From assembly GCA_043803945.1 (NCBI GenBank), contig JAZDJN010000027.1, positions 1 through 64,000 of the forward strand: 64,000 nucleotides of DNA, written 5' to 3'. The notes under the pieces were generated by a model. The model worked only from the letters and a program-made list of their open reading frames with translations. It had not been told where the DNA came from and did not search any database. The position numbers and the translations under genes are program-made. Positions 1 to 64,000 of this stretch are shown one piece after another (the first letter of the stretch is position 1; each line of letters opens with the position of its first letter). Origin of the DNA: a bacterium. GTDB lineage: Bacteria; Bacteroidota; Ignavibacteria; UBA10030.

Positions 1-132
1 ATGCTTGCACGATTAGGTGGGTTCTTAGGACGCAAGGGTGATGGATATCCGGGTGTGAAAGTATTGTGGCGCGGCTTGAGACGTCTCGATGATATTGCTC
101 AAGCCTATCTCATTTTTCAAAGATATGGGTAA
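1..132 (+). CDS. IS4-family (IS50/Tn5-like) transposase, C-terminal end (partial, runs off window start)
   Basis: Frame 1 reads MLARLGGFLGRKGDGYPGVKVLWRGLRRLDDIAQAYLIFQRYG*, matching the LGGFLGRKxDGxPGxKxLWRG dimerisation-domain motif; not in the ORF track. Confidence 0.9.
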   Translation: MLARLGGFLGRKGDGYPGVKVLWRGLRRLDDIAQAYLIFQRYG

Positions 133-139
133 TGATAAG
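1..139 (+). mobile_element. Right end of IS4-family insertion sequence; putative terminal IR about 122-139 (GATATGGGTAATGATAAG)
   Basis: Transposase stop overlaps ATGGGTAATGATAAG, which resembles IS4-family ends; the left end is outside the window so the IR cannot be verified. Confidence 0.7.
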
Positions 140-206
140 CATCAATGGGAGAGGGTATGGGTGAGGTAAACCATAGACTTGCACACTTTTTGATTCGTTC
201 TATTCT

Positions 207-465
207 CATTAGTGTTCCCCGAATGCTGTTATCGGGGATCTGCTATGCGTCGGAGATACACTGATTCGATGCTCCTGCATCGAACAATAAATGGTTATCA
301 TTCCTTGTAGCAGATCCCCAATACAAACATTTTGGGATCACTTGTATTCTCTTATTATTTCCTCACCCTCAGTGTTCCCCGAATGTTTTGGTCGGGGATC
401 TACCGTACGATGGGGCTGCACTGTTTCGATGCTCCTGCATCGAACCGATGAATGGCTGTAGTTCC
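207..465. repeat. REP/REPIN-like family A, two tandem units with 160-bp period (second truncated)
   Basis: AGTGTTCCCCGAATG..TCGGGGATCT at 211 and 371; internal palindrome TTCGATGCTCCTGCATCGAA at 265 and 425; closing hairpin AGATCCCC..GGGATCACTT at 312-343. Confidence 0.85.
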
Positions 466-561
466 GCGCCCTGAATCTTTTTCTCCTTTCCTGCATCACA
501 CCTCTACTAGCCCGTATGTTCTTCGGGGGTAACTTGTGAAATAATTTAGTGGTTCAACCCA

Positions 562-1059
562 ATGAGGAGTGAAAAGATGAGACAATGGACTATGCTGGCC
601 GTAATTATTTTCCTTGCATTAACAACGAGCGTTCTGGCTCAATCGAAGCCAATGGCTCCAGATTTCTCGTTGAAAACCAGTGATGGAAAAGTCATTCAAC
701 TCGATCAATACAAAGGGAAGGTCGTTGTTGTAAACTTCTGGGCAACCTGGTGCCCGCCTTGCCGGCAGGAGATTCCCGGATTTCTCAAAGTCTATAAGAG
801 CTATCGCTCGAAAGGACTGGAGATTATCGGCATTGCCCTGGACCAGGAAGGCTGGGAAGTGGTGACACCATTTGTGAAGAAGCAGAAATTAACCTACCCA
901 GTTGTGATTGGGACTCAGGATGTGGTGAGGAAGTTCGGCGGGATTCAATCTATTCCGACCACATTTCTTGTTGATAAATCAGGGACTGTTGTGAAAAGGC
1001 AGGTGGGTTATTGGGATGAACAGGAATTTGAAACGGCGGTAAAAGCGCTGTTGGAGTAA
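562..1059 (+). CDS. TlpA/ResA-family thiol-disulfide oxidoreductase
   Basis: Signal peptide, APDFSL, NFWATWCPPC, IPTTFLVD; start may be 577. Confidence 0.93.
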   Translation: MRSEKMRQWTMLAVIIFLALTTSVLAQSKPMAPDFSLKTSDGKVIQLDQYKGKVVVVNFWATWCPPCRQEIPGFLKVYKSYRSKGLEIIGIALDQEGWEVVTPFVKKQKLTYPVVIGTQDVVRKFGGIQSIPTTFLVDKSGTVVKRQVGYWDEQEFETAVKALLE

Positions 1060-1191
1060 TAATATTCAGGTAAGTTGAATTATATAAGCATCGCTTGACA
1101 AAAGAAAACTCGATTAGATATGCTCGGGCTTTTTTTTGTATGCGAAAAGACGGGGCCCTCATTTGTGTCCCCTCATTGTAGGTTAGCCAAT

Positions 1192-1215
1192 AAAAAAACC
1201 GAACATATAGTTCGG
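1192..1215 (-). terminator. Intrinsic terminator for the tRNA-Arg transcript
   Basis: CCGAAC/GTTCGG stem followed by T7 on the minus strand. Confidence 0.6.
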
Positions 1216-1337
1216 GTATAGTCATAAATCTTTTTCATTCCCTGATTCTCTCATTCACTAACTCTCAAATTCTCCAATTCTCACATTCCCTAATTCCCCA
1301 GGTTCCTCGCTCCCTCATTTGCACATTTCCTAATTTC

Positions 1338-1402
1338 GTACATCCGGAGGGAGTCCCTGCCTGACCGGCTGACGCCAGTCAGTCGGGCAGGGAACCCCCA
1401 AC
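1338..1402 (-). pseudogene. Degenerate copy of tRNA-Arg(UCG) 3' end interrupted by a 36-nt palindrome
   Basis: GTACATCCGGAGGGAGTC[1356-1391]GAACCCCCAAC versus GTACACCCGGAGGGAGTCGAACCCCCAAC at 1500. Confidence 0.85.
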
Positions 1403-1500
1403 TTCCATTTCGACTGAACTTAGCGAGCGAAGTGATACTAAGTTCACGGTCGAAATGAGAATCCCGCCGAAAGGCGGGACCTGATTCTTTCTTATTTTAG

Positions 1501-1574
1501 TACACCCGGAGGGAGTCGAACCCCCAACCCTCAGATCCGAAGTCTGATGCTCTATCCAGTTGAGCTACGGGTGC
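1501..1574 (-). tRNA. tRNA-Arg (anticodon UCG), CCA not encoded
   Basis: GCACCCGTAGCTCAACTGGATAGAGCA-TCAGA-CT-TCG-GA-TCTGA-GGGTTGGGGGTTCGACTCCCTCCGGGTGTA folds as a full cloverleaf. Confidence 0.97.
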
Positions 1575-1839
1575 GTCAGCACCTGGAGCGAAATCCGCCA
1601 TCTTGCTGGGAGGATTGAGCTACGGGTGCATGTCTTAAATTTTCCGATCCCGCAGTGAGGCATTGCGGGATTCTCAAAATGGCAGCTACTCGTTGAGAAG
1701 CACTCGTAGGCCATTTTGGAACTACGGGTGCTTCTCAAATTCTTTAAACCACAGGTTTGCTGATTAGCCAAAATTGTTGAAAAACTAGCTCATTAATAAA
1801 CAATTTATTCAACAGCCGTTTTCGCTTTGTTCAGCGGCT

Positions 1840-1907
1840 GAAAGATACGTGGAAGAGAGGGAAAAAACAAGGAGTGTTGCGTTTCGAATAACGTGTGTAT
1901 ACATTTG
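1840..1907. promoter_or_regulatory. Divergent pair of Bacteroidota-type housekeeping promoters
   Basis: Minus strand TTG(1868-1870)-N20-TATCTTTC(1840-1847) toward the tRNA; plus strand TTG(1877-1879)-N20-TACATTTG(1900-1907) toward the ORF at 1941. Confidence 0.55.
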
Positions 1908-1940
1908 AAATGTAAGTTTCTCACCGGCATAGGAGGTTCC

Positions 1941-2306
1941 ATGAATTGCACACGCCTTTGTTTAAATTTCACTTTCTTGCTTTTACTTTTCCCTGTATTT
2001 CTCTCCGCACAACAGAAGAATGAATTTCGGTCTGCTAATTCGGGGAACTGGAAAACACTTTCAACCTGGGAGCAGTATGATGGTTCAAAGTGGATTCCGG
2101 CTCAGAGGGTTCCCAATGACAGCACAATAACTGTCACGATATGTAAAAACCATGTTGTGACTCTCTCTGACACTGCGGAAGTGAAATATCTTACTACCGA
2201 TGATGGTGGGAAGTTAAAAGTTGAAAAATCTGGATTTCTTGATTGTGCCCATACTATAATGGTCTATGAGCCAATTGATAATTTGGGGAAAATAAGGGTT
2301 CGTTAA
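1941..2306 (+). CDS. Small secreted hypothetical protein (SGNW...W motif, beta-strand-rich C-terminus)
   Basis: AGGAGG RBS before ATG 1941; signal peptide; FRSANSGNWKTLSTWEQYDGSKW. Confidence 0.7.
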   Translation: MNCTRLCLNFTFLLLLFPVFLSAQQKNEFRSANSGNWKTLSTWEQYDGSKWIPAQRVPNDSTITVTICKNHVVTLSDTAEVKYLTTDDGGKLKVEKSGFLDCAHTIMVYEPIDNLGKIRVR

Positions 2307-2340
2307 GGTTGTTACATTTTAATCTTATGATGAAGAACAG

Positions 2341-3684
2341 GTGAAAAAGTCAATCGTACTAATCGTAATCCTTGTATTGAATTGGCACTCTGCAAACGCT
2401 CAGCAAACAATACTTGTACCAAAAGAAGGCAGAGTATATCATGGCGCGCAAACCATGACATTCGAAAGTGGTAACGATCCGCTTGCGGGCTATTTGGGTG
2501 CTTTGAATGATAAGACTATTCAGCCGGCCGTGCGGGGAATTTTCATAAGCATTCCCGGAGAAAGAGGACCTGATAAATCTCTTATCGGATTAAAAAACTT
2601 TTTCCATTCTGCCGATTCCATTGAATTTCTCCCCGAATTAAACCTGTTTTTTGTAAGCAATGTGGCAACAGATAGTATCATAGCCGTTTCAAATCAATAC
2701 GACTGGATTATCGACAGCATTATTACTCTCTCTAAAAATTATGGCAAAAAAATGTTTTTGCGTATCGGAGGAGAGTTTAACGGCGCTGGTCCTGGTTGGA
2801 ACGGCGGCGGCTATCATCCTTACCTCTATGTAACGATGTTCAGAAAAATTGTCGATATGTTTACCGCTCGAGGATTGAGAGATTCTCTTGCAGTAAATTG
2901 GTGCTACGAACCTGACGCAGCCAACGATTTCGATTCTGTTGATGCCCGCGGTGCCCGCTGGTATCCGGGAGATACTTATGTGGACTGGTTCGGCCTGGAT
3001 CTGTTCGACGCCGAGCATTTCGACCAATCGCTTCCGGATTATAGCAGAGGAGCAATCACCCGTAAGGGCAAATCAGAGCGGTTCCTCTCCATGGCACGCA
3101 CAAAAGGTAAACCTGTGTATATGAGCGAGACTTCGGCAAAAGGAGTTAATATCAGCAATGATAATAATGATGCAGTCAACGATTGGAATAACTGGTTTAA
3201 GAAGTTTTGGGAGTTCATAGACCTCCATAAAGAAATTAAAGGATTTAGTTACATAAACGCCAACTGGCCCGCAGGGGCATATCCCAATTGGGGCGATGCA
3301 AGGATTCAAAGCAGCCAGTATGTCACCGAGAAATATAAAGAAGAGATGCGAAAGCCGAAGTATATACATCTCGGAGCAATGCTTGCAACAACCGTTGAAC
3401 ACAGTGATGATAGATTTTTACCCAATCAGATTTCTCTTTTCCAGAATTATCCGAATCCATTCAATCCAAGTACAACGATACAGTACAGTTTACCGAAACG
3501 TTCATTTGTTACACTGAAGGTTTTCAATACGCTTGGCCAGGAAGTGGCTGTGCTTGTTAATGAAGAAAAACAAGATGGATTGTATCAGGTGCAATGGAGT
3601 GCAAATGTTCCGAGTGGTGTTTACTTCTATCGGCTTCAAGCAGGAAGCTTTAACCAGACGATGAAGATGCTTCTCTTGAGATGA
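2341..3684 (+). CDS. GH26-like glycoside hydrolase with T9SS C-terminal sorting domain
   Basis: LRIGGEFNG (acid/base), WYPGDTYVDWFGLD, KPVYMSET (nucleophile); LFQNYPNPFNPSTTI sorting domain. Confidence 0.8.
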   Translation: MKKSIVLIVILVLNWHSANAQQTILVPKEGRVYHGAQTMTFESGNDPLAGYLGALNDKTIQPAVRGIFISIPGERGPDKSLIGLKNFFHSADSIEFLPELNLFFVSNVATDSIIAVSNQYDWIIDSIITLSKNYGKKMFLRIGGEFNGAGPGWNGGGYHPYLYVTMFRKIVDMFTARGLRDSLAVNWCYEPDAANDFDSVDARGARWYPGDTYVDWFGLDLFDAEHFDQSLPDYSRGAITRKGKSERFLSMARTKGKPVYMSETSAKGVNISNDNNDAVNDWNNWFKKFWEFIDLHKEIKGFSYINANWPAGAYPNWGDARIQSSQYVTEKYKEEMRKPKYIHLGAMLATTVEHSDDRFLPNQISLFQNYPNPFNPSTTIQYSLPKRSFVTLKVFNTLGQEVAVLVNEEKQDGLYQVQWSANVPSGVYFYRLQAGSFNQTMKMLLLR

Positions 3685-3761
3685 AATTCGACGGAGTCAG
3701 TGGTGGCTCCAAAGATATTAATGTTTGCAGACGGTTTAGAATCGTTCAGAAGGGAGATATC

Positions 3762-5297
3762 ATGCATCTCAGATTGCAGATGTACCTGATCCTCCTTCTA
3801 TTAACGTGTATCTTCATTGACTGTTCATCGGATGATCCACAACATCGCAAGCCTCAGGCGTACCACCAACTAGGTTCCCTCAACGCTCTCTTGCTCAAAG
3901 AGTTGAGCAAGAGTCGTGTAGTTATGTTTTACGACTCATATCCTGGCCACATCACCTTCTCTCATTGCGTCACAACATTTTTAGAATCTTGGCTCAATCG
4001 ACTGCAGCAGAGTCCGTCTGATACCGTATTGCCTCGCACACTATTCTTGGCTCTGGAACTAGGCCAACCAGGAGAATCGAACCTCAATGAGTATCTGAGG
4101 ACAGGAGATCGATATCCGTTGATGCGGTTCTTAGTCGATGAGGAAGAGAAATATGGACGCGATGTGTACCTCACACGGCGACTGAGTGTTGACTATCTTC
4201 AATTCTGCGAGAGACTCAGGCTCGTGAGAATCAGGATTGATTCTCTGAATCGCCAATATCCAAACATATCAATCTCACTCAATATTTTAGGACCGGAGGC
4301 TGAGCCGCCCTACAGCTACCTGGATATTCGAAGCAAGTCTCGCGATGAATTCATTACCATGAAATTGCATTGGGACGCTTTTAAGAGGGATAGCGAGAGT
4401 TCATCACGCCTGGCGCAATACCTGGTGCAGCACCCAAACCATAAACTCCTAGTGTTTTCCAATTCGATGCATCTGGCACGTGACACCAAGTATGGCTACT
4501 ACCTCGCGCGTCATCTGGATTCACTGGTAGGACGCCTGAATGTCTCCGTGTTTGCAACTTCTCGGCTTCTGGGCAGCCCGGTTTCAAGCCCGCAAATTGA
4601 GGAATACAATCATGACACCGAAGCACCAGACTTCCTTGTCAGGAAAGCTGCGACCCCTCCTTATCCGTTCCCGTTTTATCTCGTCAAAAGCCAGAATACA
4701 TTTCGAGCATTAATCGATCTGGCGGAACAGTATGATGCCAGTCCTGATACCCTTGAGAAAGACCTGTCACGCAAGATGTTGTCTCATGCTTTAACACTTC
4801 TCAGACGCTCACACTTGGTACTTGACCCCTCGTATAAAAATGAAATCACCTCGCTGCAAACAGTTGTGGCCTCGCTGACCAGAAAGGCTATTATGACTCC
4901 ACAGACGTTCACTGTCATTCGTCGATTGATTTCACGTTTTGACCCTGTGCGCGACGTACTGGAAATTGACAGCATAATGACTACTTTTACACCATCTACT
5001 GATTACGAGAATACGTTAGCCACCGTGATCTATAATCTTCCCGGAGCACCGTCTACCGCGGCAGACTCTTTCAGGGTTACGATTCCCCAGGGTAATCAGG
5101 TTGACGCGCCCACAGCACATTGGTCACATATGTGGAAGCAGAGAAAATCCGAGAGACAGATCTATATGCTCCTTCAAATTTTATGGTTTGGTACACCGAG
5201 CGAAACAGCTAATGCAATGAAGGCACTGCAGCGAGAAACTGGTCACGATTTTGTTTCAGCATCGCAGTGGGAGGATTGGTATCAATCAACGCGATAA
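3762..5297 (+). CDS. Hypothetical (lipo)protein with possible EreA/ChaN-like N-terminal domain
   Basis: GGGAGA RBS, hydrophobic leader with Cys; SRVVMFYDSYPGH, LALEL and KLLVFSNSMHL echo ChaN/EreA motifs weakly. Confidence 0.55.
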   Translation: MHLRLQMYLILLLLTCIFIDCSSDDPQHRKPQAYHQLGSLNALLLKELSKSRVVMFYDSYPGHITFSHCVTTFLESWLNRLQQSPSDTVLPRTLFLALELGQPGESNLNEYLRTGDRYPLMRFLVDEEEKYGRDVYLTRRLSVDYLQFCERLRLVRIRIDSLNRQYPNISISLNILGPEAEPPYSYLDIRSKSRDEFITMKLHWDAFKRDSESSSRLAQYLVQHPNHKLLVFSNSMHLARDTKYGYYLARHLDSLVGRLNVSVFATSRLLGSPVSSPQIEEYNHDTEAPDFLVRKAATPPYPFPFYLVKSQNTFRALIDLAEQYDASPDTLEKDLSRKMLSHALTLLRRSHLVLDPSYKNEITSLQTVVASLTRKAIMTPQTFTVIRRLISRFDPVRDVLEIDSIMTTFTPSTDYENTLATVIYNLPGAPSTAADSFRVTIPQGNQVDAPTAHWSHMWKQRKSERQIYMLLQILWFGTPSETANAMKALQRETGHDFVSASQWEDWYQSTR

Positions 5298-5454
5298 ATA
5301 TCAGCTAAGAGGTTAATCTAATCATCGATCTTCGGTTGAGACGGAAGTTGCACAATACAGACTCTACCCGCATACACTTCATGTTTCGCTCACAAAATAG
5401 CGGACAGGTCGACGGTCAAGCCATCTTCCTTCTACCGCTTCTTAAAATTTCTCC

Positions 5455-5905
5455 CAGCCCTCGGCGGGGACGCCTTCGGGCTAGGAGGGTGGAGTCTTTG
5501 AAGGGTATCTAAAATTTCTTTCAGCGGAGATTTATGACTATCTGCCTCTCCGGCGTGCGCGTTTTTTGCGTCCCGTGCTTCGCGGGACGGGAGAGGGATG
5601 GTTCAAACAGGGTGAGGGTGGTAAAACGCGAAGGTTTCGAAGTGATCTCATCAACCTTCCGAAGGTCATAGAGGAAACGAGAGAACCTTCGGAAGGGAAC
5701 AGGCAGCATCGAACCGTTCCCTACACGCAGACTCTTATTCGGAGGGAACAGTTCGGTTCATATTCTCCCCGCTGACACGGTCCCACCGTGTCAGAAAATG
5801 AGACAATTTCTTCACTTCATAGCCCTCGGCGTGGATGCCTTCGGGCTAGATAAAGGGCGACCTTCGGAAGGTTCCATTGATTTCAGCTAGGCCTTCCGAA
5901 GGTTC
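5455..5905. repeat. Cluster of REP-like palindromes (ACCTTCGGAAGGT family and AGCCCTCGGCG..GCCTTCGGGCT family)
   Basis: CCTTC(C/G)GAAGG at about 5653, 5683, 5859, 5891 and again at 10440; AGCCCTCGGCGnGGAYGCCTTCGGGCTAG at 5456 and 5821; lies between convergent genes. Confidence 0.8.
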
Positions 5906-5925
5906 TAAAAGTTCCATTCTCCCAT

Positions 5926-8139
5926 TTATCGGTTTTCCTTTTTCCGCGGTCCTATTTTCTCGAATGGGATATGCTGAAATCCCGGCAGTTCCTTGTAGAC
6001 CTCGGAGTCATCTTTCAATTGGAAAACTAGCCGATCCGCATCGACAAAACCTGGATCTTTCTGAGTGATGTAGTTATCTCCAAATTCAGTCTGGGCGTAT
6101 TTTCCTACCAGCCGAAACGTCTCCTCATACTTCACAACGACATTCCTGTCGAACACATTACGCCGGGGACGCATACCTACATAGGTGTGTCCGTCAGGAA
6201 GCAAGTCGAGCCAATCCTTCAACAACGGATAGCGCTCGCTGTATGGTTGTTTCCTGATTTCTATAGCTTTAGTAAGACGGCGCGTGTAGATTCCATTCTC
6301 CCCGAAGAAGTAGGGGATTGAACTAATGCCGAAATCGTACCACATCGATTTCAACTGATAGGCCGGGCCATATCCCTCTATGAAGATGTTGTTCTTCACC
6401 ACAATGTCATGCCCGCCGTTGCTGTAAACGGTACCATACGAAGCAACACGATAGAAGACATTACCTTCAATGAGCACGCCGCAAGTAGCATCGTCGCAAT
6501 ACACACCCATCATCCACTTCCGGTCAGGCCGGCCAACATGATGGAAGAAATTCCAACGCACTATATTCCCCTGATCGCTTGGATCGCGGCCGAGATACCA
6601 GGCGGATGCGTCATTGGAGTTCAATGCAACATGGTGGATGTGATTGTATTCAAAAATATGATCGTTGCCATGGACTAATATCGCCTGGAGGTCTGCATTA
6701 TAGATCTCGTTATGAATTACCTCGTTGCCGCACCCGTCCACAATCACACCGGATGCTCCCGCTTTGTTTCTGCGATTGAAATCATGGATACGGCAGTCGG
6801 TTACCACATTTCCACCGGGCACGAGATTCTTCTTGCTCCCGCCGCCCAGAATGATTCCTCCCGATCCTGTGTTGTATACCTCGCATCCTTCGATGATATG
6901 CTGCTCCCCGGCATTTCGATCCCAGACGCTATTGCGATACATGTGCGAATGAAAACTGCCGACTTCCCGCGATGTGGGAACACCCTCATAGTCGTCCGCT
7001 GTGATGTGCGGAAATGTTTGCCGTGCGCCCTGGCCCATCATAATTCCAACAGTTCCAAAATTGCGCACTACGCAGTTCACAATCCGGTTGTGCGCTCCTC
7101 CTTCGATGGAAATTCCGAGCCCTCTTCCATTCTCGATGATGAGATCGCGTAGAATACAATAGGAGATATTATCAAGCGCAATCAACGGTTGTTCCAGGAT
7201 CGAGACAGTTGCCCGGGCAGTTGCTATTTCACCCGGAGGCCATAGGAATAGTATTCCGGATGCAGTATCCACATACCATTCTCCCGGTTGGTCCACTTCC
7301 TCTAGTATATTGAGAGCGACATACTGGTTGAAGTTTTGTCCACTCGAAAGGCTATACATGTGGGGAGAAGCGAGGGTCACTTCCTGCTGAATCGTATCAA
7401 TGGAGGCGATGCGGATTTTATCATCAGCGAAACCATGATTGAAGAAACCTTGCAGCCAGACATCGGAAATGCCTGCCCAGCGTGTATGTCGTGGATCGGT
7501 GTAAAGGAAACGCCCGCCGCGGTTCGAATAGTCGCCGTCGCGCGGCATCGAACCCGGATCGATAATGCGTCCGATATCGATAGCCCCTGTATTGGGATAG
7601 CGGGCTAGCTGCATCACGGAGTCATTCCAGAACAGTTCCATTGGCGCAGGAACCACCGGCAGCCCATGCCCAAATTGTCGATGTTTGCCGAAGTCGCGAA
7701 TGCCCAACGCGCGAAGATCTGCCTGAAGAACATGCTGCCGTGCTTCTGGCGGCAGTCGCAGAAGTATGGTGGGATCGGTGGTTCGGCGAAACGACGAAGA
7801 GGGGATTGTAATTCCGCCAGAGATTCGAACGGATTCACTCTCGTACGCAGCATAGGCCACAGGAGCGTTGGGGAATCCGGCATCCTCCTTTGTAAGTTCA
7901 AATGTGCTGGTAAGTTGATATGTGCCGCCGCGGAGCCAGACAGTAAATGGTTCACGTTCTGCACTCGGAGTTTTCTTGCGAAGAGATCGGAAAGCATCCC
8001 GAGCACGCTCGAGAGTTTGAAATGGCTTGTCAATGGTGCCCGTGTTGTGGTCATTCCCAGTTGGGGAAACAAACGCTTCCTGGGCTTGAATATGTGTGAT
8101 TATTACGATTGTCAGAAGCAGCGAGAACATGCAGTTCAT
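5926..8139 (-). CDS. Right-handed parallel beta-helix protein (GH141-like)
   Basis: FVSPTGNDHNTGTIDKPFQTL, VWLRGGTY, LARYPN, DQPGEWY, GVYCDD, beta-helix repeats; signal peptide. Confidence 0.8.
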   Translation of the reverse strand: MNCMFSLLLTIVIITHIQAQEAFVSPTGNDHNTGTIDKPFQTLERARDAFRSLRKKTPSAEREPFTVWLRGGTYQLTSTFELTKEDAGFPNAPVAYAAYESESVRISGGITIPSSSFRRTTDPTILLRLPPEARQHVLQADLRALGIRDFGKHRQFGHGLPVVPAPMELFWNDSVMQLARYPNTGAIDIGRIIDPGSMPRDGDYSNRGGRFLYTDPRHTRWAGISDVWLQGFFNHGFADDKIRIASIDTIQQEVTLASPHMYSLSSGQNFNQYVALNILEEVDQPGEWYVDTASGILFLWPPGEIATARATVSILEQPLIALDNISYCILRDLIIENGRGLGISIEGGAHNRIVNCVVRNFGTVGIMMGQGARQTFPHITADDYEGVPTSREVGSFHSHMYRNSVWDRNAGEQHIIEGCEVYNTGSGGIILGGGSKKNLVPGGNVVTDCRIHDFNRRNKAGASGVIVDGCGNEVIHNEIYNADLQAILVHGNDHIFEYNHIHHVALNSNDASAWYLGRDPSDQGNIVRWNFFHHVGRPDRKWMMGVYCDDATCGVLIEGNVFYRVASYGTVYSNGGHDIVVKNNIFIEGYGPAYQLKSMWYDFGISSIPYFFGENGIYTRRLTKAIEIRKQPYSERYPLLKDWLDLLPDGHTYVGMRPRRNVFDRNVVVKYEETFRLVGKYAQTEFGDNYITQKDPGFVDADRLVFQLKDDSEVYKELPGFQHIPFEKIGPRKKENR

Positions 8140-8372
8140 GGATTTTCCAGGATATATAAGTATGGATGGAAAGTTGTGGAGGAATGTAAGACGAATGTGT
8201 GGGGAAGTCAAGAACAGGTAGGATGCAGAATCATCGCTTTGCTGCTTCTTATTTTCTCAATGGCCTCTGCTTGACAATAGATCCGATACACGGTAAGTTT
8301 CAGGGAGATATATTCTGCTTTGGTGGGTGTATGATTAACATTATATTCACTACTTAGAAAGCGGAGGATCCA

Positions 8373-8570
8373 ATGAAACGCTTACACTACCACATCATTT
8401 CCATCTTTCTACTTTGCGTACTCTCAGACACCGTCGAAGTAAAACATCTTACTCTAAACGAGAATGGTAAATTAAAAATTGAGAAAACCGGTGTTCTCAC
8501 CGTCGCTCACTCGGGATCGTTAGACGTCTATGAGCCATTTGAAAATCAAGGTATAATTCATGTTCGGTGA
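8373..8570 (+). pseudogene. Internally deleted paralog of the 1941-2306 protein
   Basis: LSDTVEVKHLTLNENGKLKIEKTG...VYEPFENQGIIHVR aligns with LSDTAEVKYLTTDDGGKLKVEKSG...VYEPIDNLGKIRVR; signal peptide joined directly to this segment. Confidence 0.65.
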
Positions 8571-8719
8571 GGTGGTGCATCGGCGGTAATGGTATTTCAG
8601 CCCTCTCGTCCTCTACTTGATTCTCTGTACGTGAGATGTACTCATCCCACTTCAATTCACTCACCAATGTAACTCAGAAAGAGAAAAGATCTTGATTCAA
8701 GAGATTATTCTTGTTTTTG

Positions 8720-8784
8720 ACCTCCCCTTTTTCTCCTCCTTGGCAAGCCTGCCTGCCGCAGGCAGGGAGGGGATATGGGGAGGT
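8720..8784. repeat. REP-like palindrome with nested 19-nt palindrome
   Basis: ACCTCCCC..CTCCTCCTTGGCAAG[CCTGCCTGCCGCAGGCAGG]GAGGGG..GGGGAGGT. Confidence 0.75.
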
Positions 8785-8892
8785 TTGGAGTTTATTAGGG
8801 AAAAGCTCCATTGATTGATTATCCTTTTTGCGTAACGGGAGTCACTCAGATAAGTTGATAATGCCCTCCTAAGGTAGTATTTTATCAAAGTA

Positions 8893-10431
8893 ATGATTAT
8901 TGTAATGCGATTTTTCGTTCTCCTCCTTTTGTTTTGTCTGCCGCTTTCACAGTGCTTGCCGGCACGGTTCTATGTCGCACCGACGGGGCTCGACACAAAT
9001 CCCGGTACATTTGAACAACCCTTTGCGACGATCACGAAAGCGGTCGCACTTTCTACCTCTGTGCTGCGGCCCGGCGACACCATCTATGTAAGAGGCGGCC
9101 AGTACATCTGCACTGCAACGATCTCTATCTCCAAGAGCGGCACTGATTCATTACGCTACCAGCTTCTCGCGTATCCCGGAGAACGTCCACTCCTCGACTT
9201 TTCTTCAATGTCCCGGGACAGTAAAAGTCGAGGTATGTCTCTGAGCGGCAGATATTGGCATGTCAGCGGTCTGGATATTAAATTTGCTGCTGATAATGGT
9301 ATGTACATCCAAGGTTCGAATAACATTATTGAATATTGTTCTTTCTCCGAGAATATGGACACGGGATTGCAGCTCGATAACGGTGCATCGAATAACCGGA
9401 TCATCAATTGCGATTCTTACTATAATGTCGATATCACTCAAGGAGATGCTGATGGCTTTGCACCGAAATTGGGTGTAGGAACGGGTAATTATTTTTATGG
9501 CTGCCGTGCCTGGCAAAACTCCGACGACGGCTGGGATGGCTATATGCGCACTGCCAACGATGTCTCAACCACGCTGGAAAACTGCTGGTGTTTTAAAAAT
9601 GGGTATCTCAAGAATAGTTCGCCAAGCACCGGTAATGGGAACGGTTATAAAATGGGAGGCAGCGATACCAAAGTTCTCATTCATAACTTCCTGCTTATCC
9701 GGTGCCTTGCCTTTGATAATCGGGTGAAAGGTTTTGACCAGAATAATAATCGCGGATCGATGACACTCTACAATTGCACCGGCTATCGCAATGGTACCAA
9801 CTATCAGATTGCCGACACGCTCGCGTACTCAAAAGGGAAGGTGCTGACGGTAAAGAACTGCGTTGCGCTCGGTACGTATGGCACACTGAGGAGCGGATCA
9901 ATTCAACAGACGAACAGTTGGATGTCCCCATTCTCCACAGTCACAGCGGCAGATTTTTTGAGTATCGATACTCTCGGGATGAGAGGGCCCCGTAAGCCCG
10001 ATGGCAGTTTACCGGATGTCCGATTTCTTTTCCCTGCACCTGGCAGTCAACTGATCGATGCCGGCACGGACCTGGGAATGCCATTTAATGGTAAAGCTCC
10101 AGACCTGGGGGCTTTTGAGACAGGAGGGAGTACCACGGAAATTCTACAGGAGAATTCCACACCTCCCCCTTCAGCACTACTTCTCCAATGCTATCCAAAT
10201 CCTTTCAATTCTTCTACGACTATATCGTTCACAGTACCTCAAACTTCATATGTCTCTTTAACCATATTCAATTCGCTCGGTCAGGTTATTGCGCAACTGG
10301 TGGATGAAGAAAAAGGAGCAGGTGAATACCTGATTCACTGGGATGCAGGTTCAATCGCGAGCGGTGTTTATTTTTCGCGTCTCTCTGCTGATGGTCATAC
10401 AGCGACTAAGAAGATGATCCTGATGCGGTAA
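8893..10431 (+). CDS. Polysaccharide lyase family 9 (pectate lyase L-like) with T9SS sorting domain
   Basis: DADGFAPK, CRAWQNSDDGWD, GNGNGYKMGG, APDLGAFE; YPNPFN sorting domain. Confidence 0.9.
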   Translation: MIIVMRFFVLLLLFCLPLSQCLPARFYVAPTGLDTNPGTFEQPFATITKAVALSTSVLRPGDTIYVRGGQYICTATISISKSGTDSLRYQLLAYPGERPLLDFSSMSRDSKSRGMSLSGRYWHVSGLDIKFAADNGMYIQGSNNIIEYCSFSENMDTGLQLDNGASNNRIINCDSYYNVDITQGDADGFAPKLGVGTGNYFYGCRAWQNSDDGWDGYMRTANDVSTTLENCWCFKNGYLKNSSPSTGNGNGYKMGGSDTKVLIHNFLLIRCLAFDNRVKGFDQNNNRGSMTLYNCTGYRNGTNYQIADTLAYSKGKVLTVKNCVALGTYGTLRSGSIQQTNSWMSPFSTVTAADFLSIDTLGMRGPRKPDGSLPDVRFLFPAPGSQLIDAGTDLGMPFNGKAPDLGAFETGGSTTEILQENSTPPPSALLLQCYPNPFNSSTTISFTVPQTSYVSLTIFNSLGQVIAQLVDEEKGAGEYLIHWDAGSIASGVYFSRLSADGHTATKKMILMR

Positions 10432-10540
10432 ACCTCCAAGACCTTCGGAAGGTTTTAACTGCTGGGAGGGAGCTCCCGCCAAACAACGGCGGGACAAGCC
10501 CTGCTCCCGACCAGCGCGGAATAAATTAAAACAAGAAAAA

Positions 10541-10688
10541 ATCAGTGTTCCCAAAATGCTTCAGTTTGGGATCTGCTACGCGGAATTAACATGTAGCGTT
10601 TAATTGATCCCCCCGATATAAAGCATCCCGAAATAAAGCATCGGCACAGGTCGGGGCAAGCCGACAGAAGCACTCGGGGAACACTGAT
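10541..10688. repeat. REP/REPIN-like family A unit with doubly nested hairpin insertion
   Basis: 12-bp perfect terminal IR ATCAGTGTTCCC/GGGAACACTGAT; inserts at 10611-10660 and 10627-10650. Confidence 0.85.
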
Positions 10689-10867
10689 GGGTGGAGGAAA
10701 TTTATCCCTTCGTCACTAAATACCGCAAGTCATCTCAAAGTGCTTGACGCTTTGCTCGAAAAGATTAATTTAACCGATAGATTGCTTCTTGACACAAAGA
10801 TTATCGTGTTTGTTGCACTGCTTGACGGAAGTTGTACGGCCGGTGATATACTAGAGAGGACTAGTTG

Positions 10868-11623
10868 ATGAGAACGATGATTTTCCGTTTTTCCCTCGAT
10901 TTCATAATTCTCCTGATGTTTACTGCTTGCAGGGAAGGAGTAGTGTTGCCTCAGACCGTTGATGAGCTGTCGAATTCCACACGTGTGAATTCCACAGCGT
11001 TCCAGTTTGTCATCTACGGTGACGTCAGCAGCAGCCAGGTGTCGGGAGTCTATGAAGCATTGGTATCAAACAATGAGAGGATAAAAAAACATCTTCATGT
11101 AACCGACATGCCTCAGGTGAAAATCTCTCTCTGGTCGGAAGCTCAAAGCAGCGATTTCTACAGCCAGATGAAATCCCGAATCGGTCAGATCTACCCCGGA
11201 GCCACGGGCTACACTCCCAGTGCGAGAGAGATCTGCCTGCTTTGGAATTCTTCCGCTCCCACTGGAGTAGTGCATGAATATGCTCATCTCGTATCGATTG
11301 CTCTCAGGCCGACGATTGGTAATAATCCCCGCTGGTTGTGGGAGGCAATAGCTCAGTATGAAGCGAGAATGTTCGACCATCCATCACGCTGGTCTTTAGA
11401 GCAACGAAAGTTTCCCGGCTTTTCAGCACTCAATCAGTTCAACTCGGAGTTACCTTATCGCTGGGGATATTATCTCGCGGCATTCATCCTTGAGCGCTGG
11501 GGGGATGACGGATATATTAATCTCATCCTGACCAACGGAAATATTTCCAATTCGCTTGGCGCGACGGAGAAGGAATTTGGAATTCTCATGGAAGAGTATA
11601 TCAAGCGGCTTGTGAATTCATGA
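10868..11623 (+). CDS. Lipoprotein zinc metallopeptidase (gluzincin/MA-like)
   Basis: Lipobox FTAC; HEYAH followed by PRWLWEAIA. Confidence 0.75.
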   Translation: MRTMIFRFSLDFIILLMFTACREGVVLPQTVDELSNSTRVNSTAFQFVIYGDVSSSQVSGVYEALVSNNERIKKHLHVTDMPQVKISLWSEAQSSDFYSQMKSRIGQIYPGATGYTPSAREICLLWNSSAPTGVVHEYAHLVSIALRPTIGNNPRWLWEAIAQYEARMFDHPSRWSLEQRKFPGFSALNQFNSELPYRWGYYLAAFILERWGDDGYINLILTNGNISNSLGATEKEFGILMEEYIKRLVNS

Positions 11624-11684
11624 AAGGGAGGAGACGACGGTCCAAATCTGCTAAACCTTCAACTTGAAACCTGTAATTACTTTG

Positions 11685-12512
11685 CTATTGCAGGTACACC
11701 TGATAATTCCGTTGGGCTTGCGCACTGAAGTAACCCAAAGCGTTATTTGAGAGATTGGATTTTGGATTGAAGTCTTTGATTTTAAAAAAGTCGGACACTT
11801 CGATGTCGCCTTCGCCTATAATCTCTCTGAGTGAATGGAAATACTCATAAGTTGCCTTGTCAATAGAGATCAGCTCAATACGAATTACATTGCCGGTTGG
11901 AGAAAACGAAGGGCTGTTGACAATTACCTGCTGACCGTCAGAATATTTATCGCTGTAGAGTGTCCAATAGAATGAAGTGCTGTTCTGGTTGTACGCTTTG
12001 ATCAGGCAGTATTCTTCAACCCCCGGTTTGTTTGTGAGATAATATTGAAGTTTGGTCTCACTGAAAAATCCCCAAAATGTATTGACATCAGTGTGTTTGA
12101 TGGAATCCATCGTCATTGGCGACGGCATGTTTGAAACGGCAGTGTACTGCATACCGTTTACCTCGACTCTTAGAGTATAGATCCGCGGGGCAATCGGGTA
12201 CGTTTTGGCAGGGAGATAGAGTCCAGGTTGTGTTTCAGCGAGAGTCTCGCTATTGCCGGCATCATCGCTTATGGTGACCTGCGCTCCGCGAATATCTTTT
12301 GGCTGCGACTTTTGGAAGATACTTTCGGTCATGCTGATCTTGATCTTGTTCAGAGTGTGATTATCCGAGAGAACACCCTCGATAACAATTTGGTCGTGAA
12401 CCTCATCGAGATCGATGTCGATTACTTCCTCGCAGGAGAGAAAGAGGAGCGAAATCAGCAGAATGGCGGCGTGCCGGAATGATTTCGAACGGCCTCTTCG
12501 AATTGTTCCCAT
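11685..12512 (-). CDS. DUF4249-family outer-membrane lipoprotein
   Basis: LSCEEVIDIDL, IVIEG, PKSNLSNNALGYF; directly downstream of a TonB receptor. Confidence 0.85.
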   Translation of the reverse strand: MGTIRRGRSKSFRHAAILLISLLFLSCEEVIDIDLDEVHDQIVIEGVLSDNHTLNKIKISMTESIFQKSQPKDIRGAQVTISDDAGNSETLAETQPGLYLPAKTYPIAPRIYTLRVEVNGMQYTAVSNMPSPMTMDSIKHTDVNTFWGFFSETKLQYYLTNKPGVEEYCLIKAYNQNSTSFYWTLYSDKYSDGQQVIVNSPSFSPTGNVIRIELISIDKATYEYFHSLREIIGEGDIEVSDFFKIKDFNPKSNLSNNALGYFSAQAQRNYQVYLQ

Positions 12513-12519
12513 AGTTCTT

Positions 12520-15150
12520 CTACAAAGTAAATGTGTAGCTGAGCGATGGAATCATAGGGAATAACGAAAGTTTTACTGCTTCCTTCATACCCGGTTGATT
12601 AGATTTATCGCGGAAGAGCACAGTATAAATGTTCCGCCTTCCAAGCGCGTTATAAAAATTCAGGCTCCAAATTCCCCCGCCATCGGTGATGTAGGTAACC
12701 CCCAGATCGAGGCGATGATACGAGGGGAGGCGGTATCCATTCCGTTCTGTGTATGCCAGCACCTCTTTGCCAAACACAGAATACCTGCCATAGGGCAATG
12801 TTATGTTAAATCCGGAGGCGTAAATAGAATTTGCCGAGAATGACCAATGATCGCTCACTTTGTATTGAGCAACAATATTCAGTTCGTGGGTCTTGTCGTT
12901 CGCGGCAAAGTAGGGCTGACCTCCATTGATTTGCTCAAACTCTCGTTTCGATGTCGAGAGCGTGTAGGCAATCCAACCTGTCAGGTTTCCGGAATTCTTT
13001 TTTACAAGAAGTTCTGTACCGTACGCCCATCCCTTGCCGAAGACTAATTCAGAGTCGAAGTAATTCTTAAAAAGAAAATTCGCTCCATCTTTGTAATCAA
13101 TCTGGTTTCTGAGATCTTTGTAGTAGATCTCCGCTGAAAGTTCGCATGTGTTATCAAGAACAGATCTGACATAGCCCATTGAGATTTGATCGGAGATTTG
13201 CGGCTTGATGGCGGAGCTGCTGGGCTGCCAGATATCGAGTGGAGTGCCGGAATTCGAATTGCTGAGCATGTGTAAATATTGGAAATTTCTGGCATAACCA
13301 GCTTTTATAGAACTGAATTCGTCCAGCGTGAATGTAGCACTAATTCTGGGCTGGAGATTGGCGTACGTCTGATCTTCTTTGCGATGGAAATCGATATACA
13401 ATTCGCCTGCATCCTCGATATCGAAATTATCCGCTTCTCCCGCAACAGTAAAAAGACTTGCACGAATACCATATTCCAGTTTGATGTTATCATTCCAGGT
13501 GTGCTCGTGAGAGGCATAGGTATTAAACTCGTTCGCGGTCTTTTTCCCAATGGTAAATTTGTAATTCGCACTTCCCATCACGGAAAACTGAGCAGGGAGA
13601 AATGAGTGATGGATATAGTTAAGGCCAAAGCCGAAGGTGTTCTGTGCATCCTGAAAATATTCGAAGTCTTCCTTCAATGCGATATTGGAGACTTCGGAGA
13701 TCCACTCTACATGATCGTCATCCTGGGCTTCTCCGCCGGCGTCGAGTTGATACTTAAAATTACTGAGGATGAGCGAGGAATTCAGGAAGAGTTTATTGCT
13801 GAACAAGTGATTCCATCGTACTGTGCCGGTTGAATTGCCCCAGTTCATATCGAACGCATCCGAAAATCCTATGCCGTCTCTTCCGAAGTACCCCGAGAGA
13901 TAGACTCTGTCTCTCTCATTGATTTTATAATTCACTTTCGCGTTGAGATCATAAAAATGGAACTTCGCATCGCTCGCATCGCTTGAGAGCGCTGTGAAAA
14001 AATCGAAGTACGTGCGCCTGCCGGAAATCAGGAAAGAGGCTTTGTCGTTCAGGATGGGCCCCTCCAGCATCAGCCGGGAAAAGATAAGGCCGATGCCGGC
14101 TGTCCCGTTGAACTCTTTCATGTTCCCCTCCTTCATTTGCATGTCGATCACGGAAGAGACTCTGCCGCCATACTTTGCCGGAGCGGTACCCTTCATCATT
14201 CGTACATTGCGAATCGCATCGGAATTGAAGATGGAGAAGAGGCCGAAGGTATGGAATGGACTGTAGATGGTAGCTTCATCGAGCAGGAGGAGATTTTGAT
14301 CGGCATTGCCGCCGCGGACATAGATGCCGCAATCGCCTTCACGCGGATTGCTCACTCCGGGCAGCAGTTGGAGAATCTTCAGCAGGTCTTGCTCACCGAG
14401 GAGCAATGGGATGGTACTGAGTTGACTTGGATTCAATTGCACAGTTCCAAGCCGGGGTGAGCGAGGGGAGAGTTCTTCGAACTCCGCAACGACAACAACG
14501 GTATCGATCTTAATGGAGGAACTTTGTAAATGAACATTGTTTGTGACATCGGATTCCAGTTCAATCAATACCTCCGAAGTGATATAGCCCATGTACCTGA
14601 ACTGAACAATATAATTACCCGGGGAGAGTGTGATTGAATAAAAACCGTATGCATTGGCTGTCGTACCGAGAGTAAGGTCTCGCAAGTAGACTGTAGCGCC
14701 CAACAGCGCTTCTCCGCTTTCTGCATCTGTAATGTAACCGCTCATCGTGAACGACTCTCCCAAAGCTGCACCGGAGCGGCTTTTCTTTTTCACGAGGATC
14801 ACCTGGTTCTTGTTCATCACGATAATATCGATGCTTTCGTCGTGCAGGATTTCCTTTAGTACGAGGAAAGCCGGTTGATGATCCATGGAGAGCGTCACCG
14901 TGGTTTCTTTATTCAGGAGGTTCTCGTTATAATTTAATTTGAATTGGCCTTTCTCTGCAACAGTGTGCAGGGCTTCTTTCAAGGGTACGTTCTTGAACTG
15001 AACAGAAATTGAATCTAACAAAGCCAGCGGCACCTGTACATTCCTTGAGTCAACGATGGGGTGCTGTTGCCCGATCATCGTAGAAGTTCCTGCAACCAGA
15101 ACAAGGAAAAGTATCCAGCATTGTCTCGGTATGTTGATTTGGATTTCCAT
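12520..15150 (-). CDS. TonB-dependent transducer (N-terminal STN-like signalling domain, CarboxypepD-like domain, plug, barrel)
   Basis: GYITDAESGEALLGA, LLPGV, VRGGNADQN, AKYGGRVSSV, RLPSYHRLD, C-terminal YTFTL. Confidence 0.93.
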   Translation of the reverse strand: MEIQINIPRQCWILFLVLVAGTSTMIGQQHPIVDSRNVQVPLALLDSISVQFKNVPLKEALHTVAEKGQFKLNYNENLLNKETTVTLSMDHQPAFLVLKEILHDESIDIIVMNKNQVILVKKKSRSGAALGESFTMSGYITDAESGEALLGATVYLRDLTLGTTANAYGFYSITLSPGNYIVQFRYMGYITSEVLIELESDVTNNVHLQSSSIKIDTVVVVAEFEELSPRSPRLGTVQLNPSQLSTIPLLLGEQDLLKILQLLPGVSNPREGDCGIYVRGGNADQNLLLLDEATIYSPFHTFGLFSIFNSDAIRNVRMMKGTAPAKYGGRVSSVIDMQMKEGNMKEFNGTAGIGLIFSRLMLEGPILNDKASFLISGRRTYFDFFTALSSDASDAKFHFYDLNAKVNYKINERDRVYLSGYFGRDGIGFSDAFDMNWGNSTGTVRWNHLFSNKLFLNSSLILSNFKYQLDAGGEAQDDDHVEWISEVSNIALKEDFEYFQDAQNTFGFGLNYIHHSFLPAQFSVMGSANYKFTIGKKTANEFNTYASHEHTWNDNIKLEYGIRASLFTVAGEADNFDIEDAGELYIDFHRKEDQTYANLQPRISATFTLDEFSSIKAGYARNFQYLHMLSNSNSGTPLDIWQPSSSAIKPQISDQISMGYVRSVLDNTCELSAEIYYKDLRNQIDYKDGANFLFKNYFDSELVFGKGWAYGTELLVKKNSGNLTGWIAYTLSTSKREFEQINGGQPYFAANDKTHELNIVAQYKVSDHWSFSANSIYASGFNITLPYGRYSVFGKEVLAYTERNGYRLPSYHRLDLGVTYITDGGGIWSLNFYNALGRRNIYTVLFRDKSNQPGMKEAVKLSLFPMIPSLSYTFTL

Positions 15151-15174
15151 TCGGATATACCGATAAGAGAAGAC

Positions 15175-15930
15175 TCAGTTCACTTTCTGAATGATTGAAC
15201 CGCCGCTGATCGTTGTTCTGCGGATGACAGGATTTCCTTTATATTTAAGAATCGATCCTCCGCTCAATGTCAGATCGAGAATATCGGAGACCTGAATATT
15301 GCTGATGCTTCCGCCGCTGAGTGAGACATCGCAATTCTTCACAGGAAAATTGAAGAGATTGAACACTGTGCCGCCGCTTCCATATAATCGCATTTCGCTT
15401 GCACTACCAGTCAAGTCGACGACGCTCGCACCGGTTAAATTAAAGTTTACTTCCGTCGCTGTCAAATATCCTCTAATCACACTTGCCCCGGAGGATACGA
15501 TGTCTATTCCGTTGTTAAGGTCGAATCCTTCCAATGTCACGGAAGCTGCACCGTTAATATTGAGAGAGGAGAGATCGGGTGATTCGATTGTGACGTCGAA
15601 TGTGATATTTTTATAGCTCTTGTTATCCAATCCAATCGATACTTCATTGGACGATTGATAGGCGTTCATGTATTTCTCAATATTATCGTCGAGTGCAATC
15701 TGTATCGAGTACGTAGAGCTTTTCCTTATCTTGGCCTTTGCAGAATTATTCAAGAGGATCTTTGAAAAATTCTTAAATGGGAATGTGGCCGTGATGATCT
15801 TCCCGGAGCCGATAATGGCATCCCGATCGTTGTCATTATCGGGCCCGTTCATCGAATCAATTACTATGCAGCCTGTGAAGGAGAGAATCAGGGTGGTCAG
15901 TATTGTGAGGCTAAAAGTTCGATAGTTCAT
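15175..15930 (-). CDS. DUF2807 (head GIN domain) lipoprotein
   Basis: Lipobox FTGC, GSGKIIT, repeated SGAS/SGGS, YKGNP. Confidence 0.85.
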   Translation of the reverse strand: MNYRTFSLTILTTLILSFTGCIVIDSMNGPDNDNDRDAIIGSGKIITATFPFKNFSKILLNNSAKAKIRKSSTYSIQIALDDNIEKYMNAYQSSNEVSIGLDNKSYKNITFDVTIESPDLSSLNINGAASVTLEGFDLNNGIDIVSSGASVIRGYLTATEVNFNLTGASVVDLTGSASEMRLYGSGGTVFNLFNFPVKNCDVSLSGGSISNIQVSDILDLTLSGGSILKYKGNPVIRRTTISGGSIIQKVN

Positions 15931-15966
15931 TGGTCCTCCGATGAAAAGAAATATGATGGATGTCTA

Positions 15967-16668
15967 CTATTCGCTGATGTGTACTGGAAAAGTGAATCCG
16001 AGATTGATGCTGAATCCTTTACTTTTATAGACTGCATGGTTCAGGATATTCCCGCCTAATATTTCATCCGCAAATTCACCGTTGATTCTTCCACTCTTGA
16101 TAATATTGTTTAAGCCATGGCTGTACCGTGCCTCGAAAGAGAGATCGAGAAATTCGTCAATCTGATACATCAGACCACCGCCCAATTCCAGAGAATATTC
16201 AAGGTCATCCACCAGATCGTTGGCATCGGCTTCAAGTTCGATCTGCGCAAACGGGAGTCCCTGGATCTCTGCCCCTAAGCTGGATGAGAGGTTGATCCCA
16301 AGCGTTGGTCCGAAAAGGATGTACGGCTTAAGCTTATTGCCCACAGAATATTTCACGAGAAGGGGAAGTTCCAGGTATGACAGATTGAATGAGATGGTCG
16401 GAGAGAACACCAGCGTGTGAAATGGGCTCGCGGATGTCTCTTTCTCGATGTATGTCGGATTTAGCAACACTGAGAGATTCCTTGTCAATGGGATATCAAG
16501 AACTGCTCCGAATGTATGCGTAGGTCGACTGACAGCATTTGAATAGTAGAAGTTGCTCTGGTTCGCCTGGGAGAAATGAAATCCCCCGTTGAGTCCAAGA
16601 TGCACTTGCGCCGTGAGTGTATGGAAGACGAAGAGAAATACGATTGGAAGAAATTTTAATCTGGTCAT
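15967..16668 (-). CDS. Outer-membrane beta-barrel (porin family, PorT-like) protein
   Basis: GLNGG, LSYLELPLLVKY, PYILFGP, EARYSHGLNNI. Confidence 0.8.
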   Translation of the reverse strand: MTRLKFLPIVFLFVFHTLTAQVHLGLNGGFHFSQANQSNFYYSNAVSRPTHTFGAVLDIPLTRNLSVLLNPTYIEKETSASPFHTLVFSPTISFNLSYLELPLLVKYSVGNKLKPYILFGPTLGINLSSSLGAEIQGLPFAQIELEADANDLVDDLEYSLELGGGLMYQIDEFLDLSFEARYSHGLNNIIKSGRINGEFADEILGGNILNHAVYKSKGFSINLGFTFPVHISE

Positions 16669-16714
16669 GGCATGTCACCTTTTTTTATCGTTTGTAAGGG
16701 GTTCTTTCTCTTAA

Positions 16715-16741
16715 GACAAACGAGGAAGTGTTTTGGGTGAC
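16715..16741 (-). promoter_or_regulatory. Putative ECF promoter GTCACCC-N16-TGTC upstream of the porin/TonB operon
   Basis: Same bipartite motif and spacing as at 17883-17909. Confidence 0.65.
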
Positions 16742-16815
16742 GAGCGATTGGGAGACTTAATAATATTCTTATCCTGGGATCGAGCTGTCTCATAACGTCC
16801 GGTGAGGGTAGAGAT

Positions 16816-17847
16816 TCATTGAGGCACAAAACGGATTGTGTCTCCATGCTGCTTATAGGTACTACCGAGGAGGATAGAGAGAAGATGCAGGTTATCCTCA
16901 AGGGGTTTATTTTCGATAAAGATCGTAATGCGATTTTGATAGAGTGCACTATCGGCAGCCACGATCTGAATCTGGTACCATCGCTCTAATTGCTGGAAGA
17001 CCTCCTTGATTGGAGTGTTTTGGAAATATTTCTCTTTCTTCATCCATGAAATATAGTTTGAGAAATCAATTTCTGCCGGAGGGGAGAGAGAACCTCCTTC
17101 TCCCAATGTGCTCATGGTGTTTTTCGTTAAATAGACTACCGCCGCCGTATCGGTATTCCCTTCCGTCTGGAACGAAATCCTTCCTTCGTTAACGGCAACA
17201 ACGATGTTCCGGTTTGCCTCCCAGGCACGGATGGCAAATAGTGTTCCGAGAACTTCGATCTTTCCTCCGTTCGCATGGACGATGAAAGGTTTGTCGGCAT
17301 TCTTTGCCGCCTCGAAGTACGCTTCACCCTGCAGATACACCTCTCGGAGATCAGTGTTGTTAAAACTCTGAGGATATGTCAAGGAGCTGCCCGCATCAAC
17401 CGTGATTCTGGATCCATCGGAGAGGACCAAGCTCTGCATAGTGTTTGATGTCAATGTGACTTTTTCGGCATCTCTCTCCGAAATAGAATTCAGATACAGA
17501 TAGAGTGCTCCAAACATTATGATCAGTACAGCAGCAGCGCGTAATGCAGGGGAGTGGAACGGAGTTGCATAGTGCGGCCTCTTCCTTCCAGATTGCGGGA
17601 GATGGAGTATGTTTGTACTCCTCACGGAATCGGTTTGTTCAATTCTGGAGAGGACACTCTTCAATGCCTTTTCAGTATCTGGTTTAGGAACTGCTGAGCG
17701 ATGTTCAAACCAAGCTGCCTTAATGCGATCGTAGAATTTCCGGTTTTCTTCACTCTCGGCAATCCATTCGGCGAGCCGTTGTTCGTCGCTTTCAGATGAA
17801 ACGCCGGTTAAATGATTGATGAGTATGTCCAGGTCAAACGATTTCAT
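16816..17847 (-). CDS. fecR: FecR-family anti-sigma factor
   Basis: LAEWIAESEENR N-terminus, one TM helix, LSDGSRI, REVYLQGEAYF, IEVLGT, LERWY. Confidence 0.92.
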   Translation of the reverse strand: MKSFDLDILINHLTGVSSESDEQRLAEWIAESEENRKFYDRIKAAWFEHRSAVPKPDTEKALKSVLSRIEQTDSVRSTNILHLPQSGRKRPHYATPFHSPALRAAAVLIIMFGALYLYLNSISERDAEKVTLTSNTMQSLVLSDGSRITVDAGSSLTYPQSFNNTDLREVYLQGEAYFEAAKNADKPFIVHANGGKIEVLGTLFAIRAWEANRNIVVAVNEGRISFQTEGNTDTAAVVYLTKNTMSTLGEGGSLSPPAEIDFSNYISWMKKEKYFQNTPIKEVFQQLERWYQIQIVAADSALYQNRITIFIENKPLEDNLHLLSILLGSTYKQHGDTIRFVPQ

Positions 17848-17882
17848 CGAGTCTATGGTGTAAACGTATCCGTTACAGTGAT

Positions 17883-17909
17883 GACAATTATAAGAGTCTA
17901 AAGGGTGAC
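17883..17909 (-). promoter_or_regulatory. Putative ECF promoter GTCACCC-N16-TGTC upstream of fecR
   Basis: Minus strand GTCACCC-TTTAGACTCTTATAAT-TGTC. Confidence 0.65.
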
Positions 17910-17937
17910 AACATGTTATTCCAAAATGAAAAATTTA

Positions 17938-18510
17938 TTACTCTAGCAGAAACAGTATTAAATACAGATGCTGCAACGATTTACTCAACGATTTAATCGC
18001 TCGCTTCAGTTGGGTTTTAACTGTATTGATACTGACCTTTTCTATCTCAGCAATTTCCTGGTAGGAGAGGTTGTCATATTTTGCCATAGAGAATATCTGC
18101 CGGCACTTGGGAGGCAGTTTCTTAATGGCCTTTTCCAGTGCTTCGGCGAGTTCGTTCCGTTCCAATTGTGTGTCTGGCTGGGGATTGGTTGTATCAACTC
18201 GATCCTCTTCAAATTCCAAAGAAGTGAAAAAACTCTGGTGTTTGAGATAGTTCAAGCATGAATTCTTCACCGAGGTATACAGGTAGCTTTTCAGATTGCT
18301 CGTGATTTGCAGGGATTGTCTGACATCCCAGAGTTTCACAAAGAACTCTTGAACGATGTTCTCTGCGGCGCCAGGATCTCGAACATATCGTGCGGCAAAA
18401 TAGTACAGCGGTTCGTAGTACGATCGGAAGAGCTCAGAAAACGACTCAAGATCACCCCGGCGAATGCCTTCAGTGATGTCGTTATCGCTATGTCGAGGAG
18501 AAGCATTCAA
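17938..18510 (-). CDS. ECF sigma-70 factor (Bacteroidota FecI-like)
   Basis: AENIVQEFFVKLW, SYLYTSVKN, LPPKCRQIF, LSYQEIAE, SINTVKTQ. Confidence 0.95.
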   Translation of the reverse strand: MNASPRHSDNDITEGIRRGDLESFSELFRSYYEPLYYFAARYVRDPGAAENIVQEFFVKLWDVRQSLQITSNLKSYLYTSVKNSCLNYLKHQSFFTSLEFEEDRVDTTNPQPDTQLERNELAEALEKAIKKLPPKCRQIFSMAKYDNLSYQEIAEIEKVSINTVKTQLKRAIKSLSKSLQHLYLILFLLE

Positions 18511-18986
18511 AGGCTTACATCAATCTATTGGCCTATCGTGAGAATCGCTACCATCGCTGCGAAAACTATTCGCTCCAATAGAGCGGCGATGGATTGTCCA
18601 ATACTACGGCATTGCTATTCCTAAGATACATCAGGAAATCCTGAAATACTAAAGGGAGGGATTGAATCAACAGTTCAGTAAGATTCCAAGGCGTTTCCCT
18701 ACTAGGTTCACAGAGGCGGAGAGTCTTTTAAGGATTTTAAATATCTTCCAGAAGTAATCTCCTATTCCGTTGCTAGTACAAATTATGTTTTATACTAGCG
18801 GATTTAACAAGGGGAAAATCGAACTTGACATTATCTTTGATTTCAAGTAACCTTGTATGGAGCTAGCTTAAGATTTTTCTGATAGACTATGAGATGTAAT
18901 ACTATCTCAATTCTACTAAATTTCATATGTATTACCCTTTCAATACTGTTTCATTTATAGGTCAAGAATTTTGATCAGAGAAACGT

Positions 18987-19844
18987 TTGATGAAACAGGT
19001 AATCATTCTATGTTCATTCCTAATTAATGCCGCTCTTCTTTCAATTGCTGCCTTTGCTCAAGAAAAATCATCAATCCAACTAGATTCGCTTTTTAAGTCT
19101 AGAGTACAACTAGAAGAACAGGAGCTTTTTGATTTTCTTACAAATTTTAAATTTATATACATCGATAAACAAAATGAATTTAACAGAGCTCGTCAATTGA
19201 AAAGGATTGATAGTATCACATCAATTCTTCGTGCTTCTTGGAGGACAAGAAGCAAGATAAAACTCCTTAAATCATCTATAAGTACAAATCCAAATTCGAA
19301 TACGATGTTTCATATTGGTAAGTATGACTTCAAGCGAGAGGCATTTGAGATTAAGCTAGGTAAGGTACCTTTTGCAGATAAATTAGACGTTGAAGAAGAG
19401 ATTCTCAATAAATATTTAAGGAATAAAATACCGAGGAGCACAAATATTTTAGGCGCATATATACTGCTATTCCTTGACAACTTCCAAATGGATAAAAAAT
19501 ATTTTCTTCCAATGAATACTTCTAGTGCTGAAGAATTTAAGCGACGGATTGAAGAGTATGAAACACCATGTGAAGTCGTTATTGATTTTTTAAGCTTTAT
19601 CAAAGAAAGCATTAGTCTTGAATCTACAATTGGTTTCGATAATTACAAGAATTCTCAAAAAGCTAACTTTCAGGGGATGTCCAAAAACGAAAGAGAAAGA
19701 ATTCTGTTACAGCGATACCGATCACTATATCCATATAATCTATCGCACGAAGCATCTTTTTTTCTTGAAGTTACTTTCAGGATCGTAGCAATTAGATTTT
19801 TTGATGTTTTCACCGATAAATATATTGATTGGGTTCCGAGATGA
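18987..19844 (+). CDS. Secreted hypothetical protein (AT-rich islet)
   Basis: 285-aa ORF, signal peptide, IGKYDFKREAF motif. Confidence 0.7.
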   Translation: MMKQVIILCSFLINAALLSIAAFAQEKSSIQLDSLFKSRVQLEEQELFDFLTNFKFIYIDKQNEFNRARQLKRIDSITSILRASWRTRSKIKLLKSSISTNPNSNTMFHIGKYDFKREAFEIKLGKVPFADKLDVEEEILNKYLRNKIPRSTNILGAYILLFLDNFQMDKKYFLPMNTSSAEEFKRRIEEYETPCEVVIDFLSFIKESISLESTIGFDNYKNSQKANFQGMSKNERERILLQRYRSLYPYNLSHEASFFLEVTFRIVAIRFFDVFTDKYIDWVPR

Positions 19845-19961
19845 ACATCAGTAAATAGTATTTCTTTTTCTTCTAACAAGCTTTAATAAATGCATCTTAC
19901 CAAAGAGTAATAATAAAGACGTTTCAACATTAGGATATATTTCCTACTTATTATAGAAAAT

Positions 19962-21410
19962 TTGTCCCAGACAATTGAATATGTAAAGGCGGGCAATATG
20001 AACGCATCTAAAGTAATTTATATGAGTACTCTAATATTATCCTTCCCGTTTATCTTAGTGGGACAACCTTCATTAGATTGGATAAATAGAACTTCCACAA
20101 AAGAAAGCAATATCTTTAACTCTAGAATATTTTTCTTTCCAGACTATTTGTTCCATCCGCTTTCTAGATATCAATATTATATTTTTCCAGACGACGAATT
20201 CGAAGAACATAAATTGAAAGAAAATCAAAAGTCTTTTCAATTACTCTTCGCATCTCGATGGAAAAATGGTTTCTTACTACAAATACCAATCGATGTGGGG
20301 AATAAATTAACAAATAGTAGTTACTTTCAAATGGGGGTATATGATTTTAGATCGGAGTCTTTTCCATTGAGATTTGTTGGTGGCAATTTGGATTTTCCAC
20401 TTTATAGGGAAGATGTTGATCAAACGCACCTGCAGAATGTATCTCAAGCAAAAGGCACAAAATATGCGTATCCGGGCCGAGGTGCAATACGATTGAGATC
20501 GAGTAAACCTTCAACAACTTTTTTTTCTTTGAAGGTTCCGAAACATTTTGCTGAAATATTCAAAAGTGGTGTAATTTCAGAAGGAATTGGAATTCAACTA
20601 ATAATTGATTTTGAAAATTCGATTTCATATTCATCAGCTCAAAAACCTACAAATCATTTTAAAGAGCAGATAGGAATTTGGAAGTTTAATAAAATTAATG
20701 AACAAGCTCTTAATACATATTTGAAGGAATTTGGAAAAGTATTTGGAAGGCCAATGGAATTGATTCAATGCTTAAATTTGACAATAAAAATTAGAGGTTT
20801 TAGAATTGTTGATTATGAACAGATTATCCTTTTCGAGTGGATAGACAATTTAGCAACTCCTGGTTTATGGAAGATTGATTCAAAGAATTCAACATTCAGT
20901 GATCAGCTCATTATCGCTGAGCAACCGTTAGATACATTTATATCACAATGGGCGGAGTATCCATGGCATAGAGAAACTATCATCTCAAGTTACTCTATAG
21001 ATAAGAATCAGGTTTCTAAACAAGAATGGCAATCATTTTTATCTCGGGATCTATATAATACAAGGAATGGATTTTTGACTTCTACTTCAATGAGCTATCT
21101 ATCAGATGAATTTTCTTGGTGGGATTGTGATTTCTATTTAAAAAGAATTGGTAAAAGATTACCGTCGAATTATGAAATTCGGCAGGCCGTCTCAGATAAA
21201 CTTAAAAGCACTAATTCCAATAATAAGGCCTTCATTACTTTGATTAATTATCATAATGAGATTTGTAATAATTCGATAGATTTCAATAACAGGGAACACC
21301 TCTTTATTTCACGTAATGAAACCGGTCGATGGTCAAAGACCGAATTTGACATAGATGATGATTACTGGCATTGGTCGAACTCGATCGGTTTTCGCGGTGT
21401 ACATCACTGA
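19962..21410 (+). CDS. Hypothetical protein with degenerate C-terminal FGE-sulfatase (SUMF1-like) domain
   Basis: MGVYDFRSESFP; YSIDKNQVSKQEWQSF, SWWDC, GKRLPSNYE, IGFRG. Confidence 0.65.
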   Translation: MSQTIEYVKAGNMNASKVIYMSTLILSFPFILVGQPSLDWINRTSTKESNIFNSRIFFFPDYLFHPLSRYQYYIFPDDEFEEHKLKENQKSFQLLFASRWKNGFLLQIPIDVGNKLTNSSYFQMGVYDFRSESFPLRFVGGNLDFPLYREDVDQTHLQNVSQAKGTKYAYPGRGAIRLRSSKPSTTFFSLKVPKHFAEIFKSGVISEGIGIQLIIDFENSISYSSAQKPTNHFKEQIGIWKFNKINEQALNTYLKEFGKVFGRPMELIQCLNLTIKIRGFRIVDYEQIILFEWIDNLATPGLWKIDSKNSTFSDQLIIAEQPLDTFISQWAEYPWHRETIISSYSIDKNQVSKQEWQSFLSRDLYNTRNGFLTSTSMSYLSDEFSWWDCDFYLKRIGKRLPSNYEIRQAVSDKLKSTNSNNKAFITLINYHNEICNNSIDFNNREHLFISRNETGRWSKTEFDIDDDYWHWSNSIGFRGVHH

Positions 21411-21574
21411 TAATTTCTCTACGCTTATGATTAATTTGATAAATAATAAAAATACATCAAACCCTATAAATAATTGTGAAAAACCTTATTGAACCTAGGT
21501 ATTGGATTATCATTGTAGATTCTGAAATTGTAATATCAAACATCACTAACTAATCTTTCTACTGGCACCATACT

Positions 21575-22228
21575 ATGCCACTATCTGAGTTGAGCTGGAA
21601 GTTAATCCTTCTTTTTACTCCTGGGATTATATGCACTTTAACGATTGACATGTTGACAATTCATGCTCGTTGGTCACCATTCGATTTTCTAATCAGGTCT
21701 TTCATTTATGGTATCATTACTTATTTATTTTTACAGTTGCTACTCTTTACATATTTTGGAATTTATAGCGTTTACCATCATGAACAAATAACCATCGCTT
21801 ACTTATCTATTTGGCGATTAATTACGGAGCAAGGACAGACCGTTAATATCATTGAGATTACGGGGTCATCTATATTATCAATCATCGTAGGATTTATTGC
21901 TAGCAAGGTGATGAATGACAAAGTATTAATTAAGATTGGAAGGAAGCTAAAGATTACCTCTAAATTTGGAGACGATGATGTATGGTCATATTTCCTGAGT
22001 GATGACGAAGTACACTGGGTTTGGGTCCGATGTCCAAAAGACAATATTGTTTACGAGGGTTGGGTTCAGGCGTTTTCTGAATCAGAAAAATATCGAGAAA
22101 TCGTTTTACGAGATGTCAAAGTCTATGCAAACAACAATTCTTCCTTCTTGTATGAGATTCCCGCTGCTTATCTATCAGGGGAACCGAATGATTTATTCAT
22201 AGAGATTCCACCAGATCCATTTTTATGA
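21575..22228 (+). CDS. DUF6338-like membrane protein
   Basis: LLFTPGII, three TM helices, DVWSYF, WVWVR, YEGWV..FSE, EIVLRDV. Confidence 0.7.
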   Translation: MPLSELSWKLILLFTPGIICTLTIDMLTIHARWSPFDFLIRSFIYGIITYLFLQLLLFTYFGIYSVYHHEQITIAYLSIWRLITEQGQTVNIIEITGSSILSIIVGFIASKVMNDKVLIKIGRKLKITSKFGDDDVWSYFLSDDEVHWVWVRCPKDNIVYEGWVQAFSESEKYREIVLRDVKVYANNNSSFLYEIPAAYLSGEPNDLFIEIPPDPFL

Positions 22229-22285
22229 GAAAACATGTATTCATAAATCCCCATAATCCGATCGAAATATATATAGGAGATTATC

Positions 22286-22399
22286 ATGCGAAAAATACTT
22301 GCTGAGGGAACCGACAAGAAATCGATAAAGCCAAAACCACAAAAGCCACGTCCCAGCACACCTCCTCCACCACAACCAAGGCCTCATGGTGGAAGATAA
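22286..22399 (+). CDS. Unannotated 37-aa basic proline-rich micropeptide
   Basis: AGGAGA RBS then MRKILAEGTDKKSIKPKPQKPRPSTPPPPQPRPHGGR*; below the ORF-track length cutoff. Confidence 0.65.
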   Translation: MRKILAEGTDKKSIKPKPQKPRPSTPPPPQPRPHGGR

Positions 22400-22551
22400 T
22401 AATACAAGCACAATAACTTTAGTTGTAGATATTGACTTATAGCTATTTGAATTGGAAGAATATTCTTAACTAGTATCCAAATATCAGTAGGATCAATTGT
22501 ATGAGTATGTACGCTAACAATTCTAATATCTTATTTTATGAAAGGTACATT

Positions 22552-25416
22552 ATGAGACGATATCTTTTTGCCTTCTTATCCTTGTTATTCTCCTTCAGCA
22601 CACTCGCAGTTGCTGGTGAAAAGGGGAAAGAGTTTAAAATTCCGTATGAGAAATATAAGCTTGCCAATGGCTTGAATGTCATTCTCCATATGGACAAATC
22701 CGATCCCATCGCCTCGATCTACGTCTGTTACCATGTCGGCTCGAATCGTGAGACGAAGGGGCATACGGGATTTGCTCACCTGTTCGAACACATTATGTTT
22801 CAGGAGTCGCAGCACATTCCACAGGATCAGTTCTTTAAAAAGATTCAGGGTGCTGGCGGGACGTTAAATGGCTCGACAAATAATGACCGGACAAATTACT
22901 ATGAGACGGTTCCGAAAAATGCATTGGAGATGGCGCTCTGGATGGAAGCCGACCGGATGGGATTTCTGCTGAGCAAACTCACGCAGGAAGCATTCGAGAA
23001 TCAGCAGAACGTTGTGCAGAATGAGAAACGGCAAAACTACGACAACCGTCCACTCGGCAACTCAGGGTATGTGTTGAGCAAATTGCTCTACCCTGATATC
23101 CATCCCTACAACTGGCAGGTCATCGGCTCGTTGGATGATCTTGGTAATGCCAGCCTGCAGGATGTTATCGACTTCTATCGAAAATATTATGGCCCGCAGA
23201 ATGCAACACTGGTTGTTGCCGGCGATCTCGATGTGCCGCAAACAAAAAAATGGATTGAAAAATATTTCGGAGAAATCAAGGGAGGAGCAAAAGCTCAATC
23301 GCTTTCCAAGATGCCTGTGACATTGACGGAAACAAAGAAAGCATACTATGAGGATGATCTCACAAACTCCAATTCCTTTACAATGGCATTCCCGACGGTT
23401 GAAGAATACAACAAGGACTCCTATGCACTGAGGTATCTCGGTCAGTTGCTCGCGAGCGGAAAGAAATCTCCGATGTATCGTGTGCTTGTAGACGAGAAAA
23501 AACTGACTCCAAGCATGGGCGGAGGAGGCGGAGGCCGCGGTATGGGCGGCGGCGGTGGTGGAGCAATGAACAGGAGCATGGAACTGAGCGGATCATTCAA
23601 CATCTCGGTGCAGCCTTATCCCGATAAAAATCTTACCGATGTGGAATCCGCTGTGAAGGAAGCTTTTGAATTGTTCGAGAAAGAACGCTTCACCGATAAA
23701 GATTTGGAACGGCTCAAAACCGGTATTGAATTACAGTTCTATAACAGTATCGCCGGTGTTGCCGGAAAAGCTTCACGCCTGGGCGATCTGAATGAATATG
23801 CTGGTTCTCCCGACTTCCTGAATTCCGACCTCAACAATTCCCTCAATGTGACGAAGGAAGATATCTGGAGAGTATACAACCAGTATATCAAGGGGAAAAA
23901 TTATGTCGTGCTCAGTATCGTACCGACAGGGAAATCAAATCTTGTTGTACAAGGTTCAACACTGTTCGTTATACCTGAGGAGTCGATATCCAGGCAGGGC
24001 ACCGCGAAGAAGAGTGCAACTTCTGTAAAAGTTGAGCCAACCCCGACAAAATTTGATCGATCGAAGGAACCGCCGAAAGGCTCTAACCCGGCTGTGACGA
24101 TTCCAAAAATATGGACAGCGAACACAAAGAACGGAATCAAGATTTATGGTATTACCCATAAAGAACTTCCGCTTGTTCAATTCTCTGTCTCGCTGAAAGG
24201 CGGAATGATGCTCGATCCAAAAGATAAGATCGGCACATCTTCTTTGACCGCACGGCTGATGAATGAGGGGACCAAGACTAAAACTCCGGTGGAATTGCGT
24301 GAAACCATGCAGGACCTTGGTGTCAGTGTCTCGATGAGCAGCGGCGAAGAAACGTTTACGGTCTCCAGTAGCTGCCTCGCAAACAAACTCGCTGATGCCG
24401 TTGCTCTTGCAAAGGAAATGATGTTTGAGCCGCGATGGGATGAGAAGGAGTTCGCCCTGGCAAAACGCCAAACTATGGAATCCTTTAAACGGAGTGAAAG
24501 CAGCCCTGCCAGTATTGCCACAAGAGTGTTCGACAAGCTTGTCTATGGTGCCGATCATATTCTGGCGAGTTCTGCAAGCGGGACGGCAAAATCGATCGAG
24601 AGCATTACCATCGACGATCTGAAGAATTACTACAACAACTATTTCTCACCCTCCGTCGCTAAGATTATGGTGGTAGGGGACATTACCAAAGAAAAAGCAG
24701 TTGCTATGTTTGATGCATTGAAAGATTGGCAAGCAAAGGAAGTTAAGATTCCAAAGATTTCCGTCGAACCATCCAAAATGAAACCCGGCATCTACTTTGT
24801 CGATGTTCCGAATGCAAAGCAATCGGAATTCAGAGTCGGTCATTTGGGACTTGCCAGAACAAATTCTGATTACTACAAAGCGGTCGTCATGAATTACCAC
24901 CTTGGCGGTAACTTCAATGGAATTCTGAACATGATCCTGCGAGAGGAGAAGGGATACACATACGGTGCCCGTTCCAGTTTCTCCGGAACAACAAATCCCG
25001 GTACTTTCCAGGCATCATCGAGCATTCAGGGAAATGCAACCTTGGAAACCTCAAAAATCATCCATTCGGAGATCGATAAATATCGTCAGGGAATATCCCC
25101 CGAGAATCTTGCCCTCGTTAAAAGCACAATCCTGAATGGCGAGGCATTGAATTATGAGACTATTCGCCAGTTGGCTGGCATGCTTTCCCTGATTGTTCAG
25201 TACGATCTGCCGTTCGATTATGTCAAAAAGCAGCAAGAGATTGTCAAGAATATGAGCACGTCAGAGCATAAGGCACTCTCGGAAAAATATCTGCTGCCGG
25301 ATAAGATGATCTATCTCATCGTGGGTGATAAAGCAACTCAGTTTGACAAGTTGAAGGAAGTCGGCCTTGGAACTCCTATCCTGTTGGATAAAGAAGGAAA
25401 ACCGGTCGCACAATAA
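22552..25416 (+). CDS. M16 (pitrilysin/PqqL-like) zinc protease
   Basis: TGFAHLFEH (HxxEH), NGSTNNDRTNY, NEKRQ, LREEKGYTYG; signal peptide. Confidence 0.95.
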   Translation: MRRYLFAFLSLLFSFSTLAVAGEKGKEFKIPYEKYKLANGLNVILHMDKSDPIASIYVCYHVGSNRETKGHTGFAHLFEHIMFQESQHIPQDQFFKKIQGAGGTLNGSTNNDRTNYYETVPKNALEMALWMEADRMGFLLSKLTQEAFENQQNVVQNEKRQNYDNRPLGNSGYVLSKLLYPDIHPYNWQVIGSLDDLGNASLQDVIDFYRKYYGPQNATLVVAGDLDVPQTKKWIEKYFGEIKGGAKAQSLSKMPVTLTETKKAYYEDDLTNSNSFTMAFPTVEEYNKDSYALRYLGQLLASGKKSPMYRVLVDEKKLTPSMGGGGGGRGMGGGGGGAMNRSMELSGSFNISVQPYPDKNLTDVESAVKEAFELFEKERFTDKDLERLKTGIELQFYNSIAGVAGKASRLGDLNEYAGSPDFLNSDLNNSLNVTKEDIWRVYNQYIKGKNYVVLSIVPTGKSNLVVQGSTLFVIPEESISRQGTAKKSATSVKVEPTPTKFDRSKEPPKGSNPAVTIPKIWTANTKNGIKIYGITHKELPLVQFSVSLKGGMMLDPKDKIGTSSLTARLMNEGTKTKTPVELRETMQDLGVSVSMSSGEETFTVSSSCLANKLADAVALAKEMMFEPRWDEKEFALAKRQTMESFKRSESSPASIATRVFDKLVYGADHILASSASGTAKSIESITIDDLKNYYNNYFSPSVAKIMVVGDITKEKAVAMFDALKDWQAKEVKIPKISVEPSKMKPGIYFVDVPNAKQSEFRVGHLGLARTNSDYYKAVVMNYHLGGNFNGILNMILREEKGYTYGARSSFSGTTNPGTFQASSSIQGNATLETSKIIHSEIDKYRQGISPENLALVKSTILNGEALNYETIRQLAGMLSLIVQYDLPFDYVKKQQEIVKNMSTSEHKALSEKYLLPDKMIYLIVGDKATQFDKLKEVGLGTPILLDKEGKPVAQ

Positions 25417-25442
25417 TTCTATGGTACATAAGTTTCATTAAC

Positions 25443-25472
25443 AGAGTCCCGCTCAAAGCGGGACTTTCTTTT
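25443..25472 (+). terminator. Intrinsic terminator
   Basis: AGTCCCGCT-CAA-AGCGGGACT followed by TTCTTTT. Confidence 0.75.
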
Positions 25473-25672
25473 GGAATCCTTTTCCTGATACCCTCGAGGC
25501 AAGAGTATTGAAGATGCTTTCCAAGCTGTGAAAGAAAGAATAACATTGCCTTTGACATCGTCTTTATCCCAGCCGGCTTGACGATGATTGTAAAATGATT
25601 ATTTTGGCATAAAGTGTTGCATGTGGCCTGGCTGATAGCTCTGAAAAATGTTGAACATCACAAGGAGAAGCA

Positions 25673-26617
25673 ATGAGAAATCACATCGATCGTCGTCAAT
25701 TTCTCAAACGATGTTCGGTGAGAAGTTTAGGGATTCTTGTCAGCCCCAATTTAACCGGCATGCTTGCAGGTCAGTGGAGCGATGGATCTCCAGAGCACAC
25801 CGTCTCTGTTGTCGCAGGAGATCGATATTTCGAAAACACCATCAAGGCCATTGAAGCATTGGGAGGAATGAAACGATTTGTCAAGAAAGGTGCATTGGTC
25901 GCATTACTCATTAACTCCGTCTTCGACAGGCCCGGATCTGTTGTCCATACTGATATCCCTCTTGCTGTTCTCAAAATGTGCCTCGATGCCGGAGCGGGAA
26001 GAGTTCTCACCATCGAAAATACTCCGAGAATATTTTGGAAGATGGGTACGATGTCTGAGAAGTTCACGAAGGAGATCAATGGCATCGGATATTCATCAGA
26101 CAAAAAAAATGTGAACCTCCCCGGAGCTGTGTATCTAAAGCAAGGATCGGTGTCGTCTTCGCTTATCGCATGTGATGTCTTTATTAATATCCCGATTATC
26201 AAAGATCATAAGGGCACGCAATATACAGGGAACCTTAAAAACATGATGGGGGCATTCTCTTCAGCAACTTGCAGGCGTTGTCATTATGGAGATCAATCCC
26301 TTCTCACCCAAATATTCCAGGGTGCTTATGAGAAGGTGGAGTTGCTGACGCAATCCATAGCTGATTTAAACCTAGTTCGCACTCCTGACCTGAGCGTAGC
26401 GGATGTTACAGAGATATTGGCAACGAACGGTCCGGTCGGTCCGGGGAAAATTATCAGGCCGATGGAAATCGTCGCAGGTACGAATGCTCTTGCAGTGGAT
26501 ATGTATTGTGTAAAACATTTGGGACTGAACGTCGAAGAGACCGTGACGATAAGACATGCACAAGAGCATCACTTAGGTCCGAAGAGTCTGGCAGAGGTGA
26601 AGGTCCTCTGGAATTAA
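25673..26617 (+). CDS. DUF362-domain protein with Tat signal
   Basis: DRRQFLK twin-arginine, ALGGMKRFVKKG, FINIPIIKDH, LKNMMG, NGP. Confidence 0.85.
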   Translation: MRNHIDRRQFLKRCSVRSLGILVSPNLTGMLAGQWSDGSPEHTVSVVAGDRYFENTIKAIEALGGMKRFVKKGALVALLINSVFDRPGSVVHTDIPLAVLKMCLDAGAGRVLTIENTPRIFWKMGTMSEKFTKEINGIGYSSDKKNVNLPGAVYLKQGSVSSSLIACDVFINIPIIKDHKGTQYTGNLKNMMGAFSSATCRRCHYGDQSLLTQIFQGAYEKVELLTQSIADLNLVRTPDLSVADVTEILATNGPVGPGKIIRPMEIVAGTNALAVDMYCVKHLGLNVEETVTIRHAQEHHLGPKSLAEVKVLWN

Positions 26618-26748
26618 GAATGGGATTTCTTGCTCTGCCTAACGATTTCGCTTCTCGATGCGCATTCGTCTTGAGAGCAAGCAATATGGTAGAACCTGGA
26701 AGAGTTATAGGCAGTTAGTATTGGAGGAGGGGTCGATCCTCATCCACA

Positions 26749-27147
26749 TTAGTTGAGTGTTCTGACAGTTATGCCAGAGGATCCCCTCTTTGTAAGGAGA
26801 ACTGCCACAGGATTTAATCCATCCTCTCCCTTTACGGCATCTGCTCCATAACTGCAGGCGTAGACCTGGAGATTTTGCCCGGATCCACTCACCCAATATC
26901 CGATATCAGGCTCGTCAATAAAGAATTTAGTTAATACAAAGCCGGTGTATGATCCTCCGCCACCGCCGGTTTGAGTCGACCTAAGCTTGTATTGTTCAGC
27001 AAATTGGACAAGAAACTTAGCTTCCTGGAGTACCCTTTCCCTGGCACTGTCTGCATTGTAGTAGTCAAACATGCGTGTTCCTGCATAGATCGCCATGGAA
27101 ATAATGATAACGCTCAAGACTATCAGCAGCAATTGTTGTTGTCCCAT
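26749..27147 (-). CDS. Pilin-like protein with class III-type signal (MGQQQLLL family)
   Basis: MGQQQLLLIVLSVIII hydrophobic N-terminus, GGGGGSYTGF motif. Confidence 0.7.
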   Translation of the reverse strand: MGQQQLLLIVLSVIIISMAIYAGTRMFDYYNADSARERVLQEAKFLVQFAEQYKLRSTQTGGGGGSYTGFVLTKFFIDEPDIGYWVSGSGQNLQVYACSYGADAVKGEDGLNPVAVLLTKRGSSGITVRTLN

Positions 27148-27186
27148 TGATTACCTCCAACATAATATTAAAATAAAAGTCGAACT

Positions 27187-27636
27187 CTATTGAACGATCG
27201 GGGGTGGAAGTTTCAGCTCGACCAATGGTGTTGTACTCTGGTTGCCCTTGATTGTGAGGACAGCCTTCGTCCTATTTATTTTTCCCATGTAATATGCTTT
27301 TAGCAGTAACACGACACCCATTTTTTTGTCATCTGATATTGCATTCCACATTTCTTCATCGATGACCAGCGTTACGGTGGAGTCATTCTTTGACTTTACG
27401 AATCCTGTCTTTATCCACCCACTAATCGTTCCTTCCTGGTTGATGAAATTCAGAGAAATTCCAGGTTCGTTGCTGCTGGTGAACACATCGTACAGAATCA
27501 AAACCGCTCCAAGAACTACAACAACCAAAAGGTAACGAATAGTTCTCTTCAGCTTGGCGATCCGAACTCTTTCCCGCTGAGCAGCAGCTTTCTTTAAGCG
27601 CTTTATTTTCTCTGGGTCCCATTGTTGTATGGGCAC
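27187..27636 (-). CDS. Single-pass membrane hypothetical protein
   Basis: Basic N-terminus, one TM helix, RBS GAGGGG. Confidence 0.65.
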   Translation of the reverse strand: MPIQQWDPEKIKRLKKAAAQRERVRIAKLKRTIRYLLVVVVLGAVLILYDVFTSSNEPGISLNFINQEGTISGWIKTGFVKSKNDSTVTLVIDEEMWNAISDDKKMGVVLLLKAYYMGKINRTKAVLTIKGNQSTTPLVELKLPPPIVQ

Positions 27637-28171
27637 AGAATACCCCCTCGATGGTTCATCAGATCGCCTGTAATAACTACATCATAGGCTTAATTAGATA
27701 AATTTCTTAGAAAGAATCCAGAGCATTAATAATTAAACAATATGAATGCCTTCACGATGAAGCTAATCGAAGGAATCGAAAAGTGAACAGGCACGGGGTC
27801 ATGGTTCTATTATCGTCTCGATTCCTTTGTATTAACGCTAATTTTGAGACTTCTGGAGACAACGCCGCCCATCAATGTATCCTTCCACCATCCAAAGGGC
27901 GAGGATGTCGCCTTCCTTCAATCCAACCTTCTCCATTTAAACTTCTTCTCATCTTCCGCTGTACTGCCTTCCCCGTCATTGGGTTTGAGTTTGGTATATT
28001 GCACTACCCGCCATTTTGTGTGAACGCACTCCAATCGAAACTGAGAGTCAATGGGAAAGAAATATTTTCCTGCATCAATCCGAAGTGATATCATCCATTT
28101 ACTTTCTTATATTCTGCACATTATTACTTGTCATGGATAAACCTCTGATCGTCATCGTTTATAATGGAACA

Positions 28172-29437
28172 ATGGATCGACTGACAAAGGCAATACCTCC
28201 CAAATTGATTGCCGCCGGAGCAGTGCTGCTGCTCGCGTTGCCCGTGGTTGTGTATACACGGCTTGTATTTCTTTATATGGTCAACATTCCATTCCATGAT
28301 GATTATGAAATCATTCTGGATTTCATGAATAAGTATCTCCAGGCCGACACCCTTGGAGAAAAACTCTCATTGCTTTTTTCCCAGCATAACGAACATCGCA
28401 TGGTGTTTGGGCGAATTGTGGCACTGGTTCAATATTCCTTGCGTCAGGAGATAAGCCTGAATGACTCTCTGCTGATCGGCAATCTCGGATGGATTTGTGC
28501 GATAGCGATTATTATGATCGTTGCACAAAAGCACTATCGTTTAACTCTGGTCCAACTGTTACCCATTCCCTTCATTCTCCTGATACCGACACACTGGGAA
28601 ACGATGGTCTTTGCTTCTGCTGCAGCAAATTACTGGGTGATCGTTTTTTCACTTGTTTTTATCCTTTGCGTTGTGCACGATCGATTCGTTGGGGCGTGTC
28701 TCTTCTACCTCGCGGCGCTTCTGACATTCGGCAATGGACTGTTGTTGGGCTTGTTGGGACTCTGGTTCTGGGGGCGCCAGAAACGATGGAAACCGTTCTT
28801 TGTGTTTGGTGCGCTGATGGTTGTATCTACGCTTCTTTATTATGTGAATTACCAGAAGCCGGTCGATCATCCAATGGTTTTCGAAACGATTACACAACCA
28901 GGCGCAGTACTATCGTACATCGTTCTGTTTTGGGGCAGCATTCTCCCAATGAAAATCCCTGCCTTTCTGTTCGGCCTGGGAATGATCATCTACGCGATAC
29001 TCCATATGCTGAAGAGAAATCGGGATCACTTCCTGATTATGATTATTCTTTTTGTTGCTCTGACGAGCCTTGCTGCTGCGATCACAAGAAGCGGATTTGG
29101 AATCGAGCAGGCGCTCTCATCGAGAAATTCAATCTACGCACTCCTCCTTGTCGCGTGCTGCTACATTTCTATGATCACCTCAATCAGTCAAACTCAAATC
29201 AGGAATGGCGTTGCTCTCGTGATGATTTTTCTTGCCATACTATTTTGGCACACCAATGCAGCACGGTATGAAACAAAACTGTCGTTAAGAAAGTCTGATC
29301 GAATTGCAGGTTTTGCTAAACTCATCGAGAGGAAAGATCCTGCAAGTCTAATTCATCCGGATCAAATGCGAGCCGCAGCAATTCTCTTTACTGCCGAGAG
29401 TTTACATGTTTATCAGTATAAGCACTGGAATCGATGA
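28172..29437 (+). CDS. Polytopic membrane protein, GT-C-like glycosyltransferase candidate
   Basis: NIPFHDDY and QHNEHR in the first loop, about 10-11 TM helices, ITRSGFG..ALSSR; start uncertain (28016-28172). Confidence 0.6.
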   Translation: MDRLTKAIPPKLIAAGAVLLLALPVVVYTRLVFLYMVNIPFHDDYEIILDFMNKYLQADTLGEKLSLLFSQHNEHRMVFGRIVALVQYSLRQEISLNDSLLIGNLGWICAIAIIMIVAQKHYRLTLVQLLPIPFILLIPTHWETMVFASAAANYWVIVFSLVFILCVVHDRFVGACLFYLAALLTFGNGLLLGLLGLWFWGRQKRWKPFFVFGALMVVSTLLYYVNYQKPVDHPMVFETITQPGAVLSYIVLFWGSILPMKIPAFLFGLGMIIYAILHMLKRNRDHFLIMIILFVALTSLAAAITRSGFGIEQALSSRNSIYALLLVACCYISMITSISQTQIRNGVALVMIFLAILFWHTNAARYETKLSLRKSDRIAGFAKLIERKDPASLIHPDQMRAAAILFTAESLHVYQYKHWNR

Positions 29438-29462
29438 ATACCTCACCGCATGGGACTGTCGT

Positions 29463-30629
29463 ATGAAAAAAATTGCAGTCATATTCGGAACCAGGCCCGA
29501 TACCATCAAATTGGCACCGGTGATTCTTGAGTTGCAGAAAAGCAGCAAGCAGTTCAAGGTGCTCACTATTGCCACCGCCCAGCATCGACAGATGCTGGAT
29601 CAGGTTCTTTCGGTGTTTCATATTACTCCCGATTATGATTTGAATATCATGCAGGCAAAACAATCGCTTGCGAGCATCGTGCACAATACCATCAAAGCAC
29701 TCGATGCGATTCTGGAGCAGGAACGACCTGATCTCGTCCTGGTTCAGGGCGATACCACAACGACATTTGTCGGAAGCCTGGCAGCTTTTTACAGAAAGAT
29801 TCCTGTCGGTCATGTCGAGGCAGGTTTACGGACGTATGATAAATTCAATCCATTTCCCGAGGAAATTAATCGCCGGCTCACAGGCACACTGACTGATCTG
29901 CATTTTGCGCCGACACAAACTTCAAAACGCGCTCTCCTCAAAGAGAACATCCATCCGAAATCCATCTTTGTCACAGGGAATACCGTTATTGATGCATTGA
30001 AGATGACGGTGACCCGTAGGCATACATTTTCATTGCCGGTATTGACTACGATTCTTGCTCAAAAGAAACGAATCATTTTGGTGACGCTCCACAGGCGGGA
30101 AAATTGGGGCGAACCGATGAAGAGCGCATGCCGGGCAATCCGAGCAATTTCTGAGCAGCATCAGGACATCAATATTATTTTCCCTGTCCACTTAAACCCG
30201 ATAGTTCAGGAAGTTGTCCATGCAACATTAGGTAATCTTGATAATGTTTACCTGGTCGCTCCGTTGGAATACCCTGATTTTGTCAATGTGATTGCCAGGT
30301 CGTTTCTTATCATCACGGATTCTGGTGGAGTTCAGGAGGAAGGCCCGCATTTTGGAATACCGATTCTGGTGATAAGAAAAGTTACAGAACGGCCAGAGGC
30401 AGTTGAGTATGGGACTGTGAAACTCGTCGGTACCGGGGAGAAAAAGCTTTTATCCGCCGCAGAGCGTCTTATCACCAACACGCATGAGTATCGTAAGATG
30501 GCTTCTGCCATCAATCCTTATGGCGACGGCCTCTCTTCAAAACGAATTGTTCAGATCATAAAATACTCGCTTGGCATATCACGGACGAAAATCAAAGAAT
30601 TTGTCCCTGGTAAGAAGAGAAAGCAATGA
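29463..30629 (+). CDS. wecB: UDP-N-acetylglucosamine 2-epimerase (non-hydrolysing)
   Basis: FGTRPD, QHRQML, VQGDT, HVEAGLR, PFPEE, TDSGGVQEE, NPYGDG. Confidence 0.97.
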   Translation: MKKIAVIFGTRPDTIKLAPVILELQKSSKQFKVLTIATAQHRQMLDQVLSVFHITPDYDLNIMQAKQSLASIVHNTIKALDAILEQERPDLVLVQGDTTTTFVGSLAAFYRKIPVGHVEAGLRTYDKFNPFPEEINRRLTGTLTDLHFAPTQTSKRALLKENIHPKSIFVTGNTVIDALKMTVTRRHTFSLPVLTTILAQKKRIILVTLHRRENWGEPMKSACRAIRAISEQHQDINIIFPVHLNPIVQEVVHATLGNLDNVYLVAPLEYPDFVNVIARSFLIITDSGGVQEEGPHFGIPILVIRKVTERPEAVEYGTVKLVGTGEKKLLSAAERLITNTHEYRKMASAINPYGDGLSSKRIVQIIKYSLGISRTKIKEFVPGKKRKQ

Positions 30630-30660
30630 GTGATTCCAGAATTTATCCAGGAGAGAAAGC

Positions 30661-33600
30661 TTGATAAACCATTGCACGGAGATGTTTCACGGAAAAGCAG
30701 CAGTGATATCAACCGCATGCCGTTGTCTTGTTCTCATAGTTATTCTTCTATGGTGCTCAGCAACCACATCATATTCGCTTCCTCAATCCAAGACGAAAAA
30801 TATAATCATTCTGGTAGAAGGGGATACCAATCTTAAGAGCATTCCGATGGCCGGCGGGCGGCAGTTAGCAACTCTCTTTGGCCATTTCGATGTGAAAAGT
30901 ACAATCAAAGGTGTTAATCAATATACCGCAGGAGAGATGAACGGTTATGATCTTGTATACTACCTCGGTGACAAATTCAAGAATACTCCACCAACGAACT
31001 TTCTGAACGATATTCTCACCACGCGCAAAGATATTGTCTGGTTGAATACCGGCTTCGCTGAGTTCTCCAAGACCCATGATGTTCAGAAGACATTTGGATT
31101 TTCTGTCAGCGCCATTGATTCTTCCTCCGGCTATGAGATTGTCAAGTCCGGGACCAAGGTATTCACCAAAGGTGATAAACCGACTGCGGTGATCCAGATT
31201 GCCGATAGGGAATTAGTTAAGGTATTGGCGACCACATATTCTCCCTCTCGAAAGAAAGAAATTCCCTACATCGTCAAGTCGAAGAACCTCACATATATTG
31301 GCGACTCTCCCTTCTCCTATGCCAGCGAGACCGACCGCTATCTCCTCTTCGCTGATATGCTGCATGATATCCTCGGTGAGCAGCATGAGGAATCCCATTC
31401 GGCGATTATCCGTATCGAAGATATCAGTCCCATGGATGATCCAGAGAGACTCCGTGATATTGCCGATCTGTTTGCCTCCCACAATGTCCCGTTCCTCGTC
31501 GGCGTGATTCCGTTCTATGTCAATCCTTCCACCGGAACCCGGCTCGGATTATCTGATAAACCGGAGCTGGTGGATGCGCTCAAATATGTGGTGCACAACG
31601 GCGGTGCGCTGGTAATGCATGGCAGCACGCATCAATATAAAGGAGTGACAGCTTCGGATTTCGAATTCTGGAATCAGATGACGAATAAACCAATCGCCGA
31701 TGAATCGGAATCAACCTTCTCGAAAAAGATTGAGTCGGGCATTCAGGAATTCATGAAAAACGGCCTCTACCCGATCGTATGGGAGACCCCCCACTATACC
31801 GGATCCTTTCTATTGTACAAGACCATTGCGAAATACTTCAGCAGTGCAATGGAGCCGCGATTGGCGATTGAAGATATTGACCAAAGCCAGTTCTTCCCTT
31901 ACATCATTGCGAAAGATCTCTTTGGTCAAAAGCTCTATCCTGAGAATCTTGGCTATGTTCCGTTCGATGAGGATCCACGAATCGGCGAGGAAGCAGTTCA
32001 AACGATTTTAAGAGGTGCCAAAGCAAACCTTGCTGTGCGTGACGGGTTTGCTGCTTGTTTTTTTCATTCCTTCAATGAACTCGATTTACTTGAAGAGCTC
32101 GTGGATGGTATTCTTGCGCTTGGTTATAAATTTTATGATTTGCGTGATCAGAATAATTGGGTAAAGACATCCGACAGAATAATTCTGACCGGAAGCCAGG
32201 ACTATACACTGAAACTCAACGGGCAGTATCTCTCCGAAGCGTACTACGATGTTGACGGGCAAATAAAACAGGAGCTGTATTCAGAGAACAGAATTGATGG
32301 CACAATCACCAAATCGATCTCACTGGCACCGGGTGAACTCTACCGCGCAGAACCGGTGGAGTACCGTGAACGGAAGCTGACGATGACTGAGAAACTTGCC
32401 AACAGCCTCGATCGTGCGTACCAGCATATCTTCACTTCAACCGATGTGTGGAAGGAAGCCCGTGTTGCCATTCTCTGGAATCATTATGCGCGCGGCTCGG
32501 CGTACAATGATCAGGCTTCTTTCGCTTCCACATTTCAGAGCATCAACATTAAGGTCGATACTATTTTCCTTGGACAGCAGATCAATCTTCAACCGTATAA
32601 CCTGGTTGTCGTACCGTATGTTTTCATCGACTCCCTTTCGGAGAGTGATTACACAACTCTTGCGGATTACGTGAAACGTGGTGGGAATATGATCACCGAC
32701 ACGAAAAGCTCTCTGACTGATCATTTCGGCATCAAGTTTAGTGAGACAAAAATCAGAATTCGCAGGATCCGCGACCGATTTTTCCCGGAAGAGGCAATCG
32801 CCTGGCGTTATGCCGAACTGGTCAATAAAATTGAGATCGATGATCCCGACGAGATCTTGTGCTCTGATGAGGTTACCCAAATGCCGATGGTGATTGGGAA
32901 GCACGTTGGGAAAGGGAAAATCATCTTTTTCAATTCCCGATTCGATCCTTACTCTCAACAGGGCTATAGTCTCTACCCGTATCTTCTCGAGTATGTGAGA
33001 AAGTTCTTTAATCTCTCGCCGATTGTTCGGAGAGATAACCTCGAAGTATATTTCGATACTGGATTCCGGATAAATTTCAGTACAGAAAATCTGATCAAGC
33101 AATGGGTGACACAGGGGATTCGGATTATCCATGCCGCCGGCTGGCATCAATACCCCCACTTTACATTTGATTATCGGCGCCTGATCGACCTGGCCCATGC
33201 CAATGGAATGCTGGTGTATGCCTGGCTTGAACCGCCGCAGGTGAGTCAGAAGTTCTGGCTTGAACATCCGGAGTGGCGTGAGAAAAATTATAAAAATCTC
33301 GATGTCCAACCTTCATGGCGGTACCCTGTTGCGATGACAGATCCAAAATGCCTTGAAGCCCTTGCACAAGAGTTCAACACTCTTCTGGAGCAGTACGACT
33401 GGGATGGTGTGAATTTGGCAGAACTCTATTTTGAGGCTGGAAAAGGGCTGCAGGAGCCGAACCTTTTTACACCCATGCATCCCTCGGCAAAAAGTGAAAT
33501 CTTTAGAAAATATGGAATCGATATGAATACGGTGTTCGATTCAACATCGGCATCGTATTGGAAGCATCACCCTTCCGTCGAGAATTCCATTACCACATAC

Positions 33601-34656
33601 CGGGTCAATAAGCTCCGTGAGGTCTATGAACTTCTTTTGTCGATGTTCGAAAGGATTGCCCAACAGAAGGCTGGCTTCGAGATTATGGTCACAGCCATGG
33701 AAAGTCTCGGGTCTCCGGAATTGCGGGAATACATTGGCGTGGATATGAAGAGTATTCTAGAACTCCAGAAAAAATTTCAATTTACTTTACAGATAGAAGA
33801 TCCAGAGCTTCGCTGGTCATCTAATCCGCAGCGCTATATTGAAATTGGGAATCGGTACAGGGGGCTTCTTGGCGGAGATTCCAAACTGGCACTGGACCTC
33901 AATATTCTCACCTTCAGGAAGGGAAATGTTGTCACACCGTTTCCCACATTGATTCAAACCGGTACGGAATGTTTTCAGTTGATTCGGGCTGCTGCTTTGG
34001 GTGCCCCACGATTCACGATCTATTCCGAGTCCAGTGTGAATCCTCAGGACATGACGTTCCTCCCATTTGCTGCCTCGCCGCACGTACAATATCGGTATAT
34101 CCAAAATGGGTTTGAATTTTATTCCCCCTATTCTTTTACCTTACAGCTTCCACCGGCAATCACCATCATTACCGTCGATGGAGCATTACTCGTACCACAT
34201 CGCGAAAATCTGTTTACCATTCCGGCGGGAACACATTCGGTTCGTCTGTCACGTGAGTCCATTGGTTCGTTTTCCGCAAGCGACCTCCAGGCAAAAATTC
34301 TTTCCTGCAGCGGGAATCTTACTTCTGTGCTGTACGGGATGCACGATATGAAGTTTACCTATGAATCAACGACCCGGACATTGATTTCGGTGAATCGCAA
34401 ACCAACAGCCATCAAAGTCGACCAGCAGGAGTATCACCCCACCGTAATGAAGGGGAATGATTGCTTCACAATTTTCCTGCCGCCAGGGAACCATGAGGTT
34501 GAGTTAAGAGCGGGCGATGCTATTTCGTACGGCATCAATCTGACATCCATCTGGTCGTCGACCGGCATTGCGATCTTTGGCACTCTCGCGGTAGCGATGC
34601 TTTTCGTTATGTACCTTCTTTTAAAAACCCTTCGAAAAAAGTATTCATCCGTCTGA
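30661..34656 (+). CDS. Multidomain DUF2334 (YdaL-like) polysaccharide deacetylase fused to a TIM-barrel glycoside hydrolase-like domain, with C-terminal TM anchor
   Basis: IRIEDISP, HGSTHQY, WETPHY, FFH (NodB-like); LIDLAHANGMLVYAW, YDWDGVNLAELYF (GHL10/PgaB-like); final TM helix plus basic tail. Confidence 0.8.
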   Translation: MINHCTEMFHGKAAVISTACRCLVLIVILLWCSATTSYSLPQSKTKNIIILVEGDTNLKSIPMAGGRQLATLFGHFDVKSTIKGVNQYTAGEMNGYDLVYYLGDKFKNTPPTNFLNDILTTRKDIVWLNTGFAEFSKTHDVQKTFGFSVSAIDSSSGYEIVKSGTKVFTKGDKPTAVIQIADRELVKVLATTYSPSRKKEIPYIVKSKNLTYIGDSPFSYASETDRYLLFADMLHDILGEQHEESHSAIIRIEDISPMDDPERLRDIADLFASHNVPFLVGVIPFYVNPSTGTRLGLSDKPELVDALKYVVHNGGALVMHGSTHQYKGVTASDFEFWNQMTNKPIADESESTFSKKIESGIQEFMKNGLYPIVWETPHYTGSFLLYKTIAKYFSSAMEPRLAIEDIDQSQFFPYIIAKDLFGQKLYPENLGYVPFDEDPRIGEEAVQTILRGAKANLAVRDGFAACFFHSFNELDLLEELVDGILALGYKFYDLRDQNNWVKTSDRIILTGSQDYTLKLNGQYLSEAYYDVDGQIKQELYSENRIDGTITKSISLAPGELYRAEPVEYRERKLTMTEKLANSLDRAYQHIFTSTDVWKEARVAILWNHYARGSAYNDQASFASTFQSINIKVDTIFLGQQINLQPYNLVVVPYVFIDSLSESDYTTLADYVKRGGNMITDTKSSLTDHFGIKFSETKIRIRRIRDRFFPEEAIAWRYAELVNKIEIDDPDEILCSDEVTQMPMVIGKHVGKGKIIFFNSRFDPYSQQGYSLYPYLLEYVRKFFNLSPIVRRDNLEVYFDTGFRINFSTENLIKQWVTQGIRIIHAAGWHQYPHFTFDYRRLIDLAHANGMLVYAWLEPPQVSQKFWLEHPEWREKNYKNLDVQPSWRYPVAMTDPKCLEALAQEFNTLLEQYDWDGVNLAELYFEAGKGLQEPNLFTPMHPSAKSEIFRKYGIDMNTVFDSTSASYWKHHPSVENSITTYRVNKLREVYELLLSMFERIAQQKAGFEIMVTAMESLGSPELREYIGVDMKSILELQKKFQFTLQIEDPELRWSSNPQRYIEIGNRYRGLLGGDSKLALDLNILTFRKGNVVTPFPTLIQTGTECFQLIRAAALGAPRFTIYSESSVNPQDMTFLPFAASPHVQYRYIQNGFEFYSPYSFTLQLPPAITIITVDGALLVPHRENLFTIPAGTHSVRLSRESIGSFSASDLQAKILSCSGNLTSVLYGMHDMKFTYESTTRTLISVNRKPTAIKVDQQEYHPTVMKGNDCFTIFLPPGNHEVELRAGDAISYGINLTSIWSSTGIAIFGTLAVAMLFVMYLLLKTLRKKYSSV

Positions 34657-34675
34657 CCAGGGAGCCCATCACACC

Positions 34676-35935
34676 ATGTCTGTTTTAGAAATCGATCTCA
34701 GTTTTCTCTTCCTCATCGCAGTCATCCTGATCTGGTTTATGATCGGCTATCAGTTCGTACTGACGCTCTTTGGGTATATCAATTTTATCCGATCCTTAAG
34801 GGAGAAGAACGAGATCGATCAGATGTCGTTTCAATTCCCTCTTTGTACGATCCTCATTCCGGCACATAATGAAGAAAAGGTCATTGCCAAAACGATCGAG
34901 TCGATGTTGAAGCTGAAGTATCCGAAGGAACAACTCCAGATTGTCGTTATTAACGACGGCTCGACAGATGCAACGAAGGAGATTAGTGCGAGATGTGCCA
35001 GAGAAGACTCACGGGTGGAATTGTACGATATTCCCCTCGGTGAAGGCGGTAAAGGAAAATCGAGAACATTGAATCTGGGGCTCAGTGCTGCCCGCGGTGA
35101 CATTATTGCCATCTACGATGCTGACAACACGCCACATGAAGATTCACTCCGCTATCTCGTGTCGCAATTGCTTCTGCATAAGGAGCTTGGCGCTGTGCTC
35201 GGGAAATTCCGGACGGTGAATAAAAACAGGAATTGGCTGACGAAGTTCATTAATATCGAAACCTTAAGTTTTCAGTCCATGCTTCAGGCAGGGAGATGGC
35301 AAATGCATAACATTGCCACGCTTCCCGGAACGAACTACGTGGTGTGGAGCTGGCTGATCAGAAAATTAGAAGGTTGGGATGAAGAGGCGCTGACGGAAGA
35401 TTCTGAGCTGAGTATCCGGATGTACGAAGAGGGATATAAAATTAAATTCATCCCGTATGCTATTACCTATGAACAGGAACCCGAAGAGTGGAAGGTGTGG
35501 ATTAAGCAGAGGGTTCGATGGGTACGCGGCAATAATTATGTGCTCTTAAAATTCCTCAAACATATTCCAAAGTTCAAGAATCGACGGCTGGCGTTCGACA
35601 TCCTCTACACCCTTGCTCTGTACTATATCTTTTTTGCAGCTATTGTAGTCTCCGACCTTCTGTTCCTGATTGGATTGTTCAACCTAGTCAGTATCTCTCT
35701 TCCCGGTCCGTACACGTTTGTCTGGCTTATTGCTTTTATCCTCTTCATCCTGGAAATCATTCTAGCAATCTCATTTGACGAAGAGGATAGTTTCAAGCAA
35801 ATCTGGTTTATTGTGCTCATGTATTTCTCGTACTGCCAGTTGTGGATTTATATCGTGGTGAAGGCTGTCTATGCGGAGTGGATTAAAAAAGAAAAACGGA
35901 CTTGGACAAAAACGATCCGGTTTGATACAGAATGA
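34676..35935 (+). CDS. Processive GT2 glycosyltransferase (YdaM/IcaA-like synthase)
   Basis: IPAHNEE, NDGSTD, YDAD, TEDSEL, QRVRW (D,D,D,QxxRW); N- and C-terminal TM helices. Confidence 0.92.
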   Translation: MSVLEIDLSFLFLIAVILIWFMIGYQFVLTLFGYINFIRSLREKNEIDQMSFQFPLCTILIPAHNEEKVIAKTIESMLKLKYPKEQLQIVVINDGSTDATKEISARCAREDSRVELYDIPLGEGGKGKSRTLNLGLSAARGDIIAIYDADNTPHEDSLRYLVSQLLLHKELGAVLGKFRTVNKNRNWLTKFINIETLSFQSMLQAGRWQMHNIATLPGTNYVVWSWLIRKLEGWDEEALTEDSELSIRMYEEGYKIKFIPYAITYEQEPEEWKVWIKQRVRWVRGNNYVLLKFLKHIPKFKNRRLAFDILYTLALYYIFFAAIVVSDLLFLIGLFNLVSISLPGPYTFVWLIAFILFILEIILAISFDEEDSFKQIWFIVLMYFSYCQLWIYIVVKAVYAEWIKKEKRTWTKTIRFDTE

Positions 35936-35990
35936 ACCCGAAACCGGACGACTCCAAGAGATATCGCAAACTCGCTGACTAACAAAGACT

Positions 35991-37427
35991 ATGAAGAGAT
36001 CTCCTCAACGAATACCATTCATCCTGTTTTGTCTTCTCGTGTGTGTTCTTTCCCTGCACTCTCAGAAAGTTCGGAACGATAGTCAAACGAAGAGCAACAA
36101 CGCAGCAAGTACACTGAGAAGTCAGTATGAAACCCGGCTCTCTCAGATATTCCTCACCAACGTCACCCGTCAGAAGCACTACGTCGATTCGCTTTCACGA
36201 GAGATTATCAAGCTTCGTGATATACTGCAGAGAGGTGTCAGTAAAGTCCATGACACGCTCATTGTTGCTGCAGCTCGTCTGTTCAATGCTTTGAGGAGAG
36301 ATTCATTGCAGCGAACCTCTTTCCTGTTGACACAACCTTTTCAATCGTTGACAGATCGCTGGAACACTCTCTCAGGTAATTTACTCAATCGTGAAACAAC
36401 GTTTCTTAAGGCACAGCAATCCTTATTCGGTCGATCGTCGATTTCAGATCAGGATGAATCTGTTGAAAGGATAGAGGAGTATTCATCGATTGCGGATAGT
36501 GTTTCTGAGATGGTTCTTGATTCGAGTTCCTGCTTTTTCGATACAATCATAGACAATCTCACCGAAGCTGCCGATGCTGCACGCGACTCGTTGGAGTCCG
36601 TCTATTGGCTTCTGGAGGAGGATCAACAGAAGGAGAATGATCTTCTTGCAGAGCGCCAGGAAGCGATTGCAGACAGTCTTGCCGAGGTGAAGGAACATGC
36701 TTCGAGACTTGTTGTTTCGATGTACTATAATCACCATGCAACGTATCGCGGCCGCGATAATGGGATTAGCTATAATTCATTTGTTCCAACCCTCACGTAT
36801 ACTCATCGATCGGGATTTTCTCTTGGGCTGATGGGAATCATTTTCCCCAATCACCCTGAGCGTCGTTATGAAGGTACCGGAGTAAGTCTGGGTTACTCGG
36901 GAGAAATTGCTGCTGTGGTGAGTTCCAGCATTACCTATACGCATTTTTGGTTTGGCAAGAACAGTGCGGAACCGCGCTCCTATATGAACGATAACCTCTG
37001 GGCTGATTTGGATATAAACCTCGGCAGCTTTTCCATGAATCTTGCATCAACGTATGATATAGGATCAAAATCCGAATTCAATGGTATCCTTACTTCGATG
37101 GTTCTTCTTGATCTTGGTAAACCATTCGGAGCAGACAGGTTCGTCGGCGGCCCGGTGCTTTCGGCGCTCTACGGGCAACAGGATGCAACCTTAACGAGTG
37201 TTCGATTAACCATCTTGAAAAAGAGAACGATCTCCACAACCGTCACCGAAGAGAAAAAAGTGTTTGGAGTTCTCTGCTATGAGCCGATGTTGATCCTCAG
37301 TTATCAGAAGGGGGGATTCAATCTGAAACCGTCGCTGGTATATGAAATTCCATTAAATGTTGTCGATAATAGCACCTCTCATCCCTTTCTCAATGTGACC
37401 TTGGAGATGAGTTATACCATCCGTTAA
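35991..37427 (+). CDS. Secreted protein with helical acidic N-half and C-terminal beta-barrel-like half
   Basis: Signal peptide, coiled-coil-like segment, ATYRGRDNG, amphipathic strands, terminal MSYTIR. Confidence 0.6.
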   Translation: MKRSPQRIPFILFCLLVCVLSLHSQKVRNDSQTKSNNAASTLRSQYETRLSQIFLTNVTRQKHYVDSLSREIIKLRDILQRGVSKVHDTLIVAAARLFNALRRDSLQRTSFLLTQPFQSLTDRWNTLSGNLLNRETTFLKAQQSLFGRSSISDQDESVERIEEYSSIADSVSEMVLDSSSCFFDTIIDNLTEAADAARDSLESVYWLLEEDQQKENDLLAERQEAIADSLAEVKEHASRLVVSMYYNHHATYRGRDNGISYNSFVPTLTYTHRSGFSLGLMGIIFPNHPERRYEGTGVSLGYSGEIAAVVSSSITYTHFWFGKNSAEPRSYMNDNLWADLDINLGSFSMNLASTYDIGSKSEFNGILTSMVLLDLGKPFGADRFVGGPVLSALYGQQDATLTSVRLTILKKRTISTTVTEEKKVFGVLCYEPMLILSYQKGGFNLKPSLVYEIPLNVVDNSTSHPFLNVTLEMSYTIR

Positions 37428-37566
37428 AGATGATCTGCGGGTAAAATCGATCGTGCGCTTTCAGGTTTATGCACTGAACAATAGAAGATCGGCACTGAAA
37501 AAATTGTTGAGCACGATTAATCTTCGTGCTTGTTGAAAAACTATTCTTTATCGAAAGAGGCTCACT

Positions 37567-38088
37567 ATGAAAATCAGAATGTTGCTTGCGGTTCTTTTGG
37601 TACTCTGCTTTGCACAGATGCTTGTTGGTCAGCAATCGAATCCCGTCTGGGAGAAGTGGCAGTATTTGCTCGGCACATGGATTGGTGAAGGAAGCGGTCA
37701 ACCGGGACAAGGTAGCGGCTCATTTACATTCCAAACTGATCTTAGCGGCTCGGTCATCATCCGGAAAAGTCAAACAACCTTTCCTGCGACCAAGGATAAA
37801 GGAGCAAGCCTTCATGAGGATTTGTTAATTATCTATTTGGATTATTCTGGAGTGCCTTCAAAAGCAATTTACTTCGATAATGAACGACACGCCATCAACT
37901 ATACCGTTATGTATCGTGATCAAGTGATCGTGTTCACCAGTGAAAGTATCAAAAATGCTCCACGATTTCGGTTATCCTACGAGCCGATTGATCGCAATAT
38001 CGTGAATACCAAATTTGAGATCGCCTCGCCTCAGAATCAGGATGAGTTTAAAACCTATATCGAAGGGAAATCCAGAAGGAAAGAATAA
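37567..38088 (+). CDS. Secreted lipocalin/nitrobindin-like beta-barrel hypothetical protein
   Basis: Signal peptide, WQYLLGTWIGEG, AIYFDNE. Confidence 0.6.
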   Translation: MKIRMLLAVLLVLCFAQMLVGQQSNPVWEKWQYLLGTWIGEGSGQPGQGSGSFTFQTDLSGSVIIRKSQTTFPATKDKGASLHEDLLIIYLDYSGVPSKAIYFDNERHAINYTVMYRDQVIVFTSESIKNAPRFRLSYEPIDRNIVNTKFEIASPQNQDEFKTYIEGKSRRKE

Positions 38089-38194
38089 TATCAGCTTGGA
38101 GTTGTTTGGCTAATTTATCAATGGTCGGAAATGCAGTTTGGAACTTGCATCTCATTCCGGAAATAGGTATCTATTACAGGGTGGAAAAAAATCG

Positions 38195-38545
38195 ATGAAT
38201 AGAAAATTCACACAGCATATTGCAGCCAGCGTCCTTCTGCTCTACCTCTGTGTGGGTTTCCTTGGTAGCCTCGAGGTGATATCGAATCTGTTCCGGCCTC
38301 CGACACCGGTCACCTCTTTCCGGGTATCGAAACCTCTCCCGCCAACATCATGCAAAATCATCTGGACTCAGTATAAGCATATCCCGAGCAGTCCAAAGGT
38401 GGTGGTTCAAACCCAGGCGATACTCACTGATCCAATTTCGATCGAACGAAAAGAATTTTCTACTCTAGTCATTCCTTTTCAGGTTTCAGGATATACATCT
38501 CCTCAACATTCTTCCGGCTCTTCTCGCGCTCCACCTTCAGCATAA
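38195..38545 (+). CDS. Putative leader ORF/arrest peptide ending in RAPP
   Basis: N-terminal hydrophobic segment, Pro/Ser-rich linker, C-terminus SSRAPPSA* (RAPP codons 38525-38536). Confidence 0.7.
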   Translation: MNRKFTQHIAASVLLLYLCVGFLGSLEVISNLFRPPTPVTSFRVSKPLPPTSCKIIWTQYKHIPSSPKVVVQTQAILTDPISIERKEFSTLVIPFQVSGYTSPQHSSGSSRAPPSA

Positions 38546-38574
38546 CATTTCTCAAATCAATACTGTAGACGAAT

Positions 38575-38669
38575 CTTAGAACTCAAGTCTGCTCGTGTTC
38601 TGATAAATTCATTTATACGAATTCATTTCATGCGATGAGGAGCAGAAGAGAATCCTCTCTTGTTCTAAG
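38575..38669 (+). promoter_or_regulatory. Candidate structured RNA between the leader ORF and nhaA
   Basis: CTTAGAAC/GTTCTAAG encloses TCTGCTC/GAGCAGA and AGAGA/TCTCT stems; followed by a pyrimidine run. Confidence 0.45.
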
Positions 38670-38702
38670 TTTCTTTCCACTGAAGTAAGAAGGGTGAGTG
38701 TC

Positions 38703-39926
38703 ATGATTCTATGGCATCGACGAGCTCTTACAAAAAGCACGCAATTGGCAAACAATGTACTGCGTCCATTTCAGGAGTTCTTTCGAATTGAATCGAGTGC
38801 CGGGATTCTTCTGTTCATATGCACGGCAGTCGCATTGTTTTGGGCCAACTCACCGTGGAGTACAACCTACAGTTCCTTCTGGCAGTACAGCCCTGCGGTT
38901 GATCTCGGCAGATTCAAGTTCTCGAAATCCCTTGAACACCTTGTGAATGATGGCTTGATGGCCATCTTTTTTCTCGTTGTCGGATTAGAGATCAAACGGG
39001 AATTGTTAGTTGGAGAAATCTCTTCCTTGAAGAAAGCAGCACTGCCCGTGATTGCCGCGATTGGCGGGATGTTAGTACCAGCCTCGCTATTTCTCTCGTT
39101 CAATTCCGGCACTGAAGGTTCGCACGGATGGGGTATCCCCATGGCAACCGATATTGCCTTTGCCATCGGTGTTCTCTCGCTGCTCGGAAACAGAATACCT
39201 CTTGGATTGAAAGTCTTTCTGACAGCCCTGGCGATCATCGACGACCTAGGTGCCGTTCTGGTAATTGCCTTTTTCTACACCAGCGAGATTAATGGCTCGG
39301 CGCTTATTGTAGCAGGAATGATCTTCCTTTTGCTTCTCCTTCTCAATTACAGAGGAATCCGATTGATTTCGATCTATGTGGTACTTGGATTCTTCCTTTG
39401 GATTGCACTCTTAAAATCAGGCGTGCATGCGACGATTGCGGGGGTCCTGCTAGCCGCAACGATTCCGGCCCAGTTCAACCGGTCATTGGATCAGGAGGGA
39501 GAGGGGACCTCGCCGCTCCAAAAACTGGAACACACGCTTCATCCATGGGTAAGCTATTTCATCATGCCGGTCTTTGCTCTTGCCAATGCCGGGATTGTGG
39601 TGAGTGCCGGCTTCTTATCGGCCCTGACACATTCTATTTCAGCGGGAATCATTCTTGGACTGGTCATCGGCAAGCAGGTGGGGATAACACTCTTCGCATG
39701 GTTGGCGGTGCGCTTGAAGCTTGCCTCGCTGCCGGCACATACCCGGTGGATTCAACTCTATGGAGTTGGCTGGCTGGGCGGTATCGGTTTTACAATGTCG
39801 TTGTTCATCGCCACTCTGGCATATGGTGAGTCAGAGATACTGGCAAATGCAAAATTGGCGATACTAATGGGTTCGGTCATTGCTGGATTTGGAGGATGGG
39901 CGCTGCTGCGCTCTGTACGATCATAA
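38703..39926 (+). CDS. nhaA: Na+/H+ antiporter NhaA
   Basis: NDGLMAIFFLVVGLEIKRE, GWGIPMATDIAF, LAIIDDLGA, SGVHAT, GIGFTMSLF. Confidence 0.97.
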   Translation: MILWHRRALTKSTQLANNVLRPFQEFFRIESSAGILLFICTAVALFWANSPWSTTYSSFWQYSPAVDLGRFKFSKSLEHLVNDGLMAIFFLVVGLEIKRELLVGEISSLKKAALPVIAAIGGMLVPASLFLSFNSGTEGSHGWGIPMATDIAFAIGVLSLLGNRIPLGLKVFLTALAIIDDLGAVLVIAFFYTSEINGSALIVAGMIFLLLLLLNYRGIRLISIYVVLGFFLWIALLKSGVHATIAGVLLAATIPAQFNRSLDQEGEGTSPLQKLEHTLHPWVSYFIMPVFALANAGIVVSAGFLSALTHSISAGIILGLVIGKQVGITLFAWLAVRLKLASLPAHTRWIQLYGVGWLGGIGFTMSLFIATLAYGESEILANAKLAILMGSVIAGFGGWALLRSVRS

Positions 39927-39978
39927 TAATATTTCAACTTACAACGATTTTTTACTTCGAAAATAGAAGGGTTGGCAT

Positions 39979-40188
39979 ATGAAAAAGAATTTTCAATTGA
40001 TAGACATTGTCTTCAGTCTCATAGTTTCTTTCGTTGTGAGCCTCATTCTCTGCGTTGTTTATAGTTTACAAACTGATGAGTATGTCCATATTCATTGGGA
40101 GCTCTGTGCAGTTCTTGCGTTGCTCATCGGAGTTGGAATTCTTTGGAATCAACGGCGCGACAGAAAAGCCCAGGTGAAAAAGCAATAA
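39979..40188 (+). CDS. Small two-TM membrane protein
   Basis: 69 aa, two hydrophobic segments, co-oriented in the cluster. Confidence 0.55.
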   Translation: MKKNFQLIDIVFSLIVSFVVSLILCVVYSLQTDEYVHIHWELCAVLALLIGVGILWNQRRDRKAQVKKQ

Positions 40189-40292
40189 CCATGTGCAGTA
40201 GTTAGAAAGATCGTTTCATAACGAGGCTCGAACAACCAAGCATTTTATCCTGTGCTTACAGGCAATCAACATTTAAGCGAGATGAGGTATCT

Positions 40293-40964
40293 ATGCCTAG
40301 TCAAATAGAAGCAACCATCAATTCCCTAAAATCTCTTTGGGAACAACTCCTCCAATTCTTACCTCAATTGCTTATCAGTCTTGGCATTATGGCAGTCGGA
40401 TGGTTCATTGCATTATTGATACGGAAGGGAGTTATTGTCCTCCTTAAACTCCTCCGAGTCGATAAAATGGCAGAAAAAGCTGGGCTCGAAGGTATTCTCT
40501 TAAAAGGTGGTGCTCAGTATTCGACAGTGAATATCCTGGCAAATCTTTTCTATTGGTTCCTGATGTTGGGGCTAACACTCTCCGTCCTTCATAGCCTCGG
40601 ATTAGACACGGCAAAGGAAGTGTTCAATCGGATTATTCTCTACATCCCGAATGTCATTGCAGCTCTCTTTATACTTGTTTTTGGAATGTTTCTGGCAAAA
40701 CTCTTACGGGGAGCACTGCTCACATACCTTACGAATGTCAGAATTTCAGGTGCAGACTTTGTGAGCACGGTAACGTATTGGGCGATCGTTTTTCTTGTCT
40801 TATCAAGCATGCTTCAACAACTGTCGCTCGGTGGACAATTGTTGATCTCGGCGTTCGAAATAGCCTTCGCAGGATTGTGTCTCGCACTCGCCATAGCCTT
40901 TGGCCTGGCAGGAAAAGAGTGGGCTACTCAAATTCTGGAGAAACTCTGGAGAAGCAGTCGTTGA
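40293..40964 (+). CDS. Mechanosensitive-channel TM-helix repeat protein (CmpX-like)
   Basis: FLPQLL..GWFIA, YIPNVIAA, ALAIAFGLAG. Confidence 0.85.
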   Translation: MPSQIEATINSLKSLWEQLLQFLPQLLISLGIMAVGWFIALLIRKGVIVLLKLLRVDKMAEKAGLEGILLKGGAQYSTVNILANLFYWFLMLGLTLSVLHSLGLDTAKEVFNRIILYIPNVIAALFILVFGMFLAKLLRGALLTYLTNVRISGADFVSTVTYWAIVFLVLSSMLQQLSLGGQLLISAFEIAFAGLCLALAIAFGLAGKEWATQILEKLWRSSR

Positions 40965-41019
40965 TGATACTCAATTATCATTGCGGGAGTGTCTAATTAT
41001 ACGATAGGATGGTGTAATT

Positions 41020-43287
41020 ATGAAGATTACCGTTCGTCTTATTATATCGCTTTTCATAGCGGCCGCCTTTGTTGCTGCTGTGTTTTCCTACCTTCAGGTT
41101 CAGAATGAACGAGATCTCCTTGTTCAAGACCTAACGAGCCGGGCGCGTGTCCTTGGTGAAAGTATGGAGGAAACCATCAAGGAATACATTCAAGCGAATG
41201 CAATGGCAAAACTTAAAAGCACGATATATCGATTCGGCAGAAGGACAAAACTCCTTGGAATTGCAGTTTATGATAATCAAGGGGCGGGTATTGCTTTCAG
41301 TCCAGCGCTGGATTCTACATTCTCGACAACTCCCCCGGAAGTCTGGGAATCAATCACAAGCCTAAAAGCTGTCAGTGGAATGAAGGAGGTGAGCGGTAAT
41401 ACTGTCCATTTATATGTTCATCCCCTGATGGCTGACTCGTCGATTGTTGGAGCGTTACTGTTCTACCATGATGTTTCCTTTATTGATGCAAAGCTCCAGG
41501 GGATCTGGCAGACAAACTTTATTCGTCTGCTTACGCATTTTTTCCTAATTATCGTGACGACCATTCTTGTCGTACGATGGAGTATCAAAGGCCCCATTGC
41601 ACAAATTGCCCATTGGATGCGCGGTTTACGAACGGGAAAATCTTATCAAACAATCCCAATTCCACGGGGTGATCTTCTTGAACCGTTAGCCAATGAAGTC
41701 TCACTGCTTGCAAAAAGCCTCACACAAGCACGAACCGCTGCTCAGGAAGAGGCACGTCTGCGTATAGAAGCCGAGTCACTTTGGACCTCAGAACGGCTAA
41801 AGGAACATGTCAAAATTGAGTTAAACGGGAAAAATCTTTTCGTTATCTCCAACCGCGAGCCCTATATGCATATGATAATGGGAGGAACGATTCAGTGTAT
41901 CGTTCCGGCGGGCGGATTAGTCACTGCCCTTGATCCGATTCTGCGTGCGTGCGGGGGTATATGGATTGCCCATGGGAGTGGCACTGCTGACAGAGAGACT
42001 GTTGATATGCAGGATCGCGTTCAGGTTCCACCAGAGGATCCGACATATTCATTGCGACGAGTCTTTCTCACCAAAGAGGAGGAAGAGGGATACTATTACG
42101 GGTTCTCCAACGAAGGGATATGGCCGCTCTGTCATATTACACACACTCGTCCCACATTTAAATTACAAGATTGGGTTCATTATCAAAATGTCAATGAGCA
42201 ATTTGCAAAAGCGTTGTTAGAAGAAATCCGAAATGAAGAATCTCCCCTGATTTTGATTCAGGATTATCATTTTGCTCTCCTTCCATTATTGATTAAATCC
42301 AAACGCCCGGATGCGAGGGTGGCGATCTTCTGGCATATTCCCTGGCCCAATCCCGAAGTGTTCGGCATTTGTCCCTGGAAACAGGAATTGCTGCTTGGTT
42401 TACTCGGCGCGGATCTTATCGGGTTTCATATCCAATTTCACTGCAACAATTTCCTTGAGACAGTGGATCGTTACTTAGAATCAAAAATCAACTGGGATCA
42501 ATTTTCCGTTGAGCGGCATGGACAACTCACCTCTGTGCGTCCATTTCCTATCAGTGTCGCTCATCCGTATGAGTCTGAAATCAGCACTCAACGGCCAGTC
42601 TCTATCGCTACCAAAGAGTCCTTACTCAAAAAATCTGGAGTTGTTGCTCCCTTCATGGCGTTGGGCGTCGATCGGATAGACTATACAAAGGGAATCGTTG
42701 AACGATTCCAGGCAGTGCGGCGATTCCTGGAAAAATATCCAGAATATGTTGGGAAGTTTACATTCGTTGAACTCGGAGCACCGAGCCGTACGCATATCAA
42801 ACGCTACCACGACCTGATCGCTGAATTGGATGAAACAGTCGATCGCATTAATTGGTCGTTTCAAGCTAAAAATTGGAAACCGATCGTTTTTCTCAAAGCC
42901 CACCATGATCACAAAACCATCGGCGATTATTATCGGGTTGCCGATGTGTGCATGGTCACTTCTCTTCATGACGGGATGAATCTCGTTGCCAAAGAATTTA
43001 TTGCAACACGCACCGATGACGATGGTGTTCTCATTCTCAGTCAATTTGCAGGGGCGGCACGGGAGCTACCCGATGCACTCATCGTTAATCCGTACGATAT
43101 TGAAGAAATGGCTGAAGCGCTTCATCTGGCATTGACGATGGAGAAAAAAGAACAACGTGAACGAATGCAAGAGATGCGAACGGTGGTGAAAGAAAGAAAT
43201 GTTTACCGGTGGGCAGCGAACATTATAACAACCCTCACGCACTTGCGGATGCCCAAGCAACCTGCAGCGATGGAGTCACAACAGTGA
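41020..43287 (+). CDS. otsA: Trehalose-6-phosphate synthase (GT20) with N-terminal TM-sensor-TM-HAMP module
   Basis: SNREP, AGGLVTA, QDYHF, FWHIPWP, GVDRIDYTKG, DGMNLVAKE; about 265-aa receptor-like N-terminus. Confidence 0.92.
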   Translation: MKITVRLIISLFIAAAFVAAVFSYLQVQNERDLLVQDLTSRARVLGESMEETIKEYIQANAMAKLKSTIYRFGRRTKLLGIAVYDNQGAGIAFSPALDSTFSTTPPEVWESITSLKAVSGMKEVSGNTVHLYVHPLMADSSIVGALLFYHDVSFIDAKLQGIWQTNFIRLLTHFFLIIVTTILVVRWSIKGPIAQIAHWMRGLRTGKSYQTIPIPRGDLLEPLANEVSLLAKSLTQARTAAQEEARLRIEAESLWTSERLKEHVKIELNGKNLFVISNREPYMHMIMGGTIQCIVPAGGLVTALDPILRACGGIWIAHGSGTADRETVDMQDRVQVPPEDPTYSLRRVFLTKEEEEGYYYGFSNEGIWPLCHITHTRPTFKLQDWVHYQNVNEQFAKALLEEIRNEESPLILIQDYHFALLPLLIKSKRPDARVAIFWHIPWPNPEVFGICPWKQELLLGLLGADLIGFHIQFHCNNFLETVDRYLESKINWDQFSVERHGQLTSVRPFPISVAHPYESEISTQRPVSIATKESLLKKSGVVAPFMALGVDRIDYTKGIVERFQAVRRFLEKYPEYVGKFTFVELGAPSRTHIKRYHDLIAELDETVDRINWSFQAKNWKPIVFLKAHHDHKTIGDYYRVADVCMVTSLHDGMNLVAKEFIATRTDDDGVLILSQFAGAARELPDALIVNPYDIEEMAEALHLALTMEKKEQRERMQEMRTVVKERNVYRWAANIITTLTHLRMPKQPAAMESQQ

Positions 43288-44123
43288 AGAATCCGGTCTA
43301 TCTATTTTCAGGACGACGAGAATCATGGGACGCGATCGCCCGGAAATTACGCGCTGCTTCCGGCATAGCTCTATTTCTTGATTACGATGGAACATTGACC
43401 CCGATCCGGCGGACGCCATCAGCGGCAGTTCTTACACCGGACGTAAAGAACATTTTACAGCAGTTGGCACAACTTCCGGATGTGTGCGTCGCTATCGTCA
43501 CCGGCAGGTCAATGAGGGATATCCAGAAACTCGTTCGTGTAGATACCCTCGGATTTGCCGCAAATCATGGTTTCCATATGGATATCAATGGAATTGACTG
43601 GATTCATCCTCAAGCTGTATCTCAGAAGAAAGTACTGTCACGACTTCACTCGATTCTTTGCAACGCACTTGCAGCATTTCCTGAACTCTATATTGAGAAC
43701 AAACAATTCACATTAAGTATTCATTATAGGAATGTTGCTGCACATCATGTCCGTTCCCTCAAAGCACTGGTTTCGAAAACCGTACACTCATTTAATCCGA
43801 CACTACAAATAACTCGCGGAAAGAAAATATTGGAAGTAAGACCTCAAATACCATGGGGAAAGGGAGATGCTGTTTTAGCAATGTTAAATTTGAGTAAGAC
43901 TTCTCAACGCCGGATCCCGCTGTTTATCGGCGATGATACAACAGATGAGGATGTCTTTCGAGCCTTGCGTTCGAAAGGGATAACGATACGGGTGGGAAGG
44001 GCGCGATCTACAAATGCGCAATACTATGTGAAGAGCGTCAAGGAAGTTCACGATATACTTCGATTGATCATCTCTCTCAGAGAGAATCGTTCTATCCGCA
44101 CTCGTTCACGTCAGAAGAAATAA
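43284..44123 (+). CDS. otsB: Trehalose-6-phosphate phosphatase
   Basis: FLDYDGTLTPI, VTGR, LSIHYR, LEVRP, GDDTTDED; GTGA overlap with the otsA stop. Confidence 0.93.
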   Translation: MKNPVYLFSGRRESWDAIARKLRAASGIALFLDYDGTLTPIRRTPSAAVLTPDVKNILQQLAQLPDVCVAIVTGRSMRDIQKLVRVDTLGFAANHGFHMDINGIDWIHPQAVSQKKVLSRLHSILCNALAAFPELYIENKQFTLSIHYRNVAAHHVRSLKALVSKTVHSFNPTLQITRGKKILEVRPQIPWGKGDAVLAMLNLSKTSQRRIPLFIGDDTTDEDVFRALRSKGITIRVGRARSTNAQYYVKSVKEVHDILRLIISLRENRSIRTRSRQKK

Positions 44124-44138
44124 GGAAGGAACATCAGC

Positions 44139-45347
44139 ATGCATGCATTAGAAGAATACCGGGACATTGTCGGTGATGATGTTATCGCAGAAATCTATCG
44201 TTTAGCTCGTCCGCTATATGGTAAGAAAATCCTTCATATCAATTCCACCTACTATGGAGGCGGTGTTGCAGAGATCCTCTATTCACTTGTGCCACTTCTG
44301 AATGCCGCCGGTCTTGATGCCGACTGGAGAATGTTGCGAGGTACTCCGGAATTTTTCAACGTCACAAAGAAATTCCACAACGCTATTCAGGGTGAATCGA
44401 TCCGAATGACCGACATCAAGGCAGCGCTCTATTCCGAGAATAATCAGGACTTTGCATCGTATTGCAAGATCGATGCCGATTGTGTGATCATTCATGATCC
44501 TCAACCATTACCACTGATCCGTTTTTATAAGAAACGCCAACCCTGGCTCTGGAGGTGTCACGTTGATCTCTCGCATCCAAACCAAGATCTCTGGCACTTT
44601 CTCAAAGGGTATATCCTTGCCTATGATGGTATCATTGTCTCCGATGAACAGTATGTTCAAAAAGATCTTCCGATGAACTATACTATCATCGATCCTGCTA
44701 TTGATCCACTCTCCTCGAAGAATAGAGTTATCCCGGAGGACCTAATAGAACGGACGCTTCAGAAGTATGATGTCCCCACTGATAAACCATTTATTACTCA
44801 AATATCAAGATTTGACAAGTGGAAAGATCCTGAAAATGTTATTGAAGTATATAAACTTGTGCGGAAGGAATGCGATTGTCGGTTAATACTGTGTGGAAGC
44901 ATGGCAACGGATGATCCGGAAGGCTGGGAATATTTCGAGCGAACGAGGAAGGCAGCAGGATCGTACCTTGATAATAAGGATATCATATTGATTACAGTAG
45001 AGGACAATATTTTGGTCAATGCACTCCAGAGTAAGTCGACCATCATTCTTCAAAAATCGATACGGGAAGGATTCGGGCTCACGGTCACTGAAGCGCTCTG
45101 GAAGGGCAAGCCAGTAGTTGCATCGAATGTTGGCGGTATTCCCCGGCAGTTGATTGATAATAAAACGGGATTTCTCGTGGAGCCGCTAGATATCCAGGGT
45201 TGTGCCGATATCGTGAGTACGATTCTAAAGAATCCAAAGTTGGGTCAGGCACTTGGTGTGAATGGTAAAGAACACGTTCGAAAAAACTTTCTCATCACCC
45301 GGCATGTGATTGATGATCTAAAGCTGCTCAATAAAATATTGAGTTGA
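44139..45347 (+). CDS. treT: Trehalose glycosyltransferring synthase TreT (GT4)
   Basis: HINSTYYGGGVAEIL, IHDPQP, WRCHVD, SRFDKWKDP, EGFGLTVTEA. Confidence 0.9.
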   Translation: MHALEEYRDIVGDDVIAEIYRLARPLYGKKILHINSTYYGGGVAEILYSLVPLLNAAGLDADWRMLRGTPEFFNVTKKFHNAIQGESIRMTDIKAALYSENNQDFASYCKIDADCVIIHDPQPLPLIRFYKKRQPWLWRCHVDLSHPNQDLWHFLKGYILAYDGIIVSDEQYVQKDLPMNYTIIDPAIDPLSSKNRVIPEDLIERTLQKYDVPTDKPFITQISRFDKWKDPENVIEVYKLVRKECDCRLILCGSMATDDPEGWEYFERTRKAAGSYLDNKDIILITVEDNILVNALQSKSTIILQKSIREGFGLTVTEALWKGKPVVASNVGGIPRQLIDNKTGFLVEPLDIQGCADIVSTILKNPKLGQALGVNGKEHVRKNFLITRHVIDDLKLLNKILS

Positions 45348-45365
45348 GATTGACTGTGGTGGACC

Positions 45366-45896
45366 ATGAATTATTTTGAACGTTTTTACAAACACAAGAA
45401 ATTTTTTGATTTCCTGGACGAGCTAAAGATAAAGCAGCGGCACTGGATTATCTTATCGATTCTCGTTGCAAGCGCCGATTTCCTGAGTGGCAACAAGATC
45501 CAATTTTCTATCCTCTACCTCTTGCCCATTGCTTTGGCTGCCTGGTTTGGTGAACGTCGTGAAGCATTGATTCTTGCTTTGCTACTTCCCTGTTCTCGAT
45601 TGATCTTCCGAGCACAATGGGATATGCCATGGTTCGTTCTCGATTCAATGATAAATCTTCTCATTCGCATTCTTGTCTTTATCATTATTGCATATTTAAT
45701 TTCTTTCATAAAAGAGCTACACGTGTTGAGGGGATTATTGCACATCTGTTCGTATTGCAATCGGATCAAAAATGAAGATGGAACCTGGATCTCCGTGCAG
45801 GAGTATATCGTTGATCATTCAGAAGCTCTCTTGAGTCATGGCATATGTCTTGAGTGTGGTTCAAAACATTTCAGTCGACTGTTTCCGAACAAATGA
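45366..45896 (+). CDS. Membrane protein with DUF4118-like TM bundle and C-terminal Cys/His zinc-ribbon domain
   Basis: YLLPIALAAW; LRGLLHICSYCNRIK..W..SHGICLEC. Confidence 0.75.
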   Translation: MNYFERFYKHKKFFDFLDELKIKQRHWIILSILVASADFLSGNKIQFSILYLLPIALAAWFGERREALILALLLPCSRLIFRAQWDMPWFVLDSMINLLIRILVFIIIAYLISFIKELHVLRGLLHICSYCNRIKNEDGTWISVQEYIVDHSEALLSHGICLECGSKHFSRLFPNK

Positions 45897-46072
45897 GATA
45901 CTTTTTCGACATGAGTGATTTGACCAATAAGGATTGAGCATATAGTTAACATTACTTGATAAATGCTGAATTTCTTGATCTCAAAAACTAGGTACTATTC
46001 TCCGGTTTGCAGATGTAATGATTCCTTCTCATATTCAATTCACGATCACTAATTCCAGTAAAAGTTGGAACA

Positions 46073-48067
46073 TTGATGCCAGTGGGATCAAAACGATTTC
46101 AACTCCCAAAATTATTAATGCGCCTCACTGCGCCTCCCAGAAACGCGGTAGAGAAGTGGTTTTATCATGGAGGAAAAGTTGATGCAAAATCCCGAAAGAG
46201 CGAAACGCATCCTTGGTACAGAGTACTCTGGCTCACCGGTGTTGATTATTTTTCTACGTTAGGATACCAACCGGGAATTGCCCTCCTTGCTGCAGGAGCT
46301 CTTTCTCCTTTGGCAACGGCTCTTTTAGTAATTGTCACCTTGTTTGGTGCGTTGCCAGCCTATCTGCAGGTAGCACAACGTTCGTATGCCGGTCAGGGAT
46401 CCATCGCGATGCTGGAGAATCTGCTTCATGGATGGAAGGGTAAAATCTTCGTTCTGATTCTCCTGGGATTTGCCAGTACAGATTTCGTTATTACGATCAC
46501 ACTCTCTTCTGCTGATGCAGTCCAGCATCTCCTCGAGAATCCACTTATCGGTCCCTTCTTTGGCGATGCACGCCTGACATTAACAAATATCATGCTGGCA
46601 ATCCTTGCCGGTGTATTCTTAATGGGCTTTACTGAGGCAATCAGAATTGCTGTTTTTGTTACAATACCATACCTGGCATTAAATGCCATTGTCATACTCC
46701 GGTGCATCGTTGAGATCATCCAGCGACCGGAACTATTCACCAATTGGTCAGCAATGCTCTCGCTTCACGGTGATCCAATCATGATCGTTCTGGTCTGTGC
46801 CTTGATTTTTCCGAAGCTCGCTTTGGGACTTAGCGGTTTTGAAACCGGTGTCGCAGTTATGCCGCTCGTATCCTCAGGAGGGGGTGTCTCCCGGGGTCAG
46901 ATACCATTCGTCAGAATCGCTGCAACAAAAAAGCTACTTACCACGGCCGCTCTGATCATGAGCGTATTTCTTATCTCTTCAAGTTTTGTAACGACCCTGC
47001 TTATTTCGGAAAAAGAATTCGCCCTCGGAGGAATAGCAAGTGGAAGGGCATTGGCATTTCTGAGTCATACCTATCTTGGACATACTTTTGGAACGTTGTA
47101 CGATATTTCCACGATCGCGATTCTCTGGTTTGCGGGTGCCTCAGCAATGGCGGGCTTACTCAACGTGATTCCCCGATATCTGCCGCGGTTTGGTATGGCG
47201 CCGCGATGGGTAGCCTACACCCGGCCCCTGGTTATTGTGATCTTTATTGTAAGCCTTATCGTGACAAAAATCTTCAATGCGAGTGTCGAAGCTCAAGGTG
47301 GAGCATATGCCACTGGAGTTCTTGTTCTGATGCTTTCTGCAGCGGTCGCCGTTGCTCTCGAGCTGAAGCGTGAAGCGATGGATAAAGCAGAGTATCTTCT
47401 GGGAAGAATTAAAAAAGTTCTCTTAAGCGGATATTTTTGGGTTATTACGTTGATTTTCACATTCACACTTATTGATAATATTTTCGTTCGCCCGGATGGA
47501 GTGATCATTGCAAGCCTGTTTATTATTTCGATTATTGCACTGGGTGCATTGAGCCGCTACATCCGACAGACAGAATTACGCGTGGAAAGTATGTCGCTTG
47601 TGGATGAGGAGTCACTAGCCTTGTGGCAAAAAATTAAAGGGAAGAAGGTTAATCTTGCACCGTTAAAAGATGAGAATCAGGACTCTATAGTCAAAAAGCA
47701 GAGTGAAATTAGCAGACATTACAAAGTTCAGGGTCCGATAGCATTCGTTCATGTCCATCTTCTCGATAACCGCAGCGAATTTCTGACTCCGTTGCAATTG
47801 AAAATTCGTAGGCGAGGAAAACATTACATGATTAATATCTTTGGCGCTGTAGCTGTCGCGAATAGTCTCGCCTATCTGAGCGAACAGATGGATCCAAAAA
47901 CCATCTTCATTGGTCTCACAGGGCAGAACCTCATGACTCAATCACTAAACTATTTTATTTGGGGAGAAGGCGAGGTGGGACTTTCGGTGTACACCATTCT
48001 TGTTCGATATTGGGAATGGATCGGTGAAGAAAATGAACGGCCGCTAATTTTCTTAATGAGTGAATGA
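46073..48067 (+). CDS. APC-superfamily transporter with C-terminal cytoplasmic domain
   Basis: GVDYFSTLGYQPG, LGLSGFETG, QGGAYATGV; about 12 TM helices. Confidence 0.8.
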   Translation: MMPVGSKRFQLPKLLMRLTAPPRNAVEKWFYHGGKVDAKSRKSETHPWYRVLWLTGVDYFSTLGYQPGIALLAAGALSPLATALLVIVTLFGALPAYLQVAQRSYAGQGSIAMLENLLHGWKGKIFVLILLGFASTDFVITITLSSADAVQHLLENPLIGPFFGDARLTLTNIMLAILAGVFLMGFTEAIRIAVFVTIPYLALNAIVILRCIVEIIQRPELFTNWSAMLSLHGDPIMIVLVCALIFPKLALGLSGFETGVAVMPLVSSGGGVSRGQIPFVRIAATKKLLTTAALIMSVFLISSSFVTTLLISEKEFALGGIASGRALAFLSHTYLGHTFGTLYDISTIAILWFAGASAMAGLLNVIPRYLPRFGMAPRWVAYTRPLVIVIFIVSLIVTKIFNASVEAQGGAYATGVLVLMLSAAVAVALELKREAMDKAEYLLGRIKKVLLSGYFWVITLIFTFTLIDNIFVRPDGVIIASLFIISIIALGALSRYIRQTELRVESMSLVDEESLALWQKIKGKKVNLAPLKDENQDSIVKKQSEISRHYKVQGPIAFVHVHLLDNRSEFLTPLQLKIRRRGKHYMINIFGAVAVANSLAYLSEQMDPKTIFIGLTGQNLMTQSLNYFIWGEGEVGLSVYTILVRYWEWIGEENERPLIFLMSE

Positions 48068-48081
48068 AAAGGATGTGAGAC

Positions 48082-48216
48082 ATGCATGATATAGCACCAA
48101 TAATTCTTTTTGTCGGCTGCCTGGTGTTTCTTGCACATTTTTTTGTCCTTGCGTTTGAACGAACCCGTGTGCCCGACGTGCTATAACTTATCATGATTGG
48201 CCTATTTATAGTATAG
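48082..48216 (+). pseudogene. Remnant N-terminus of a cation:proton antiporter (CPA1/NhaP-like)
   Basis: MHDIAPIILFVGCLVFLAHFFVLAFERTRVPDVL*LIMIGLFIV*, with an in-frame stop and then truncation. Confidence 0.6.
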
Positions 48217-48468
48217 TGGGGATGCGGATGATTGTCGGATAACGAAGCGGTTCAACCGTGAACCTGCTGCATTACTGTTTCGATATGGGTTTCGCTGCGC
48301 ACTGAGCAAATAGAAGGTAAACAATTAAAAATTCTCCAATTAGCTTGGTAGAGGCATAGGAATATCATTTATGCCACATGACCATCGAGCTAATTCAATT
48401 GTCCATCGACTCTTCTTTAATATTTTACTAACTTTGCTTTGGAAAAGAAGCATAGAATCGGGTGTGAA

Positions 48469-49182
48469 ATGATTCTTCCAAATTTCATTCTCAAAAGCGT
48501 AATTATTCTCATCCTGCATGTTGCCATCGCCGCACGGGCCGGACAGGAACAGTATCTTCGCGAACGCACTATGATGGTACAAACTCAAATTGTGGAGCGC
48601 GGTGTTCGCGATACCTCCGTCCTGCGGGCTCTTCGAACTGTCCCGCGTCATCTGTTTGTTCCGGCTGAACAGCAGCAGAATGCATATCAGGATTCTCCTC
48701 TTCCCATCGGATATAACCAGACCATCTCCCAGCCCTACATTGTCGCATTGATGACTGAACTCATCAAGCCGCAACCATATTTCCGTGTGCTGGAAGTTGG
48801 AACCGGATCCGGTTACCAGGCTGCAGTTCTTGCCGCACTTGTCGATAGTGTCTTTAGCATTGAACTTCTCCCGGAACTGGCTACTTCTGCAGCGACACGA
48901 TTGAAGCGGCTAAATATTCGTAACGTAGTTGTACGGCAGGGAGATGGCTACCAGGGCTGGCGTGAGCATGCGCCATATGATGCAATTCTGGTGACAGCAG
49001 CGGCTGATGAAGTTCCTGCTGCGCTGATCGACCAGCTCAAGGAAGGGGGCAGAATGATCATTCCGGTTGGATCAGCAGGGTCGGTTCAGGAGCTTATGCT
49101 CATTGAGAAGAAGGGGAAAAAAGTTGTATCGACGTCTATCATACCGGTTCGATTCGTTCCTCTCATCCATCCTCGTAAGTGA
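48469..49182 (+). CDS. pcm: Protein-L-isoaspartate O-methyltransferase
   Basis: VPRHLFVP, QTISQPYIVA, VLEVGTGSGYQAA, APYDAILVTAA, VRFVPL. Confidence 0.96.
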   Translation: MILPNFILKSVIILILHVAIAARAGQEQYLRERTMMVQTQIVERGVRDTSVLRALRTVPRHLFVPAEQQQNAYQDSPLPIGYNQTISQPYIVALMTELIKPQPYFRVLEVGTGSGYQAAVLAALVDSVFSIELLPELATSAATRLKRLNIRNVVVRQGDGYQGWREHAPYDAILVTAAADEVPAALIDQLKEGGRMIIPVGSAGSVQELMLIEKKGKKVVSTSIIPVRFVPLIHPRK

Positions 49183-49228
49183 TTCCTCGCTTAATACCTA
49201 CTGGTAGGAGTATTAATAACAGGGGAAA

Positions 49229-49474
49229 AAGTGATCCCAAAGTGACTTTGTTTGGGATCTGTAACGCGGAATCAATTTACACCGAATAGTAGATCCCCGA
49301 TAAATACATTCGGGGAACACTAATGAGTTGGGAAACAACAAGCAAAGGAAAGTGATCCCAAAGTGACTCTATTTGGGATCTGCTAAATGGAAATGAATTG
49401 CACCGCATCGTAGATCCCCCACCTTCGCATCGCTACGGTGGGCAGGCCGATAGAAGCATTCGGGAACACTAATG
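49229..49474. repeat. REP/REPIN-like family A, two tandem units (121-bp offset), inverted relative to 207-343
   Basis: AAGTGATCCCAAAGTGACT..TTTGGGATCT ... AGATCCCCGATA..CATTCGGG(G)AACACTAATG twice; the second unit carries a 29-nt insert. Confidence 0.88.
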
Positions 49475-49523
49475 GGTGAGGAACCAACAAGTAAAAAGCA
49501 GCAAGAAGTAAATTTACTTTTCT

Positions 49524-50888
49524 CTAAAATCTTGGCGGCAGGCTTGCCTTCCATCTCCAATAATAATATGCAGGAATACCGAGAAGAATAATTCCCAATC
49601 CAAAGAGCGCATCACGAGGATCTTCAAACAGAGTGTTTCCAACGAGATAGAGAGAGAAAAGGATGAAGATTATCGGAGTGTATGGATATCCCCATGTCGC
49701 ATACGCTCTCGGAAGCTCTGGCGATCGCTTACGGAGGATCAGCACCGCACCCGCTGCCATCGCATAGAAGATCCACGATGCAAAAATCACATATGTGAAG
49801 AGTTGATCAAATGTACCAGAGAGCACCAACAGGCATGACCAAACGCCCTGCGCGATCAGCGAAGGTATCGGTGTGTGAAATCTTGGATGCACCGAAGCCA
49901 TGATCTTTGGAAAAGAATTATCGATACCCATCGCATAATAAATCCGTGCACCGGAAAGGATAAAGCCATTATTGCTGCCAATCGTTGCTATCATTACAGT
50001 GATGGCTGCAATGGATGCTCCGGCTGATCCGATCAGCTTTGTTGCTGTATCGGCTGCAACCAGGGTTGACTGTCCAATCTTCTCAAGTGGAAGTACTCTC
50101 AGATATGTGATATTCACCAGAGTGTAAATGACAAGAACGATAAGCATCGAAAGAATAATTGAGCGGGGAATATTCTTCTGGGGATTCTTAACTTCTCCGG
50201 CGACGTAGGTGATTTCAATCCAGCCATCATACGACCAGAGCACAGCTACCAGTGCGATGCCGAACGGTCCTAAAAAACTCGAAAAGGAGAAAGGAATATT
50301 CGTAAGTGATAAATCCAGGCTCTGAGCGTTGGTCATAGTAAATCCCAGGACGATGAGGGCAACGATGATGAGCAATTTGAGGATCGTGAATCCATTTTGC
50401 ACGATAGCACCGAGTCTAATCCCGAAGCAATTGATTGTTGTCAGGAGAATGATTGACCAGATGGCGATAATTTTTATTCCCATGGCAGAAAGAGGAATGA
50501 AATATCCGAGATATGTGGCAAAGCCGACCGCAACTGCAGAGATTGCCGCTGTCAGGATAACCGTGAATGCTGTCCAGCCGTAGAGAAATGCCGAAAGAGG
50601 GCCATATGCTTCGCGCAGGTAAACATATTGACCACCAGCGTTCGGATACATCGCTCCCAGTTCTGCCACCGAAAGAGCTCCGAACAGGCTTATGATGCCG
50701 CCGAAAATCCAGACCAGGATAATTGAGGGGGAGGAGGGAAGGATTAACGCAATGGATGCAGGGACAAGAAAAATTCCCGATCCGATCATACAGCCAACAT
50801 TCAGCATGGTTGAATCGAGAAGTGAAAGCTCACGTTTGAGTTCAGGAGTGTCGGCTGATGGAGAAGCTTCCTTCGGTATCAAATTCAC
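49524..50888 (-). CDS. APC-family amino acid permease (LAT/SteT-like)
   Basis: MIGSGIF, ELGAMYPNAGGQYVYL, WSYDGW, EVKNPQKNIPR. Confidence 0.92.
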   Translation of the reverse strand: MNLIPKEASPSADTPELKRELSLLDSTMLNVGCMIGSGIFLVPASIALILPSSPSIILVWIFGGIISLFGALSVAELGAMYPNAGGQYVYLREAYGPLSAFLYGWTAFTVILTAAISAVAVGFATYLGYFIPLSAMGIKIIAIWSIILLTTINCFGIRLGAIVQNGFTILKLLIIVALIVLGFTMTNAQSLDLSLTNIPFSFSSFLGPFGIALVAVLWSYDGWIEITYVAGEVKNPQKNIPRSIILSMLIVLVIYTLVNITYLRVLPLEKIGQSTLVAADTATKLIGSAGASIAAITVMIATIGSNNGFILSGARIYYAMGIDNSFPKIMASVHPRFHTPIPSLIAQGVWSCLLVLSGTFDQLFTYVIFASWIFYAMAAGAVLILRKRSPELPRAYATWGYPYTPIIFILFSLYLVGNTLFEDPRDALFGLGIILLGIPAYYYWRWKASLPPRF

Positions 50889-51107
50889 ACCTTGAGCTGT
50901 AATTGTCTGACTGGTAGAATCATTGCAAGGTAAACGAATCGATTGTGAATGTGAGGATAGTTTTTGAGAATAACAATTGTAAAAGAACTTTTGCTTTGTT
51001 CACCATAATCGATTATTTTCAAGAGTAAGTTCCGAAACGGTCAAGCCACAACCGGAGAGGAGAAGATTGTTCCAGTGGCAAGGTAAGCACAGAAGAAAGA
51101 TGAGCGT

Positions 51108-52100
51108 ATGACACACTATAAAGAACTCGGATTGGTGAATTCAAAGGAATTATTTCAGAAGGCCGTGAAGGGCGGATACGCGATTCCGGCATTCAATTTT
51201 AATAACCTTGAACAATTGCAGGCAATCATCGGTGCTTGCGTTGAAACAAAATCTCCCGTTATTCTTCAAGTCTCCAGCGGCGCCAGAAAGTATGCGAACC
51301 AAACGCTTTTAAAACATCTCGCCAAAGGTGCCGTGGATTATGCCGGGGAACTCGGCTATGCCATTCCTATTGTGCTCCACCTCGACCATGGCGATACTTT
51401 GGAGTTGTGTAAATCCTGTGTTGAATCCGGATTCTCCTCGGTGATGATTGATGGTTCTCACCATTCGTATGACAAGAATGTTGAATTAACGCGCCAAGTT
51501 GTTGAGTTCGCACACTCGCACGATGTTACTGTTGAAGGTGAGCTGGGCGTATTGGCAGGTATCGAAGATGAGGTTTCCAGCGCGGTAACGCATTACACGA
51601 AACCGGAAGAGGTAGAAGACTTTGTGAAGAAAACGGGAGTCGACTCGCTGGCCATTTCCATTGGAACCTCGCACGGTGCGAACAAGTTCAAACCGGAACA
51701 ATGCACACGGTCCGAAGACGGAGTGCTTGTCCCGCCGCCGCTCCGGTTCGATATTCTGGAAGAAATTGAAAGGAGGATTCCGGGATTTCCCATCGTGCTG
51801 CATGGTGCATCCTCCGTGCCGAGCGAGTTAGTGAAAATCATCAACAGCAATGGCGGCAAGTTGAAGGATGCAGTTGGTATTCCGGAGAGCCAACTCAGGA
51901 GGGCTGCCGCATCGGCGGTGTGCAAGATCAATATCGATTCAGATGGCCGGCTTGCAATGACAGCAGCGATACGAAAAGTGTTTGGTGAGAGTCCGGGGGA
52001 ATTCGATCCGCGAAAATATCTGGGTCCGGCCCGTGATCAACTCAAGGCATTATACAAACACAAAATTGTGAACGTGCTTGGGAGTGCTGATAGGGCATAA
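51108..52100 (+). CDS. fba: Fructose-bisphosphate aldolase class II
   Basis: LHLDHG, SSVMIDGSH, VEGELG, IGTSHG, VLHGASS, KINIDSD, FDPRKYL. Confidence 0.97.
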   Translation: MTHYKELGLVNSKELFQKAVKGGYAIPAFNFNNLEQLQAIIGACVETKSPVILQVSSGARKYANQTLLKHLAKGAVDYAGELGYAIPIVLHLDHGDTLELCKSCVESGFSSVMIDGSHHSYDKNVELTRQVVEFAHSHDVTVEGELGVLAGIEDEVSSAVTHYTKPEEVEDFVKKTGVDSLAISIGTSHGANKFKPEQCTRSEDGVLVPPPLRFDILEEIERRIPGFPIVLHGASSVPSELVKIINSNGGKLKDAVGIPESQLRRAAASAVCKINIDSDGRLAMTAAIRKVFGESPGEFDPRKYLGPARDQLKALYKHKIVNVLGSADRA

Positions 52101-52126
52101 CACAGTTCAATGCCGATGTACATTTG

Positions 52127-52154
52127 AAGCCCGTCTATGGACGGGCTTTTTTTT
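52127..52154 (+). terminator. Intrinsic terminator of fba
   Basis: AAGCCCGTC-TATG-GACGGGCTT followed by a T run. Confidence 0.85.
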
Positions 52155-52288
52155 GGGGGGACTGGACTACACAGTCATCAGTAATTGAATTTATGTGATA
52201 AAGTTTTTTACTCATTCGAAGAAGAAAGAGCAACCGCGAAGAATGCCAATAGTCCAAGAATAGAATGAAAGTGTTTTCCTCATAATAG

Positions 52289-52319
52289 AAAAAGTCAGGC
52301 AATGTGTTACCTGACTTTT
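52289..52319 (-). terminator. Intrinsic terminator of the tRNA operon
   Basis: AAAAGTCAGG/CCTGACTTTT stem with T runs on both strands. Confidence 0.7.
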
Positions 52320-52320
52320 A

Positions 52321-52377
52321 GTACGCCCGAAGGGAGTCTCCGCCAGGCGGATGAGCCTCCGGCTCAGAGCCCCTAAC
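52321..52377 (-). pseudogene. Degenerate copy of tRNA-Arg(ACG) 3' end interrupted by a 28-nt double hairpin
   Basis: GTACGCCCGAAGGGAGTC[52339-52366]GAGCCCCTAAC versus GTACGCCCGAAGGGAGTCGAACCCCTAAC at 52495. Confidence 0.85.
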
Positions 52378-52495
52378 ACCCATTTTGATTAATGACCGAA
52401 ATCGTACTAATGCTTAATTCGCGGTAATAAAAATCCCGCCTCCCAGCGGGATCTTTTCTTCTCACTTCTCACGTTTTTCTTCTTACCTTCTTTTG

Positions 52496-52569
52496 TACGC
52501 CCGAAGGGAGTCGAACCCCTAACCCTCAGCTCCGTAGGCTGATGCTCTATCCAGTTGAGCTACGGGCGC
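52496..52569 (-). tRNA. tRNA-Arg (anticodon ACG)
   Basis: Cloverleaf; anticodon arm TCAGC-CT-ACG-GA-GCTGA. Confidence 0.97.
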
Positions 52570-52685
52570 AAAGGAATATGTAAATGTGGAAATGAGTAAA
52601 TGAAGGAATTGTAGCATTGAAAAGACGTTTCTCTTAATTCCTCAATTTCCTAATTCCCAAATTTTCACATTCTCACATTTCTATG

Positions 52686-52758
52686 TAGCCCTAACGGGAT
52701 TCGAACCCGTATTTTGGCCTTGAGAGGGCCACGTCCTAAACCCTTAGACGATAGGGCC
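52686..52758 (-). tRNA. tRNA-Glu (anticodon CUC)
   Basis: Cloverleaf; anticodon arm TGGCC-CT-CTC-AA-GGCCA. Confidence 0.96.
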
Positions 52759-52865
52759 AAGGTAAATAAGTGAATGTGAAAATGTGGAATTGAAAAACAG
52801 TTTCTTTCAATTTCTCAATGCCATATTCTACATTCTCATATTCCCCCATTCTCATATTTCCATTG

Positions 52866-52938
52866 CTGCCCCGCTAGGGCTCGAACCTAGACTCTTCTGA
52901 TCCAGAGTCAGACGTGTTGCCAGTTACACCACGGGGCA
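52866..52938 (-). tRNA. tRNA-Gln (anticodon CUG)
   Basis: Cloverleaf; anticodon arm TCTGA-CT-CTG-GA-TCAGA. Confidence 0.96.
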
Positions 52939-53049
52939 ATTAAAAATCAGTACTTTCGTAAGGGAAAAACCTATTCTTGATAAAATACATGTTACAGAAT
53001 AGTAGCAGATTGTATAGGTTTGTATCTGCCGGTACTGATTTATGGCGCA

Positions 53050-53080
53050 CAAATGTAGCAAGGAATTTCAAAACTATCAA
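53050..53080 (-). promoter_or_regulatory. Bacteroidota-type promoter for the tRNA operon
   Basis: Minus strand TTG-N20-TACATTTG. Confidence 0.55.
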
Positions 53081-53235
53081 GAAGATATATTTTGATAGAT
53101 TCATTCCAAATAAAAAGAAGCTAAGTGTAAGATTCCAGATATGTATTCTTGTTGGTGTGAGGATGTTATGATAGAATCACAAATAAAGAAGCGCGTATTC
53201 TTAAAAATATATCAAATAGAAAATATTCGATTGAT

Positions 53236-54312
53236 ATGGATGTTTTTACCATGATGCGCGGCCTCCCGATGGATTTCTCATCTGACGAAAAAAGCTACTC
53301 CATCGGAGATCAGTATATGTTCGGTCCCTCGATCATGGTTTGCCCTGTAACCGAGTACATGTACCATCGCCCGCCGGAGTCAAGCGAACTGGTGCAACGC
53401 GATGTTTTCAAAACTAACGACGGTAAGCCCGGGCTCCTGGCAAGATATTTCAAAGACGCCGACCGACGAATGTTGACACGAGAACAGATCGATCCCAACA
53501 TCGACATCATATGGTATACAGGTCGCCCGGACTATGTCACGGACTCGGCTTATGCGATCCGCTGGGAAGGAAAGCTCATACCGAAGGAGAACGGGAATCA
53601 TCAATTTCATTTGTTGTGCTATGATAAAAAACGTCTATTGCTGAATGGGGATACGCTTCGTATGGTGTACACCAGCGTCGAGCAGTACACTGAACTTGTG
53701 AAGTTGGAGAGAGGAAAAGAATATCCTTTTGTACTTGAAACAGAGAATAGGTCAACCGGAGCTGCACGAATGCGCCTGTTCTGGAAGACACCGTCGATAT
53801 TCGCGAGAGAGCAAGAGAAGAAGAATAAAGAAAAAACGAGAACAGTCTATCTTCCCGCTTCTCACCTTTGGTACGATTTCTGGACAGGTGCTCCTTTTAA
53901 GGGAGGGCAGACGATCAAGGCTGATGCACCGATTGAGAAGATTCCTCTCTTCATAAAAGCCGGGTCAATCATCCCGATGGGACCTTTTCTCCAGTACACC
54001 ACGGAGAAACCTGCCGATCCTCTCGAATTGCGTATCTATCCCGGAGAACATGGTCGGTTCACCCTCTATGAGGATGAAAACGACAACTACAACTACGAGA
54101 AGGGAGTGTATGCGACGATCGAATTCTCCTGGGACAATGAGCGACGGCAACTCGTCATCGGTGACCGCCAAGGAGAGTTCCCGGGCATGGTGCGTGAGCG
54201 CATCATCAAGGTAGTCCTCGTCTCAAAAGACCGCGGGACTGGTATCGAGATCTCAGATCGATTCGATGCAGTCGTTACCTATCGTGGTACAGAAATCGTT
54301 TTGAAGTTCTGA
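53236..54312 (+). pseudogene. 5'-truncated GH31 glycosidase (C-terminal beta domains, PA14-like insert, DUF5110-like tail only)
   Basis: Begins at MMRGLPMDF..DQYMFGPSIMVCPV; VYLP..WYDFWTG, IPLFIKAGSIIP, LYEDE; no catalytic barrel. Confidence 0.8.
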
Positions 54313-54905
54313 ATAGTTGAAGATCTTTATAAAGGAGGAGTTCATTACGAGCAGTTGTTTTTGTGGGACGAGCAAGAATTCAATACAAGCCTACCGCGAC
54401 ACGCTTTAAGTCGGGATCCTATGTACCCGCTGAAGCCCCGAAGGGTTGAAGGTGGGCCCCATCACAATAGAGGCCGTTTCTGAAAAGACTCGACCTCTTT
54501 CTTTTCATGACCCCGACTTGTACCTGCATTTTGAAGATGGAGCAAACAATAAGACTTCTTTACAGAGCTAAAGAAAGCACGATGTATCACGCTTGATTGG
54601 TTTGATGCGGATAGGACAATAATCTGATATGGAGTGGCCAACGGAGGAATCAATAAACAACAGATGATCTAATGAACACCAGAGTATCTGCAGACATCGG
54701 AAGGTGTGGGGAATGTAGAGACAGTAGAAATCTGATGGGTCGTGCTTTGATGATTAAAGAGGTGAGAATGAGCGGAGAGGTCTTGACATTTGAATAATTG
54801 GTAGTAATCTTCCTTATAACAGTCTGGAATTCTTTGAGCTGCAACGTTGAGCGGTTATACTGTGATGGACAATCGAGCTATAATTCTCTAAAGCGAGGAT
54901 TGTGT

Positions 54906-56264
54906 ATGTTTCGTAAAATTTTCCTGGTTGGCATTCTAGCTTTGATAATGTTCTCGTCGTGTTCTCTCATCCAGTTTCTTTATGAGCAGGATGATTTCAT
55001 TCGCGTGGAGAGGACTCAGTTTACCCACAACGGTAAGCCGTACTATTTTGCTGGGATCAACCTCTGGTATGGCTGCTATCTGGGATCTCCCGGAGAAACA
55101 GGTGATCGTGAGCGGCTTTGCCGTGAACTCGATTCATTGCTCGCCTATGGCATTAACAATCTGCGTCTCCTGGCTGCTTCTGAAGATTCATACATACTGC
55201 GTTCGATCAAGCCGGCGATTCAACGAGCTCCCGGTGTTCTCAATGATTCCCTGCTGGTCGGATTAGATTTTGTCCTGGATGAAATGTCAGAGCGGCATAT
55301 GCATGCTGTGATGTTCTTGAACAATTACTGGGAATGGTCGGGTGGAATGGCGCAGTATGTCGCTTGGGCCACCGGTGCAGATGGCCCCGATCCGGAAGAT
55401 CCGGTAAAAGGCTACGGTGGATTTATGGATTTTTCAGCGAAGTTTTATTCTACTCCCGAAGCGATGCGGCTGTATGAAGAGTATGTGAAACGGATCGTCA
55501 CTCGGAGAAATACAATCAATGGCCGCTTGTATGCCGAGGATCCAACGATCATGTCGTGGCAGCTCGCGAATGAACCACGCCCCGGCCGGGATGGAGAATC
55601 GGGAAAACGAAACCTTGCCGCGTTCAATGCCTGGATCGAACGGGCTTCGCAGTACATTCATTCCCTGGATACCAATCACCTCGTCTCGACTGGAAGCGAA
55701 GGGAAGGTTGGCTGTATTCAACTTGAAGAAGCGTTTCTCGAATCACACAAATCGGTGTATGTTGATTACCTGACATTTCATCTCTGGCCATTGAATTGGG
55801 GATGGTTCAATCCCAAACGCATTACGGAGACTCTTCCCTCGTCGGAAGAAAAATCGTTGCAGTACATCAACCTCCATTTTACGCTAGCGAGACAGCTCAA
55901 CAAGCCAATTGTCATGGAAGAGTTCGGCATGGGGCGGGATAGTGCAAATATCCTTCCCGGAACACCGACGACAGCACGCGATCATTTTTATCGAGTTGTC
56001 TTCCAGGCACTCTATGATTCTGCACGGGCCGGTGCACCGATTGCCGGCTCGAATGTCTGGACGTGGGGAGGCGAAGGTGTTGCCCGGCATCCAGACGGTC
56101 AATGGCGCAAAGGCGATCCGTTCGTCGGCGATCCTCCGCAGGAACCACAGGGAAGAAATTCAATTTTTATTTCGGATACCTCTACCCTAAGTATTCTGCA
56201 TCGGCACGCACGACTGATGCAGCGGCTTGGCATTATGGATTCCCTGCTCACCTATAAGAAGTGA
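54906..56264 (+). CDS. GH5 beta-mannanase/mannosidase (GH5_7-like) lipoprotein
   Basis: Lipobox FSSC; NNYWEWSGGMAQY, WQLANEPR, MEEFG, GDPPQEPQG. Confidence 0.9.
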   Translation: MFRKIFLVGILALIMFSSCSLIQFLYEQDDFIRVERTQFTHNGKPYYFAGINLWYGCYLGSPGETGDRERLCRELDSLLAYGINNLRLLAASEDSYILRSIKPAIQRAPGVLNDSLLVGLDFVLDEMSERHMHAVMFLNNYWEWSGGMAQYVAWATGADGPDPEDPVKGYGGFMDFSAKFYSTPEAMRLYEEYVKRIVTRRNTINGRLYAEDPTIMSWQLANEPRPGRDGESGKRNLAAFNAWIERASQYIHSLDTNHLVSTGSEGKVGCIQLEEAFLESHKSVYVDYLTFHLWPLNWGWFNPKRITETLPSSEEKSLQYINLHFTLARQLNKPIVMEEFGMGRDSANILPGTPTTARDHFYRVVFQALYDSARAGAPIAGSNVWTWGGEGVARHPDGQWRKGDPFVGDPPQEPQGRNSIFISDTSTLSILHRHARLMQRLGIMDSLLTYKK

Positions 56265-56429
56265 CAATGAATTTGAAGATGCAATGGAGATTCCTGCTGA
56301 TGCGGAACAGTACTGATGAGTCGCTCTCAGCAGTTACTTGCTTAAAATCTGGTCAACGCCTGCTATGGCGCATGCGGACCAATCGTACGGTACTAATCCA
56401 CACTTCAACGAATCGTGCCTTAGAATTCT

Positions 56430-59041
56430 ATGAACCATATCAAAGTCTTGACGTTACTTGCCGTATCGATGATGATCGTGCAGCTTTCAGCTTCCAACGG
56501 TGACCGTTCGATGAACATGAACCTGCACACTCAATGGAGATTTAAACAGGAAGGAACCGATCGATGGTACTCTGCGGCTGTACCGGGGTGTGTCCATACC
56601 GACCTGATGCAAAACGGACTAATTCCAGATCCATTTGTTGGAACGAACGAACGCGATCTCCAATGGATTGGTGAAAAGAATTGGATCTATGAGACAACAT
56701 TCGGCATTCCAGCCGCATTCCTCCGACAGGACCATGTCGAACTTATCTTCGAGGGATTGGATACGTATGCAGATGTTACCCTGAACGACAACACCATTCT
56801 CCATGCAACAAATATGTTTCGCACATGGCGAATTGAATGCAAAAGCCTTTTACGAGAGGGGCAGAATCGTTTGGCAATCCGATTCAAAAATGTGTTCGAC
56901 GAAAATCTCCCTAAACATCGTTCTGCACCCTTCGAGCTGCAAGCCTTCGATAACAATGATCAGGCAGAGGCAAAGATTTCCATGCATTCCCGCAAAGCCC
57001 AGTTCCATTACGGATGGGATTGGGGGCCCCGGCTAATCACGTGCGGCGTTTGGCGTCCTGTGGCCCTTCAAGCGTGGAGTGGATTCAAGCTTAACCATGT
57101 GCATGTCCAGCAACAGAATGTCACAGAAGCTGGTGCTGATATCCTCTCTGTCATCGCCATCGACTCAGATCGGCCGCGGGAGGTTTCCATACTCATGACG
57201 ATGGATGACCTCCAGCTTGTTACACAGCGTGTGAAGCTTCAACAGGGGAAAAATGTTATTCCTCTTACAGGGCATCTGGCCAATCCAAAACTCTGGTGGA
57301 CGAATGGCTTAGGTGCTCAATACCTCTACTCGTATCGGCTTATCGTGAAGGATGATTCCGAATTGAGTGATGAGTATACCACATCCATCGGCATCCGTTC
57401 TCTGGAAATTGTTCGGGAGAAGGACACACACGGTAGAAGCATGTATGTGAAACTGAATGGTGTACCGGTCTTTATGAAAGGGGCTAATTATATCCCGCAG
57501 GACAATTTTCAGAATCGGGTGACTCGGGACCGTTGCGAACACATTGTTCGTTCTGCCGCAGAAGCGAATATGAACATGCTCCGGGTATGGGGCGGCGGTA
57601 TTTACGAAGACGATCAATTCTATGAGTTCTGCGACCGGTACGGTCTCCTTGTGTGGCAGGAAATGATTTTTGCCTGTGCGATGTATCCTGCTGACGGTGA
57701 CTTTCTGGAAAATGTGCGGCAAGAGGTGATTGATAATGTAACCCGAATCCGCAACCATCCCTGTATCGCATTGTATTGCGGCAACAATGAGAATGAAGCT
57801 GCCTGGTTTCAGTGGGGATGGAAGCAGAAATACGATACACGAACGCAAGAAATTTTTGAACGGAACGCAGAAAGGCTCTTCTATGAAGTAATCCCTTCGG
57901 CGCTCCGGGAAGCAGACTCGACACGCTATTATCATCCCACTAGTCCGATTGCCGGAATCAAAAATACTCCATACAGCGAAGGTGATATCCACTATTGGGG
58001 TGTGTGGCATGGCAAAGAACCGTTCGAGAATTTCACTTCCAACATTGCCCGCTTTGTGAGTGAATATGGATTTCAGTCCTACCCTGAACTCTCCACCGTT
58101 TCAAAATTCGCCCGGCCGGAAGATCGACAGCTTCATTCCGATGTGATGCTGTCTCATCAGCGTTGCATGGCGGATGCACGGCGTGACAAAGAGTATGGCA
58201 ATCGCTTGATACAGACATACATGGATCGATGGTACCGTACGCCGAAAGATTTTGAATCATATCTCTATGTCAGTCAGGTTCTTCAGGCTGAAGGAGTACA
58301 GGTAGCATTGGAGGCTCATCGCCGGGCAATGCCATTTTGCATGGGAAGCTTATACTGGCAGATCGACGATTGCTGGCCGGTGGCATCATGGTCGAGTATC
58401 GATTATTACGGCCGCTGGCATCATGGTCGAGTATCGATTATTACGGCCGCTGGAAAGCACTCCACTATGCAGCAAAAAACTCTTATGCTCCTATTCTGGT
58501 TTCTCCAGCGATGTCGAAAGACAGTGTCATCCTTATTCTAGTTTCAGATGCATTGAAAGCGTTTGAAGCGTTGCTCGATGTAACGGTGATGGATTTCAAC
58601 GGCACTCGAATTTCACACCTTACGCTTCCCGTGACTGTACCGGCGAATAGCTCGGCGAAGATTCCTACCATCCCGAAACAGCAGCTTATCGGAGATGCAA
58701 ACGAATCCCGATCTGTTATTCACCTGCAATTACGACGGGGGCAGGAAACTCTCCACGAACGATACGCCTACTTCCGGCTGCCAAAGGAACTGGAACTACA
58801 CAAGCCAACCCTGATGAGAGCCATTCAAAAAAATCTAACGGGATATACCATTGAGTTGGCCGCATCGACACTTGCGAAATCTGTCATGCTTGCCTGCGGT
58901 GACGATGCATGTTTCTTCAGCGATAATTATTTTGACCTGGTGCCGGGAATTCAAAAGACTATAACGGTAACGACAACAATGAAACAGGATGAATTCGAAA
59001 AATCATTGAAGATTATCAGCTTGATCGATAGTTATCAGTAA
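56430..59041 (+). pseudogene. GH2 beta-mannosidase, frameshifted by a 35-bp tandem duplication (ORFs 56430-58541 and 58337-59041 are one gene)
   Basis: YGWDWGP, KGANYIP, NMLRVWGGG, GNNE, SEYGFQS, YWQIDDCWPVASWSSIDY; duplication at 58381-58450. Confidence 0.9.
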
Positions 59042-59103
59042 CCTGAATTCTCCGTACTGCTAATTCGATTACAGTCCTCCGTATCCTGAACATTAAACGA
59101 TCC

Positions 59104-60201
59104 ATGATGATTGTCATTATTCGATTGCTTGTCTATCTCGCCACACTCTTAGGATCGGCCACTATGCCCTCACCGCTGAAATTCATACCAGCCAACCATC
59201 CCTTCATTCAATATAGTGGAAGATGGGATGTATCCGACACGCTTCACCGCAAGCATTCCTGGCCCGGAGCGTATCTCCGCGCTTCATTCAGCGGTACGAG
59301 TATCGGGATCAGGATGAAAGATAATCTGAACTATTACAATGTGTATATCGATGGAACGCTGTATAAAATTTTTCGTGGAACCTCGCCGGACGAAGCTGAG
59401 TACACCCTTGCGGAAGGTCTGGATTCTTCAGCGCATGCACTGCTTCTTAGTAAGCGAAATTTCATGTTCGATGCCGTTTTTTCGGTTTCAGGATTACTGA
59501 TCGAGGAGGGGGCATCGCTTCTTCCTCCGCCACCGAGGCCGGAGCGAAGAATAGAATTCGTCGGGGATTCCTTCACGGCTGCTGAAGGGAACGAAGCAAC
59601 CATGCAGGATGTCGCGTGGGAAGATCGTTTTCCACTCACCAATATTGATCGGGGATTTGCTCCCATCGTTGCCCGTCATTTTGATGCCGAGTATCACACA
59701 ACCTGCCGCTCCGGCAGCGGGATGGTATGCAATTGGGAGGGAAATCCAGAGATCACCATTCCGAAGATCTTCAACCGTACATTGATGGAAGCCCCGGAAC
59801 CGAAATGGGATTTCAGACAATGGAAACCCGACCTCATCGTCATTTGCCTCGGCCTGAATGATCACTCGGGATTACGTGATTCCAATGGGAATATCTCTGA
59901 GGAAAAATCTTCTTTCTTTCGCAGAGGTTATACAGAATTTATCAGTAGACTCCGAACGCTCTATCCCGGTGTGCGACTTCTTGCCGTTGCGGCTCATCCT
60001 GAATGGGTCAGAACGAACGTTCATCAGGTTGTTCAGGAGGAACTCCTCCATGGAATGAAGGATGTTGCATACACAACGTTCGATGAGGTTCCAGGCGGGT
60101 ATGTCGCGAACAATCACCCAACAGTTGCCACGCACGAAAAAATTGCTGAACAGATCATTGCTGCCATCGAACGGGAGAAAATATTTCCGGTGATGAAATA
60201 G
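59104..60201 (+). CDS. SGNH carbohydrate esterase (CE2-like)
   Basis: IQYSGRW, IEFVGDSFT, SGSG, LGLND, NHP. Confidence 0.85.
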   Translation: MMIVIIRLLVYLATLLGSATMPSPLKFIPANHPFIQYSGRWDVSDTLHRKHSWPGAYLRASFSGTSIGIRMKDNLNYYNVYIDGTLYKIFRGTSPDEAEYTLAEGLDSSAHALLLSKRNFMFDAVFSVSGLLIEEGASLLPPPPRPERRIEFVGDSFTAAEGNEATMQDVAWEDRFPLTNIDRGFAPIVARHFDAEYHTTCRSGSGMVCNWEGNPEITIPKIFNRTLMEAPEPKWDFRQWKPDLIVICLGLNDHSGLRDSNGNISEEKSSFFRRGYTEFISRLRTLYPGVRLLAVAAHPEWVRTNVHQVVQEELLHGMKDVAYTTFDEVPGGYVANNHPTVATHEKIAEQIIAAIEREKIFPVMK

Positions 60202-60213
60202 CAGTCATATTCA

Positions 60214-61443
60214 ATGTATCCAATGAAAGAATTACGAACGATGAGAAGGTGCACTCTACAACGGTTCTTGTTTTACCTAGCTTTGGTGATCTGGAATTCA
60301 TTCTCCTATGGACAATCACCTCTCCCTCCCGATGCAAAACTGGAAAAACTTGCCACCGGATTCCTGCAGCCCGAGGGACCAGTATGGAAAGAGGGAGTCG
60401 GCCTCCTCTTTAGCGACATCAAACGCAACCTCATTAATCTCTGGTCGCCGGTGGATGGTTCGATAAAAACATATCTGCAGCCGTCGGATAGTTCCAACGG
60501 ACTCACATTCGATCGCCATGGCCGTTTAGTGCTCACACAGATGCGATTGCGCCGGGTATCACGGCAGGAATTGGATGGCACGATCACACCGCTTGCCTCG
60601 ACATATAATGGTAAGAAACTGAACAGCCCGAATGATCTCGTGGTGAAATCCGATGGCTCCATTTTCTTTACCGACCCCGATTTTAATATCCCTGTCGGGC
60701 AGATAAAAGAATTGAACTTCAAAGGGATTTATCGGATTAGTCCCGCCGGCGCGTTGATTCTCCTGGATAGCACATTCGATAAACCGAATGGCATTTGTTT
60801 CTCTCCAGATGAACGGAAATTATACGTTTGCGAGTCGCCGCGCTGCGGCATTTATGTATGGGATGTGATCGGTGATTCCGCGCTTGCGAACAAGAAACTT
60901 TTCTTCGCAATCCCCGCAACCGGCTATGCAGATGGGATGAAAGTTGATGCAGCAGGCAATCTTTACTGCACAGGGCCTACGGGAGTCTGGATTATCTCTC
61001 CATCGGGACAATATTTGGGTAAGATTGCTACACCTGGAAATCCATCGAACTGTGCCTGGGGTGATGCCGATAGGAGAACCTTATATATTACTGCGGACAG
61101 TTCACTGTATAGGATTCGGATGGTCACCACAACAAAACAGGAAGAAGAAGAGCATCCAACACCCGACCACTCCGAGCTGTTTCAGAACTATCCGAATCCA
61201 TTCAATGTCTCGACTATTCTTACGTATCGGATTTCGGAAGCCTCGCATATCAATCTCAGGATCTTTGATTCGCTGGGGAATCTTGTCACAACTCTCGTCG
61301 ACGAGAGGAGAGAGGCGGGTTTCCATGCTCGAACATTCGATTGCTCGGTGTTGGCGAGCGGTGTTTATCTTGCCCAGCTCATGGCCCGAACGGATCGGAC
61401 AATCTCCACCTCGCAATCGAAAAAGTTACTGCTGATACGGTAG
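60214..61443 (+). CDS. SMP-30/gluconolactonase family protein with T9SS sorting domain
   Basis: PEGPVW, LNSPND, PNGICFSPD, ADGMKVD; LFQNYPNPFN. Confidence 0.9.
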   Translation: MYPMKELRTMRRCTLQRFLFYLALVIWNSFSYGQSPLPPDAKLEKLATGFLQPEGPVWKEGVGLLFSDIKRNLINLWSPVDGSIKTYLQPSDSSNGLTFDRHGRLVLTQMRLRRVSRQELDGTITPLASTYNGKKLNSPNDLVVKSDGSIFFTDPDFNIPVGQIKELNFKGIYRISPAGALILLDSTFDKPNGICFSPDERKLYVCESPRCGIYVWDVIGDSALANKKLFFAIPATGYADGMKVDAAGNLYCTGPTGVWIISPSGQYLGKIATPGNPSNCAWGDADRRTLYITADSSLYRIRMVTTTKQEEEEHPTPDHSELFQNYPNPFNVSTILTYRISEASHINLRIFDSLGNLVTTLVDERREAGFHARTFDCSVLASGVYLAQLMARTDRTISTSQSKKLLLIR

Positions 61444-61602
61444 TTAATCGATGATCGTTTATATTGCTGCGCGTGAAGGTGAAGTATTGCCTCGCTTTGT
61501 ATCGTCCGATAGATCCTCAAGAAAAAGAAGAGAATTTTAAAGAATAGGTGTATATTTGTTTGTCGTACTTGATATGTATGTTCATTCACAGGAGGGGACT
61601 CC

Positions 61603-63792
61603 ATGAACCTGGGTAAACATTTTTTCAACTTGCTTCTTGCACTTATCATTTCACAGGTATCATTTTCACAATCGAACCGGATCACCTATAACAATCAACG
61701 ACTGTTTCTCAGCGGTGCTAATCTCGCATGGCTCAGTTTTGCGGGAGATATTGGACCGACACAGGCCAATTATGCAAAGTTCGGAGAAATACTTCTTATG
61801 ATGCATGACAGCGGCGGGAATTCGATGCGTTGGTGGCTTCATACCAATGGCACTATCAGTCCGCAATTCAATGATTCGGGGTATGTTATTGGACCGGGAG
61901 ATGGTACTCTTGATGATTTGAAGAAAGTGTTGGATCTCGCCTGGGAGCGAGAAATTGGATTGAAACTGTGTCTCTGGTCGTTTGACATGCTTCGCTCTTC
62001 CAATAATAGTACAGTTCTCAATCGAAACAGGCTGATGTTGAATGATACCAACTACACCCGCGCCTATATTAAGAATTGTCTCATTCCATTGGTCAATGCG
62101 CTGAAAGGGCATCCCGCGATCGTTGCATGGGAAATATTTAATGAACCAGAGGGCATGAGCAATGAATTTGGATGGAGCGAAATCCAGCACGTCCCCATGG
62201 CCTCTATTCAACGATTCGTTAATCTCTGTGCTGGAGCGATTCACCGTGCAGATCCGGCAGCTAAAGTGACGAATGGCTGCTGGGCGTTTCTTGCACTCAC
62301 CGATGTGGCGACAACTTCCATCTCCTTGGGAAAGATTGGCATAGACCTCTCACAACTGGGTATTGCCGAGAGAGAGGATATGGAAAAACGGTTTACGGAT
62401 AAATATGGGATAACGCTCACCGCGGAAGAAATAGTGCAGCACTATCAACGCGCTGCTCTGCAAGCAAACTATAATTATTACTCCGACAGCCGTCTCATTG
62501 CTGCAGGTGGAGATGTTCAGGGAACACTCGATTTCTACTCCGTGCATTATTATGATTGGGCAGGGACGTCTCTTTCTCCTTTCAGCCGGCCTGCACTGTT
62601 TTGGAATCTGGATAAGCCGATCGTCGTTGCTGAATTCCATATGAAAGATACATTCGGTGTTCCCAAACAGTATCTCTTTGAAGTCTTGTTCCAGAATGAA
62701 TATGCAGGTGCCCTGCCATGGTCGTGGACGGATAACGCCGTCACGAAAGTTGAAGATATGCTGGCTGGAATGAAGTATATGTGGGATAATCATAAGAACG
62801 ATGTGGATGTTCTCGGCATCGGGGGAGATTGGCCAATTGTAACGCTTACAGCTCCTGCTCCTGAAACAAAATTTGCCGACACTGCAAAAGTCGTCATTAC
62901 AGCCGAGGCGTCGGATAAGGATGGTTCTGTAGCCCGGGTGGAGTTTTTTATCTCGGATACTGTGAGAATTGGAGAGGCCATAACACCGCCGTATACGATG
63001 ACCTGGTCGAATTTGAAATCAGGATTATACGTGATTACAGCAGCAGCGACCGATGACAAGGGTCACAAGCGGATCTCCAAGGGAGTTCAGATCCAGGTGG
63101 GTGCGCTTCAGATGACAAGACTGGAAGCCGAAGGTGCAATCCGATCTGGCACACCGACTGTTCGAAGCGATCCGACAGCAAGCCGTGGTTCCTATGTCAC
63201 CATGCAGCAGACCGGCACTATTACATGGACAATCCCCAGTGTGCCTAAAGATGGAGCTTATGAAATCGTGTTTCGATACAGATTATCTTATAATACACCA
63301 AAGAATCAGTATATCAATATCAATGGAGTACGTATAACAGAACTGGCATTCACGGGAACAACGAATACATGGCTCGATAAATCATTAACGGTTAATCTTA
63401 CTGCCGGGCAGAATATTGTACAAATGGAATTATCCTGGGGATGGATGGATGTCGATTACCTCTCCGTCCCGGTCACATTCCTCACATCGGTGAAGAGCAA
63501 CAATGAGCTTCCACTCTATTTTTCTCTTGAGCAGAATTACCCGAATCCGTTTAATGCAATGACAAATGTCGAATTCCGATTGCTGGTGAGGGCCAAGGTG
63601 AAACTGAGTGTGTACGATATCCTCTGCCGTGAAGTGGCAATACTGGCGCATAGCGACCTGGCGGCAGGAACCCATGCAGTACGGTGGGACGCTTCGAATT
63701 TCGCCAGCGGAGTTTACTTCTACAGACTCGAAGTACAAGATGGTTCACCGGCTGGTGTGATTCAGACAAGGAAAATGGTCCTGGCCAAATAG
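61603..63792 (+). CDS. GH5-type mannanase (GH5_10-like) with Ig-like domain, CBM35/CBM6-like module and T9SS sorting domain
   Basis: FLSGANLAW, RWWLH, WEIFNEPEG, LDFYSVHYY, KPIVVAEF; ASDKDGSVARVEF; LEAE..WGWMDVDY; QNYPNPFN. Confidence 0.85.
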   Translation: MNLGKHFFNLLLALIISQVSFSQSNRITYNNQRLFLSGANLAWLSFAGDIGPTQANYAKFGEILLMMHDSGGNSMRWWLHTNGTISPQFNDSGYVIGPGDGTLDDLKKVLDLAWEREIGLKLCLWSFDMLRSSNNSTVLNRNRLMLNDTNYTRAYIKNCLIPLVNALKGHPAIVAWEIFNEPEGMSNEFGWSEIQHVPMASIQRFVNLCAGAIHRADPAAKVTNGCWAFLALTDVATTSISLGKIGIDLSQLGIAEREDMEKRFTDKYGITLTAEEIVQHYQRAALQANYNYYSDSRLIAAGGDVQGTLDFYSVHYYDWAGTSLSPFSRPALFWNLDKPIVVAEFHMKDTFGVPKQYLFEVLFQNEYAGALPWSWTDNAVTKVEDMLAGMKYMWDNHKNDVDVLGIGGDWPIVTLTAPAPETKFADTAKVVITAEASDKDGSVARVEFFISDTVRIGEAITPPYTMTWSNLKSGLYVITAAATDDKGHKRISKGVQIQVGALQMTRLEAEGAIRSGTPTVRSDPTASRGSYVTMQQTGTITWTIPSVPKDGAYEIVFRYRLSYNTPKNQYININGVRITELAFTGTTNTWLDKSLTVNLTAGQNIVQMELSWGWMDVDYLSVPVTFLTSVKSNNELPLYFSLEQNYPNPFNAMTNVEFRLLVRAKVKLSVYDILCREVAILAHSDLAAGTHAVRWDASNFASGVYFYRLEVQDGSPAGVIQTRKMVLAK

Positions 63793-63884
63793 GCGGGTGA
63801 GTTACAGGGTGTGCATACAAATAATTAAGTGTTGTCACTGTTTACTAACGAGATAGTATTTTGATTATAACAAAGGAATCAGCC

Positions 63885-64000
63885 GTGCAACCTTGCCGAT
63901 TTTTTCTCTCTGCGGTATCATTGACAATACTAACAGTGTCGAGTCTATGGTGCCAGCTTTCCAGCGACATTCGCTTGAATCAGATCGGGTTTTATCCCGC
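63885..64000 (+). CDS. Probable GH9 glycoside hydrolase N-terminus (partial, runs off window end)
   Basis: AAAGGA RBS, GTG start, signal peptide, then DIRLNQIGFYP typical of the GH9 N-terminal Ig-like domain. Confidence 0.65.
   Translation, partial: MQPCRFFLSAVSLTILTVSSLWCQLSSDIRLNQIGFYP

Follow-up and report, generated by a model that had tools for sequence, protein, structure and literature searches.

RAPP and RGPP arrest uORFs, ApdA and ApdP among them, were described by Fujiwara et al. in 2025 (PMC12992588). Ribosomes translating ApdA or ApdP arrest with two proline codons occupying the P and A sites. The arginine of the motif is irreplaceable in mutagenesis, whereas the alanine can be replaced fully by glycine and partly by serine, aspartate, or proline (PMC12992588). 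A RAPP leader class with diverse targets, antiporters included, is already published there, and this type of target is not wholly new. An earlier note on the DNA analyzed here had listed only protein-translocation genes and metal importers as known targets; in the source data of PMC12992588, "cation:proton antiporter" is already an enriched class of downstream genes (75 RAPP versus 81 AAPP, 3.6-fold). The questions left open in that paper include RAPP arrest of genes beyond protein export and the source of the releasing force. Its supplement file 8 contains RAPP uORFs before cation:proton, K+/H+, and MrpA-type antiporters in several unrelated genomes (with locus tags such as ATU_, GS_, HALTITAN_, and AMETH_).

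CruR, a DUF2946 protein of Bordetella pertussis, carries a CxxC at residues 90 to 93, 45 residues before the RAPP at 139, and this spacing is conserved and needed (PMC9426467). In VemP, spaced cis elements between the signal and the arrest site tune release in SecY (PMC11470409). The spacers of Sec monitors, by comparison, are variable (PMC10987492). Our literature searches listed no publication on the leader family described below, nor any in which arrest controls nhaA or trehalose genes. The terms "antiporter" and "osmo" had 0 matches in the main text of PMC12992588, as did NhaA, trehalose, Ignavibacteria, and mechanosensitive in those of its supplements that were readable; its larger files may bear on novelty.

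A putative arrest leader upstream of nhaA

We analyzed a 64,000-nucleotide stretch of contig JAZDJN010000027.1 (assembly GCA_043803945.1; Ignavibacteria, UBA10030), referred to here as the window. On its positive strand, an ORF running from ATG 38195 to TAA 38545 encodes a 116-residue leader that ends in SSRAPPSA. The features of the leader and of the genes behind it are as follows.

38195..38545, + strand: leader ORF, putative arrest peptide of 116 aa (ORF and homologs)
38219..38263, + strand: N-terminal hydrophobic segment, approximately residues 9 to 23, signal anchor or signal peptide (hydropathy; Tyr17 conserved)
38363..38386, + strand: WTQYKHIP core, residues 57 to 64, with His62 49 residues before Arg111 (family alignment)
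38525..38536, + strand: RAPP codons, Arg111 to Pro114, predicted stall site (placed by comparison with PMC12992588)
38703..39926, + strand: nhaA, encoding a Na+/H+ antiporter; GTG 38694 is an alternative start (PF06965, E 3.7e-153)
39979..40188, + strand: S2, 69-aa two-TM protein without a family match, directly behind the leader in 10 relatives (ORF and profile)
40293..40964, + strand: CmpX-type protein with MS channel TM helices (PF05552)
41020..43287, + strand: OtsA, trehalose-6-phosphate synthase extended at its N terminus by a membrane region (PF00982 at residues 273 to 739)
43209..44123, + strand: OtsB, trehalose phosphatase (PF02358)
44139..45347, + strand: TreT, trehalose synthase (PF21269)

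The coordinates and hydropathy agree with the earlier note, which had reported a 116-aa ORF with an N-terminal hydrophobic segment and this C-terminal end. The distance to nhaA, put there at about 160 bp, is 157 nt to ATG 38703 and 148 nt to GTG 38694. The co-oriented order nhaA-cmpX-otsA-otsB-treT was likewise recovered from Pfam names on the same strand (NhaA, CmpX-type, OtsA, trehalose phosphatase, and TreT), but the S2 gene between nhaA and cmpX had been overlooked. A TTG start for the leader at 38138 was ruled out because homologs and the promoter support ATG 38195.

The leader ORF is a genuine gene, and its features exceed chance expectation. Among the 69,546 six-frame segments of at least 40 aa in this genome, 43 ended in R[AGS]PP no more than 10 residues from the stop. 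The leader was the sole intergenic segment among these 43 with a strongly hydrophobic stretch. In the 2,396 ORFs of at least 300 aa of the host genome, RAPP occurred 0 times versus 21 times for AAPP. The AlphaFold2 model of the leader consisted of one helix, residues 3 to 33, and an unfolded remainder (pTM 0.33).

Elsewhere in the window, positions 46073 to 48067 encode a 664-aa multi-TM protein with no Pfam or NCBIfam match. Positions 29406 to 35935, upstream of the leader locus, hold an ORF that by eye resembles a sugar epimerase, a 1331-aa DUF2334 protein, and a GT2 glycosyltransferase, likely a surface-polysaccharide cluster.

The leader family and its fixed spacing

A single-sequence search of a large protein set returned the query itself only, so profiles were required to find homologs. 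Running phmmer over cluster representatives gave 27 matches including the query, and genome searches gave homologs too. In the 277 genomes of the host order, a 31-row profile had matches in 94 and a 113-row profile in 127. Outside the order, leader profiles matched in 4 of about 337 genomes of the class, one of them strongly, and in 1 of about 224 genomes of the phylum (E 6.5e-4). Named family records belong to Ignavibacteriaceae, Ignavibacteriales, Ignavibacteria, Bacteroidota/Bacteroidetes, or MAGs labeled "bacterium." The leader had no Pfam match in the search of the window ORFs. The family is without a Pfam match, concentrated in the host order, and rare beyond it. The ESM Atlas provided leads only, namely, unnamed clusters of 117 to 119 aa, DUF6769, and CzcI, with structure matches at TM <0.5.

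Matches to the first profile comprised 112 distinct leaders. Nine were dropped: six without the terminal motif (four stop-shortened, one HSPP, and one RDLP) and three with truncated or unclear starts. The remaining 103 are kin rather than independent observations. Members are about 113 to 120 aa long and consist of an N-terminal hydrophobic helix, a WTQxKHxP core, a drifting linker, and a C-terminal R[ADSPG]PP. The terminal motif was RAPP in 54 leaders, RDPP in 28, RSPP in 12, RPPP in 3, RDPS in 3, RGPP in 2, and KAPP in 1; the residue after the arginine was thus A in 55, D in 31, S in 12, P in 3, and G in 2. All five are among the residues with which ApdA and ApdP retain arrest, fully or in part (PMC12992588). 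Off-consensus ends (KAPP, RDPT, RDPS, and HSPP) occur in some members; the few KAPP or HSPP ends differ from ApdA and ApdP, where the arginine is irreplaceable. RDPP and RSPP members would have been missed in PMC12992588 because extraction there used RAPP and RGPP only.

The arginine lay at residue 108 to 117 in 102 of the 103 leaders, and the stop codon came two codons past the second proline in 80. From the end of the TM segment to the stall site we counted 84 to 92 residues (median, 89), and the N terminus was basic. The core sits 47 to 54 residues from the arginine; the His-to-Arg distance was exactly 49 in 72 of the 103 leaders and 48 to 51 in 82, with no KH or RH in 17. Among 91 nonredundant members, residue identity was 0.32 in the core and 0.10 in the linker, and identity at the three codon positions of RxPP was 0.85, 0.87, and 0.29, which together argue for selection on the peptide and its length. 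Set against the variable spacers of Sec monitors (PMC10987492), the near-invariant length speaks for an element whose position is critical.

Sixty-four held-out metagenome loci yielded 20 new leaders besides 28 known ones, 13 duplicates, 2 off the contig, and 1 without the motif. Although these leaders were picked by the core and not by spacing or RxPP, all 20 ended in RAPP or RPPP with a His-to-Arg distance of 49. The profile search that the earlier note had proposed thus found TM segment, core, and RxPP kept in homologs. Its other expectations held as well: WTQxKH recurs across the family, bar the members without KH or RH, the linker drifts, and the RAPP-type C terminus is conserved at the peptide level. 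CxxC is absent from this leader, as stated in the note, and occurred in 0 of the 103 members beyond residue 30.

The fixed spacing can be read in another way, with the same arrest output. The WTQxKHxP core would itself sense an ion, pH, or a partner protein, fold, and pull the chain, much like the CxxC of CruR in response to copper, and the TM segment would be secondary. The 49 residues between His62 and Arg111 equal those between Cys90 and Arg139 of CruR, where the spacing is conserved to 1 to 2 residues and the export signal is dispensable (PMC9426467). In addition, all 31 aligned sequences run from core to RxPP without a gap, except that one row has a one-residue insertion within the core. 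However, the distance from the TM segment to the stall site is just as tightly fixed, the core decays in distant members to the point of losing KH/RH, CxxC is missing throughout, and AlphaFold2 shows no folded domain. We consider direct sensing by the core unlikely, if the most durable of the alternatives.

Small membrane proteins and ion or osmolyte genes behind the leader

SD-ATG words were enriched 3' of the leader and mark unannotated genes. Of the 103 leaders, 53 had S1 as the first gene behind them, 10 had S2, 8 an Lpp-like lipoprotein, and 3 S3; the remaining 29 had none of the four there. S1 is a protein of about 44 aa with a C-terminal TM segment and comes first behind leaders of 31 genera. 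Its profile gave 101 matches in 86 of the 277 genomes, 88 of them directly behind a leader (78 no more than 500 nt from a listed leader and 10 more in 20 inspected regions). Several leader-S1 units lack any further same-strand gene. S3 has an N-terminal TM segment, is 41 to 60 aa long, and is often second behind S1 (L066:864-992 and relatives). It presumably resembles the small subunits of MetS-type transporters. The leaders and S1 to S3 had no significant Pfam or NCBIfam family, no NCBIfam model was reached at cut-off by S1 to S3, and S1 had no PDB relative. The leader system thus exposes three small membrane-protein families without a match in the libraries searched. Homology between S1 and S2 was ruled out (hhalign probability, 4%), and the 100-aa ORF cut-off largely accounted for leaders that had seemed to be orphans in front of opposite-strand genes.

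The genome of the window (G000) is without S1 and S3; S2 lies behind nhaA, and the leader before nhaA is kept. S2 is part of the leader system, and nhaA may at some point have been placed between the leader and S2. In G156, S2 is likewise immediately 3' of nhaA. The ribosome-binding regions of nhaA (38688-38695) and S2 (39966-39973) have AGAAGGGT in common.

Ninety-five leaders had enough downstream sequence for a count of NhaA, Mrp, CPA exchanger, OtsA, TreT, DUF5752, CmpX, and MscS genes. At least one such gene lay on the same strand within 3.5 kb of 45 leaders (25 of 40 genera), versus 32 of 5,278 control ORFs (0.6%) in G000. The link held for 23 of 24 leaders in the host family and for 11 of 37 in family f7. 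No ion or osmolyte gene was found near the other 50 leaders, which had other envelope or secreted-protein genes instead. The other targets are large secreted proteins, a GNAT/nitrilase fusion, TolC/AcrB, a P-type ATPase together with CLC, and an Lpp-like lipoprotein accompanied by a LysM protein. None of secA, secDF, and yidC appeared among 65 annotated downstream representatives. Conversely, 67 NhaA matches were found in 58 genomes, and of the 57 nhaA genes whose 5' end was examined, 30 had the leader in front and 27 did not; four of the latter had <900 nt of sequence or a leader behind them. Paralogous leaders head separate units within one genome (convergent in G142, flanking nhaA in G193, and divergent in G273), which is the behavior of a cis element. 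The osmostress target proposed in the earlier note is supported for the 45 leaders and not for about half, which head other genes, and nhaA as the immediate target does not generalize, since a small membrane protein comes first in most relatives (74/103).

These counts could also reflect a generic secretion or envelope monitor, with S1 as the true conserved output and the osmotic genes as neighbors inherited with the cassette. The prevalence of S1 in first place, its near-confinement to positions directly behind the leader, the leader-S1 units that end there, and the copies in genus g105 that head an Lpp-like lipoprotein and LysM protein, TolC/AcrB, or a P-type ATPase and CLC all favor such a monitor. 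Yet 25 of 40 genera show the association with ion/osmolyte functions, through different genes (NhaA, Mrp, CPA exchanger, OtsA, TreT, MscS, and CmpX), and G000, without S1 and S3, nonetheless has the leader before nhaA. We judge a generic monitor improbable.

Several further arrangements were seen around the loci. OtsA (41020-43287) is extended N-terminally by about 270 aa that include two hydrophobic segments and are common to many relatives (cluster 1); judged by eye, the protein resembles a membrane sensor joined to trehalose-6-phosphate synthase. At L076 (G273:C6:56568-57299), a divergent leader pair lies about 180 nt apart, and one leader ends in HSPP before a GNAT/nitrilase fusion. Fusions of GNAT and a carbon-nitrogen hydrolase stand behind 10 of the 95 leaders (L166, L169, L101, L103, and others) and also beside nhaA. 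Second, more diverged leader-like ORFs occur in tandem in one unit at L156:1939-2307 and L236. Genus g105 has up to four leader paralogs per genome; at eight loci (L111, L115, L119, L124, L125, L128, L137, and L138), the leader precedes a gene for an Lpp/OprI-like lipoprotein and, after it, one for a coiled-coil LysM protein. In two genera (L162 and L170), a diadenylate cyclase (CdaA/DAC) gene on the opposite strand adjoins the leader unit.

Promoter, spacer, and predicted pairing with the next ribosome-binding site

The pattern TTGHHH-16..18-TANNNT was present just 5' of 60 of the 103 leaders versus 1 to 3 of 103 in three control windows. In the 64,000-nt window, the relevant elements are the following.

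38145..38173, + strand: sigma70-like promoter candidate TTGCAT-17-TATCTA, a near match to the family pattern whose -10 departs from TANNNT
38546..38702, + strand: spacer of 157 nt, with no promoter pattern, Rfam family, or + strand terminator-like site in scans
38526..38538, + strand: anti-RBS strand overlapping the RAPP codons, predicted partner 38689-38701 (duplex of -17.1 kcal/mol, present in one free-state fold)
38689..38701, + strand: nhaA ribosome-binding region (sequence and predicted duplex)

A generic promoter scan of the window did not have the leader promoter among its sites. A promoter for nhaA inside the spacer, which the earlier note had named as a point against leader control, did not appear: the pattern is absent from the spacer of the window, and in relatives it is present in 5 of 28 longer spacers before nhaA. 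In 22 of the 60 promoter matches, the -10 box ends 5 to 7 nt before the start codon, implying leaderless mRNAs. A riboswitch for Na+/Li+ or c-di-AMP was rejected after an Rfam search of 20 loci gave just one tRNA at gathering score, and no strong local RNA structure was found in the window (z of -1.0).

Pairing between leader ends and the next RBS was examined in 48 loci, one per genus and target. In 42 of 48 loci (z of -6.5), the predicted duplex of the 20 nt starting at R+10 (counted from the first base of the Arg codon) with their own next RBS was better than the noncognate median, and for the interval starting at R+20 this was so in 34 of 48. The other 12 leader intervals gave |z| of at most 1.5. 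At S1 loci, pairing in register 15, one of 16 registers tried, exceeded genus-level permutation (p of 0.012) and fell below all 1,000 GC-matched shuffles. A-U/G-C swaps occurred at two pairs (p of 0.035 and 0.014; 29 genera), one of them involving the third base of the stop codon, versus p of 0.5 to 1.0 for off-register controls. Blocking the ribosome footprint in fold predictions raised mean RBS accessibility from 0.30 to 0.45 (43 loci). Held-out pairing was weaker, at 10 of 16 (z of -1.5) and 12 of 16 (z of -2.3), and the longest uninterrupted helix was barely longer than in the control (7.0 versus 6.3 bp).

For the window itself, the unpaired fraction of the RBS rose from 0.19 to 0.42-0.52 in a shorter fold and from 0.30 to 0.37 in a fold including the nhaA coding sequence, where the opening energy fell from 15.0 to 13.3 kcal/mol. 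The predicted gain is about 1.8 kcal/mol because the nhaA coding sequence offers alternative pairing. Locus-specific pairing of the last leader codons with the next RBS is statistically supported as a prediction from the sequences, and is modest in this window.

A stalled ribosome might instead shield a C-rich rut site, as in CruR, so that release lets Rho terminate in the spacer, an attenuation that could act jointly with RBS masking. An excess of C over G begins 150 nt before the arginine and lasts until about 60 nt past it (peak, +0.24); in the 30 noncoding nt past the stop, the excess is +0.12. The genome encodes Rho, and the spacer is near the 162 nt of CruR, which its authors judged too long for coupling (PMC9426467). 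At four-fold degenerate sites, however, C-G stays at about 0 until the last 15 codons (+0.08); the excess of C is thus mostly Pro and Ser coding, and the pyrimidines past the stop are explained by locus-specific RBS pairing. Attenuation by Rho has a low probability in our estimate, and the comparison favors predicted RBS masking, unlike in CruR.

It is very improbable that the leader is nonregulatory, a small exported protein that serves some function by itself and carries RxPP incidentally. Conservation of the TM segment and core is what a functional protein would show, but the leader has no fold past one helix, the rest of the proteome excludes RAPP, the stop follows PP by two codons in most members, and the leader end is complementary to the next RBS.

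Proposed mechanism

The locus belongs to a conserved class of RAPP-type leaders, with stalling itself predicted by analogy. On balance, we think that it acts in cis as a ribosome-arrest leader by translational coupling, with a SecM/CutF-like stall unmasking the next RBS. Judging from the promoter pattern, the leader would be the first gene of the transcript. Its N-terminal helix would target the chain to the Sec translocon. As in ApdA, ApdP, and CruR, the ribosome would stall at RxPP, with the two proline codons in the P and A sites; with about 89 residues from helix to stall, the core would then have barely left the exit tunnel or be within the translocon. The stalled ribosome would sit over the final codons and the stop, a stretch that may otherwise pair with the next RBS some 70 to 200 nt away. 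Expression of NhaA or a small membrane protein would thereby be turned on, and by way of these genes that of the nhaA/trehalose/MscS operon.

The least certain step is what governs release. We suggest tentatively, and with some doubt, that pulling frees the stall in normal growth and that salt, osmotic, or ion-motive-force stress slows translocation and prolongs it. If a stall opens the RBS, a prolonged stall would turn the operon on, which fits slowed translocation under salt or osmotic stress. By analogy, the fixed core spacing fits CruR-like, ligand-driven folding equally well.

A broader proposal, about which we are more doubtful still, is an order-wide salt/osmotic regulon controlled by nascent-chain force sensing. 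A Cys-free WTQxKHxP at CruR-like spacing would convert the membrane or ion state into stalling, and the stall would unmask NhaA/trehalose genes and new small membrane proteins. RAPP uORFs linked to antiporters in other phyla would then follow this logic convergently, as possible salt-sensing leaders. If this is true, a group of environmental bacteria switches on salt defenses by sensing the pull on its own nascent protein, and translational arrest joins the known controls of NhaA and trehalose synthesis. New here are the unannotated small membrane protein behind the leader and the pairing of the leader end with the RBS. The family is a test case with a putative nonmetal signal, a fixed-distance core, and a predicted RNA switch with natural compensatory changes, and it offers natural RAPP/RDPP/RSPP strength variants with a presumed salt-response output.

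Comparison with known systems

The leader resembles the uORFs of PMC12992588 in being small, in having an N-terminal localization signal >30 residues from the arrest site and a C-terminal RxPP, and in preceding a co-oriented gene. By eye, the WTQxKHxP core was not seen in 30 antiporter rows (of 90 occurrences) of the accessible source data of that paper.

Like CruR (PMC9426467), the leader is the first gene of an operon, with an export signal, a mid-chain motif 45 to 49 residues from RAPP, and a long spacer, and its His occupies the position of Cys90 of CruR relative to the arginine. Unlike CruR, it has neither CxxC nor copper genes, and DUF2946 matched 0 of 113 members at E 0.1. CutF, a DUF2946 member of Rhodobacter capsulatus (10.1101/2025.02.05.636593), is similar to the mechanism predicted here in that a stall during cotranslational secretion melts a stem-loop that hides the next RBS. 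It differs from the leader in its copper signal, its proline-rich motif, and its DUF2946 membership.

In SecM and VemP, too, a stalled ribosome opens an SD-masking stem-loop, as is predicted here. VemP has a role in salinity adaptation. The output of SecM and VemP is the Sec machinery, whereas that of the leader would be ion/osmolyte genes and small membrane proteins, and the spacer length is far less variable here. By analogy, the leader would work like SecM, CutF, and CruR while being neither a DUF2946 member nor a monitor of Sec genes.
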